Shown here: positions 1 through 64,000 of the stretch, piece after piece
Layout: every line of letters begins with the position of its first letter
How positions within the stretch are numbered: position 1 is the first letter of the stretch
NCBI RefSeq assembly: GCF_963921235.1
Contig: NC_086097.1
Span: 105,712,001-105,776,000 of the forward strand
Direction: 5' to 3'
DNA: 64,000 bases
Source of the DNA: Mobula hypostoma
Lineage: Eukaryota
Notes under the pieces: generated by a model
Database searches by the model: none
What the model was told of the DNA's origin: nothing
Seen by the model: only the letters and a program-made list of their open reading frames with translations
Translations under genes and position numbers: made by a program

Positions 1-205
1 AGCACAGTTCATAGGGGTAATTCAGGACCCGTCACACCCCATATTGGTATGTTAAGTGTTAAGGCCAGTGGGAGATGGGGGAAAGGAACAGTTCTTGAAA
101 TGGATAGTGTGCTCTAGTCACTGCAGATGGAAGCTGAGCCAAATTGAGAGTTTTGGAAAAAGCGTAGCCTCAGTGAGGGCCATTTTTGGGAACAGTGATC
201 ATAAT

Positions 206-520
206 ATTGTTGACAGGTTCCTTAAGGTTGTCATAGCTAGGAGACGTTGGGGTGAGGATAGTGGGGGTAAACTCCCACTGAATGTTAAATGCTCCCAATG
301 GCGTGCATCTCAGATAACCCCTGATAGCCTGTTCCTGGCTTTCACATTTGGCTTCACTACTAAGCCCAGCAGAACTGCTTCTGCTGACAGGAGAAGGGGC
401 AAAGATGGGTTACTGACATCTTAAAACCAGTTGCTTTGGACACGTGGTGCTCATCGGCCATAGTTGGTAGCCCATCCAGGGGATGCAACATTCACATTCT
501 ACTTCAACCAATGGAAAGCC
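206..520 (+). repeat. Degenerate interspersed repeat (SINE-like), related to 40262-40428 (-)
   Basis: CCAGGGGATGCAACATTC...AACCAATGGAAAGCC resembles the reverse complement of ~40271-40312. The family was not identified. Confidence 0.35.
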
Positions 521-894
521 ATGTGATTGTTAGTTGTTACAAAGGCAGCGGGCACAGTTGAGATGCTTGTAAAATGGGGATACTGTTAACTTAACTGAGG
601 AGGAGGAAGTAACAATACTGGTTAAGATCTTTCAACTCCAAATGGGATGGATCTGAGATAACTGGAGGAATGAAGGTGGTTTTTGCAGGGATTCTGGAGG
701 ATGGTAGTTATTACAGCATGTTTAAAATTAGGTGTGAAGGATGAAGCTGACTGATGTTGGCCAGTCCATCCAGAATCAGTGGTGGAGAAAACCTGAGGTC
801 ATAATCTAGCAAGAGCGGATAATAAATGAAAGGGAGCACAGACTTGTTCGAAGCAAATTGCATATAATCAAGCAGCATCTGTAGGAAGAGGTGC

Positions 895-930
895 AGTCGA
901 CGTTTCAAGCCGAGACCCTTCGTCAGGACT
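895..930 (-). ncRNA. Minimal hammerhead ribozyme (inverted pLTR copy)
   Basis: The reverse complement reads AGTC CTGACGA AGG GTCTCGG CTT GAAA CGTC GACT. Confidence 0.75.
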
Positions 931-1962
931 AACTGAAGGAAGAGTGAGTAAGGGATTTGAAAGTTGGAGGGGGAGGGGGAGATCCAAAATGATAGGAGAA
1001 GACAGGAGGGGGAGGGATAGAGCCAAGAGCTGGACAGGTGATAGGCAAAAGGGGATACGAGAGGATCATGGGACAGGAGGTCCGGGAAGAAAGACAAGGG
1101 GGGGGGGACCCAGAGGATGGGCAAGAGGTATATCCCACCACTAAGCACATCTTTCCCTCCCCGCCTCTCTCTGCATTCCACAGGGATTGCTCCCTACACA
1201 ACTCCCTTGTCCATTCGTCCCCCCCATCCCTCCCCACTGATCTCCCTCCTGGCACTTATCCGTGTAAGCGGAACAAGTGCTACACATGCCCTTACACTTC
1301 CTCCCTTACCATCATTCAGGGCCCCAAACAGTCCTTCCAGGTGAGGCAACACTTCACCTGTGAGTCGACTGGGGTGATATACTGCGTCCGGTGCTCCCGA
1401 TGTGGCCTTTTATATATTGGTGAGACCCGACACAGACTGGGAGACCGCTTTGCTGAACATCTACGATCTGTCTGCCAGAGAAAGCAGGATCTCCCAGTGG
1501 CCACACATTTTAATTCCACATCCCATTCCCATTCTGACATGTCTATCCACGGCCTCCTCTACTGTAAAGATGAAGCCACACTCAGGTTGGAGGAACAACA
1601 CCTTATATTCCGTCTGGGTAGCCTCCAACCTGATGGCATGAACATCGACTTCTCTAACTTCCGCTAAGGCCCCATCTCCCCCTCGTACCCCATCTGTTAC
1701 TCATTTTTATGCACACATTCTTTCTCTCACTCTCCTTTTTCTCCCTCTGTCCCTCTGCATATACCTCTTGCCCATCCTCTGGGTCCCCCCCCTCCTTGTC
1801 TTTCTTCCCGGACCTCCTGTCCCATGATCCTCTCGTATCCCCTTTTGCCTATCACCTGTCCAGCTCTTGGCTCTATCCCTCTCCCTCCTGTCTTCTCCTA
1901 TCATTTTGGATCTCCCCCTCCCCCTCCAACTTTCAAATCCCTTACTCACTCTTCCTTCAGTT

Positions 1963-1998
1963 AGTCCTGACGAAGGGTCTCGGCCTGAAACGTCGACT
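1963..1998 (+). ncRNA. Minimal type I hammerhead ribozyme in Penelope pLTR
   Basis: Sequence is AGTC-CTGACGA-AGG(GTCTCGG)CCT-GAAA-CGTC-GACT. It has stem I AGTC/GACT, the conserved core CUGAnGA...GAAA, stem II AGG/CCT, palindromic ACGT in place of stem III, and a GUC cleavage triplet ending at 1994. Confidence 0.8.
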
Positions 1999-3677
1999 GC
2001 ACCTCTTTCTACAGATGCTGCTTGGCCTGCTGCGTTCACCAGCAACTTTGATGTGTGTTGCTTGAATTTCCAGCATCTGCAGAATTCCTGTTGTTTGCAT
2101 ATAATCAATCTGTTTGAATGTAATAGCCAGTGAGGATGGTCCAGACGGTGTCTAGGCGAAATTTGAAAAGTTCAGTCAGTTTCTTAGGAAATGCATGCTC
2201 CAGAAACTAATGGTACGATGGGAACATGGATACAACATTAGGTGAGGGCTTAATGTGGTGGTGGCGACTATTTTCCAGAATGGAAAAGTGACAGCCAGGG
2301 TGGACTCAATATGAGGACCACTGTATTCCTGCTTGGGTGTCATTTGAAGTTTTGCACATGTTATAAGATCTGGAGATGAGGTGAACTGTGAGCATGTTAA
2401 TTATATTTCAGGGCGATGACAGGGAAGTGTGAAGTGATACGTTCAGGAGAAAGAACAGCAGTAAAAACAATTTAAAGAGCTGCAGAAAGTAAGGTTATGC
2501 GCATAATCTTTCAATGTGACTGGATCTCAAAAATTTTACTTTTGAAAAATATTTCACTTAAACATGAAATACAGGGACAAGATGGTGATACAGAATGTCC
2601 ATAGAGAGCTAAAGTAGTCAGCTGGAGTACTTGTTGCATTTTGAATACCTTGAGAAAACTGCTGCAAAGGTCTTAAAAGAAAATTTGTTAGAATAACTGT
2701 AGGGTTGAGAAACATGTGGAGAGCCAGGGAATGTTCTCCTAAGTTATCACAAATGGAGGAGATTTTTCAGGTGCTTTTCGACAGAGCAAAGGATGGAGAA
2801 CTTATTCACAGTGACAGTGCAGTCAATAACTGGAGAAGTCAAGTTTAAGGCAATCCTTGGATAAGTGGCAAAGAGTGGAAGGAATGTTTTTTTCTGTGTG
2901 AGTAATGTGATCTGGATTCTGCTGATGGAGGCAGATCAATATGTTAAAGGGAGAACTCAGGACTATGGGGAAAGGGAAGAGAAATGGAATTAATTATATA
3001 ATGTCAAAGAGAGAGCATAAGTATATTGTGCTGAATAGCTCCCATGTCAGTGGTTCCCAACCTAGGGTGAAAGACTCATTTGAGGTGGAGCAATAATTAA
3101 TAATTTTGCAGTAATTAAAAGTTTACAAAACATAAAAATAAACATGAAAAGACTGCAAGAAACACGAGTTTAAGCTTACCAACTTGCTCATGTATTTCTG
3201 CAAAAAAACACAGAAGTTACTCTTCTCTATCACCTGACCTTTCTCGGGAATAGTCAAAGGTCTTTAGAGCTTACAATGCAGGACATATGGCAGCTGGTCT
3301 GCACTCAGCAAGTGCCCTCAAGTAGCCATTACATAAATTGGTAGCATGTGATGTTTGGGGGTGGAAACTGGTGAGGCCATTCCTGAAATCTAGCTGACTC
3401 TTCAAACAGCCATGGCAGTTGGGCTGCTAATTTTAAAGCCTGACCCATTAGGCAGCCCCCTTGGCCGCACAGCAATTCCACCCTCCCCCCCCCATTGCCA
3501 CTCTTTAACCGCCCATGTCTTTTGAACCCACAGCCTTTCATGACCTGCAATGGGTATGTATGTGAAGGTGAACATTACGCCAATCCCGTCCCGAGCTGGA
3601 TGTTAATGACTTTGTGCCTTTGTAAAATAAAAGTGCTTAGCTGAAAGCTTATTCATTATCTTGGTTTTTTGAAATAG

Positions 3678-3745
3678 GTCATTCATGGATGGCTGATAAT
3701 CTCGTCACTCTTGCTCCTTTTCTTTTTCTCCTACATCTATTTAGG
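3678..3745 (+). CDS. PSEN1: Presenilin-1 coding exon (human exon 6 equivalent), [23 protein letters not shown]
   Basis: The exon runs from ...aatag|GTCATT to TTAGG|gtaag and is 68 bp. Its translation matches presenilin TM3 (human [23 protein letters not shown]). Confidence 0.95.
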
Positions 3746-3986
3746 GTAAGTTTAACCTTTTTGAAAATTATACTTGTTTTATTTAACAATCTGTCATTTA
3801 GAAAGGGTCGTGACCCTAGCTGGTGGCAATGGTTGCAATATATCGAAAAAAAACTCTGTCAGAATCAGGTTTAACATCACTGGCATATGTCATGAAATTT
3901 ATTAACTTAGCGGCAGCAGTAGGTACATTGCAATTCAATTAAAAGAACTTTCAGTTACAATTTTTATATACATGTGTATGTATATA

Positions 3987-5743
3987 CGAGGTTGGAGGCG
4001 ACATCAGATGTACGACAACTCTGGGAGGGTTTGCAGGGTATTACTTCCCACAAAGTGAAACCCAATAGCATGAATGACAGTGATGTTTCACTACCAGATG
4101 AACTCAATGCCTTCTCTGCCCGCTTTGAAAGGGAGAATGTAACTATAGCTGTGAAGATCCCTGCTGCACCTGATGACCCTGTGATCTCTGTCTCAGAGGC
4201 CGATGTTAGACTGTCTTTAAAGACAGTGAACCCTCGCAAGGCAGGAGGTCCCAATGGAGTACCTAGTAAGGTTCCGAAAACCTGTGCCAACCAACTGGCG
4301 GGAGTATTCAAGGACGTTTTCAACCTCTCAGTGCTACGGGCAGAAGTTCCCACACTTCAAAAAGGCAACAATTGTACCAGTGCCGAAGAAGAATAATGTG
4401 AGCTGCCTTAATGACTATTGCCCGGTAGCACTCATCTACAATGATGAAATGCTTTGAGACGTTGGTCCTGACTAGACTGAGCACCTGCCTCAACAAAGAC
4501 CTGGACCCATTGCAATTTGCGTATCACCACAATAAGTCAATGGCAGATACAATCTCAATGGCTCTTCACATGGCTTTAGACCACCTGGACAACACAACAC
4601 AAACACCTATATCAGGATGCTGTTCATCGACTAGAGCTCAACATTTAATACCACCATTCCCACAATCCTGATTGAAAAGTTACAGAACCTTGGCCTCTGT
4701 ACCTCCCTCTGCAAATGGATCCTTGTCTTCCTAACCAGAAGACCACAATCTGTGCAGATTGGTGATAACATCTCCTCACTGACGATCAATACTAGTGCAC
4801 CTCAGAGGTGTGTGCTTAGCCCACTGCTGTACCCTCTATATACCCATGACTGTGTGGTGAGGCATAGCTCAAATACCATCTATAAATTTGCTGATGGTAC
4901 AACCAATGTTGGTGGAATCTCAGATGGTGACAAGAGGGCATACAGGAGCGAGATACGCTAACTGGTGGAGTGGTGCCACAGCAACAACCTGGCGTTCAAC
5001 GTCAGTAAGATGAAAGAGCTGATTGTGGACTTCAGGAAGGGTAAGACGAAGGAACACATGCCAATCCTCATAGAGGGATTAAAAGTGGAGAGAGTGAGCA
5101 GTTTCAATATATTGATCCCAACATATTGATGCAGATATAAAGAAGGCAAGACAGCGACTGTACTTCATTGGGAGTTTGAAAAGATTTGGTACGTCAACAA
5201 ATACACTCAAAACTTCTATAGGTGTACTGTGGAGAGCATTCTGACAGTCTGTATCACTGTCTGGTATTCGGGGGAGGGTGGGGGGGGTGCTACTGCACAG
5301 GACCAAAAGAAGCTGCAGAGGGTTGTAAATTTAGTTGGCTCCATTTTGGGTACTAGCCTACAAAGTACCCAGGACATCTTGAGGAAGCGGTGTCTCGGAA
5401 AGGCAGCCTCCATTATTAAAGACCTCCAGCCCACAGGGCATGTCCTTTTCTCACTGTTACCATCATGTAGGAGGTACAGAAGCCTGAAGGCACACACTCA
5501 GCGATTCAGGAACAGCTTCTTCCCCTCTGCCATCTGATTCCTAAGTGGACATTGAACCCTTGAACACTACCTCACTTTTTTTTTGATATAATGTTTTTGC
5601 ATGATTTTTAGTCTATTCAATATACGTATACTGTAATTGATTTACTTATTTTTTCTCTTCTAGATTATGTATTGCATTGAACCACTGCTACTAAGTTAAC
5701 AAATTTCACGACACGTACTGGTGATAATAAACCTGATTCTGAT
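3987..5743 (+). mobile_element. Rex1/Babar-type LINE, 5'-truncated, frameshifted RT
   Basis: Motifs seen are [45 protein letters not shown] and KFADxT. The 3' end is AATAAACCTGATTCTGATT. Confidence 0.85.
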
Positions 5744-5762
5744 TGTGTGTGTAGTGTGTGTA

Positions 5763-6074
5763 TATCAAATTAAATAAGTAGTGCAAAAAGAGAGTGGGGG
5801 GAAAATAGTGAGTTTCTGTACATTCATTGTCCATTCAGGTGTCTGATTGCCAAGTGGAATACGCTCTTTGTAAAACTTCTGATTGTGTGTCTTCAGGCTC
5901 CGGTTGGTAGTAATGAGAACAGGGAATGTACTGGGTGATGGCAGGTCCTTCATGATGAATGCCACCTTTTCGAGTTATTGTCTTTTGAAGATGTCCTGGA
6001 TGCCGAGGAGGCTAGTGCCCATGATAGAGCTGGCCGAGTTTACAACCTTTTGCTGCCTTTTCTGATCCAGTGCA
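5763..6074 (-). mobile_element. Rex1/Babar-type LINE 3' fragment
   Basis: Reverse-complement similarity to the 3' part of 3987-5743. Confidence 0.7.
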
Positions 6075-6129
6075 GAGAAATAGTCTGTTTTATTCAGTAA
6101 GCCACAATCATGTTATTTCTCTTTAACAG

Positions 6130-6350
6130 GGAAGTCTTCAAAACGTATAATGTTGCTATGGATGTCTTCACATTAGCAATGATAATCTGGAACTTTGGGG
6201 TGGTTGGAATGATATGTATTCACTGGAAGGGGCCACTTCGATTGCAACAGGCCTACCTGATTATGATCAGTGCTTTGATGGCCCTAGTTTTCATCAAGTA
6301 TCTTCCAGAATGGACTGCTTGGCTCATCCTGGCTGTGATTTCGATATATG
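6130..6350 (+). CDS. PSEN1: Presenilin-1 coding exon (exon 7 equivalent), [11 protein letters not shown]...[13 protein letters not shown] + first base of catalytic Asp
   Basis: Boundaries are aacag|GGAAGTC...ATATG|gtaag, length 221 bp. It contains [39 protein letters not shown]. Phase fits the flanking exons. Confidence 0.97.
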
Positions 6351-7270
6351 GTAAGAGCTAATAATGGCTGAAGTTTGTTATGATGAATGAATGGCACCCT
6401 GCAGTCACCTCGGCACCTAGTAGGATGAGTTCAGTAGACAAGCAGGTCTGATAACTTTACTTGATGAGTGCGGATTCTGACATTGGTGACCTGCTTTTAA
6501 AATGTGTCCGGGAATTATTACAAATACAGTGATTATAGGTACATATTTATCCAAAAATAGATATTTAATAGTTACCTGCACTAATAAATTATGTTAATTG
6601 TCTATCATTATAAATCTGTTCTGATGCAGGGTCTTGGACCTGAAATATTTAGTTAATGCTGAGAAGGTCAGGATATGTGGGGAGAAAGCAAGAAAGGGGA
6701 GGAGTAACCACAATATTGAATGATGGAAGCAGGCCAAAAGGCCGCCTCCTATCTGTGTGTGTTTGAACATGTTTTCATGTGCAGTTTGTTCTGAATAACT
6801 TCTATCGTGATACCATTTCTTACCAGGTAGATGATTATAGAATTTGCCATTAGCCATTTGTTGCAGTTTTTGAAGAGCACGAGATTGGATTAGATATTTA
6901 AAAGGTGTTTAGACACAGGCACACTGTTAAGGAAGGCTTGAAGCACTATAGATCAGATGCTGGTAAAATGACTCCAGGTCAGCATGGCAATCGGGAGAAG
7001 GACCTCTTTTTGTATGACTCTCTTTCGATGAGCAGCAACATTATGGCTCTCCGCCAGTTATCTTTTCAAACTGAACAGACATATTTGAGGTAATGTGATT
7101 TTTGTATGCTTTAGACCATGGATGCAAGTCATGTATTTTTAATGAAGAGGTGAGGATCTAGAATCCCTGATAACAGTTATGACTGATGTTCTCTCACTAA
7201 GGAGGAAGTCAAGACTCACTGCAAAGATGAATGCAAATCTAGATTGACACTCTAAAACAGTTTTGAGTAA

Positions 7271-7701
7271 AGCCCAATTTATACTTCTGCGTCAAATGTA
7301 CGCCGTAGGTACCGCGTACTCTACACCATAGGGTGACGTGCACCTCCCCAAAAATGTAATTCACGCATCACAGCGATGCAGACTGCAACAACTGTGATTG
7401 GTCCGCTTAGTAGCATTGCATTTCCTCCTACGCATTTCCAGTGCTTTTCTCTGCCATGTCTGTACACTGATGCGAAATAAATGGTTGGAGACGATGAACC
7501 AAATCGTCAAATCTACCTGCCGATGTCTCTCATGAAGAAACTCAACACAGTGGCATAGAAACCCCACTGCCAACTAACGTTTTGGCAGTAAATTGCAGAG
7601 TGACGCAGACACAACTACGCATGCTCGCTACGGCGTAGGGCTACGTGAAAGTATAAATCAGGCCTACGGCGTAGCCCGTATGCGCAAGTATAAATCAGCC
7701 T
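7271..7701. mobile_element. PIF/Harbinger-type MITE
   Basis: Imperfect TIRs AGCCCAATTTATACTTCTGCG / TGCGCAAGTATAAATCAGCCT. TAA lies on both sides (7268-7270, 7702-7704), matching a 3-bp TWA TSD. The interior is CpG-rich. Confidence 0.8.
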
Positions 7702-7754
7702 TAAGTGTCAGTGTTTAGCTTTGGGTAAGGTGTTAATCTTTTTTTGCATGAATG

Positions 7755-8055
7755 CTGCAACACATAAGATGACCCTTCAGCCCACTGAGTCCATGCTAGC
7801 TGTCAGCAAAGTAATTGAGGGCTTTCATTTCCCTATACTGCTGCAGTTTGTGCTTTCACCTGCCCATCAGCTTCCCTTTGATTCTTTTGAGATTTCCCTA
7901 CACAGAGGGCACTTTGCAGCATTCAATTAACCTACCAGACCATGTGAGGAAACCACATCACTTGGAAGTCCACATAGTCATGGGGCAGACATGGAATTAC
8001 CACAAAGATAGAACCTAAGGTCAGGATCAAACAAGGGTTCCTGGAACTGTGGGCT
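7755..8055 (-). mobile_element. Old tRNA-derived SINE (V-SINE-like) relic
   Basis: Degenerate ...CCACATAGTCATGGGGCAGACATGGAATTACCACAAAGA...GGTCAGGATCAAACAAGGGTTCCTGG resembles the antisense of fish tRNA-SINE bodies. Confidence 0.45.
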
Positions 8056-9319
8056 TTTCTGCTCTCTTGAATGGAATTAAAAGGTCCCATGACACTTTTC
8101 AAAGCAAGCAGTGGAGTAGTTGCTGACAATGTTTTCATTACTTCACTTTTGCATTTCACTACTGTGTGAGACTCAGTAAACTGACAACAGGATCCACTGC
8201 AGATAGTTGGCTGAAAGCAATTATGTCCTAAAAAGACGAGGAAGGTGTTGAAAAATGCAAGTCATTCTTTAATTGGAACTGGTAATAGATCAGTTAATAT
8301 TGTTGTTTGTTAATTTTATTTGTACTCTGAGGAAAAGAGGGAATTTAGTCTCGGGTGGTGATCTGCGATTTCTGCCTTGGCTTATCCTTCTGTTCACCTT
8401 TTACATGAGCATTTTACGTAAGCAATGGGAAAGCAGCTCTCTTTTCCATCCCTCGAGACTTGTTCAGTGTGCTTTCAGACTTGCCAGGATCAGTCTATGG
8501 CCTGTTTTACCTGTGTGCTCTGTCCTGTGTTGTGAAAGTAATGGAGGATGCCAGAATTGTTACTGTTGTTGTTCTGAGCCAGTAGGCCATCTGGTGCCAG
8601 CTGTTGGTTAATTTGTGGTAGAGTAGGCTAAGCGCGTGCTAAGCAAAATGATTTGTTTCTCTTGGGACATGCTGAGTGAGCTGCTGGGACGAGGGACTGC
8701 CCATCTGTTGTAAAAAGAACAATATGTGTAAATGTTCTTGATGTAGGAGCAGTGCTGAAGTATTCATTGCGTATTTCCATTGAGACATTCGAAGTGTAGG
8801 GCTAGGCTGGAGGGGACTTTTGCTCTCAAGGACCAATATTTTTCTATCACCTGAGACCCTCATGTTTATCTGGTGACAACCTATAAAAGCTAGATTTGCT
8901 GAAATTTGGTTCACTGAAACTTTTAATAATTTCTCAGGATCTGTGGTTCATCAGTTTACTAATTGTCCTTGAGGAGGTGAGATATCACCTGTGAACCATT
9001 CCAGCCTTTCTGGTGAAGGTGCTATTGGGTAGGCAATATCAGGATTTAGACTGTTAATATATTTCTGAGCCATGGTGCACAACTTGAAGTAAAAGTGCAG
9101 AGGATCCTGTTTCTGTGAGCCTGTTGCCCTTGTCACAAGTTTTGGTCATGCTGGGTCAGTTACTGGAGCTCATTTTGTACGTGGCAGAAGTTGGTGGTGG
9201 AGAGAGTGTTTGGATTGGTTAATGAGGCGCTAAGTAACAGGCTTGCTTTGTCCTGCATGGCATTGAGCCCAATAGTTGATTATGAGATTCTGCAGGTGTT
9301 GAAAATCTTGAACAAAGCA

Positions 9320-9503
9320 AACAAAGTGCTGGAGGAACTCAGCAGTTCAGATGCTTCTATGGGGGAAAATCATCTGTTGACATTTTGGGCCAAGACTCCT
9401 CAGCAAGACTATTGAAGGGTCTCAGCCCCAAACATTGACTATTCATTTCCATCCATAGATGTTGCCTGACCTGCCTAGTTCCTCCAGTATTTTTTGTGTG
9501 TTG
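9320..9503. mobile_element. Old fold-back Penelope pLTR relic (imperfect palindrome) with decayed hammerhead
   Basis: GTGCTGGAGGAACTCAGCAG...GTTGACATTTTGGGCCAAGACTC is mirrored by GAAGGGTCTCAGCCCCAAACATTGACT...GTTCCTCCAGTATT. Confidence 0.65.
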
Positions 9504-10014
9504 GAGCTGCTCTCATCCAGACAAGCAAAGATTTTAGTCAGTGATGTTGACTGAGGGGACCTCAACAATGTTAATATCATTACATGTCTTGGTGTTGATT
9601 ATTGGCACTTTTGTGATGAGACCATTAGTTGCCATTTATTTGCCAGTGTCTGAATGTTCTCTAGGTCTTCCTACATGCAGGCATGGGTTATCTTCATTTC
9701 CTGAGGAGTAACAAATAAAACAGATTTGTACAAATATCACAAATGTTGTGACCTGGTAATTGAAGAACAGTTGTTGATAGAGCACATGAAGTTTATGGAA
9801 CAATGAGCTAGAAGGGCCAAAATTTTCACTCTATATGGTCTTGTCCCCTGTTTTACCCGGACTCTCTTAAAAGTTGCTTTGATGTTAAGGGCAGCTGCTC
9901 TCTCCTGAAATTCTTGCGGGCAGGTTTACTAGAGTTGTTGAGAGTGATTTAAACTAATGTGGCAGGGGGATGGGAACCAGTATGATAGAGCTGAGGGATG
10001 AGCCAGCAGGTTTA

Positions 10015-10775
10015 GACCATACGACACAGCAGAAGTCGGCCATTTGGTCCATCGAGTTTGCTCCGCCATTCAATCATGGCTGATCCTTTTTTCTCCCCCT
10101 CCTCAGCCCCACTCCCCAGCATTCTCCCCGTAACCTTTGATGCCAAGTTCAATCAAGAACCTATCAAAAACCTATCAAGCTCTGCCTTAGATACACCCAA
10201 TGACAAGGCCTGCATAGCTGCCTGTGTTAATAAATTCCACAAATTCACCACCCTCTGGCTAAAGAGACTTCTCCGGATCTCTGTTTTAACGGACACCCCT
10301 CTATCCAGAGGCTGTGTACTCTCGTCCTACACTCACCCACCATGGGAAAAATCCTTTCCACATCTACTCTGTCTAGGCCTTTCAACACTTCAAAGGTTTC
10401 AATGAGCTCCCCCCATCATCCTTCTAAATTCCAGCGAGTACAGATCCAGAGCCATCAGATGTTCCCCATATGATATCCTGTTTATTCCCAGAATCATCCT
10501 TGTGAATCTCTTCTGAACCTTCTCCAATGCCACACATCTTTTAGATGAGGAGCTCAAAACTGTGCACAGTACTCAAGGTGGGGCCTCACCAGTGCCAACA
10601 TTGCATTTGCCTTCCTCGCCACCAAATCAGCCTGTAAGTTAACCTTTAGGATGTTCTGCACAAGGACTCCTGGTCTCTTTGCATCTCAGATTTTAGGATT
10701 TTCTTCCCATTTAGAAAATAGTCTGCACATTTATTTCTTCACCAAAGTGCGTGACCATGCATTTTCCAACATTGT
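10015..10775 (-). mobile_element. CR1 LINE 3' portion nested in the + strand CR1
   Basis: Antisense CR1 tail (AGAAGTCGGCCATTTGGTCCATCGAG...). The host sequence AGGTTTA is duplicated at 10008-10014 and 13145-13151. Confidence 0.8.
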
Positions 10776-10782
10776 ACAAGTA

Positions 10783-13138
10783 ACCTTGACGGGACCAGTG
10801 TTGAGGAACAGTGGACGGCCTTCAGAGACGCTGTCTATACTACTGCCCTCGAACATCTCAGACCAGCAACCCGAAGAAACCAAGACTGGTTCGATGAGAA
10901 TGATGAAGAAATACAGGCACTACTTACGGAGAAACGTCAATATTACAGAACGCATCAGAACGACCCCACGTCGCTAGCCAAGAAAGATGCCTTTACCAAC
11001 GCAAGAAGAAAGGTGCAGAAAAAATTTCGCGAGATGCAGGACAGCTGGTTCAGCAAGAAGGCCGATGAAATCCAGGGCTATGCAGACAGCCACAACATAA
11101 AGCGCTTCTACGATGCGCTTAAGGCTGTATACGGACCCCAGTCCTCCGGCTCCTCACCTCTCCTCAACGCAGATGAGACGCAGCTGCTGGCAGAGAAGAA
11201 GCAGATTCTGGATCGGTGGGCTGAGCACTTTAACAACGTCCTTAACCGCCCTGCCGACATCAACGATGAGGCCATTGCCCGCCTGCCCCAGGTAGAGATC
11301 AACAAGAACCTCGACACCCTCCCCACAGTAGATGAAGTCAGGAAGGCAGTGAAGCAACTCTCTTGTGGCAAAGCACCAGGACCCGATGCAATCCCTGCTG
11401 AGGTATACAAAGCAGGAGGCCCTGTCATGATGCAAAAGCTGACTGTTCTCTTCCAGTCCATGTGGAAAAAGGGACAGGTCCCGCAACAGCTGAAAGATGC
11501 CAGCATAGTCCACATCTACAAGAGGAAAGACGACCGCCAGTCTTGCGACAACCACCGAGGCATCTCCCTCTTGTCCATTGCGGGGAAGATTCTGGCCCGT
11601 GTCCTGCTCAACCGCCTTCTCCAACATCTTGAGCAAGGTCTGCTCCCAGAAAGACAGTGCGGCTTCCGTGCTGAACGTGGGACCGTGGACATGATTTTTG
11701 CTGCGCGCCAACTCCAGGAAAAATGCCAGGAGCAACACAGCGACCTCTTCGTGACCTTTGTCGATCTAACCAAGGCTTTCGATACGGTCAGCAGAGAAGG
11801 CTTGTGGAAGATCATGGAGGAGTTTGGCTGCCTCAGCAAGTTCATCACAATGGTCCGGCAGTTCCACAAAGGTATGATGGTGAAAGTTCTGGATGACGGC
11901 GACGAGTCGGAGGCCTTCCCAGTGACAAATGGCATCAAACAAGGCTGCATTCTTGCCCCGACTCTGTTCAGTATGGTGTTCTCTGCCATGCTGACAGATG
12001 CCTTCCGTAATTACGAAGAAGGAATCCACGTCAGGTACAAGACTGACGGCAGGTTGTTCAACCTTAGGTGCCTGCAGGCAGTTACAAAGGTGCAAGAGAC
12101 TGTCATCAGAGACTTCTTGTTTGCTGATGACTGCGCACTCAACGCCAGCACAGAGCAGGAGATGCAGCGTGAAATGGACTGCTTCTCACAAGCCTGCGAC
12201 AACTTCGGTCTCACTATCAGCACCAAAAAGACCGAAGTTATGTACCAGCCTGCCCCAGGGAAAGCCATACCAGGAGCCGCGCATCACGGTGAAGGGCCAG
12301 AACCTCCAGGCAGTCGGCAACTTCACCTACCTGGGCAGCATACTCTCTCACACAGTGAATATAGACGCTGAGGTCAACAACAGGATTGCCAAAGCCAGCG
12401 CCGCCTTTGGGAGACTCCGTAAGAATGTCTGGGAGCGGAGAGGACTTGGCCTTACCACCAAGCTGAAGGTCTACTGTGCAGTGGTCCTTACCACCCTCCT
12501 TTACGCCAGCGAGACCTGGACTGTCTACAGCAGACACGCCAAACAGCTCATCCACTTTCACCTGAGCTGTCTCCGCAGACTCCTCCACATCAGGTGGCAG
12601 GACAAAGTCCCCGACACGGAAATCCTGGATCAAGCTGGGCTGTGCAGCGTCTACACCTTCCTGCTGAAAGCCCAAGCCAGGTGGGCTGAACCTGTGGTCA
12701 AAATGCCAGACAGCCGATTGCCTAAGCAGCTGCTGTACGGAGAACTGTGTCAGGGCAAGCGCTCAGTCGGGGGACAGAAGAAACGTTACAAAGACTGCCT
12801 CAAAGCGTCCCTCAAAGGCCTGGATGTCGACATCAACACATGGGAGACGCTTGCCCTCGACCGTCCAGCTTGGCGCAGCAAGATCACCACAGGAGCCCCT
12901 GCAGCTGAAGTCAGGCGCATCATCGAGGCGCAACGAAAGCGTGCTGTGCGCAAGGCCCGAGCAGCATCCACTGCCACGACAGCACCCACCCACTTGTGTC
13001 CCACATGTGGGCGAGCCTTCAGGGCCCGGATTGGCCTCATCAGTCACCTCCAGACCCACAGCCACCAATCTCCCATTTGACTTCGAAGCCATGATCATCT
13101 TTGACTACGAAGGACGAACAACAACAACATAACATAAC
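10783..13138 (+). mobile_element. RTE-clade LINE, 5'-truncated, young; RT with one frameshift near 12255-12265
   Basis: ORFs 11013-12371 and 11998-13080 contain GKAPGPD.IPAE, NHRGISLLSIAGK, QCGFRA.RGTVD, FVDLTKAFD, KQGC.LAP.LF, LFADD and a C-terminal C2H2 finger CPTCGRAF..RIGLISHLQTH. It has an (AAC)n/(ACATA) tail and a TSD ACAAGTA at 10776-10782 and 13139-13145. Confidence 0.92.
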
Positions 13139-15308
13139 ACAAGTAGGTTTACAAGTAGATGATGGGTGTAACATGAATGTGAGGAAGGACAAGCCAATGA
13201 TTGGGTACAAATGCAGACTGAGCAAAGGGCTAAATTATACCACATAGGCAAAATTCAAAAGGGCGAAGAATGCAGGACTGAGGGTGCTGTATTTAAATGC
13301 CTGCAGCATGTGGAATAAGGTGGATGGACTCGTGGCAAAATTAGAGATTGATCGCTATAATGTTGTGGGCATCACTAAGTCATGGCTGAAAGAAGACCAT
13401 AGTTGGGAGCTTAACATCAAAGGATATATTTTGTATCAAAAGGACAGGCAGGAAGACATAGGTGCTGGTGTGGCTTTGATGGTAAGAGATGGAATTACAT
13501 CTTGAGAAAGGGGTGACATAGGGTCAGAGATTGTTGAATCTTTGTGGGTGGAGTTAAGAAACTGCAAGGGTAAACAAAACATTATGGGTATCATATATAG
13601 GCTTCAAATAGAAGCCAAGACGTGGGGTTGAGATTGCAAAGGGAGCTGGAAATGGCAAGTCATAAGGGTAATAACACAATTGTAACGAGGGACTTCGATA
13701 TGCAAGGGGATTGGGAGAACCAGGTTGGTGTTGGATCTCAGGAGAGGGAATTTGTTGAATGCCTATGAGATGGCTTTTTAGAGCAGTTTGTGGTTGAGCC
13801 TACTTGGGGAAAGATTATCTTGTATAATAACTCAGATCTTATTAGGGAGCTCGATGTAAATGAATCCTTAAGAGGTAAGATCATAATATGATTGAATTCA
13901 TACTGCAGTTTGAGAGGGAGGAGTATAAGTCAGATGTATCAGTGTCACAATGGAATAAAGGGAATTACAGAGGCATGAAAGAGGAGCTTGCTCAGGTGGA
14001 TTAGAGGGGGATACTGGTGGAGTTGATGGCAGAACAGAGGTGGCTGAAGTTTCTGGGAATAGTTCACAAGGCGCAGGATAGATATGTCCCACAGAAGAAA
14101 TTGTTCTCAAGTGGCAGGGGTAGGCAACCATGGCTGACAAGGGAAGTTAAGGACTGCATAAAAGCCAAGGAAAGGGCATATAAGGTAGTAAAAGTGAGTG
14201 GGAAGTTGGATGATTGGGAAGTTTTTAAAATCCAGCAAAAGACAACTAAAAGAGCTATAAGAAGGGAAAAGATGAAATATGAGGGCAAACTAGCCAATAA
14301 TATAAGACAGGGTATTGAAAATTTTTGTTATATAAAGAGTAAAAGGGAGGTGAGGGTTGATAATGGCCCCACTGGAATATCATGCTGGTGGTGTAGTAAT
14401 GGGGGACAAAGAAATGGCAGATGAACATAATATGTGGAAGACACTAGCAGTGTGCCAGAGGTCTGTGAGTGTCAGGGAGCAGGAGTGAGTGCCATTGCTA
14501 TTACAAAGGGAAAAGTGTGAGGCAAACTGAAAGGTCCTGAGGTGGATAAGTCATCAGGACCAGACAGACTACATCCCAGATTTCTGAAAGAGGTTGCTGA
14601 AGAGATAACAGATGTAATGGTTATGATCTTTCAAGAATCACTTGATTCTAGCATGGTCCCAGAGGACTGGAAAATTGCAAATGTCATTCCACTCTTTAAG
14701 AAGGGAGGAAGGCAAAAGAGAGGAAATTATTGGCCAGTTAGCCTCAACTCAGTGGTTGGGAAAGTGTTGGAGTCCATTATTAAGGATGAGGTTTTGGGAT
14801 GCTTTGAGACTAATGATAAAATAAGTCAAAGTCAGCATGGTTTCTGTAAAGGGAAATCTTGCCTGACAAATCTGTTAGCAAGTCCTTCGAAGAAGTAACA
14901 AGCAGCGCGGACGAAGGAGAGGCAGTGAATGTCATTTGCTTGGATTTTCAGAAGGCATTTGATAAGGTGAAGCTGCTTAACAAGATAAAATCCTATGACA
15001 TTTCAGGAAAGATACTGTCATTGATAGAGGAATGGCATACAGGAAGGAAGGAGGCAACGAGTGGGAATAAAAGGGGCCTTTTCTGGTTGGCTGCCAGTGA
15101 CTAGTGGTGTTCCTCAGGGGTCAGTATTGGAGCCACTACTTTTTACATTGTTAATGATTTGGATAATGGAATTGATGGCTTTGTGGCAAGGTTTGAAGAT
15201 GATACGATGATAGGTGGAAGGGTAGGTAGTGCTGAGGAAGCAATGCAATTGTAGCAGGACTTAGACAATTTGGAAGACTGGGCAAAAAAGTGGCAGATGG
15301 AATACAGT

Positions 15309-15437
15309 AACACGAGGAAATCTGCAGATGCTGGAATTTCAAGCAACACACGTAAAAATTGCTGGTGAACGCAGCGGGCCAGGCAGCATCGATAGGAGGA
15401 GGTACAGTTGACATTTCGGGCCGAGACCCTTTGTCAG
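15309..15437 (-). mobile_element. Penelope pLTR 3' fragment inserted in CR1 RT
   Basis: Antisense match to 1967-2094 with a mutated hammerhead core. It breaks CR1 between GAATACAGT and ATGATAATGCATTTTGG. Confidence 0.8.
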
Positions 15438-17837
15438 TATGATAATGCATTTTGGTAAAAGGGATGATGATGCAGACTATTATCTAAATGGGGAGAAGGT
15501 TCAAACATTAGAGGTGCAGAGGAATTTGGGAGTCATCGTGTAATGCTCCCAGAATGTTAATTTACAGGTTGAGTCTGTGGTAAAGAAGGCGAATGCAATG
15601 TTGCCATTTATTTCGAGGGGAATAGAATATAAAAACAAGGAGATAATGCTGAGGCTTTATAAGTCACTAGTCAGGTCACACTTGGAGTATTGTCAACAGT
15701 TTTGGACCCCATATCTCAGAAGGGATGTATTGTCATTGAAGAAAGTCCAGAGGAGGTTCACGACGATGATTCCGGAATGAGGGGTTTAACATATGAGGAG
15801 CGTTTGGCAGCTTCAGGCTGGAATTTAGAAGAATGCAGGGGGGATCTCATAGTAACCTACTGAATGTTGAAAGGATTAGATAAGGTGGATGTGGAGAGGA
15901 TGTTTCCTGTGGTGGTGGTGGTATCCAGAACCAGAGGGCACAGCCTCAAAATTGAGGGGCAACCCTTTAGAACAGAGGTAAAGAGAAGTTTTTTTTAGCC
16001 AGAAAGTAGTGAATCTGTGGAACGCTCTGTCACAGACTGCGGTGGAGGCCAAGAAAGTGGGTATATTTTAAGCCAAAATTGGTAGTTTCCTGATCAAACA
16101 GGCATCAAAGGTTATGACAAGAAGGCAGGTGTATGGGGGGGGGTACGGGATCAACTATGGTGGAGTGGAATCGATGGACTGAATGGCCTAACTCTGCTCC
16201 GATGTTTATGATCTTATGGCCAGAATTATAGAGGAGAGTGGTAGGCACTCAATCATTAGACATCCCAGGTTGTGGGAATAAGAGTAGGAGAAGAATACTA
16301 AGTCCAAGAACCACAAAGAGCTTATCATGAGACATACAGTAGACCCACACCTTTTTCCTCTCTGGAAAAAAAAAATGTATATTATTAAATAAGTAGTGCA
16401 AAAAGAGAGCCAAAAAATAGTGAGGTAGTGTTCATGTTCAGCATGTTCAGAAATCTGATGGAGGGGAAGAAGCTGTTCCTGAAACTTGTCTTCAGACAAT
16501 AGTGTGTGTCTTCAGACTCCTGTACCTCCTCCCTGATGTTAGCAGTGAGAAGGGGTCATGTCCTGGGTGATGGAGGTCCTTCATGATGTCACCTTTTTGA
16601 GGCATTGCCTTTTGAAATATCTTTGATGCTGGGGAGACTAGTAATGCAATCCGGTGCAGCTAGATGATGATCCATCCAGTGAGTAGTTAAAATACTCCAC
16701 AGTACATCTGAAGAAATTTGATTGACATATCAAATCTTCTTAAACTCCAAATGATATACAGCTGCTGGCATGTCTTCTTTATAATTGCATCAATATGCTG
16801 GGCCCAGGATAGATTCTCTGAGATGATGACACCCAGGAACTGGAAACTGCTCACCCTTTCCACTGCTGATCCTTCAGTAAGGAGTTGTGTGTGCTCCCTC
16901 GACTTCCCCTTCCTGAAGTCCACAATCAATTCCTTGGTCTTACATTGAATGCAGATTTGTTGTTTCGAAACCACTGGATCAGCTGATCTATCTTGCCTCC
17001 TCGTTACCATCTCAGATTCTGCCAACACCAGTTTGTCATCGGCAACTTTATAAATTCTGTTTGAGCTGTGCCTAGCCACCCAGTCATGAGCATAGAGAGA
17101 CTAGATCAGTGGGTTAAGCACCCATCCTTAAGGTGAGCCAGTGTTAATTGACAGTGAAGAGGAGATGTTATTTCCAATCTCTACTGACTGTGGTCTCCCA
17201 GTGAGAAAGTCAAGGAAGGAGGTACAGAGGCCCAGGATTTGGAGCTTTTTGATTCGAACTGAGAGTGTGATTGTGTTGAATACTGAGCTATAATCAAAAA
17301 GCAGCTGCCTGATGTACGTTTTGCTGTTAGTGAGGTGGCCCAAGGCTGAGTGGAGAGCCAGTGAGATTGTATCTGCTGTAGACCTGTTGTGGTGATGGGC
17401 AAAGTGCAGTGGGTCCATGACCTTGCTTATGCAGGAGTTGTTTCTGACCATGACCAATCTCTCAGAGCACTTCACAGTGGATGTGAGAGTAACCAAGTGA
17501 TAGATGTTTAGGCATCAAATCCTGCTTTTCTTGGGCACTGCATGATTGATGCCTTTTGGAACCAGATGGGAACTTGCAACTGCAACAGTGACAGTTTGAA
17601 CACTGCCGCTAGTTTGTTGGCACAGGTTTTCTGTGCCTGATAGTACAACATTGGATCCTGGCAGCTTGCCAGGGTTCGCCCTCTTGGAAGAAGTTCTGTC
17701 ATTGGTCCTGAGTCAGAGATCACAGGATCACCAGGTGCTGCAGGGATTTGCACAGGTGTCGTTTTATTCTCCCTTTCAGAGCGTGAACAAAAGGCTTTGT
17801 GTTCATGTGGGAGTAAAACATCATAGCCATTTATGAT

Positions 17838-18210
17838 CGCAAACACGAGGAATTCTGCAGATGCTGGAATTTCAAGCAACACACATCAAAGTTGCTGGTG
17901 AACGCAGCAGGCCAGGCAGCATCTCTAGGAAGAGGTACAGTCAACGTTTCGGGCCGAGACCCTTCGTCAGGACTAACTGAAGGAAGAGCTAGTAAGAGAT
18001 TTGAAGGTGGGAGGGGGAGGGGGAGATCCAAAATGATAGGAGAAGACAGGAGGGGGAGGGATGGAACCAAGAGCTGGACAGGTGATAGGCAAAAGGGATA
18101 TGAGAGGATCATGGGACAGGAGGCCTAGGGAGAAGGAAAAGGGGGAGGGGGGGGGGAACCCAAATGCTGCCTGGCCTGCTGCGTTCACCAGCAACTTTGA
18201 TGTGTGTTGC
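17838..18210 (-). mobile_element. Penelope pLTR-only insertion with short inverted arm (~18163-18210)
   Basis: A 13-bp TSD AGCCATTTATGAT lies at 17825-17837 and 18211-18223. The sequence is homologous to 1790-2098. Confidence 0.9.
17939..17974 (-). ncRNA. Minimal hammerhead ribozyme in Penelope pLTR
   Basis: The reverse complement reads AGTC CTGACGA A GGG TCTCGG CCC GAAA CGTT GACT (GUU triplet). Confidence 0.7.
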
Positions 18211-20199
18211 AGCCATTTATGATGTTATTTTTTGCCTTGTCGGAAGTAATGGCCTTTGGCAAATCCTGCCAGATTCAGTTGGAATTGTTTTCCACTCTTA
18301 ACATAGCTTTCCATTCTTAAGTTGTATCTGCAATTCTTGTATAGTTCTGGATCACCAGTCTTGAATGCCACAGATCTAGTCCTCAGCAGAATGCGAATCA
18401 CCTGGTTCATTCACAGCTTTTCGTTTGTGGGGTATGTCTGGTATGTTCTCAAAGGCACATACTCATCCACACGTCTTGATAAAGTCAGTGACAACTATGG
18501 CATCTCTGAGTATTGTCCATACATCAATTCAAAGCAGTCAGGTAAGTACTTCTCCACTTCCCTTGACCACGCCTTCATAGTCCTCACCACTGGTGCTATA
18601 GTCCTCAGCCTCTGCCTGTAATCTGCGAGGTGATTGGAGTTGCCAAAGTACTTTGGTACGGTAAGTGTGTTTGCAGATCACAGTGTGCAGCTCCCCTAGT
18701 GCATGCCTGACATTGGCTGGGGTGGAGTATACACCACTACCAGGAGGATGGTGGAAAACTCCCTCGGCAGAAAAAATGGATGACTCTTGACTGCTAGATG
18801 TTTCAGGTTGGGTGAGAAGGACTGAGACAAAACCACTGTGTCTGCACCACGATGAGCTGATCATGAAGCACACTTTGGCCCCTCTACCTTTAAGAGACAT
18901 CGCTGTCTTGTCCATGCAGTGGATGATGACTAGTGTGGGTGGTCACCTTTACTATGCAAACCTGTTTTCTTCACCCAGCATTTGGTTCTGACAATTTCAC
19001 ACTAAACACTCTCCCAGATAGAATTCCACTTCCAGCCTGAAGGATTCCTGTGATGGAGGAGTTACTGCAATCCCCAGAGAATGTGACAAACATATTGTGC
19101 CATTTGACTTTTTTTGTTAAATGTTTTCCGGCTTATGTTAGTCTCTGTTGATTGTTAAATAAGAGGAAATTAAGCATTGCTTTTTTACTGTGTTGAAATT
19201 AAAAGTAAGACTTCAGGGTTCCCAAGGGATTTGTCTTTTCAAAGCAACACTGAAACCACACTCAACTATCTGTTTAAAGAACTTAAAAGGCAGTCGACAC
19301 AATAACTCCTTCCCTGGGATATGTTTTCCAAAAGTTAGCTATTGTTGCATTTGCATGTTAGGTATATTTAGGAGTATATTCTTGTCTGTAGATTAAATCT
19401 GATTTGTGATCTTCAAACAGAGCTTTCTTTTCATTTGTTTGCAAGACTACATCTGCCAGCATCAGCAGTAAGGGAGCAATTGCTGGGGCTATGATCCTAA
19501 AAGGGTTGAATGATAAAGAGTAAACTAGCTTCCATTCCCAGTAAAATTCCCATAATTTAGCACCCTCGGGTCTTTGGTGCTGGACTAATAGGTTTTCTGG
19601 AGCATTGGATATTTATCCTATTCCACAGCACACTGTTAATTCATGCTTTAAGGGTGTTTGTTAGTGATAAAAATTTTAAGTAAATTAAATGAGTTTAAAA
19701 CGTGCAGTAAAATAAACAAGTGTGTTTATAAGGAGTGTGGAAAGAGGATCCTTCGTGTTTATAAGGAGGGTGGGAACGAGGTCAGCAGTTTATGCAGGTG
19801 TGGTGTTGAACCTCCAGAGAATGAAGCTGCTGAATAAATAACAGAAAACAAAAGGTATGTTAAATCAAATTTTTACATCGGTTTTAGAATCAGAGTCTTG
19901 TACCTTGGAAACTGCTTTGTCCATTTGGTGCCCATCCGTATTAACCCCATTCCATATCCTTGTATGCCTAGGTGATTTAGGTTCTTGTCATTTTAATACT
20001 GCCATTGACTACTTCCACTACTCCTATCTAGCAGTGCAGTCCAGATACTCTGGGTGAAAGAGGACCCTATTAGGTCCCTTCCAAATCTTTTACCCCTTAC
20101 CTTAAACCTGTCCTCCAGTTTTATTCACCTCTAAGGAGAAAAGAGTAAACTGCAGGAAAACTAAGAATGATCCCTCATAATTTTTATATACCTCAATCT

Positions 20200-20545
20200 T
20201 TTCATCTTTAACATCTTTTTTATTAATTATTATTAAAGATCAACAAAAATACATTAAGGTAATCAAGTCAATATGTCAATATGTATAATGAAGAATTAAA
20301 TTAGCAAGTAACTGATTAACAAAGCTAAGCAATATACCAATAATAAGAAAAAATAGTGTTAAGAATATTTTTTGAAAGAAAAAAGAAAAACCCCTACTAA
20401 CTAAAAAAAAACCTGTAAAAACCCCCATTGGGAGCACAACCCCGGAGCTATACGTCATACAAGCTTCCATAAAAGAAAAACGTCGATCTGCCAACTCAAA
20501 TCCATTTAAACAAAAATCGGAAGGAAACCATATGAACTCAAATCT
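20200..20545 (-). mobile_element. Possible L1-type 3' end fragment
   Basis: T-rich tail-like left end on the + strand and an AT-rich body, interrupting an older CR1-like relic. The family assignment is tentative. Confidence 0.4.
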
Positions 20546-20869
20546 ATTTTCTCTACAATTTCTGAAGTCTTAAAAATTAATTTACAACCTAATAAATTGA
20601 CAGTTTTGTTTGGTATAATCCCTCAATATATTCACAATATTTCTCTCAACAGACCAACATGTAATTGTATTCATTACATTATTGGCCAGAAGGGCGATTT
20701 TGTTGAAATGGAAAGATGCTTCTGCTCCTACTTTGATACAATGATTCTCTCAGGTGATGCTATGTTTGCAGAAAATCAGAAGTCGAACTTTTGATCCTCA
20801 ATTTGATTTTGAGAAAAGGTGGGGTCCATTTGCCTGCTACTATCATCTGATTTGAGTTCAATCTTAAGA

Positions 20870-21910
20870 CCACTCAAATAGAAGCAGAATTAGGCCATTC
20901 ACCCCATTGAGTCTGCTTCACCATTTGATCATAGCTGGTTTACTTTCTCTCTCAACCCCATTCTCCTGTCTTCTCTTTGTAACCTTTAATGCCCTTTCTA
21001 ATCAAGAACCTATCGACCTTTGCTTTAAATATACCATGTGACTCGGCCTCCCCAGCCATCTGTGGCAATGAATTCCACAGATTCCACACACTCTGGCTAA
21101 AGAAATTCTTCTTCACCTCTGTTCTAAAGGTACAACCTGTCCTTCTATTGAGGCTGTGCCGTGTGGTCCTCAACTTTCCCACTAATGGAAACATCTTCTC
21201 CACATATACTCTGTCTAGGACTTTCATTGTGTGATGTATTAACCCTTTCGTTCCTGGGATAATTCTCGTAAACCTCCTCTGGATCTTTCCAGTGCCAGCA
21301 CATCCTGTCTTAGATATGGGGCCCAAAACTGCTCACAACACTTCAAGGTGGTCTGACAAATGCCTTGTAAAGTCCTTGCTTTTATATCCTAGTCCTCTCA
21401 AAATTAATGCTAACAATTGTTAGCCTTCTTTATGATTGATTCAACCTATAAGTTAACCTGAAGGGATTTCTGCACTAGTCTCTTTGCTCCTCCAGTTATA
21501 GGAATCTGCTCTCTGTTTAGGAAATAGTTTATGCCTTTAATCCTTCTACCAAAATGCATTACCATACACTTCCCGATACTGTACTCCATCTGCCACTACT
21601 TTGTCCATTCTTGTAATTTGTCCAAGTCCTTCAGCAGTCTCCCTACTTCTTCAACACTTTCTACCCCTCCACCTATTTTTTGTAACATCCATGAACTTGG
21701 CCACAAAGCCATCAAATCTGTCATCCAGATTATTCACAAATAATGTGAAAAGTATTGGATTCAACACTGACCCCTACAGAAAACCACTAGTCACCAGCTG
21801 CCAACCAGAGGCACACTTTATTTCCACTTTTTGCCTTTTGCCTGTCAGCCAATCTTTTATCCATGCTGGTATCTTTCCTTAAGTACCATGGGCTCTTATC
21901 TTTCTAAGCA
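20870..21910 (-). mobile_element. CR1 LINE 3' portion
   Basis: Minus ORF with QRRFTRIIPG and FFSQSVWNLWNSLP, plus the CR1 tail. Confidence 0.8.
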
Positions 21911-22285
21911 TTTGATTTCATTATTTTTATTAACCAACAAAGCCACCTGCCCATCTGCCAGTACTTTCAATATGATGTGTATCATTGGATGTTAAGCACC
22001 CAGCTGTGAATATCCTTCAACTATGACTCTGTGATGCCCACAATGTTATACCTGTGTCTTTCTAATTGGGTTACAAGGCCATCTACCTTATTTTGCTCAC
22101 TGCATGCATCCAATATAAAACCACCCTTATTTTCAATTCTGTCTCCATACTGGCTAAAGTTAAAATGTTTTCCCTTTTTGTCTTGTACTTTATTCTGGAG
22201 ACTTAAGTAACCTGCCCTGCACACTCCTTCTCTTTTACTTTATCCATACTTTTCCAGGCTGTTGAACCCAACTTCCTGCTGGTTA

Positions 22286-23220
22286 GATCAGAATCAGGTT
22301 TATTATCACCAGCATGTGACGTGAAATTTGTTAACTTAGCAGCAGCAGTTCAATGCAATACATAATCTAGCAGAGAGAAAAAATAAATAAATAAAATAAA
22401 ACATAAATAAACAAGTAAATCAATTACGTATATTGAATAGATTATTAAGAAATGTGCAAAAACAGAAATACTGTATATTAAAAAAGTGAGGTAGTGTCCA
22501 AACCTTCAATGTCCATTTAGGAATTGGATGGCAGAGGGGAAGAAGCTGTTCCTGAATCGCTGAGTGTGTGCCTTCAGGCTTCTGTACCTCCTACCTGATG
22601 GTAACAGTGAGAAAAGGGCATGCCCTGGGTGCTGGAGGTCTTTAATGATGGACGCTGCCTTTCTGAGACACCGCTTCCTCAAGATGTCCTGGGTACTTTG
22701 TAGGCTAGTGCCCAAGATGGAGCTGACTAGATTTACAACCTTCTGCAGCTTCTTTTGGTCCTGTACAGTAGCCCCTTCATACCAGACAGTGAAGCAGCCT
22801 GTCAGAATGCTCTCCACGGTACAATTATAGAAGTTTTTGAATGTATTTGTTGACATGCCAAATCTCTTCAAACTCCTAATAAAGTATAGCCGCTGTCTTG
22901 CTTTCTTTATGACTACATCGATATGTTGAGACCAGGTTAGATCCTCCGAGATCTTGACGCCCAGGAACTTGAAGCTGCTCACTCTCTCCACTTCTGATCC
23001 CTCTATAAGGATTGGTACGTGTTCCTTCGTCTTACCCTTCCTGAAGTCCACAATTAGCTCTTTTGTCTAACTGACGTTGAGTGCCAGGTTGTTGCTGTGG
23101 CACCATTCCACTAGTTGGCATATCTCACTCCTGTATGCCCTCTTGTCACCACCTGAGATTCCACCAACAATAGTTGTATCATCAGTAAATTTGTAGATGG
23201 TGTTTGAGCTATGCTTAGCC
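22286..23220 (-). mobile_element. Rex1/Babar-type LINE 3' portion (well preserved)
   Basis: ORF 22506-23051 has VERVSSFKFLGVKIS.DL.WS.H, KKARQRLYF.R.LK and RFRNSFFPSAI. The TCAGAATCAGGTTTATT tail has the same form as the copy ending at 5743. Confidence 0.88.
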
Positions 23221-23430
23221 GTGAGAGCCCTGTCCATTGCCCCAGTTGTGCCGTGATTCCAGCACGGTTCTGATGGCAGCTTTCTCTTTCCCTCAATACT
23301 GGTGACAGTGTCTCATATTCAAACGCACTTCTCTCACACTAATATCTGAACCACTCATTTAACTCTCTGTTCTTATTAACCCTGTGCCAATTTGCATGTG
23401 GCTTAGGTAACAATCAGAGAATATTATATA

Positions 23431-24290
23431 CAGTGGCATGCAAAAGTTTAGGCACCCCAGTCAAAATTTCTGTTACTATGAATAGCTAAGCGAGTAAAAG
23501 ATGAACTGATTTCCAAAAGGCATGGAGTTAAAGGTGACACATTTTTAAATATTTTAAGCAAGAAAACTTTTTTATTTCCATCTTTTACAGTTGCAAAATA
23601 ACAAAAAAAGAAAAGGGCCCGAAGCAAAAGTTTGGGCTCCCTGCATGGCAATACTTAGTAACACCCCCTTTGGCAAGTATCACAGCTTGTAAACGCTTTT
23701 TGTAGCCAGCTAAGAGTCTTTCAATTCTTGTTTGGGGGATTTTCGACCATTTTTCCTTGCAAAAGGCTTCTAGTTCTGTGAGATTCTTGGGCTGTCTTGC
23801 ATGCACTGCTCTTTTGAGGTCTATCCACAGATTCTTGATGATGTTTAGGTCAGGGGACTATGAGGGCCATGGCAAAACCTTCAGCTTGCGCCTCTTGAGG
23901 TAGTCCGTTGTGGATTTTGAGGTGTGATTAAGTTCATTATCCTTTTGTAGAAGCCATCCTCTTTTCAGCTTTGGCTTTTTTACAGACGGTGTGATGCTTG
24001 CTTCCAGAATTTGCTGGTATTTAATTGAATTTACTCTTCCCTCTACCAGTAAATGTTCCCCGTGCCTCTGGCTGCCACACAAGCCCAAAGCATGTTCAAT
24101 CCACCCCCGTGCTTAACAGTTGGAGAGGGGTTCTTTTCATGAAATTCTGCACCCTTTTTTCTCCAAACATACCTTTGCTCATTGTGGCCAAAAAGTTCTA
24201 TTTAAAAAGTTCGAAGGAACATCTAAACAAATCTGATGCATTTTGGAAACAAGTCCTGTGGACTGATGAGGTTAAAATAGAACTTTTTTA
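23431..24290 (-). mobile_element. Tc1/mariner DNA transposon, right-hand part (one TIR + transposase C-terminal relic)
   Basis: The terminus is TA|CAGTGGCATGCAAAAGTTTAGGCACCC, with an inner repeat CAAAAGTTTGGGCTCCC at ~23625. Transposase motifs are VLWTDEVKIELF, LQKDN..NH.SK, WPS..PDLNII and L.AVI.AKGG.TKY. Confidence 0.88.
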
Positions 24291-27200
24291 ATGAAGAACC
24301 TATCAATCCCTGCCTTAAATACATCCAATAATCTGTCCTCCACAGCTGCACGAGGCAACAAATTCCACAAATGCACCACCCTCTGGCTAAAGAAAGTTCT
24401 CCATATTTCTTTTTTAAAATGGACACCCTTCTATCCTGAGGCTGTGTCCGCTTGTCCTAGATTCACCCATCATGGGAATCATCCTTTCCACATCTACTCT
24501 GTCTGGCCTTTCAACATTCAAGTTTCAATATCATCCCCCCTCACCCTTCTAAATTTCAGTGAGTACAGACCCAGAGCATCAAACGTTCCTCGTATGATAA
24601 CCCTTTCATTCCCGGAATCATCCTTGTCAGCCTCCTCTGACCCATTTCCAATGCCAGCACATCTTTTCTTAGATGAGGAGCCCAAAACTGTTCACATACC
24701 TTATAAAGACTCAGCATCACGTCCTTGCTCTTGTATTCAAGCCCTCTTGAAATGAATGCTATGGTGCCACGGTTTGGTTGCTCATGCTTCCTATATCCCT
24801 TACAGGGAGCAACAGTCTCAGACCTTTTGGGCATGCTCAAGGGCTGAGGCTCCTCCAGTACCGTCTCTAAGATTCACCTACCTGCCTCACTCGTATTCAC
24901 ACCTTCTTGGCCCTGGCCCCAGACGAAATTTGAAGTAGTTATTTTAATGGCTCCTGAAACTGTGTCCATATAACTCTCCCCTGCCCCCCTTTTAATCTGA
25001 AAGAAATGGCAAAAGTTATAGTAGAGGCTTTTGAGATAATTTACCAAAATAGTCTGATGGAGATTCCATCAGATTGGAAGACAGCAAATGTCACCACTGT
25101 TGAAAAAAGTTTGTTGGCAAAAAGTTGTTAACTGTAGGCCAGTTAGCTTAATGTCTGTAGTCTTAAAGCTATCATTCAGGAAGAAATGGTGAAACATTTG
25201 GATTGAAGTGGTTCCATTAGGCAAACATAACATGATTTCAGGAAGGGCAGGCCCTGTATGACAAACTTACTGGAGTTTGCTGAGGATACAACGAGCACAG
25301 TGGATAAAAGGCAACAAGTGGTAGTTGTTTACTTAGATTTCTGGAAGGTGTTCAATAATGTGCTGCATAAAAGACTTATCTGTAAGATAATGATGCATAA
25401 CTTTGGGGATAATGTTATTAGTAAGGATAGAGGATTAGTTATCCAATAGATAAATGGGTCTTTCTCTGGTTGGCGATTAGTGGGGAGTTGAGTGCTCAGG
25501 GGTCAGTGCTGGACTTGCAATCTTTCACTATATTAACGATTTGGAAGTTGAGGCCAAATATATTGCATCAAGGTTTGCTCGTAATTAAATTGTGCAGAAA
25601 CACCATTAGTGCAGAGACTGCAGAGTGCCAGCTGTGAGTTATAGGTAGGTTAAATGGGTGGGCAAAGGTCTAGCAAATAGACTACAATGTTTGTAAATGC
25701 AAGGTCATCCACTTTGTAAAGAAAAATAGAAAATCAGATTATTCCTTAAATGGTGAAAGATTGCAGCATGCTTTTGTGAAGAGGGCTTTGGAGTGCTGGT
25801 ACATGAATTGCAAAAGGTTGGTTTGCAGGTGGAACAGGTTATCAAGAAGGCAAATGGAATGTTGACTTTCATTACTGGAAAGGCTAAGTTTAAGATCAGG
25901 GATGTTACACTACTACTATTGGTTGAAGGCCATACTGTATGTAGTTCTGGTCTCCTTGATAAAGTATGTACTGGCTTTGAGGTGGTGCAGAGGAGGCTCA
26001 CCAGGTTGATTCTGGAGGTATGGAGTTAGCCTATTAAGAGGGATTGAGTTGCCTGGCTCTATACTCACTAGAATGAGAAAGGATCTTCTGAAATAAAATC
26101 AATAAAGAGGTGGATTAGATTGAGGCAGAAGAATTGTTTCCACAGCTGGTAGGTGACACTAGATCTAAAGATTCAGAGAAATTAGGTCTAAGATGCGGAG
26201 GAACTACTTTTCCCTGAGAGTATTGAATCTGTGGAATTCTCCATCCAAGGAAGAGTAGAGGCTTGTCAGATATAGTGAAGACCTCAGTTTTGCATCAAAG
26301 GGGAGTTATGGAAAAAAGACAGGTGGATGGAGCTGAGTACATGGCCAGATCAATCATGATCTTATTGAATGGTGGAGCAGGCTCAATGGGCCAAATGGCC
26401 TATTCCTGTACCTATTTCTTACGTTCTGATGTTGGTCATGTCTTTACTAGCTCAATTGAGGTATTTGAAGAGATGACCAAGTTGATCAATGAGGGTACAG
26501 CAGTAGAAGTTGTCTACTTGGATTTTTGTAGGGCATTCGCCAGGGTCCTTATGGAAGGCTGATCCAGAATGTTAAGATGAATGAGATCCATGGTGATTTG
26601 GCCATTTGGATTTTGAATTGGCTTGCCCATTGAAAAGAGGTAGTGGTCTGTGGGCCTTATTCTGGATAAAATTCATGACTAGTGGTGTTCTGTAAGGATC
26701 TATATTGAGATTTCTGCTCTGTGACGATAACTTGTAAGAAAATGTGAATGGCGGGTATGTAAGCTTACATACTGACACATATTGGTGGCATTGTGGATGC
26801 TGTAGAAGGTTGCTAAAGGATGGAACGGTATATAGATCAGTTGGAAATATGAGTGGATAATTGGCAGATAGAATGTAATCCAGGTAAGTATGAGTTGCTG
26901 CACTTTGGGAGATCAAATATAAAGGGATTAGCAAGGGCATCAAAGGTTGAGAGAGATAATAAATCAGCCTTGATGGAATGGAGGAGCAGATTTGTTGAGC
27001 CAAATGGCCTAATTCTGCTCCAGTGTCTTATGGAAGTTCACAGTTACTAATAGGCCCCTAACAATTTTAGTGTGCGGGGGATCTTGGTGTCCAAGTCCAT
27101 GGCTCCTTGAAAGTTGCTGTACAAGTTAAGAGGGTAAAAAGAAGGCACATGATATGCTGGCCTTTATTGATTAAGCATTGAGTTGACGTCAGGAAGTTAT

Positions 27201-28275
27201 GTTGCAGCCCTATAAAACATCTGGAATATTGTATTAGTTCTCATTTCCACTGTTTTGGAAGGATGTGCAGGCAATGGAGAAAGAGCACAAAACACTTACT
27301 AAACTGGATTCGAGGGAATGTGCTATAAGGAAGGGTTAGATAAGCTAAAATTGTTTTCTCTAGAGTGGCAGAAGCTAAGGGGAGAAGTTTTATAAAATTG
27401 AGGCATAGATAATGAATCAGCCAGTGTCTTTTACGGAGGGTTGAAATGTCTAACATTAGACACTTAAGGTGAGAGGAGGTAAACTAAAGGAGATGTGTAT
27501 AGCAAGTTTCTTTTCTACACATTTGATGGGTGCATGAAGTACAGTGCCAAGGGTGGTGGTAGAGCATACATTAGATGTATGTAAAAGGCTCTTGGACATC
27601 AATATGTAGAGAATGGAGGAATATGGATCATGTGCAAATAGAAGGGACTTGATCCCAGATTTGGCACAATATCATGGGCCCGAGAGCCTGTTCCTGTATT
27701 GTACTAAGAGAAACAGCATGTTGCCTTTTGTTGCAAAGTGGTTGGAGTTTAAGGTTAGAGAGGTTTCATTGAGGTTATGCAGGGTGCTGGTGAGGTCACA
27801 CCTAGAATAATGTTTTAGTCCCACTACTTAAAAAATATAGGAGACAGACCAAAGGAGACTCGCCTGGCTAAATGCCTGGGATCAGAGGATTGTCCGATCA
27901 AGTGAGGCTAGAGAGTTTGGGTTTGCAAGTTTAGAAGAATGGTGGATAGCTTTTTGCAAAGATATAAAATCTTATGGGGGATTGATGGGTTAGATGGGAT
28001 GTTCTCACCTGTGGGCGAATCACAAATGAAGTATAAAATAAGGGTCTCATCACTTAACTCAAGTATGTAGAAATTTATTTGTGATTCTCTCTCCAAGGTC
28101 GGTAGAGGCCAGGTCATTGGATATATTTTAGGTAGAGAAAGATAAATAATTGAAGGATTGAGGAATTGAGAGTTATCAGGAACTGGCACTAAAGAGTTGA
28201 GGCCAGTGTAGATCAGGCATGATAGTGATGGATAGTGGGTAAGCTTGAGGGACTGAATGGCCTACTCCTTCTGTT
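24291..28275. mobile_element. Cluster of decayed CR1 LINE fragments (24291-24760 minus; ~24995-28275 several plus-strand pieces)
   Basis: Repeated CR1 RT motifs (TNLLEF.E, VVYLDF, KKANGML.FI) and several CR1 tails (ATGGCCTA.TCCTG). Confidence 0.75.
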
Positions 28276-29889
28276 TTTTTGTCTGCAAATGTCAGGCAAC
28301 ATGCATCATTCCCTGATGGAGGGTTTTGGTAAAAACAGATGCTCAAGCAGTTTTTTTTGGCAGGATCTACAAAACTTTTTTTGACATGGATGTGCCCTGG
28401 TCTTGCAGCAGAATCTTGCCCCTTTTAACTTGTGTTACTGGATTTGGATTGGGAAGTAAGAGGACCAACTTGCATGCTATTCCTTGTACACTGATAACAT
28501 CTATTTTCTTGGATAATTCCTATAGAAGCAAATATGGTGGGTCAGAGGGCCTGTTCCTGTGCAATACTGTGCAGACCTAATATATAGTGTGGTACTGTTT
28601 AGAGCACAATATCACCAAATGTATAGGTTTTTTTTCCTGATTGCTGGAAATTGTAAGATTGGATGACACACATTTGTCTGTATTGCAGTTTGAGCTTCAA
28701 AATACTTTAGCTACAAAGTTGCTTTGGGTATTGTGAAACTTTGGAAAATCTTTCCCTTTGTGTCTTGCACTTTGTTCAAGAACTCCACTGTAAAGCTAAT
28801 ATGTTGACTGATATATTGCAATTTTAACTTCTTGCTCATTCCTTGAAAGCATGCAGCAGGAGACTTCATGGTAACACAGTGGTGTGACAAGGGTTGCTCC
28901 CATTTGATATGTCCTTGTGTAAACATTGTAAAATAACACTTCAACACTTGCATGCCGTTCCAATGTTTCATTTAAATATCTTTGCAGTAAAGCAGGTGTA
29001 GGGTACAGTTATGGATTATTAGTTAGTGGGACTATCTCATCACAACTAAATGTACGCGGGTTGACCGCTATTGTTATGAATGTTTAAAACCACTTTCCTC
29101 TCTCTTTAGAAAATCTTCAAGCTCAGATTATGTTTTTTTACAATAAGCTCTGCATAAGTCATTGCAGAGCTCTAGATGTGTCAAACATTTGCAAACAATT
29201 TAGCAGTTGCATTAACACTTCTAATTTTCAAACTTTGGGAAGATGCTACTGCTACCATGTCGGGTTTGGGTTACTTGTCATTTAGTGGAACATAAAAGGA
29301 GGTTTTCCTCCTTGCTGGAGGAATGTAGGTGTTTCTGTTGTGTTGTAGTGTAGGTGTATTTGTCTTGGCCCAGCTGGTAATAGGAAATGGAAACATTCAA
29401 TTGTTAAACATCATGCTTCATGACCTTCTAGCATCACTGTCAGTGTAGTCATAGTCACTATTGTAATGCAATGCAGCTTCCAGTTTACTTACAGCAATCC
29501 CCTCACCGTCATCTTTACCTTGCTGTCCTTCAGAGAATAGCCATTCCTTGTCCAACAACCAATGCACTCACACTTTCTTACACCATACTATTAAGTGCAT
29601 TAGCCTTGATCTTGCCAGCATAAATAATTAAGGTACTTCCTTTTATTTGTAAGAAAATAAAATGTTATGTGACATTCTTGTGTTTCTTTCCTTTATCCTC
29701 TGATAGAGTACCCCAACCCAGTGAACCCTTGTTTTATGTAGCAGTTTGTAAGTGTTACCTCATGAAATGGCTTTTGAAATTCAGCTTGTGCTGTTTGCCT
29801 GGTTTTCTCTCACCACCAAGCTAAATCTCAAGGTTGTATGTGGTTTACATACTTTGATCATAAATTTACTTTGATAAATTGCTCTGTCC

Positions 29890-32800
29890 CCTTGACTTGC
29901 CTATTATGATGTGAAATTTGTTGTTTTGTGGCACCTTTTGATGCACCACCTTTTAGAGATGCCCTCGATGGTGAGGAGTGTTGCGGCTGAGTCTACAACC
30001 CTTTACAGCAGGGGTCTCCAACCTGGGGTCCATGGTATAAAAAAAGGTTGGGAATCTTGAGATCTTGTGCATTGAATCTTCCAGTCAGAATGCTCTCCAC
30101 TATATATCTGTAGAAATGTATCCTTGGTTACATGCCAAATCTCCTAACAAAGTAGTGCATTGACATGCCTTGTTCGAGGTTGCATCAATGTGTTGAGCAT
30201 AGTATGCGGAATAAGATAGATCAAATTGTATCACAGTTGCAGATTGGCAGGTATGATGTTGTAGGCATCACTAAATTCTGGCTGAAAGAAGATTATAGCT
30301 GGGAGCTAAGTGTCCAGGAATACACATTATATTGAAAGGACAGTTTGCAAGGCAGAGTGGGCGGCATTGCCCTGTTGGTAAAAAGCGAAATCAAGTCATG
30401 AGAAAGAGGTGACATAGGGTTGGAAGGTGTTGAATCTTTGTGGATAGAGCTAAGGAACTGCAAGCGTAAAAAGACCCTGATGCGAGTTGTATACAGACCC
30501 CTAAACTGTAGTAATGATGTGGCTTACAGATTACAATGGGAGGTAGAAAAGGTATGCCAAAAGGCCAATTTTACAATAGTCATGGAGGACTTCAATATAC
30601 AGGTAGATTGGGAAAATCAGGTTGGTGCTGGATTCTAGGAGGGGGAATTTTTTGAATGCCTATGAGATGGCTTTTTAGAGCAGCTCATGGTTGAACCCAC
30701 TAGTGGATCAGCTATTCTGGATTGGATGTTGTGCAATGAACCAGAATTGCTTAGGGAGCTTAAGGTGAAAGAACCCTTAAGGAAAAATGATCATAATATG
30801 ATTGAATTCACCCTGAAGTTTGAGAAAGAACCTAAAGTCAGATGTATCAGTATTACAGTGGAGTAAAGGGAATTACAGAGGCATGAGAGGGGAGTTGCCC
30901 AGAATTGATTGGAAAAGAACACTGCCAGGGCAGCAATGGCTGGAATTTTTGGACGCAATTCAGAAGGCACAAGATATATACATTCCAAAGCAGAAGTAGT
31001 ATTCTAAAGGCAAGATGACACAACCGTGGCTAACAAGAGTTCAAAAAGTTCAAAGTAAAATTTATTATCAGAGTACGTGCATGACACCACATACAACCCT
31101 GCAATTCTTTTTCTGTGGACATACTTAGCAAATCTATAGAACAGTAACTGTAAACATCAAGGACTGTTAACAGTAAACTGCAAACACAGATATAAATAAA
31201 TAGCAATGACTAAGTCAACGTAGTGATGACTAATGAGCATGAATCAACAATATAACAGAGTCCTTAAATGAGTGTAGCTATCCCCTTTTGTTCAAGAGCC
31301 TGATGGTTGAGGGGTAGTAACTGATCTTGAACTTGATAGTATGAGTCTTAAGGCAGCTGAACCTTATACCTGATGGGAGCAAGGAGAAAAGGGCATGGCC
31401 TGGGTAGTGAGGATCATTATTGATGGATGTTGCTTTTCTCTAGCAAGGTTTCATGTAGATTTGCTCAATGGTTAGGAGGGTTTTACCCGTGATGTACTGG
31501 GCCGAATCCACTACCTTTTGTAGGATCTTCTGCTGAAAGGCATTGGTGTTCCCGTACCAAACTGTAATGTAGCCAGTCAGCGTACTTTACACCACACATC
31601 CTTAGAAGTTTGCCAAAGTCTTTAATGATGTGCTGAAGTTCCGCAGACTCTTGAGGAAGTAGAGTCACTGCCATGCTTTCTTTGCAGTAATATTTATGTG
31701 ATGGGTCCAGGACAGATCCTCTAAGATAGTTACACTCAGGAATTTAAAGTTACTGTCCCTCTCCACATCTGATCCTCTGATGATTACTGGATCATGGACC
31801 TCTGGTTTCCCTCTCCTAATGTCCACAATCAGTTCCTTGATCTTATTGACATTGAGTAACAAAAGAAGTCAAAGCCAACATCAAAACCAAAGACAGGGCA
31901 TAAAATAGAACAAAAATTAATGGGAAGTTAGAAGATTGGGAAACTTTTTAAAACCAAAAGAAGGCTACTAAAATGCCTTTAAGAAGGTAAAGATGGAATA
32001 TAAAAATAAACTAGTCAATAATATTAAAGAGGATACCAAAAGTTTCTTCAGATACATACAGTGTAAAAGAGAGGCGAGAATGGATATTGGACCACTGGAA
32101 AGCAATGCTGGAGAGGTAGTAATGGAGGATAAGGAAATGGCAGACGAACTGAATAAGTATCTTGCGTCAGTCTTCACTGTGGAAGACACTAGCAGTATGG
32201 TGGAAGTTCCAGGTGTCAGGGGTCATGAAATGTGTTAAGTTACGACTACTAGGGAGAAGGTTCTTGGGAAAGTGAAAGGTCTGAAGGTAGATAAGTCACC
32301 CGGACCAGATGATGTATGCCCCAGAGTTCTGAAAGAGGTGGCTGAAGAGACTGTGGAGGCATTAGTAACCATCTTTTGAGAATCACTAGATTGGTGCTGG
32401 AAGACTGGAAAATTGCAAATGTCACTCCATTCTTCAAGACGGAAGAGAGGCAGAAGAAAGGAAACTATAGACCGATTAGCCTGATCTCAGTAGTTGGGAA
32501 GATGTTGAAGTTGGGTTATTAAGTATGAGGTCTCAGTGTACTTGGAGGCACATAGGCTGTAGTCAGCATGGTTTCCTCAAGGGAAATCTTCCCTGAAATT
32601 CTGTTGGAATTCTTTGAAGAAATAATCAATGGGATAGTCAGGAGAATCGGTTGATGTGTACTTGAATTTTCAAAAAGTCTTTGAGAACATGAGGCTGCTT
32701 AACAAGTTATGAGCCCATGCTATTACAGGAAAAATTCTAGCATGGATAAAGCAGTGGCTGATTGGCAGGAGACAGAGGGTGGGAATAAAGGGAGCTTTAT

Positions 32801-35400
32801 TGGCTGGCTGCTGGAGACGAGTGGTTTTACACAGGGGTCTATGTTGGGACCGATTCTTTTTACGTTATATGTCAGTGATTTGGATGATGGAATTGATGGC
32901 TTTGTTACAAAATTTACAGGTGGAGAGGCATGTAGTTTTGAGGAAGTAGAGAGGCTGTAGGGCTTAGACAGATTAGGAGAATGGGCAAAGAAATGGCAAA
33001 TGGAATACAGTGTAGGGAAGTGTATTGTCATGCACTTCGGTAGAAGAAATGAAAGAGTTGACTATTTGCCAAATGGAGAGAAAATACAAAAATCTGAGGT
33101 GCGCAGGGACTTGGGAGACCTTGTGCAAGGTTCCCTAAAGGTTAATTTGCAGGTTGAGTCTGTGGTGAGGAAGGCAAATGCAGTGTTAGTATTCATTTCA
33201 AGAGGACTAGAAATTAAAATCAAGGATGTAATGTTGAGGCTTTATAAGGCAGTGACAAGGCCTCACTGGGAATATTGTGAGCAGTCTTTGGCTCCTTATC
33301 TTAGAAAGGATGTGCTGAAACTGGAGGGGGTTCAAAGGAAGTTCAGGAAAATGATTCCAGGATTGAATGGTTTGTCATATGAAGAGCTTCTGTTGGCCCT
33401 GGGCCAGTATTCACTAGAATTCAGAAGAATGAGGGGTAACCTAATTGAACCTATCGAATGTGAAAGGCCTTGATGGAGTGGATGTGAAGAGGATGTCTCC
33501 TATGGTTGGAGAGTCTAAGACCAGAGGACACAGACTCAGAATAGAGGTGTGTCCTTTTAGAACTGAGATGAGGAGGAATTTCTTTAGCCAGAGAGTGGTG
33601 AATCTGTGGAATTCTTTGCCACAGGCAGCTGTGGAGGCCAACTTGTTTATATTTAAGACCATAAGATGTAGGAGCAGAATTAGGCCATTTGGCCCATCGA
33701 GTCTGCTCCACCATTCAATCATGGCAGATCCTTTTTTCCCCCCCCCCTTTTCAACCCCATTCTCTGGCCTTCTCCCTGTAACCTTTGATGCTATGTCCAA
33801 TCAAGAACCTATCAGGCTCTGCCAAATACACCCAACAAACTGTGGTAACAAATTCCACAAATTCACTGCCCTTTGGCTAAAGAAATTTCTCTGCATCTAT
33901 GTTTTAAATGGACACCCCTCTATCCTGAGGCTGTGCCCTCTTGTCCTAGACTCTCCCACCATGGGAAACATCCTTTCCACATCTACTCTGTCTAGGCCTT
34001 TCAACATTCGAAAGGTTTCAATGAGGTCCCCCCTCACCCTTCTAATTCCAGCGAGTACAGACCCAGAGCCATCAAACATTCCTCGTATGATAACCCTTTC
34101 ATTCCCAGAATTATCTTTGTGAACCGCCTCTAGACCCTCTCCAATGCCAGCTTATCTTTTCTTAGATGAGGAGCCCAAAACTGGCAGAGGTTAATAGATT
34201 CTTGATTAGTCAGGACATGAAGGGATACAAGGAGAAGGTAGGAGATTGGAACTGAGAGGAAAATTGAATCAGCCATGATGAAATAGTGGAGCATACTTGA
34301 TGGGTCGAATTGCCTAATTTTGCTCCTTTATCTTATGGTCCAAGATGTTGATGCTGGGAAACTTGAAACGGCTCACCATTTTCATCAATGACGGTGTCAA
34401 TGAGTTTTTGTGGGTGTTCTCCGCACTTTCTTGTCCCAGTCCTCATTCAGTTCTTTGGTCTTGTTGATATTGAGTGCAAGGTTGTTGCGATGCCATTCAA
34501 TCAGCTGATCTTTCTCACTCCTGTCGGTCTTCTCATCGTGATCTGAGATTCTGCAGACAGCTGTGCGTCATCAGCAAATTCATACATGATGTTTGAGCTG
34601 TGCTTAGCCATGTAGTCATAACCGTAGAGAGAGTAGAGTAGTGGGCTAAGTGTGTATTCCTGAGCTGCATCTGAGTTGATAGTCAGCGAGGAGAAGGTGT
34701 TATTACTTATCTGCGCTGGCTGTTTCTTCCAATAAGGAAGATGAGGATCCAATCGCAGAGGCCAAGGTTTTGAAATGTTGTTGTTAGTACTGAGGGAATA
34801 ATGGTGTTGAACACCCGAGCTACGATAAATGAGCAATAACGTGCTATATGTTGTGTTACTGCCAAAGTAGAGTGGAGAACCAGTGAGATTGGCTTTGCTG
34901 TGGATCTGCTTTGGCAGCAGGTGAATTGCACAGGTCTAGGCAGGAGTTAATGTTAGCCATGTCCAACCTCCTGAGGCAATTCATTCCAGTAGATATCAGC
35001 ACATTGAAGAGGCTCACCCTGCTGTTGAGCACTGGAATAACTGCTCTTCTTTTGAAGCAGATGGGATCCTCAGTCTGCAAAAGCGAGAGATTGAAGACTG
35101 TGGCCAGTTAGTCAGCAAAGGTTTTCAATACCCCACCAGGTACACCACCAGGTCCTGATGCCTTACAAGGCTTCATTCTCTTGAAGGATGTTCAAAACAA
35201 GAGATCATAGGGTCGTTGAACACAGGACTTGCATGAGTATAGTGTTATTCTCTCTTTCAAAGTGTACAAAATGGTTTTGAGATCACTGGGGAGTGAAGCA
35301 GCATTGCTATTTTATGTTGGTAGGTTTCACCTTATAAGTAATGGCATGTAAACCCTACCACAACTGTCAGGTATCTGATCCTAACTTCACTCAGAGTTGC
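29890..35400 (-). mobile_element. Old Rex1/Babar LINE relic split by the CR1 at ~30200-34340
   Basis: Antisense Rex1 sequence stops at ~30200 and resumes at ~34340 (LSPLLYSLY, YEFADD). Confidence 0.65.
30200..34340 (+). mobile_element. CR1 LINE ORF2 relic with nested Rex1 (31040-31857, -) and CR1 tail (33655-34183, -)
   Basis: Motifs seen are ESLWIELRN, VYRP, EDFN, ADELNKY.ASVFT, QGS.LGP.LF.LY..DL and YCEQ..APYL.KD. The host sequence resumes after each nested piece. Confidence 0.82.
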
Positions 35401-35589
35401 CTATTTTCCTATTTTCTCAGTAAGTATAGTTCCCTATTTTCTTGATTTACTCTTGAACGATAGTACTACATTTCTGCTATTCCTGTTCCCGAATACAGAA
35501 AATTAATACGTACACCACCTGTCAGAACCTGTGAAATACTTTCACCACATTTTCTTGATGTTAGCCATCTCTTACCTATGTCCAATTGG

Positions 35590-37330
35590 AATATGGAACA
35601 GAAACAGAACCTTTGGCCGCTTCATCTGTGATGGCCGTGATGCCAAATTAAACTAATCCCATCTCCCCATATGTCCTCCATTCCCTGTTTTATCTGCATC
35701 CACCATCTTCACTGGCAGCGTGTTCTAGCCACCCATCACTTTATGCTTAGAAAAAAAATCTTGACTCTTCCATGAATTCCCACCCCCCCCAACTTAAATA
35801 TATAGTATGAGAAATTCCCACCCTGGGGGAGGAAAGTAACCACTGTTTACTCTATTTGTTGCCTTTCACAATCTTACAAACATTTATTACATCTTCTCTC
35901 GGCTTCCAGTGCTCCAGAGAAAGCAACACGAGTTTGTTCAAACTTTCCTTATAGCATGTGACCTCTAGTACAGGCAGCATCCTGGCAAACCTCTTGTGCA
36001 TCCTCTCTAAAACCTCCACATCCTTCCTATAATGGGGTGACCAGAACTAAATACAGCACTCCAGGTGTGACCTAACCAGTTTTATAAATCTACAATGTAA
36101 CTTTCTAAGTCTGAACTCAATTAATAAAGGCAAGTATGCCATGCTTCACCTTTATCACCTCCTCAACTAATGTGCGCAATTTGAGGGAGCCGTATACCTG
36201 GACCATAAGATGCTCTGTTCTTCAATACTGTTAAAGGTCCTGTCATTAAATGTACTCTCCCCTTGTATTTGATCTCCCCAAATGCAGCACCTCACACTTG
36301 TTCAGATTAAACTCCATGTGTCACTTCTCTGTCTATATCCCACTATATTGCTTGGCATCTTCTGTGCAGTCCAAAAGACCACCGATCTCTGTCGTATACA
36401 GTATAAGGTCCTAATGCAGAACACCACTTGTCACAGACCTCTATCCAGAGTAAGACCCGTCTGCCTGTACCCTCTGGGCAAGCAGATTTTGGATTCAATC
36501 ATCCAAGCCACCATGGATCTTGTGCATTCTAATTTTCTGGATGAGCCTACCTTGTTGAATGCTCTACCTTCTTCCATCACTTTTGTCACCTCCTCAAAAC
36601 TCAATCAGATTAGTCAGACATGACCTTCCCTGTAAAAGTTATGCTAGCTGTCCTTAGACCATGCTTCCCCAAATGCTCAAATCCTCTCAGTTCCCCTACC
36701 AGTAAAAGTAGGGGAACTATCTGGTCTATAATTTCCAGGTTTATCCCTATTTCCTTTGAACTAAGGAACAGCATTAGCTATCTGTGAATCATTTGGCAAA
36801 CACCATGGTTAGCTTGTGCTTCACTGTGTCCTTTGACAGCCTTCCTTGGTATCTACAACTCTGCTAATTTTTGTGTTGTCTGCAAACTTACTAACTGGCC
36901 CACTTACATTTTTATCTATATCTTTATACCACAAGCAAGGAACCTTGCTAAATGTTTTACTAAAATCCATTGAAACAATTGCACCATCCTCACCCTCATC
37001 ACATCCTCAATGAACTCGCTCATGTTTGTAATTCATTATCTGTCTCACACAAAGCCATGTTTAATAATTCTATACTTTTACAAATGTGAGTAAATCGTAT
37101 TAAGAATTTTATCCATATGCCACGTGGTCTTGCCCCCATTGGCTTTACTCCAATTTAGTACCCACCCACCCACTGCCTGCCTGAGATCCCATCTTACCCA
37201 TATCCTTAAATATCTCAAAATGTATGGCGTTATGATCATTGGTCCCAAAATATTCTCCCACTGAATTATCTGATTCCCTTGGCCTCACCATAGCATTAAT
37301 CTCATTCTTGGTTATTAGGTCTGCTCCTCA
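35590..37330 (-). mobile_element. Decayed CR1 fragments
   Basis: Antisense CR1 tail and RT-like segments (GGTGACCAGAACT..ACAGCACTCCAGGTGTG). Confidence 0.6.
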
Positions 37331-38668
37331 TTCATTTCCACTTGGTCTGATCTTTGTAATGCCACATGCCCCCTTTCCCATTGTTAGTCACTATGTAATC
37401 ACATCTTCATAAACAAGTTTAACTTAAACAATTATTATCTCTCTTGGTTCCATTAGTATGTTTGTTCTGAGTTTTCTGTGCATTCTAATATAGTGCCTTT
37501 AATTTTAATTTGCTCACACTTTATCTTGTTTTAGTTTACAAGCATAACACTGCTTGACTCTTGTCCCAGTCTGCTTATTGTTAACCAGACAGCTACTCCT
37601 GTCACAGGCCTCAAGCCGCAGGCTAATACATAAGGATGTGTGCACAGATGAGACTTTATTATCCCTATTGTCTCTGCTGTAGTCTAAGGCTATCGTTTCT
37701 GCCCTTTGGCCTAAGATTGCTGAAGTGATGCATCTTTTTTCAGTCACAACTGCTTCCTAACCACTGCTTACATCCCAGTTTTGTCCTGTTACATCCCCAC
37801 TCTTGAGGACTGGCCAAATCTCAGTGCTATCCCATTACATGCCCCACCCCTGACAATCATAATGCTGTTCCAGTACATGCCTCACTCCTGCTGCACTGTA
37901 ATGTCCTTTATTTCTGCAGGCTGTTCAGTGACTTGAAGCTGAAACTCCTCAGTGTGTGGCCAGATTTTGCTCTGGATCACACTAATTTTCACCTTCAACC
38001 ATGTGGCCAGAGGTAATCTGTTGTCACTGCTGTTAAATCTTATTTACACTTTAATTTATTTAATTGTTTCTTAGTTGTATTACATTGTTAATTTAAAGTA
38101 TTAGCAAATAAGAGCTCCTGTGTATTAGTTTAAATAATTTCAGTATCTATGTCAAAAATCATGTTACGGCTTGTCAACCAAACAGACTTGTATTCTTTCT
38201 TCCACCACCCTTAATGCTTTCTCTTTTGTTCTCATTCTCACTCTAACAACTTGGGTTTTGTCAACTCCTCTTCTCCACACCTATCTTTCTACCTCTCCCT
38301 GGATATCTCACTTTCCTCTCAAAGCTGTATGCCCTCCCGCTACCACTCTCTCTGCCTCAAACACTCTGGATCTTTCTTCAACACTGTTAATATCCTGGGA
38401 CCTCCCTCCTTGCCCTTGGGGTTGCTGTTGCTACTCATTCTATAGGAATTTTATAGGAATATTAGCCAAAAGTTCAAACACACTTGTACCACCTATACTT
38501 CATAACATAGAAATAAATAGGTAATTGTAATTGTGACTTGTAATTGCTTTTACACATGAGTATGAAATCTCTAGTGTGGAAATCTCTTTTGACTCAAGAT
38601 GTTCTTCCCTCTGACTGATGCTACTCAGCTTGCTAAGTTCCTCCAATGGACTGTGTGTTGCTCCAGTT

Positions 38669-39300
38669 TATTTCTGTCACTGGTACCAAGATGCAGCGAA
38701 AAGCTTCTCTTTTATATTGTTCATACATAACAAATGATTGCACAGTGCACTGAGGCAGAACAGGATAAAGTAATAACAATGTAGAATGAAGTGTAACACT
38801 ACTGAGAAAGTACAATGTAGATAGACAATAACCTGCAAGGTCCTAATGAGGTAGAGATTGTGAAGTCAACAACCCATCTTATTGTACTAGGTGATTGTTC
38901 ATTTGTCTTACGACAGTGGGATGGAAGCTGTGCTTGAGACTAGTAGTATTTGGTTTCAAGCTTTTGTAAATTTTGCCTGATTGGATGAGTGGGTGGGGGG
39001 TGTTGGGGAGAAGGGAGAATGTCTGATGGGTAGGGTTTTTGGTTTGTTGGCTGGTTTATGGAGACAATGAGAAGTGTGGAAAGAGTTCATGGAAGGGAGG
39101 CTAGTTTCCATGATGTGCTGAGCCATGTTCACAACTCTACAGTTTCTTTGAATCGCATGCGGAGTAGTTGCTTTATCAAGTTGCCACCTAGATTGGGTGC
39201 TTTCTGTGATGCATCAATTAAAAATTCACAAGGGTTGACACGGACATGTCAAGTTTCTTTAGCCTTCTGAGGAAACAAAGGTGTTGGTATGCTTTCCTGG
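38669..39300 (-). mobile_element. Old Rex1/Babar-type 3' fragment
   Basis: Antisense tail (TTTATTTCTGTCAC...) and GGAAGCTGTGCTTGAGAC...TTTCAAGCTTTTGTA, similar to the other Rex1 tails. Confidence 0.55.
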
Positions 39301-39629
39301 CTTGAAGGAACTAGGTAGAAGGTACCATAGTATCAGGACAGAACTATCAGGATAGGAAATTGCTCCTCCTCAGGCTGTAAGACAACTCAACTCCTTGCCA
39401 CCAGCCAGGTCACATCACATGAAGCATCAGCACCAGTAGCGTTATACTGTTTGCTTTTCATCTTGTATCTTATACGCACCTTATTATTTGTGATAATATT
39501 ACTTTGCGTTGTGTGTGTGAGTTATATGTGCTGTGTTATGCACCTTGGCCTGGAGGAACATTGTTTGTTTGGCAGCATACACGTGTCTGGATGAATCACA
39601 ATAAATTGAACTTGAATTGGTCAGATGGC

Positions 39630-40150
39630 ATTTGGAGTAATGTGAGCAGCTTTGGGCATTTCATCTGAAAAGGGATGTGCTGGTGTTGGAGAGGGTCCAG
39701 AGGAGGTTCACATAAATGATCCTGGAAATTAAAGGGTTAATTTAGGAGAAGTGTTTGATGGCTCTAGACTTATTCTCGCTGGAGCCTAGAAGAATGAGGG
39801 TTCCTCATTGAAACCTAATGATACAGTGGAAATGGAGAGAATGTTTCCAGTAGTGGGGAAGTCTCAGACCAGAGGGCACAGACTCAAAATAGAAGGGCAT
39901 CTCTTCAGAACAAATGAGGAACTTCTTTAGCCAGAGGGTAGTGAATTCATTTCCACAGGTGCCTATGGAGACAAAGTCATTAGGTATATTTAAAGTGGAA
40001 GTTGACAGGTTCTTATTTACTAAGAGTGTCAAAAGTTACAGGGAGAAGGCAGGAGAATGGGATTGTGAGGGATAATAAAATCATCCATGATGGAATGGAG
40101 GAACAGATTCGATGGGCTGAATGGCATAATTCTGCTCCTATGTCTTACGG
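39630..40150 (+). mobile_element. CR1 3' fragment
   Basis: GAGAGGGTCCAGAGGAGGTTCAC followed by the tail GAATGGCATAATTCTGCTCCTATGTCTTA. Confidence 0.75.
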
Positions 40151-40427
40151 TTTTATATTCATGTGCTAATCTAAGAGCCTCTTGAAAACTTCTATCATAT
40201 CTGCCTCCACCACCAGCCCAGCATTTCAGGCACCCTCTACTCTGCGTGTGCGTGTGTGTGGAGTTTGAGGGCCTCCATCGGTCAGAGTTGACCATCGATA
40301 TTTCATCCTGGCTGTTTAGCAAGCCTGGGCAGTACAATATGGAGAACAAGCTTCCCCTCTCCATGCATCTGATGAGTCCGAACCCTTCTCCATGAGTGGC
40401 TATAGCTGCAAGGCACCGGAGGTTTGA

Positions 40428-40539
40428 GAAACGTCGACTATACCTCTTCCTATAGATGCTGCCTGGCCTGCTGCATTCACCAGCAATTTTTATGTGTGTT
40501 GCTTGAAATTCCAGCATCTGCAGATTTGCTAGTGTTTGC
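40428..40539 (+). mobile_element. Penelope pLTR 3' fragment starting at hammerhead GAAACGTC
   Basis: GAAACGTCGACTATACCTCTTCC...CAGCATCTGCAGATTTGCTAGTGTTTGC matches 1987-2098. Confidence 0.8.
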
Positions 40540-40634
40540 GAGGAACATGCTACCCCCGGACTCTTGATATGACCCTTTTAAAAGCCTTCCGCTTGCCATC
40601 TCTTCCTTTGCCTTAAAATAGTCACCCAGTCGAC

Positions 40635-43600
40635 CTTTACTTTATTGTCGCCAAACAATTGATACTAGAGCATACAATCATCACAGCGATATTTGATTCT
40701 GCGCTTTCGCGCTCCCTGGATTACAAATCGATAGTAAATATTAAAAATTTAAATTATAAATCATAAATAGAGAATAGAAAATGGAAAGTAAGGTAGTGCA
40801 AAAAAAAAAACAAGAGGCAGGTCCGGATATTTGGAGGGTACGGCCTAGATCCAGGTCAGGATCCGTTCAGCAGTCTTATCACAGTTGGAAAGAAGCTGTT
40901 CCCAAATCTGATCGCACGAGTCTTCAAGCTCCTGAGCCTTCTCCCCAAGGGAAGAGGGACGAAAAGTGTGTTGGCTGGGTGGGTCATGTCCTTGATTATC
41001 CTGGCAGCACTGCTCCGACAGCTTGGGGTGTAAAGTGAGTCCAAGGACGGAAGATTGGTTTGTGTGATGTGCTGGGCTGTGTTCACGATCTTCTGCAGCT
41101 TCTTCTGGTCTTGGACAGGACAACTTCCTTTTTTTAAATTTTTTTTAAATTTTATTTTTATTTGGATAAGGAATTCACAAGTATCATGTACTTTTTTTTA
41201 CATGTATAACCTTTTCCATTTTTTATATGTATAAAACTATAATTATTTATACATTCTTAAGTACACATTGAGATGATATAAAAAGAAATTAGACACTTAA
41301 ATAGATAATTATGTACAGTAGAAATTCTAATCTATTAGGCTAAGTAATGGTGTTAATTGTTAAGGAAAGTAGTAATAATAGTGGATTAGTAATAGTTTCC
41401 ATACATCTCTTCTGGATCACTTCTTCTGGTCCAAAATGTTGTGTGTAAGCCTATGTAACAACCATTATAGGTGTTTATATCCTAACTTGTTCATGCTTGC
41501 TTCTGCCCCCAAACATAATTATCTGATCCCTATGTACTTATTTACTTAATTTTATCATTTTTTATCCCTTACCCAAATCTTTTCCTTTACTTGTATTAAT
41601 TCACTATTTTCCAAACAAAAAAAAAGACAAAAACAGTAAACATTTAGACTAGGGGTGCTTACATTAGCAATATTACTGTGTTGATGAGAAGAGCAGTACA
41701 AATCATTAGGAGATTCATCTAAAGTCTGCTCGCATTGGGGTTATATATTCAATCCATTTATTCCAGATTTGATAACATTTTTCTTTTTGAATTCTCAGGG
41801 AGTAAGTCAACTTTTCCATTTTAAATATTTCCAAGATAATTTCGTGCCAATCTTCTAATGTAGGTGGTATTGGATTTAGCCACTTTCTAGTGATTGATTT
41901 CTTACATGCTGCTAAAAGGGCCTGCAGCAACTTTGTCTTCCTTCTGTTCAAGAAACAATACATGCCCCAAATAGAGCGTCTCAAAGTTCAGAGGTATCTG
42001 GGTCCTAAATACCTTAACTAATGTTCTATGAATACCTTCCCAATATAGACTTAATTTAGGACAATCCCAGAAAATATGGAAATGATTTGCCTCCTTAGAG
42101 CCGCACTTTCTCCAACACGTCACGTTTGTATCTTTATATTTTTCCTGATATGGGATCTTAAAGTATCTTATAATATTTTTCCAACAATGTTCTCTCCAAG
42201 TCAAAGAATTAGTCGAAGACCACAGAAAGCTGCATATTTTCCCCCAAGCCTCCTCTGAAAGTACCACCCCGCTTTTTTCTCCCACTTCTCTTTAATATAC
42301 AATGTGTTTACATTTTTAGCATGGGAGAGTGCATTATATAATCGAGAAACTGATTTACTAGGTATTGATCCGCAAGCTGAATTAAGAATCTTGAAAAATT
42401 CTAATTCTACTGTTGATAGGTCTGTATATCTACAACTCTGGTTAACATAATTTCGTACTTGAAGGTACCTAAAAAAAAGTCATTGTGTTCTAGGCCATGT
42501 TTGTCCTACAGGATTTGGAAACTTTGTGTAATGTTGTGAAACTCTTTTATGTATAAATGAGAGGTAGGTTGTAAGACCTTTCTTTTTCCATAATTCAAAT
42601 CTTTTATCTCCTCTGTTGGGAAGGAATTCGGTATCATATGCACACCATCTGAAGAGTTTTAACATGTTATTAATTCCACATGAATTAACCACCTTCTGCC
42701 ATATTTTTAATGTAAGATTTATCCAACTGTTTTTAAATTTTTCCAATTGGGCCATCAGTCCTTTGTCAGCTATTGAGGCCTGTAGAGGAAAACTGTCAAC
42801 CAATCCAAATTCTATTTCCTTCCATCTAGCCTTATATTCCCTATTACACCAATATAACAGAGGGGTTATCTGTGAGGCATAAAAATAATTTCTCAGGCAA
42901 GGAAGAACCATACCTCTTCCTTCCTTCCCTAATTGTAAGGTGTTATATCGAATTCTAGGTTTCCTTCCTTGCCAAATGAAGCAGGAAATCCACTTGTCCC
43001 ATTCCCTGAATTGATTATCATCCACCTCCACAGGTAAAGTACGGAAAAGATACAGTAACCGAGGAAGAATATTCATTTTTATAGTATTTATCCTTGAATT
43101 TAAACTTAAAAAGGGGTTAAGATTTCATCTATGCATATCTGCTTTTATCTCTGAGATTAATGGCCCATAATTTACCTGTGACAGCGTTGAAAGATCCTTC
43201 GGCAGGGTTATTCCTAAATATTTTAATGATTTAGCTTCCCACTTAAGATCATATGTATCCTGCAATTTTTTGGATGGTGTATAATTTAGGGACATAACCT
43301 GAGTTTTCTTTACATTTATTTTATAACCTGATATTTTCCCAAAGTCATCCAACAATATAAACAATCCTATAAATGATTTTTCTGGTTCACTGAGATAGAC
43401 TAAAACATCATCTGCGAATAACGCCACTTTCTGTTCAATCCCTGCCACCTTGATACCTTTTACGATTTCGCTCTGTCTTATAGTTGGGCAAGCGGTTCAA
43501 TATACAGCGCGAAAAGGAGAGGAGAAATTGGGCATCCCTGTCTAGTGCCTCTCTCTAAAATAAAGGAGTCAGAGAGGTCCCCATTTATCTTAATTCGAGC

Positions 43601-46600
43601 TGTAGGGCTGTCATATAGAGTCTGGATTACTTTAATAAACTTTTCTTGAAAGCCGAATCTTCCTAACACTCTGTATAGGAATGCCCAACTAACCGAATCA
43701 AAAGCTTTCTCAGCGTCTTATCCTACTACGATTGTCTCTGTCTCGTTCTTATTAACCTGTTCTAATATGTGTAGAGTTCTCCTTATGTTGTCCTGTGTTT
43801 GTCTTTGTTGAATAAATCCAGTCTGGTCTAAGTGGATTAGGCCAGGTAAGAGCTTTTCCAATCTGCGCGCTAATATAGATGTAAATAGTTCGTAATCTAA
43901 ATTAAGAACACTAATTGGCCGATAATTGCCACATTCTAATTTATCTTTACCCTCTTTAGGAATAACTGAAATAATCGCTTCTCTCCAGGAAGGTGGAGTT
44001 TCTCTTCTCTGTAAGATCCAATTAAAGGTGTTAAGTAGTAATGGGGCTAATTGTGACTTCAGGGATTTGTACCACTCTGAGGTAAACCCATCTGAACCCG
44101 GGGACTTTCCAGCCTTTAACCTAGAGATGGCCACATTCAGTTCTTTGGCAGTTACTGGTTCTAATAGACTTTCATTTTGTAAATCTGTAAGTTTAGGTAG
44201 ATCTAAAGAATTCAATAAACTGTCTATATAGGGTTCATTGGAGGCCCGGGGTTGGGAGTACAGCTCTCGATAATATGTCTCTTGAATTTTCCCTATTGTA
44301 CTCTTCACAAGCTTTGTCTTTGGATTCTTTATTTTATGAATTGTATTGTCTGCTTGTTGTTTTCGTAACTTATATGCTAGTAAACTAGCTGATTTACCTC
44401 CTACTTCATAATTCTTTTGTCTCAGGTAAAGAAAATTTCTTTGAGTTTCCAACGTATAAATATCGTCAATTTCACTTTGCAATTTCCTAATTTCCTGTTT
44501 TAAATTTGAATTACTTTTGTTGCTATCTACAACTTGAAGTTGTTTTAGTTTTCCTTGAAGATCTGCTAATTTTTCTGTATTGATTTTTTTCATGTGAGTG
44601 GTAATGGAAATAATTTTCCCTCTCAGTACAGCTTTCAATGTATCCCATAAGATCACTGGTGATGTTTCTCCCGTGTCATTAAGGTCTAGGTATTCTTTGA
44701 TTTCTCCCCTTAATCTCTCCATTACTTTCGGGTTATTGAGTATATCTGAGTTTAACCTCCATAGTGTTTTCCTCATTCTGCTTTCCAGGATTAGAGACAT
44801 AGAGACTGAGCTATGATCTGACAGATCAATTGTTGCAATATTACAGTTTTTTTATCCTGAGTCTATCTGTATTAAAGATAAAGAAATAGTCTATCCTTGA
44901 ATAGGCTGAATGAGGGAAAGAGTAATGTGTATAATCTTTACTAGTGGGGTGTAATTCCCTCCACACATCTATAATTCCCAACTCCTCCATCAATAAATTC
45001 ATTTTCCGAGTCAGAGGTTTATTCTGAGTAACTATTCTTGAAGAATCTAATATAGGATTTAATCTAATATTAAAGTCCCCTCCACAAATTACCACCCCTT
45101 GAGAACTGACCATTAGGTCAAAAATGTGTCTATAAAATGACCATTCACTACCTGGAGGAGCATAAACATTCAGCAGTGTTATTTCTGTACCTTCTATTCT
45201 TCCTGTAATTTTTACAAATCTTCCATCTTTGTCTTTAGTCTCTGAAATATGTTCATAATTAAGAGTACTTGATATTAAAGTAGCTACCCCTCTTTTGTGG
45301 CTCAATTTATATGATGAATAAAATACATGCTTAAAGCCCATTCTTTTTAATTTTCCATGTTCAGATTGGCTCATATGTGTTTCCTGGAGGAAAGCTATTT
45401 GTGCCCTCTCTTTTTTCAATTTAGACATAATCTTATTTCTTTTAATTGGATTCAAAACCCCATTAACATTATAGGAAATTATTTTTACCAATTCAATTTG
45501 CATTTTTCTCTAGTAGAAAAAAAACACTCTCCTTTTCTAACCAAACAGTAAGCAATCCCTTCTCCACAGTAAACCAATACATATAACCACACCCTAGACA
45601 TTTTTGAACGTATAACATTTGAAAATTTTTCCCGACTTCCCACAGTGAGGCGTGAGCACCGACCCACCTCAGTTCAGAGGGATAACCTCTATCTTCACCC
45701 TGTGTTAGAAGGCCCTCCGCAGTTTGAATAATCATAGAGAATTTTCTCCTATTTATGTCTCAACCATATTGCTATCATTCAAGTTATTCCGTCTAGTTTA
45801 TTTTCAGATACCAGCTTTCATTTTACCCTTAAGTCCGAATTGCTCTTTTCAGTCATTTCTCTTATTTAGTCTGTATTCTCTGTACATTCGCGTCTGAATA
45901 TTTGCAGCTTTTCCTTGTAGTTTGACACTCTGGTTCGTGTGGAGCGTCCTCGCCCCACTAACTGTCACGACTTCTGACGAATCCTCTCCAGTAGCGACTC
46001 CGGTTGGGTGATTAATAGGTAGTCCCCGGTCCACCAGGTCCAACGTTGCCTCCTCCACCGTAGCGTAAGTTTTTGTCCCTTCATCGTAAAAGACTTTCAG
46101 CCGAGCTGGATACAGGGTCTGAAATCTGATGTTGTTTTCCTTCAGGACCCCCCGTGTTTCCGCATATTCCTTCCGTCTGACAAGAATCCCCGGTGCGTAA
46201 TCGTGGTCTAAACTGATTTTACAGTTGCTCCACATGAAAACTTTCTTTTGCCATGCCCATTTAAGCACCTCTTCCTTTGTTCTGTAACTGAGAAATCTGA
46301 CCAGAATTGATCTGGGCTGGGCGCCTGCCGGAGGCTGTGGTGCCAACGCACGGTGAGCCCTTTCTATCTGTAGGTCTTTTGCGGCCGGTATATCAAGGTT
46401 CTCTCTAAGCAGCTTCTCCACGAAGGGAATCATCAATCCGGGTTTACCCTCAGTTCCTTCGGGAACTCCGTAAATCCTCACATTTTCCCTTCTTGAGCGG
46501 CCTTCTTGATCTATTAGTTTCCACTGGAGCTGCTCTTGTAGCTTTAGCATTTCTGCTATCACTTCCTCGGCGTTTTGTAGCTTCTCTTCATTTCCAACAA

Positions 46601-47057
46601 TCCTCGCTTCGGCTTCATCTATCCTCGAGTTAGTTTTTACCATTTCTCCTTTAATATCCTCCAGCTGTTTGTTGAATTCTTGTCTGAACTCGCGAATCTC
46701 TTCGAGAATCAAAGACAGAGTCACCGATTCCTGCTCATTATCTCCGTCCTGGCTTGCCGTGGGGGAGCTAGGCCCGTCGCCTTGCTGCGTCTCTTTATGT
46801 TTATCAGCCTTCGGAGCAGACTTTTTAATCTTGTTCTTAGACATCATCCTTGCCCCTTTTATTAATATATTTATACAATATTAAGTATTCGTCTAAATTC
46901 GATTTTCGGGCAGTTTACCTTCTTTTTGGCCAAGAGACCTTTTCCTTACGCTGCCATTCCCTTGATGACCCCCAACTCCTATCAGACAGGACAACTTCCA
47001 TACCAGGTTGTGATGCACCCTAGAAGAATGCTTTCTATGGCGCATCTATAAAAATTG
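40635..47057 (-). mobile_element. Rex1/L2-like LINE 3' portion (40635-41128 and 46985-47057) hosting the L1
   Basis: ORF 40856-41086 reads IIKD.THPA..LF.PLP.GRR.RS..TR..RF.NSFFP..IRLLN. The sequence continues after the L1 TSD. Confidence 0.75.
41129..46984 (-). mobile_element. Full-length L1-clade LINE (5'UTR, ORF1, ORF2 with several frameshifts, 3'UTR, A-rich tail)
   Basis: A 15-bp TSD GACAGGACAACTTCC lies at 41114-41128 and 46985-46999. ORF1 (45849-46847) has a coiled coil plus RSRRENVRIYGVPE and IERAHR. ORF2 starts at 45503 and has [52 protein letters not shown] and a C-terminal CWRKC...H..W.C. Confidence 0.95.
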
Positions 47058-47667
47058 ACCTCAGACCTCAGCTAGATCCTTCCTAATTCTCTCAAAATTG
47101 GCCTGGCTCAAGTTCAGGACCTTAACCTGCAGAGCTGTTCTTTTTCCAAAACTATATTGAAACTAACAGAATTGTGATCACTGGACCCAAAATGCTTTCC
47201 ATCTGCCATTTCAGTTACTTGGCCAGCTTCTTTCCCTAACAGGAGGTTCAGTATTGCTCATTTTAAGCAGGTTCCTCTATAAGGAGGAGACCGTCTTGGA
47301 TACACCATACAAATTCTGTTCCATCTAGGTCCTTTACCCTTTGGGTGGCCCAGTCAATACCAGGAAAATTGAAATCCCCAAGTAGCACTACCCTCCTCTT
47401 CTCACATACGTGCAATTTAGGACATAGAACACCACAGCCTAGTACAGGACCTTAGGCCCACGATGTTGTACTGACCTTTTAAACTACTGTAAAATTAATC
47501 TAACCCTTCCCTCCTACATAGCCCTTCATTTTTCCTATCATCCATGTGCTTACCTTAAGAGCAATGTTCTCTCTAATCTGTAATGACCAGTGTGCGCAAA
47601 AATCTTGTGCTGTGCAATTTTTTGCCCAGTGACAATATGTGTGCACTGAATTTTATATATGGAAATA

Positions 47668-50600
47668 TAGAAAGCCTACAGCACAATACAGGCCCTTTGC
47701 CCCACAAAGCTGTGCCGAACATGTCCTGACCTTAGAAATACCTAGGCTTACCCATAGTCCTCTATTTTTCTAAGCTCCATGTATCTATCCTGGAGTCTCT
47801 TAAAAGACCCTATCATTTCCGCCACCACTACTGCCGCCAGCAGTCCATTCCACGCACTCTCTGCATAAAAAAACTTACCCCTGACATCTCCTCTTAGAAG
47901 CACCTTAAGGCTATGCCCTCTCGTGCTAGCCATTTCAGCCCTGGGAAAAAGCCTCTGACTATCCACACGGTCAATGCCTCTCATTATCTTGTACACCTCT
48001 GTCAGGTCACCTCTCATCCTCTATCACTCCAAGGAGAAAAGGCGGCATTCACTCAACCTATTCTCATAAGGCCTGCTCCCCAATCCAGGCAACATCTTTG
48101 TAAATCTCCTCTGCACCCTTTCGTTGGTTTCCACATCCTTCCTGTAGTGAGGTGACCAGAATTGAGCACAGTACTCCAAGTGGGGTCTGACCAGGGTCCG
48201 ATAGAGCTGCAACATTACCTCTCGGCTCTTAAACTCAATCCCACGGTTGATGAAGTGCAATGCACCGTATGCCTTCTTAACCCCAGAGTCAACCTGTGCA
48301 GCAGCTTTGAGTGTCCTATGGACTAGGACCACAAGATCCCTCTGAACCTCCACACTGCCAAGAGTCTTACCATTAATACTATATTATGCCATCATATTTG
48401 ACCTACCAAAATGAACCACTTCACACTTACCTGGGTTGAACTCCATCTGCCACTTCTCAGCCCAGTTTTGCATCCTATCAATGTCCCGCTGTAACCTCTG
48501 ACACCCCTCTACACTATCCGCAACACCTCCAGCCTTTGTGTCATCAGCAAACTTACTAACTCATCCCTCCACTTCCTCATCCAAGTCATTTATAAAAATC
48601 ACAAATCCCAGAACAGATTTCTGAGGCACACCACTGGTCACCGAGCTCCATGCAGAAAATGACCCATCTACAACTACTCTTTGCCTTCTGTGGGCAAGCC
48701 AGTTCTTGATCCACAAGGCAATGTCCCCTTGGATCTCATGCCTCCTTACTTTCTCAATAAGCCTTGCATGGTGTACCTTGTCAAATGTCTTGCTGAAATC
48801 CATATACACTACATCTATGGCTCTACCTTCATCAATGTGTTTAGTCGCATCCTCAAAAAATTCAATCAGGCTGGTAAGGCACGACTCGCCTTTGACAAAG
48901 CCATGCTGACTATTCCTAATCATATTATGCCTCTACAAATGTTCATAAATCCTGCCTCTCAGGATCTTCTCCATTAACTTACCAACCACTGAAGTAAGAC
49001 TCACTGGCCTATAATTTCCTGGGCTATCTCTACTCCCTTTCTTGAATAAGGGAACAACATCTGCAACCCTCCAATCCTTCGGAACCTTTCCCGCCCTCAT
49101 TGATGCAAAGATCATCGCCAGAGGCTCAGTAATCTCTTCCCTCGCTTCCCACAGTAGCTTGGGGTACATCCTGTCTGGTCCCGGTGACTTATCCAACTTG
49201 ATACTTTCCAAAAGCTCCAGCACATCCTCTTCCTTAATATCTACCTGCTCAAGCTTTTCAGTCCACTGCAAGTCATCCCTACAATCGCCAAGATCCTTTT
49301 CCGTAGTGAATACTGAAGCCAAGTATTCATTAAGTACCTCTGCTTTCTCCTCGGGTCCCATGCACACTTTTCCACTGTCACACTTGATTAGTCCTATTCT
49401 CTCAGGTCTTATCCTCTTGCTCTTCACATACTTGCAGAATGCCTTGGGGTTTTCCTGTCCACCAAGGCCTTCTTATTGTCCCTTCTGGCTCTCCTAATTT
49501 TATTCTTAAACTCCTTCCTGCTAGCCTTATAATCTTCTTGATCTCTATCTATTTACTACTAAAGCTCTCATGCTCTGTCTGTGACCGCCAATTAGCGCAA
49601 ACACTGCATTACAGCGGCACTTTTTTTGGCTAAGTCGAATTAAAATACTCTAACTTACAGAATGCAGGCAAAGTTCAGGGTTATATATTCGTATAAAATT
49701 GCTCACTCACCAAAAATCAACAGGCTGCCTTTCACCTGAGACCTGATTAGCCATCATGGAAATCAGGACGCTACAACCCAACGCATGCGCACGGCCAGCC
49801 TCAGTGGTGCCTCACGATGCTCACAGACCCGCTTCCACCTTCCGTGGAGACCGTGACGCCACAGCCCGATGCATGCGCACGGCCAGACTCAGCATCTTGG
49901 AGGCTTTGGTGTTACTGCTTCCTAGCTTCTATCAAGCATTAGGGTAAAAATATAAGGATTGCCTAATTATGCCGCATGGAAAGGGAAGGGGGACATTATG
50001 GTCAAGAGATGACGCCAAACGTCGTTGGGAAGTGGCAAGGAGAGGGAGAGAACAACAATCGGATGAGGCCAGGGCTGCACGACTCCAGGATCAAAGAGTC
50101 AGGACAAAAAAGATGAGAGAAGGCGAGACAGAGGAGGACAGGCATGCATGTCTCCAAAATGACAACAATAGGCACAGACGAAGGAGAGAACAAGAATCCA
50201 ATCAGGCCAGGGCCACACAACTCCAGGATCAGAGAGAAAGAACAAATGGTAGAAGAGATGAAGAGACGAAGGATGAAAGGGCTGCGCGTCTTCAGAATGA
50301 CAAAAACAGGCAGAGAAGGAGGAGAGAGGTAGAGACGGAGGAGAGAAGGAAAGATCAACTCGAGAATATGCGGCACAGTAATTATTGCGAGGGTTGCTGA
50401 AGACGGCCATGGCCGCTTTCGACAGTACCTCGACAGAAAGAGTAAGGTAAAATGCACGACTCAGATGCCGTCACATTTCTGCTGATGTTGGTTCGATGAC
50501 CAGAGTATGCCCTCACTGTCGTGCCTTCCTGTTCACTGGAGAAACCACACATTTCTGCTGTATGAAAGGAAAGGTCAGGATAGGCAATTTGCAGCCTCTA

Positions 50601-53214
50601 CCTAATTTGTACAGCAATGATGAACTTATTGCTGTACAAACGAGTTCAGGAAGAACATCAGACAATACAGTTGCTTCTTCCAAATGACATCCTTTGGTGC
50701 CAAAGAAGTCATTCCAACTAGGAATCGATGGAATCCTTCTGTGATTATTCAAGGCCAAATCTATCATTACATCGGACATTTAATTCCAGACCCGACCCAG
50801 CAAGCCCGATTCCTTCAAATTTACTTCATGGGATATTTAATGTTCATTCTGGTCACATATTTGTCTTGCTATGCATCTTTCTTCTTTAATAAGCTGTTTT
50901 TCTTCTTTAATTTCTAAATCAAAGACATAGCAATAGCATTCAGGAAAATTTGAATGTTCATTCTGGTCACATCAGACTGCACTACCCTTCTCTCAAAGGG
51001 TGCCCCAATGGGTCACCCCATTGCCTAGTTATTACCTAGTTTTTTTGAACCTTTCGTAAGCACTTCTTTTCTTCTTGATGAGACTTACAACAGCCTTTGT
51101 ACACCATAGTTCCTGTACCCTACCATCCTTTCCCTGTCTCATTGGAACATACCTGTGCAGAACCCCACGCAAATATCCCCTGAATATTTGCCACATTTCT
51201 TCCGTACATTTCCCTAAGAACATCTGTTTCCAATTTATGCTTCATAGTTCCTACCTGATAGCCTCATATTTCCCCTTACTTCAATTAAACATTTCCCTAA
51301 CTTGTCCATTTCTATCCCTCTCCAATGAGATAGAATTGTGTAAGGGAGATAGAATTGTGATCACTATCTCCAAAATGCTCTCCCACTAAGAGACCTGACA
51401 CCTGACCAGGTTCATTTCCCAATACCTTATCAAGTACAGCCTCCCCTCTTGGAGGTTTATCTACATATTGTGTCAAGAAACCTTCTTGAATACACCTAAC
51501 AAACTCCACCTCATCTAATCCCCTCATTCTAGGGAGATGCCAATCAATATTTGGGAAATTAAAATCTCCTACCACAGCAACCCTGTTATTATTATACCTT
51601 TGCAGAATCTATCTCCCTATCTGCTCCTCGATGTCCCTGTTATTATTAGGTGGTCTATAATAAAACACTCAGTATTGACCCCTTCCTATTCCGAACTTCT
51701 ACCCACAGAGACTCCGTAGACAACCCCTCCATGACTTCCCCCTTTTCTGCAGCCGTGATGCGCTCTCTGATCAACAGTGCCATATCCCGACCTCTTTTGC
51801 CTCCCTCCCTTCCCTTCTGAAACATCTAAAGTGTGGCACTTGATCTAGCTATTCCTGCCCCTGCACCATCCAGGTCTCTGTAATGGCTACAACATCATAG
51901 CTCTAAGTGCTGATCTATGCTCTAAGCTCATGCGCTTTATTCATAATACTCCTCGCATTAAAATAGACACATCTCAGACCATCGGTCTGAGCTCATCTCT
52001 TCTCTATCACCTGCCTATCCTCCCTTTCGCACTGTCTCCCAGCTTTCTCTATTTGTGAGCCAACCTCCCTTTTCTCCGTCACTTCAGTTCGGTTCCCACC
52101 CCCCCCAGCAATTCTAGTTTAAACTCTCCCCAGTAGCCTTAGCAAACCTCCCCATCAGGATGTTGGTCCCCCGGGATTCAAGTGCAACCCATCCTTTTTG
52201 TACAGGTCACACCTGCCCCCTGCTCCAATCCCTCAGCCACACATTTATCCTCCATCTCATTCAATTCCTATACGTATTGTCACGTGGCACAGGCAGTGAT
52301 CCCGAGATGACTACCTTTGTGGTCCTGCTTCTCAACTTTCTTCCTAACTCCCTGTAGTCTGCTTTCAGACCTCCTGCCTTTTCCTACCTATGGCGGTACT
52401 AATATGTACCACGACCTTTGGCTGTTCTCCTTCCCACTTCAAGATACTGTGGACGCGATCAGAAAAATCTCGGACCCTGGCACCTGGAAGGCAAACTACC
52501 ATCCGTGTTTCTTTCCTGCGTCCACAGAATCGCCTGTCTGTCCCACTGAACTATAGAGTCCCCTATCACTGCTGCCATCCTCTTCTTTTCCCTACCCTTC
52601 TGAACCACAGGGCCAGACTTTGTGCCAGAGGTGCGACCACTGTTGCTTCCCCCAGGTAGATCATTCCCCCCCCCCAACAGTACTCAAAACAGGAGTACTT
52701 CTTGTTAAGGGAGACAGCCACTGGGGTACTTTCTAGCATCTGCCTCTTGCCCTTCCTTCTCCTGACTGTTAACCCACTTAACTGTCTCCCCAGGCCCCGG
52801 AGTGACCACCTGCCTATAGCTCCTCTCTATCACCTCCTCACTCTCCCTGACCAGACTAAGGTCATCGAGCTGCATCTCCAGTTCTCTAACACGGTCCCTA
52901 AGAAGCTGCAGCTCGATGCACTTGGTGCAGATGTGGCCGTCCAGGAGGCTGAGAGTCTCCAGGACCTCCCACACCTGACGCTGAGCACAGAAAACCAGCC
53001 TCACACACGTACTTTCTGTCTGTATTCTACACAGATAACCTACCTCGCCTCGACCCTTTATTGCTGAAGCCCCGTTGAGCCAAAGCCTTCCTACTCTGTC
53101 TCCCTCTACTCTGATGCCTGCTGTATAAATCTGTCTTCTTTCTAAGCTCTTCTTGCTGTTCTCACTGGCTGACCTCTACGCTTTGTGCAGTCGTGCCCCG
53201 TTCAAATCGCTGAA
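47668..53214 (-). mobile_element. Near full-length CR1 LINE (ORF1 zinc/leucine-zipper + esterase-like; ORF2 APE-RT), decayed
   Basis: ORF1 has HICTKCIELQLLRDRVRELEMQL and AVIGDSIV. ORF2 has VGDFNFPNIDW, PGNYRPVSLTSVVGK, QHGF.KG.SCLT, DFSKTFDKV and YCAQFWSPHYRKD. A putative TSD GAAATA lies at 47662-47667 and 53215-53220. Confidence 0.9.
49548..51028 (+). mobile_element. Internally deleted Helitron with Rep N-terminal coding relic
   Basis: The 5' end is A|TCTATTTACTACTAAAG. The 3' hairpin GGGTGCCCC-AAT-GGGTCACCC (50998-51018) is followed by CTAG|T. It sits at an AT target with no TSD, and the host CR1 rejoins across it. Coding relics are CPHCRAFLF.GE...CC.KGKV and NIRQY...FQMTSFG...IQGQIYHYIG.L.P....RFLQIYF. 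Confidence 0.9.
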
Positions 53215-54460
53215 GAAATAGGGGTATTCATTTCAAGTGTTAGCAAAACACTGTCAATAAGAACTTAAGAGCTTTTTGCACACTGTTCATATGTGAGTTG
53301 CTTGCTAAATGACACTTTAAAAATTTAAGTTTCCAAATATCTCACCATTTGCAAATTCGACAAAGAATTTTGTGCACAGTTTAAATTCCTTTGTGTGTTA
53401 GTAGCAAAAGATGTGTGTACGTGCATATGTGCACGCCTTAGAGAGAACATTGCTTAAGAGTTTCTTAAATGCTCTTAACACTTATAACACTTGGCAGGGT
53501 GTTCCACGCACTCACCACTCTCTGCGTAAAGAATTTGACTCTGACAATTATATTTTCCAACAACTTATCTTACAATTATGCCCTTTGTATTAGCCATTTC
53601 AGTCCTGGGGAAAAAGTCTCTAGCTGTCCACTCTATATATGCCTCTTATCATCTTTTACACCTTTGTCTCGTCATCTCTCATTCTCCTTTGCTCCAAAGA
53701 AAAGCCCTAGCTTGCTCAAGTTTATTTCCCCTCTAGTCCAGGCAGCATCTTAGTAATTCCGCTCTCTAAAGCATCCGCATCCTTCCTCTCAATTTCTTGA
53801 CGCATCTGCACCTGAAGTTCCCACAGACTATTTGGGGGCAGCCCCAGTATAGCACTACCAAGATTACCATCTCTTCTGTATTTCTAAGTTCTACCCTAAT
53901 GGCCTTGTTACATGATCCTTCTAGAATATCTTCTCTAAACACTGCTTATATGTCCTCCCTTATCAAAAAAAGCAACACCTCATCCACTTTTATCTGTTCC
54001 TCCGTCACACCTAAAGGAATATTGAGCTGCCAGTCTTGCCCTTCTCTTAGCTTTGTTTCAGTTATGGACACAATATCCTATTCAATAGAGGCAATCGATG
54101 CCCAGTTTACCTGTAAGCTCTGTGCATTGAAATAGGACCACTGTTTAAATTGTATCTATCTGCCCTTTTACTATAAGCATGCTATCATAATTGCTAGGCT
54201 CACACTCTTTGGTTGCCGCACGTGCCCCTGTCTTCTTACTGACTTGGTTATCTTGAGTTGGAACCCCTTGTCAATCAGGATTAAAGCCTCTGATGGTGAA
54301 ATTGCTGCATTTTCCTTTTACTTCAGTATTACTTATTCAAACATGGTGGATTGTCAACTGTGGTTTGAGTGTAAAACTTGTAATTCATTTTGCCATTTCC
54401 TGTTAACTCTACTTCTGTAAGTACTGATGATGCAAAGTTTATAATGAGTGCTGTGTATGA

Positions 54461-54571
<111 letters not shown>

Positions 54572-54647
54572 TAGAGTTCTTTATGTTTGGTTCCTTAGCT
54601 GAAAGTCTCAGTACACCTGTTTAACTCTCCTATTTGGCCTCCTGTAG

Positions 54648-54734
54648 CAACGATGGTATGGCTGGTTAACATGGCAGATGTTGATCCAGAGGCCAAGATA
54701 GACCCATCTAATGATTCTGGTTCTGAAGCTCACA
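54648..54734 (+). CDS. PSEN1: Presenilin-1 coding exon (exon 9 equivalent; endoproteolysis region), (S)TMVWLVNMADVDPEAKIDPSNDSGSEAH
   Basis: Boundaries are cctgtag|CAACG...CACA|gtgagt, length 87 bp. TMVWLVNMA is the PSEN1-type endoproteolytic segment. Confidence 0.93.
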
Positions 54735-57700
54735 GTGAGTATAGTTTATATGTTAAACTTTATACAGAACATTGAATTAAAATGGAGTAAAAGTATATAA
54801 AGCACTCAACTGGACTCCCCATGTAAATATTGTGACTGCTAGATGGGTTAAGGTGCAGTGTGTGACCAACCTGATGCCCCAAGGCCTTCCATCTTCCATT
54901 AGGCACAAGTCAGGATTGTGATGGAATAATCTTCACTAGCCTGTACTGCTCTAAGAAATCTCAAGAAGCCAGACACCATCCAGGATACAGCAGCCCATTT
55001 TGATTGGCACCCCATCCATCACCCAAAATGTTCATTCCCTGCACCCTAGTGCACTGTGACTATAGTGGTGTTCTTTCTGCAAAATGCACCCACTTCAACA
55101 GAACCTCTTGAAGTCACTGCCTCCCCTTATTGAGGGGAGCACCATTAACTGTTACAGGACCAGTGCTACGTCCATTGTTTGTCATCTATACCAGCAATCT
55201 AGATGATAATGTAAACTGGATCTGCAAATTTGCAGATGACCCCAAGACTGTGGGCATTGTGGACAGTGAGGAAAGCTATCAAAGCCTGCAGCAGGATCTG
55301 TACTGGCTGGAAGGATGGTCTGAAATATGGCAGATGGAATTTAATGCAGATACTGCAAGTGTGATGTGTTGCACTTTGGGAGGACAAAGCAGGGTAGGAT
55401 GTACACAATATCATTGAGGAGGGCCATAGAATAGAGAGATCTGGGAATACAGATCCATAATTCCCTGAAAGTGGCATCAAAGCTAGATAGGATCCTAAAG
55501 AGCGGTTCTGACACATTGACCTTCATAAATCAAAGTATTGCGTACAAGAGTTGAAAAGTTGTATTGAAGTTGTATAATATATCGGTGAGGCCTAATTTGG
55601 AGTATTGTGTGCAGTTCGGATCATCAACCTACAGGAAAGATGGCAATCAGATTGAAAGAACACAGAGAAAACTTACAAGGATGTTGCCAGGACTTGAGTT
55701 ATATGGAAAGGTTGAATTGATTAGGACTTTACTCACTGCTGCATAGGAGAATAAGAGCAGATTTGATAGACATCTACAAAATTATGAGTATAGATGAGAT
55801 AAATGCAAATGGGCTTTATCCACTGAAGTTGGGTGAGATTAGAACTAGAGGTCATGGGTTAAGGGTGAAGGATGAAATATTTAAGGAGAACCTGAGGGGA
55901 AACTTATACTGTCACTCACAACACACTGGAGGAAGTCAGCAGGTCAGGCAGCATCCGTGGAAATGATCAGTCAACATTTCGGGCTGGAACCCTTCGTCGG
56001 GACTGAAGAGGGAAGGGGCAGAGACCCTATAAAGAAGGTGGGGGAGGGTGGGAAGGAGAAGGCTGGAAGGTTCCAGATGAAAAACTAGTAAGGGGAAAGA
56101 TAAAGGGGTGGGGGAGGGGAAGCGGGGGGCGGGACAGGCAGGAAAGGTGAAGAAGGAATAGGGGGAAGCACAATGAGTAGTAGAAGGAGGCGGAACCATG
56201 AGGGAGGTGATAGGCAGCTGGGGGAGGGGGCAGTGTGAAAATGGGATAGGGGAAGGGAATTACTGGAAGTTGGAGAATTCAGTGTTCATACCCAGGAGCT
56301 GGAGACTACCCAGACGGTATATGAGGTATTGCTCCTCCAACCTGAGTTTAGCCTCATCATGGCAGTAGAGGAGGCCATGTATGGACATATCTGAATGGGA
56401 ATGTGAAGCAGAGTTGGAGTGGGTGGCTACTGGGAGATGCTGTCTGTTGTGGCGGACGGAGCGGAGGTGCTCGACGAAGCAGTCCCCCAATCTGCGTTGG
56501 GTTTCACCGATGTAGAGGAGGCCGCACCGGGAACACCGGATGCAACAGATGACCCCAACAGACTCACAAGTGAAGTGTTGCCTCACCTGGAAGGACTGTT
56601 TGGGGTCCTGAATGGTTGCAAGAGAGGAGGTGTAGGGACAGGTGTAGTACTTGCGCTTACAGGGATAAGTGCCGCGTGGGAGATCTGTGGGGAGGGACGT
56701 GTGGTCCAGGGAGTCGCAGAGAGAACGAACCCTGCGGAAAGGAGGATGGAGTGAGGGCCGAAGTGCAGGAAATGGAGGGTGAGGGCATCATTGATGACGG
56801 CAGAAGGGAAACCACGATCCTTAAAGAAAGAGGACATTTGAGATGTCCTGGAATGAAAAGCCTCATCCTGGGAGCAGATGCAGTGGAGACGGAGGAACTG
56901 GGAATAGGGAATAGCATATTTGCATGTGGCAGGGTGGGAAGAGATATGGTCGAGGTAGTTATGAGAGTCAGTGGGCTTATAGAAGATGTCAGTGGATAGT
57001 CTGTCTCCAGAGATGGAGACCGAGAGATCGAGAAAGAGGAGAGAAGTGTCTGAGATAGACCAAGTGAATTTGAGGGCTGGGTGGAAGTTAGAAGCAAAGT
57101 CAATGAAATTGACGAGCTCAGCATGGGTGCAGGAAGCAGCACCAATGTAGTCGTCAATGTAGCGAAGGAAAAGTTGGGGAGCAGTACCAGTATAGGTTTG
57201 GAGCATAGACTGTTCCACATAACCAATGTAGAGGCAGGCATAGCTGGGGCCCATGCGAGTGCCCATATCGACTTTGCTTCTAACTTCCACCCAGCCCTCA
57301 AATTCACTTGGTCTATCTTGGACATTTCTCTCCCCTTTCTCGATCTCTCGGTCTCCATCTCTGGAGACAGACTGTCCACTGACATCTTCTATAAGCCCAC
57401 TGACTCTGATAACTACCTCGACTATACCTCTTCTCACCCTGCCACATGCAAAAATGCTATTCCCTATTCCCAGTTCCTCCGTCTCCGCCGCATCTGCTCC
57501 CAGGATGAGGCTTTCCGTTCCAGGACATCTCAAATATCCTCTTTCTTTAAGGATCATGGTTTCCCTTCTGCCGTCATCAATGATGCCCTCACCCGCATCT
57601 CCTCCATTTCCTGCACTTCGGCCCTCACCCCATCCTCCCGTCACCACAACAGGGACAGAGTTCCCCTTGTCCTTCACCTACCACCCCACCAGCCTCCGGA

Positions 57701-57962
57701 TCCAGCACATTATCCTCCGCAACTTCCGCCACCTTCAACAGGACCCCACCACTAAGCACATCTTTCCCTCTCTACCCCTCTCCGCTTTCCGCAGGGATCA
57801 TTCCCTCCCCGACTCCCTGGTCCACACGTCCCTCCCCATGGATCTCTCACCCGGCACTTATCCCTGTAAGCGTAAGTGCTACACCTGTCCCTACACCTCC
57901 TCTCTTGCCACCATTCCGGGCCCCAAACAGTCCTTCCAGGTGAGGCAACACTTCACTTGTGA

Positions 57963-58180
57963 TACACATCAAAGTTGCTGGTGAACGCAGCAGGCCAGGC
58001 AGCATCTGTAGGAAGAGGTGCAGTCGACGTTTCAGGCCGAGACCTGACGAAGGGTCTCGGCCTGAAACGTCGACTGCACCTCTTCCTACAGATGCTGCCT
58101 GGCCTGCTGCGTTCACCAGCAACTTTGATGTGTGTTGCTTGAATTTCCAGCATCTGCAGAATTCCTGTTGTTTGCGTTTA
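57963..58180 (+). mobile_element. 218-bp fold-back Penelope mini-element nested in another Penelope
   Basis: A 13-bp TSD ACTTCACTTGTGA lies at 57950-57962 and 58181-58193. The arms are a perfect 81-bp inverted repeat (57964-58044 / 58053-58133). Confidence 0.92.
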
Positions 58181-58692
58181 ACTTCACTTGTGAGTCTGTT
58201 GGGGTCATCTATTGCATCCAGTGTTCCCGGTGCAGCCTCCTCTACATCGGTGAGACCCGACGCAGATTGGGGGACCGCTTCGTCGAGCACCTCTGCTCCG
58301 TCCGCCACAACAGACAAGATCTCCCGGTTGCCACCCACTTCAACTCTGCTTCACATTCCCATTCGGATATGTCCATACATGGCCTCCTCTACTGCTGTGA
58401 TAAGGCCAAACTCAGGTTGGAGGAGCAACACTTCATATACCGTCTGGGTAGTCTCCAGCCCCTTGGTATGAACATAGAATTCTCCAACTTCCAGTAATTC
58501 CCTCCCCCTCCCTTCCCCTATCCCAGTTTCACTCTGCCCCCTCCCCCAGCTGCCGACTACCTCTCTCATGGTTCCGCCTCCTTCTACTACCCATTGTGCT
58601 TTCCCCTATTCCTTCTTCACCTTTCCTAGCAGCATTCTCCTTCTCACCCACCCCCCCCACCTTCTTTAAAGGGCCTCTGCCCCTTCCCTTTC

Positions 58693-58730
58693 CAGTCCTG
58701 ACGAAGGATTCCGGCCGGAAACGTTGACTG
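58693..58730 (+). ncRNA. Minimal hammerhead ribozyme of second Penelope subfamily
   Basis: Sequence is CAGTC CTGACGA AGGATTCCGGCCG GAAA CGTT GACTG. Stem I is CAGTC/GACTG; stem II is weakened. Confidence 0.65.
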
Positions 58731-59421
58731 ATCGTTTCCACAGATGCTGCCCAACCTGCTGAGTTCCTCCAGCGTGTTGTGAGTGTTGCTTTGACCCCAG
58801 CATCTGCAGAGTGTTTTGTGTTACACTCAGAGGGTGGTGAGAATGTGGAATGAGCTGCAGAAGGTAATGGTGAATGTGGGTTTGATTTCAACATTTTAGA
58901 GAAATTTAGATAGTGCATGAATGGGAAGGGTATGAAGGGCTATGTGCGGGTTGAGGTGTGGGTTGATGACACTGGGCAGGCACTAGATGGGCCAAAAGCG
59001 CCTGTTTCTGTGCTCGTGTTCCATGAGAGTGAAGAATGTAATCATTCGATTGTACAACAGAGAAGGTCATGTTTTTGCTAGCTTCTTTGAAGAGCCAGCT
59101 GTTTAGTCACACTCCCTGGATCTCTTTCCAAACTTCTGCATGTTTTCCTTCTTGATAATTTACCCACCTGCTTCCAGTGTGTTCTAGATCACCACAACTC
59201 ACAGTTATATGCGATATTAGTTACATGGAAATATAATGGAGTGAGGTGTGCTCTGAGAGGCAGCAGAGAAGGAAACAGATGAAATATGAATATTAAGTTC
59301 TCTCTTCTGCTCCTTTTACCAAGTCTGTTGTTTTGAAATTAAAAGGAGTATGCTCATTGCTCATCCAAGCACACACAGATAACTGGTAATAATTTTGCTT
59401 CTTTCCATTAACTTCATCTAG

Positions 59422-59604
59422 AACTTGAGCTAAATCAGGCTTGTCCTGATAATAGTGCAATGGATGCAGATGATGGAGGCTTCAGCCGGGAGTGGACAGA
59501 GACCAGAGAGGCCAGGTTGGGTCCTATGGAATCAACTCAGGAAAGTCGTGCCACCGTGCAGGCATTGCCGAGCCCTCCAGTGGTAACAGAAGATCCGGAG
59601 GAGA
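59422..59604 (+). CDS. PSEN1: Presenilin-1 coding exon (exon 10 equivalent; cytosolic loop), (K)LELNQACPDNSAMDADDGGFSREWTETREARLGPMESTQESRATVQALPSPPVVTEDPEE(R)
   Basis: Boundaries are catctag|AACTT...GAGA|gtaagt, length 183 bp, in frame. DDGGFSxEW...LGP..ST.ESR..VQ.L...EDPEE is diagnostic of PSEN1 rather than PSEN2. Confidence 0.92.
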
Positions 59605-60019
59605 GTAAGTAACCACATCATTGGAAGGAGTAGATCATTATACTCCACCCGTCAGTCTTCCTGATCCAGCAAGTCAATCTTTTCATATAGCTCACTCCCT
59701 CTGTCTCCATAACCAGCAATGACACAGATATCAGTGTTTCTCCAATTCTGACCCTGTGAACATCATACTGCTCACACATATCAACGTTACCAGGGTATCA
59801 AAGAGTGGCTACAAGGATAGTTGAGACTAATTGAATAGGTGTGTTTAAGAGCAAGTTAGAAAGGGGAGAAAGAAGAAAAAGAAGTTGACTTATGACCACA
59901 GGCAGGCAGCTCATTTCTAAGCTGTAGATTTGTCTCATGGAGTCATGATCACAGAAGTGGGCATATCAGTTTTAGTCTTGGTTTGTCTTGTGTTTGTTTT
60001 GTGCATGCATTTCTAAATG

Positions 60020-60248
60020 TGTTGGGCAGGTGGCCAAGTGGTTAAGGCATTTGTCTAGTTACCTCAAGGTTGCTAGTTCGAGCCTCAGCTGTGGCAGCGT
60101 GTTTGTGCCCTTGAGCAAGGCACTTAATCACACATTGCTCTAGTCTGTGCGAGGAGTGGCGCCCCACACAGACTTCCAATCTGCGCCTTGTAAGGCATGA
60201 AAATGCCCGACGCAGGCCTCTCATGGTCTGAGTTGACATTCCCCTCCC
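60020..60248 (+). mobile_element. tRNA-derived SINE with CORE-like central block
   Basis: It has an A box TGGCCAAGTGG, a B box AGTTCGAGCC, and the block GTGCCCTTGAGCAAGGCACTTAA. A 12-bp TSD CATTTCTAAATG lies at 60008-60019 and 60249-60260. Confidence 0.85.
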
Positions 60249-60319
60249 CATTTCTAAATGACAATAAATAAGGGCTGAGTGTCCTCGTAATCTAATCAGC
60301 CCACCAATTGCACACTGGC

Positions 60320-61225
60320 CCTTGCATACCAGTTCTTCACTGCAAAATAAGGTTGATGATCTCAGAGCAAGGCTGCTGTATCAGAGGCAGATGAGGCTGA
60401 TCTCAATTGTTTGTTACATTGAGAATTGGTTAACAGTGAACACAGCTATCCGATTAGAAGGTTTTATGATTTTCAGAATGGATCGAACCTCGAATTCTGG
60501 TAAGGAGAAAGATGGCGGCATGTGCTTTTTCGTCAATTCTCATTGGTGTATGGACTTGTTCCCCTGACTTGGAACAGCTAATAATTAAATGTAGACCATT
60601 CTATTTGCATCGGGAGTTCTTATCTTTAATCCTGACCGCAGATTATATACCACCAGTGGCCAGTTATAAGCAAACACTCACAAAACTGCACAATGGTGTC
60701 TGCAGGCAAGAAACAGCCCATCCTGATGCATTTCAAATTATAATTGGCGACTTCAACTGGGCCTGTTTGAAGAAAATTCTACCAGCATGTAACCTGTTGC
60801 ATCAGAGGTCCCAACACACTGGACCACTGCTACACTACAAAAAAGGAATGCCAATCAATCCTGCCTGAGATTGCAATTTGGCTCTACTCCTGCTTCCTCC
60901 ATACAGTCAGAGCCTAAAGAGCAAGGCTTCAGAGGTCAAGACAACCAAGAGGTGGTTGCAGGAGGCTGAGAAACAGTTACAGGATTGCCTTGAGTCAGTG
61001 GTCTGGGCCGTGTTCAGCAACTCATCTGAGGACCTGAATGACTACACCGGGGTGATTACAGACTTTATTAGAACATCCGGACTAGACTGAAATCAACGAG
61101 GGATGCTTGACAGCTGTGGCAGGGTTTGAATGCCAAAACCTCCTACAAAGCTAAATCTTACGACTTAGGGGACAGCAGAGCTTCACTTCCAGATGAGCTC
61201 AATGCCTTCTATGCTTGCTTTGATC
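60320..61225 (+). mobile_element. Rex1/Babar LINE endonuclease-region relic
   Basis: Motifs seen are SLQNKVDDL, KCRPFYL.REF, YIPP, IIGDFN.A.LK and SLPDELNAFYA.F. Confidence 0.75.
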
Positions 61226-61228
61226 TTG

Positions 61229-62092
61229 GAAGTTTCAGGTGTCAGGGGTCATGGAGTGTGTGAAGTTACTATAACTGGAGAGAAGGTTCTTGGGGAAACT
61301 GAATGATCTAAATCCCCTGGACCAGATGGTGTATTTTCCCTTGAGGAAACCATACTGACTACAACCTTTTTTATCAAGTGCCTCCAAATACCCTCAAACC
61401 TCAATCTTAACAATCGACTCCAACATCTTCCCAACTACTAAGGTCAGACTAACTGGCCTATAGTTTTCTTTCTTCTGCCTCTCTTCTTGAAGAGCGGAGT
61501 GACATTTGCAATTTTCCGGTCTTCTGGAACCATTCCAGAACCCAGTACTCCTTGAAAAATCATTACTAATGCCATCACAATCTCTTTAGCCACCTCTTTC
61601 AGAACCATGGAAAACCTGTTGGAATTCTTTGAAGAAATAACAAGCAGGATAGACAAAGCAAATGGATTCTAGGATTGAATGGCTTGCCATATGAAGAGCG
61701 TTTGATGGCTCTGGGCCTGTATTCACTAGAATTCAGAAGAATGAGGGGTGACCTAATTGAAACCTATCTAATGGTGAAAGCCCTTGATAGAGTGGATGTG
61801 GAGAGGATGTTTGAGACATAGCCTCAGAATAGTGGGGTATCCTTTTAGAATGGAGATGAGGAAGAATTTATTCAGCCAGAGTAGTGAATCTGTGGAATTC
61901 TTTGCCACTGGCAGCTGTGGAAGCCACATCTTTATGTATATTTAAGGCAGAGGTTGATGGATTCTTGATTGGTCAGGGTGTGAAGGGATACAAGAACGCA
62001 GGAGATTGGGGCTGAGAGGAAAATTGGATCAGCCATGATGAAATGGTGGAGCAGACTTGATGGGCCGAATGGCCTAATTCTCCTATATCTTG
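61229..62092 (+). mobile_element. CR1 relic with internal inversion (61334-61610) and deletion
   Basis: Collinear with CR1 32200-32640 except for the inverted block. The CR1 tail is at ~62060-62092. Confidence 0.75.
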
Positions 62093-62357
62093 TTTACTTA
62101 CACGTAAGACTTCTGCACAGTACTGTAGTTTTCATGTGGTACAGTGTGCAAGAAAGCTGTTGCATTGAGCTATTCTGATCAGTATATGTGGAGTTTACAA
62201 TTCTTTTAATTTTGATGAAAACATTAAAGTAGGGGTCTTACAATTAAATGTTTACCATGCTGTTAGTTAATGCTGATCAGTTTTCTCCTTTCACTCTCAT
62301 TTTCCCATTTTTACTCACATGGCGTCAATGTTGCTGTCAATTTTTTTCCCGTTCCAG

Positions 62358-62476
62358 GAGGTGTGAAGCTTGGTTTAGGTGACTTCATATTCTACAGTGT
62401 TCTTGTTGGCAAAGCATCAGCAGCAGCAAGTGGAGACTGGAACACAACCCTGGCCTGTTTTGTGGCAATATTAATT
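62358..62476 (+). CDS. PSEN1: Presenilin-1 coding exon (exon 11 equivalent), (R)[39 protein letters not shown]
   Basis: Boundaries are ttccag|GAGGT...TAATT|gtgagt, length 119 bp. It carries the GxGD catalytic motif (Asp codon GAC at 62381-62383). Confidence 0.97.
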
Positions 62477-63080
62477 GTGAGTATGTTGCAGGCTGTTGCT
62501 GTATTGTAAATCTTATCATATGTAGAGTATAAAGTGGGTATGATTACAGGAGAGGGATCTCATTGAGCTACTTCACTATCTTGCCTGTGTTGAGTGTGTT
62601 TGGGAGTGGATTATCCTTGGCATACTCCCAGCTGTCATCTTTGTACTTTGATATGCTTTGCTCAATAATGGTATGATAGGATGTGAAATAATGGCAGGCA
62701 AGTGGAGTTGCCTCATGATCTAAAAAGGGATCCAGAGATTTCCCACTGTTCCTGTAACTTCCAGTGTTCCTGAGCTTTTCTTCCTCTTTAGTCTGGTGGA
62801 GACGGTGTGAGTAGACTCCTGACTAGGCTGGATTTGATCACATGCCTACACCCGCACTTTGGCTCTTCCTGCTTCTGCAGATCCTACAACACTGATGTGA
62901 AGGTGACAATAGATTCAGGCCATTATGTCTGAATCAGCCTCTCTAAAGCAAATTATCGGATAACATTGTTCTTTATGGCAACTGTCTGGTTCTTTCTTGC
63001 AATGACTGAGACATCCCGAAGTTGTGAAAAACAAGCCCTTTTTGTTTTCTGTTCCTCATTGTGTTTAATGGAGGGAGTGA

Positions 63081-63263
<183 letters not shown>

Positions 63264-64000
63264 GGCTGTCCTTGCTGTCGGGGAGATTACACTGTAAATC
63301 AGGTTGAGAACTGGAATAGAGACATTTTGTAATTGGTGTAACAATACAAGATTAGGGAAAAGAATGATGAATAGAACTCTGTGAATTATAATTTTCTACT
63401 CAATTCATCTTACTTCTAATTTAAAATCACAGTGACATCAGAAGAAAATCAACCTGGTGCATACTTTGTGTGAAAGTTTAACATCTGGTTGTAAAGAATA
63501 TCTGGAGAGCTTATCGAATGATCCTGTCTGCACTTTGCTTATAAATAGTCTCACAGTGCAATGACAGCAAATAGACTCCAAACATATTTTCTAACATGCC
63601 TCCAAATGTGGACTTGAAATATTACTTCACTAAGCTAGTTTAGTATTCTGAAATATTCTTATATTTCAGAAAGGTGGTGGCCTCTTCTCTGTAAACAGAA
63701 CTCTGTAAACTTTACTTCACCCTGAACTCAACTTATCCTTTCAAATTAAAAGAAAATCAGTTTGTAGTTTTGAAATGAAAACAGGAAATGCCGGGGACAC
63801 TGATGGTGGCTGTGGAGAGGGGGGTAGGGTTAAAGTTCCAAGTTGTCTTCTGCACCACATTTTGTTTTTATTGCAGAATTCTAGCAGCTGTACTGATGCT
63901 TTTTGTACTGATGTACTTTATTTTTTTAAACATTATAAATAAGACACTGTGGATTTTGTGATGTGTTTTGAAAAAATGCATACAAATGTATTGATCTTTT
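63264..64000 (+). other. Probable PSEN1 3' UTR (end not defined)
   Basis: AT-rich sequence directly after the stop codon. No clear canonical AATAAA was seen, so the transcript may run past the window. Confidence 0.6.

Follow-up and report, generated by a model that had tools for sequence, protein, structure and literature searches.

Penelope/Poseidon-type elements that encode an endonuclease (EN+) insert as a composite unit, described as a 5'-truncated copy with an adjacent inverted truncated copy, a tail of 30-40 bp and a target duplication (PMC8557442, PMC3846280). The order of inverted truncated copy, direct copy and tail is the textbook Penelope insertion (PMC8557442, PMC8969392). For the Poseidon element of Anolis (PAc), an in vitro study reports that both target strands are extended and that two reverse transcription (RT) starts bound the tail (PMC11167929). 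Pairs of minimal hammerhead ribozymes on opposite strands, 100-700 bp apart, have been noted in Schistosoma (PMC4209133); these are probably the same two-armed truncated insertions, mentioned there only briefly, without junction mapping or a mechanism. The origin of the tandem and inverted structures of Penelope and the role of the hammerhead are both given as open questions (PMC8557442, PMC11167929).

Here we analyse a hairpin at 57950-58193 of a 64,000-nucleotide stretch of the Mobula hypostoma genome, referred to below as the window. We find that the hairpin is real and young but ordinary: minimal Penelope insertions of this kind form a very large class. The two-armed unit itself was already known; what is new here is a pile-up of arm ends 1-5 nt upstream of the CUGACGA core of the hammerhead.

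Anatomy of the hairpin and its host

The insert measures 218 bp, contains no coding sequence and is enclosed by a 13-bp direct repeat, ACTTCACTTGTGA, at 57950-57962 and 58181-58193 of the plus strand. Its left copy lies in the GIY-YIG sequence of a host Penelope, and in the inverted arm of that host the same 13-mer occurs a single time, at 56564-56576, which corresponds to the empty site; the repeat is therefore a true target duplication. Between the two copies lie arms of 81 nt each (57964-58044 and 58053-58133), 100% complementary and spaced 8 nt apart, so that the perfect inverted repeat within a 13-bp duplication, as originally described, is confirmed. The hairpin strand folds with -188.5 kcal/mol (z -25.9), and 0/200 shuffled sequences folded equally well.

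In the element numbering used below, 0 is the first C of CUGACGA, at 58044. Inverted-repeat comparison places the inverted arm at 57963-58044 of the minus strand (element +89 to +9, plus an unmatched T at 57963), and this arm is presumably cDNA that the nick in the top strand primed, beginning at the upstream of the two RT start sites. The direct arm (58043-58180, plus strand) runs from element -1 to +136 and includes the tail, 47 nt present on one arm only (58134-58180, plus strand; tail as defined in PMC8557442 and PMC11167929). Comparing the hairpin with the parent sequence revealed a 2-nt microhomology at the fold junction, CC at 58043-58044, common to both arms. The first 8 nt of the right target duplication agree at 7/8 positions with the continuation of the element in a natural read-through copy.

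The direct arm is 97.8% identical to 1963-2098 of the window, against about 76% identity to the host family in the same part. The matching segment belongs to a longer two-armed insertion (872-2096) that has a target duplication of its own and an intact hammerhead context, the core being at 1967, and the assignment of the hairpin to the subfamily at 872-2094 was thus correct. The host, at 55913-58810, is also a two-armed insertion, but older and from a second Penelope family, with an inverted arm (~55913-57104) and a direct arm (~57267-58810) that are 91-95% alike. As had also been proposed, the insert breaks the endonuclease frame of this different Penelope, between QHFTC and ESVGVIY, just ahead of the GIY-YIG motif, and the host frame downstream of the insert gives a Pfam GIY-YIG match above the cut-off. 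The host Penelope itself apparently lies inside older LINE-like sequence, and a clear target duplication was not seen around it. A further two-armed insertion of the hairpin's subfamily, on the minus strand and with its own target duplication, is found at 17838-18210. The hairpin at 9320-9503, cited earlier as an older case, is real and similar in design, but it is decayed (65% self-match) and nearer to the host family (76%) than to the hairpin's subfamily (71-74%).

A long copy of the parent contains an open stretch of 812 aa in which RVT_1 (E 2.8e-4) is followed by GIY-YIG (E 7.9e-4), both below the Pfam cut-off, and the pLTR is located after this ORF; from the domain order, the parent is probably of the Penelope/Poseidon clade. 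The features of an EN+ Penelope are present, namely a parent with RT and GIY-YIG, an inverted copy with a tail, a target duplication and a predicted hammerhead motif. Like the canonical Penelope/Poseidon unit, the hairpin has head-to-head arms, a tail on one arm, a target duplication and a minimal hammerhead in the pLTR, and its parent ORF combines RT with a C-terminal GIY-YIG. Unlike that unit, it lacks coding sequence, and the minimal form makes up about 40% of insertions here. The long ORF of one long copy (L163:1430-2000) seems to begin only downstream of the ribozyme, at about +87 or beyond, and the frame through the core contains stops; the Anolis element differs in that its ORF starts at helix II.

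By hand reading, the parent carries a minimal type I hammerhead consisting of the core CUGACGA, a 3-bp helix II, GAAA and a palindromic ACGU; helix I would pair AGUC (-4 to -1) with GACU (+28 to +31), and the predicted cut falls after +27. A remnant, read by hand against the motif in PMC4209133, occupies 58044-58075 of the plus strand, with the core at 58044-58050, helix II at 58052-58063, GAAA at 58064-58067, the predicted cut after 58071 and the helix I 3' strand at 58072-58075; the helix I 5' strand is absent. The hairpin loop had been equated with the hammerhead core. The fold does lie at the core, but the first C of the core is within the stem, and since the helix I 5' strand AGUC is exchanged for AGAC, the ribozyme of the hairpin is broken. 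Helix II is sequestered in the hairpin (pair probability 0.0), and in the parent RNA helices I and II have predicted pair probabilities below 0.005. An Rfam search did not match a hammerhead. A microRNA precursor was rejected, as the Rfam matches to mir-3926 (53 vs 82 bits) and mir-2007 (33 vs 100 bits) are sub-threshold, generic hairpin matches. At 1975-1986 of the window, helix II of the young subfamily is closed by G-U (…GGCCT GAAA), which departs from the conserved G10.1-C11.1 pair, while older copies have G-C (…GGCCC GAAA).

Recurrence across the genome

A search of the 3.48-Gb genome with the exact 20-nt junction, a check put forward with the original prediction, returned 183 matches (reversed control, 0), so that this junction is not unique. 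A different junction is commoner, with 404 occurrences, and folds within 30 nt of the ribozyme, recognised as a pattern between two helix II flanks, occur at no fewer than 2,387 loci, at least, with many different junctions. The first 30 exact-junction loci, out of 183, comprise 28 hairpins of the same kind and 2 loci that are not. In 9 of these 28 the core-bearing arm also has the tail, and in 19 the tail belongs to the opposite arm; at least 6 haplotypes are represented, and the outer ends vary. Only 3 loci are identical over the central 144 nt, and there both outer ends differ and one has another variant. The same junction with varied haplotype, polarity and outer ends indicates recurrent production and not the copying of a master; the claim that the hairpin had transposed as a unit was not upheld.

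One of the explanations offered earlier was a non-autonomous MITE- or retrozyme-like hairpin family, in which a 218-bp unit is copied from masters. The 183 exact matches and the three loci sharing 144 nt would fit such a family, as would the derivation of retrozymes from Penelope pLTRs, stated in a preprint (bioRxiv 10.64898/2026.07.22.740005). They are countered by the differing outer ends and the extra variant at those three loci, by the occurrence of the junction in both polarities and many haplotypes beside a commoner one, by a haplotype mix that is equal in short and long copies (p 0.40), and by a ribozyme that is broken and single, with no tandem array. We regard this explanation as already largely refuted and as very improbable. 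A separate short master was rejected on the same shared haplotype mix, and a MITE family of unit length on the variation of ends, polarity and haplotype among the 28 same-junction loci and of length (149-268 bp). MITE terminal inverted repeats extending to both ends were also rejected, the 47-nt tail being outside the repeat on one side.

Like the non-LTR retrozymes of that preprint (bioRxiv 10.64898/2026.07.22.740005), the hairpin is short, non-coding and derived from a Penelope pLTR, with a type I hammerhead motif. Retrozymes as characterised there form head-to-tail tandems with a complete ribozyme in each unit, whereas the hairpin is single and head-to-head with a broken one. Under the definition in the preprint and in PMC6765202, it was rejected as a non-LTR retrozyme: there is one head-to-head unit, the helix I 5' strand is lost and helix II is sequestered. 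Elsewhere in the genome, locus L167 (G000:C1:46047316-46048220) holds three head-to-tail units of the hairpin's subfamily, ~435-440 bp each and composed of pLTR, hammerhead, tail and ORF start, in a retrozyme-like tandem. A candidate full-length tandem at C1:60617804/60620810 proved to be two separate insertions.

For a sample that did not depend on the junction, we anchored insertions on tail motifs and fetched part of the listed places; all loci in the samples are from one contig, C1. After removal of duplicates, 246 insertions remained (99, 89 and 58 from three lists of 100). With a short hairpin defined as one in which both arms end at -36 or later, short hairpins account for 91 of the 246 insertions, and within the least selective of the sets for 40 of 99. 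The tail motif has 64,102 occurrences genome-wide, and scaling the 40% to this number would give approximately 26,000 short hairpins in the genome. Their length is 149-268 bp (5th-95th percentile, n=91). An own target duplication accompanies 86/91 of them (2/90 in a swapped-flank control), measuring 13-19 bp, chance extension included. The host family, sampled separately, yielded 30 short hairpins among 70 insertions. The recurrence, the many junctions, the share of short hairpins and their own target duplications identify the hairpin as a known structure in its smallest form, the Penelope unit of inverted truncated copy, direct copy and tail.

The perfect arms had been taken to imply a very recent event. 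Two-armed insertions without a mismatch over +12 to +89 are common (20/86), and this reduces the estimate: the hairpin is among the younger ones. Fold-back chimeras are a known assembly artefact, and among the contigs listed none spans the hairpin insertion, as would be expected if the hairpin were such an artefact or the later deletion collapse of a long palindrome. These contigs, from three runs, consist largely of other copies of the family, one run of raw reads yielded 0 reads, and loose contig ends resembling the empty site may derive from other host-family copies. Against this stand the exact target duplication with its empty site, the same anatomy with duplications at 86/91 loci, the arm mismatches in most other hairpins (66/86), and solo copies in which a duplication adjoins the same stop. 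It is extremely unlikely that the hairpin arose in either of these ways.

Starts, stops and coupling of the two arms

The outer end of the inverted arm lies at +84 to +105 in 115/132 cases, with a median of +95 in every class, whichever arm reaches further and with long copies included. Tails in the sample end near +129 to +136 (median ~+130). Starts near +95 and +130 match the two RT starts bounding the tail, and the extension of both strands, reported for Anolis (PMC11167929). A further likeness to Anolis PAc is the use of uncleaved RNA as template, as the arms here cross the predicted cut site. The Anolis work maps RT starts, not stops, leaves the joining of the two ends open and describes the target and the start site as lacking homology. 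Here, by contrast, among 49 two-armed insertions (L046-L365), the target duplication overlaps the continuation of the inverted arm by 1-5 nt in 34/49, which suggests short primer-template pairing at the RT start.

The two arms of an insertion are coupled. Both are short in 91 insertions, both are long in 33 and only 8 are mixed (p 2e-22), and in 9/32 long pairs the two ends are no more than 45 nt apart, against 2.3 expected by permutation. At 459/506 diagnostic positions the arms of one insertion agree (0.91, where permutation gives a mean of 0.56 and at most 0.65). A further 24 variants are common to both arms, against 159 that are arm-specific. The proposal of a minimal product of two-ended reverse transcription is thus backed by arm, junction and duplication statistics, and we consider it very probable that twin priming on one RNA is followed by end-to-end joining through microhomology or added bases. 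In LINE-1 twin priming, both nicks prime cDNA, the 5' part is inverted, the join is by microhomology and a single target duplication results. The two LINE-1 parts span different stretches of the RNA, whereas here the starts are 35 nt apart, at constant positions within the RNA, and the same stretch is copied, giving a hairpin.

The coupling of the arms is equally expected if one cDNA folds back on itself. Such self-priming, in which a single cDNA halts close to the core, pairs with itself at a local inverted repeat and is then extended along its own sequence, would account for identical arms and coupled ends; the region contains short inverted repeats (CCTTC/GAAGG, AGTC/GACT, GTC/GAC), and work on rotifer elements proposes it for Penelope inverted junctions (PMC3846280). 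However, the tail-less arm extends further 5' in 49/91 short hairpins, which is impossible by fold-back of a tail-primed cDNA, and its outer end stays near +95 in all classes. Solo copies halt at the same place with no fold-back, and loop-free junctions exist at self-complementary words such as TA, CG, AT and GTCGAC, which fit the joining of two ends better. Self-priming is therefore improbable, and survives only as a variant in which both nicks are primed and one strand snaps back.

In the other direction, arm ends pile up at one place. Positions -5 to -1 hold 64/378 ends, 37.8 times the rate at -1200 to -50, with the mode at -3 and the next most frequent end at -4; ends at 0 to +6 (27/378) are 9.8 times background, and a shoulder at -36 to -10 is about 6 times background. 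Ends are those of maximal alignments, for which an error of 1-2 nt is possible. Solo copies share the peak, 16/102 ending at -10 to 0, and in several the target duplication directly adjoins -3 or -8. Since the peak windows were picked after the first histogram, p-values are descriptive, and the second Penelope family serves as the independent check. It repeats the pile-up with a broader peak, its ends being 20 times background at -6 to -1, 12 times at 0 to +12 and 3 times at the cut site.

The stop point is thus a stretch of 5 nt immediately 5' to the core, neither the catalytic core nor the cut site, and this clustering at one spot sets these insertions apart from the canonical unit as described. 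The predicted cut site at +27 to +29 holds 5/378 ends (3.5 times background, p 0.015), of which two share a 4-nt microhomology with the partner arm, and stops there were rejected as the main cause. It had been predicted that RT stalls or switches at the ribozyme, with junctions enriched there and not uniformly scattered. The enrichment was found, but the stop lies past the whole ribozyme. As RT enters from the 3' side of the ribozyme and stops after copying all of it, neither self-cleavage nor a simple stall on the folded ribozyme fits well. Our literature searches returned no account of stops clustering at the hammerhead's 5' edge; Fig. S2 of PMC11167929 may already show it for Anolis.

Candidate causes of the stop and their implications

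We favour, with moderate confidence, the reading that the hairpin is a minimal Penelope-like insertion made on the spot by two-ended RT, with the stop at the 5' end of the RNA. Taken alone, the identification of the stop as the RNA 5' end is somewhat favoured; transcription would then probably start at A-4 or A-8. Both lie in what we take to be pyrimidine-A initiator-like words, TTAGTCC and TCAGTT. In 6/20 arms ending at A-4 or A-8, CGA(A) lies beyond the end, the same sequence that is found at +4 to +7, weakly suggesting that RT jumped at the template end, and some of these bases may come from the partner arm. A cap signature was not enriched, G preceding 5/20 of these arms. Four sets of RNA-type contigs, which are unreliable for both features, listed neither an element start nor a splice joint at the candidate AG. 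Given the shoulder at -36 to -10, run-off at the RNA end needs extra, dispersed starts.

The sequence upstream of the core also resembles a 3' splice site. At 1935-1966 of the window and in equivalent copies, TACTCAC/TACTAAC, a pyrimidine tract and an AG lie just 5' of the hammerhead, and the host family has a pyrimidine tract and an AG at the equivalent place. In D. virilis, transcription starts 46 nt before a 75-nt intron, the end of which maps to helix I (PMC2377424, PMC4209133). This layout, together with the splice-like sequence here, means that the true start may be further upstream. A spliced template was rejected, as no upstream exon recurs and duplications adjoin -3 or -8 directly.

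Taken with the intron end in D. virilis, the splice-like stretch makes a roadblock by splicing factors the main rival to run-off at the RNA 5' end. Twin priming would again occur de novo, and RT would be blocked just past the core on a longer, unspliced RNA, either by splicing factors on the splice-site-like signal (branch point ~-19, pyrimidine tract, AG at -8/-7 or -4/-3) or by an element protein bound on the ribozyme fold. The edge of the peak coincides with AG -4/-3 in both families, and the shoulder covers the pyrimidine tract and the TACTAAC/TACTCAC motif. Penelope elements retain introns, which fits an unspliced template; an intron ending at helix I is on record in D. virilis (PMC4209133); and a roadblock requires no cap signature. 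The coupling of the arms would be equally expected, if the leading enzyme clears the block. On the other side, the fold itself should halt RT at its 3' edge (+28 to +32), next to a cut site with so few ends, the predicted pairing of helices I and II in the parent RNA is minimal, and, as weak evidence, no spliced joint at this AG is listed in the four contig sets. We judge a roadblock to be unlikely, though with an appreciable chance.

Under the favoured reading, in which the stop is the RNA 5' end, a staggered target cut would let both of its strands act as primers on a single element RNA, where RT would begin at two internal start sites. Both cDNAs would run off the RNA 5' end just upstream of the hammerhead core and would be joined end to end, either through microhomology of 0-6 nt or with a few bases added. 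The element RNA would hold the priming site twice, so that priming at the copy near the RNA 5' end would give hairpins of ~220 bp and short solo copies, and priming at the 3' copy would give long, randomly truncated copies. The product, its ribozyme broken and buried, would likely be dead on arrival. In a wider and more tentative form, to which we give somewhat less than an even chance, vertebrate Penelope RNA would start at the first base of helix I with a priming site ~100-135 nt downstream, and a dimeric RT would copy one RNA twice, beginning at two start sites, to its 5' end.

From these young minimal products both points at which RT starts can be fixed, together with a sharp stop point, and their class statistics constrain the mechanism of transposition; the data argue against self-cleavage setting the template end and for two cDNAs from one RNA. 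Such hairpins are liable to be misannotated as MITEs or microRNA genes. If the proposed mechanism is true, tens of thousands of hairpins would form a fossil map of the 5' end of the retrotransposition template, and the origin of the inverted repeats of Penelope would be explained. In that case the hairpins would, in addition, supply perfect double-stranded RNA from across the genome, directed against the 5' end of the element itself.
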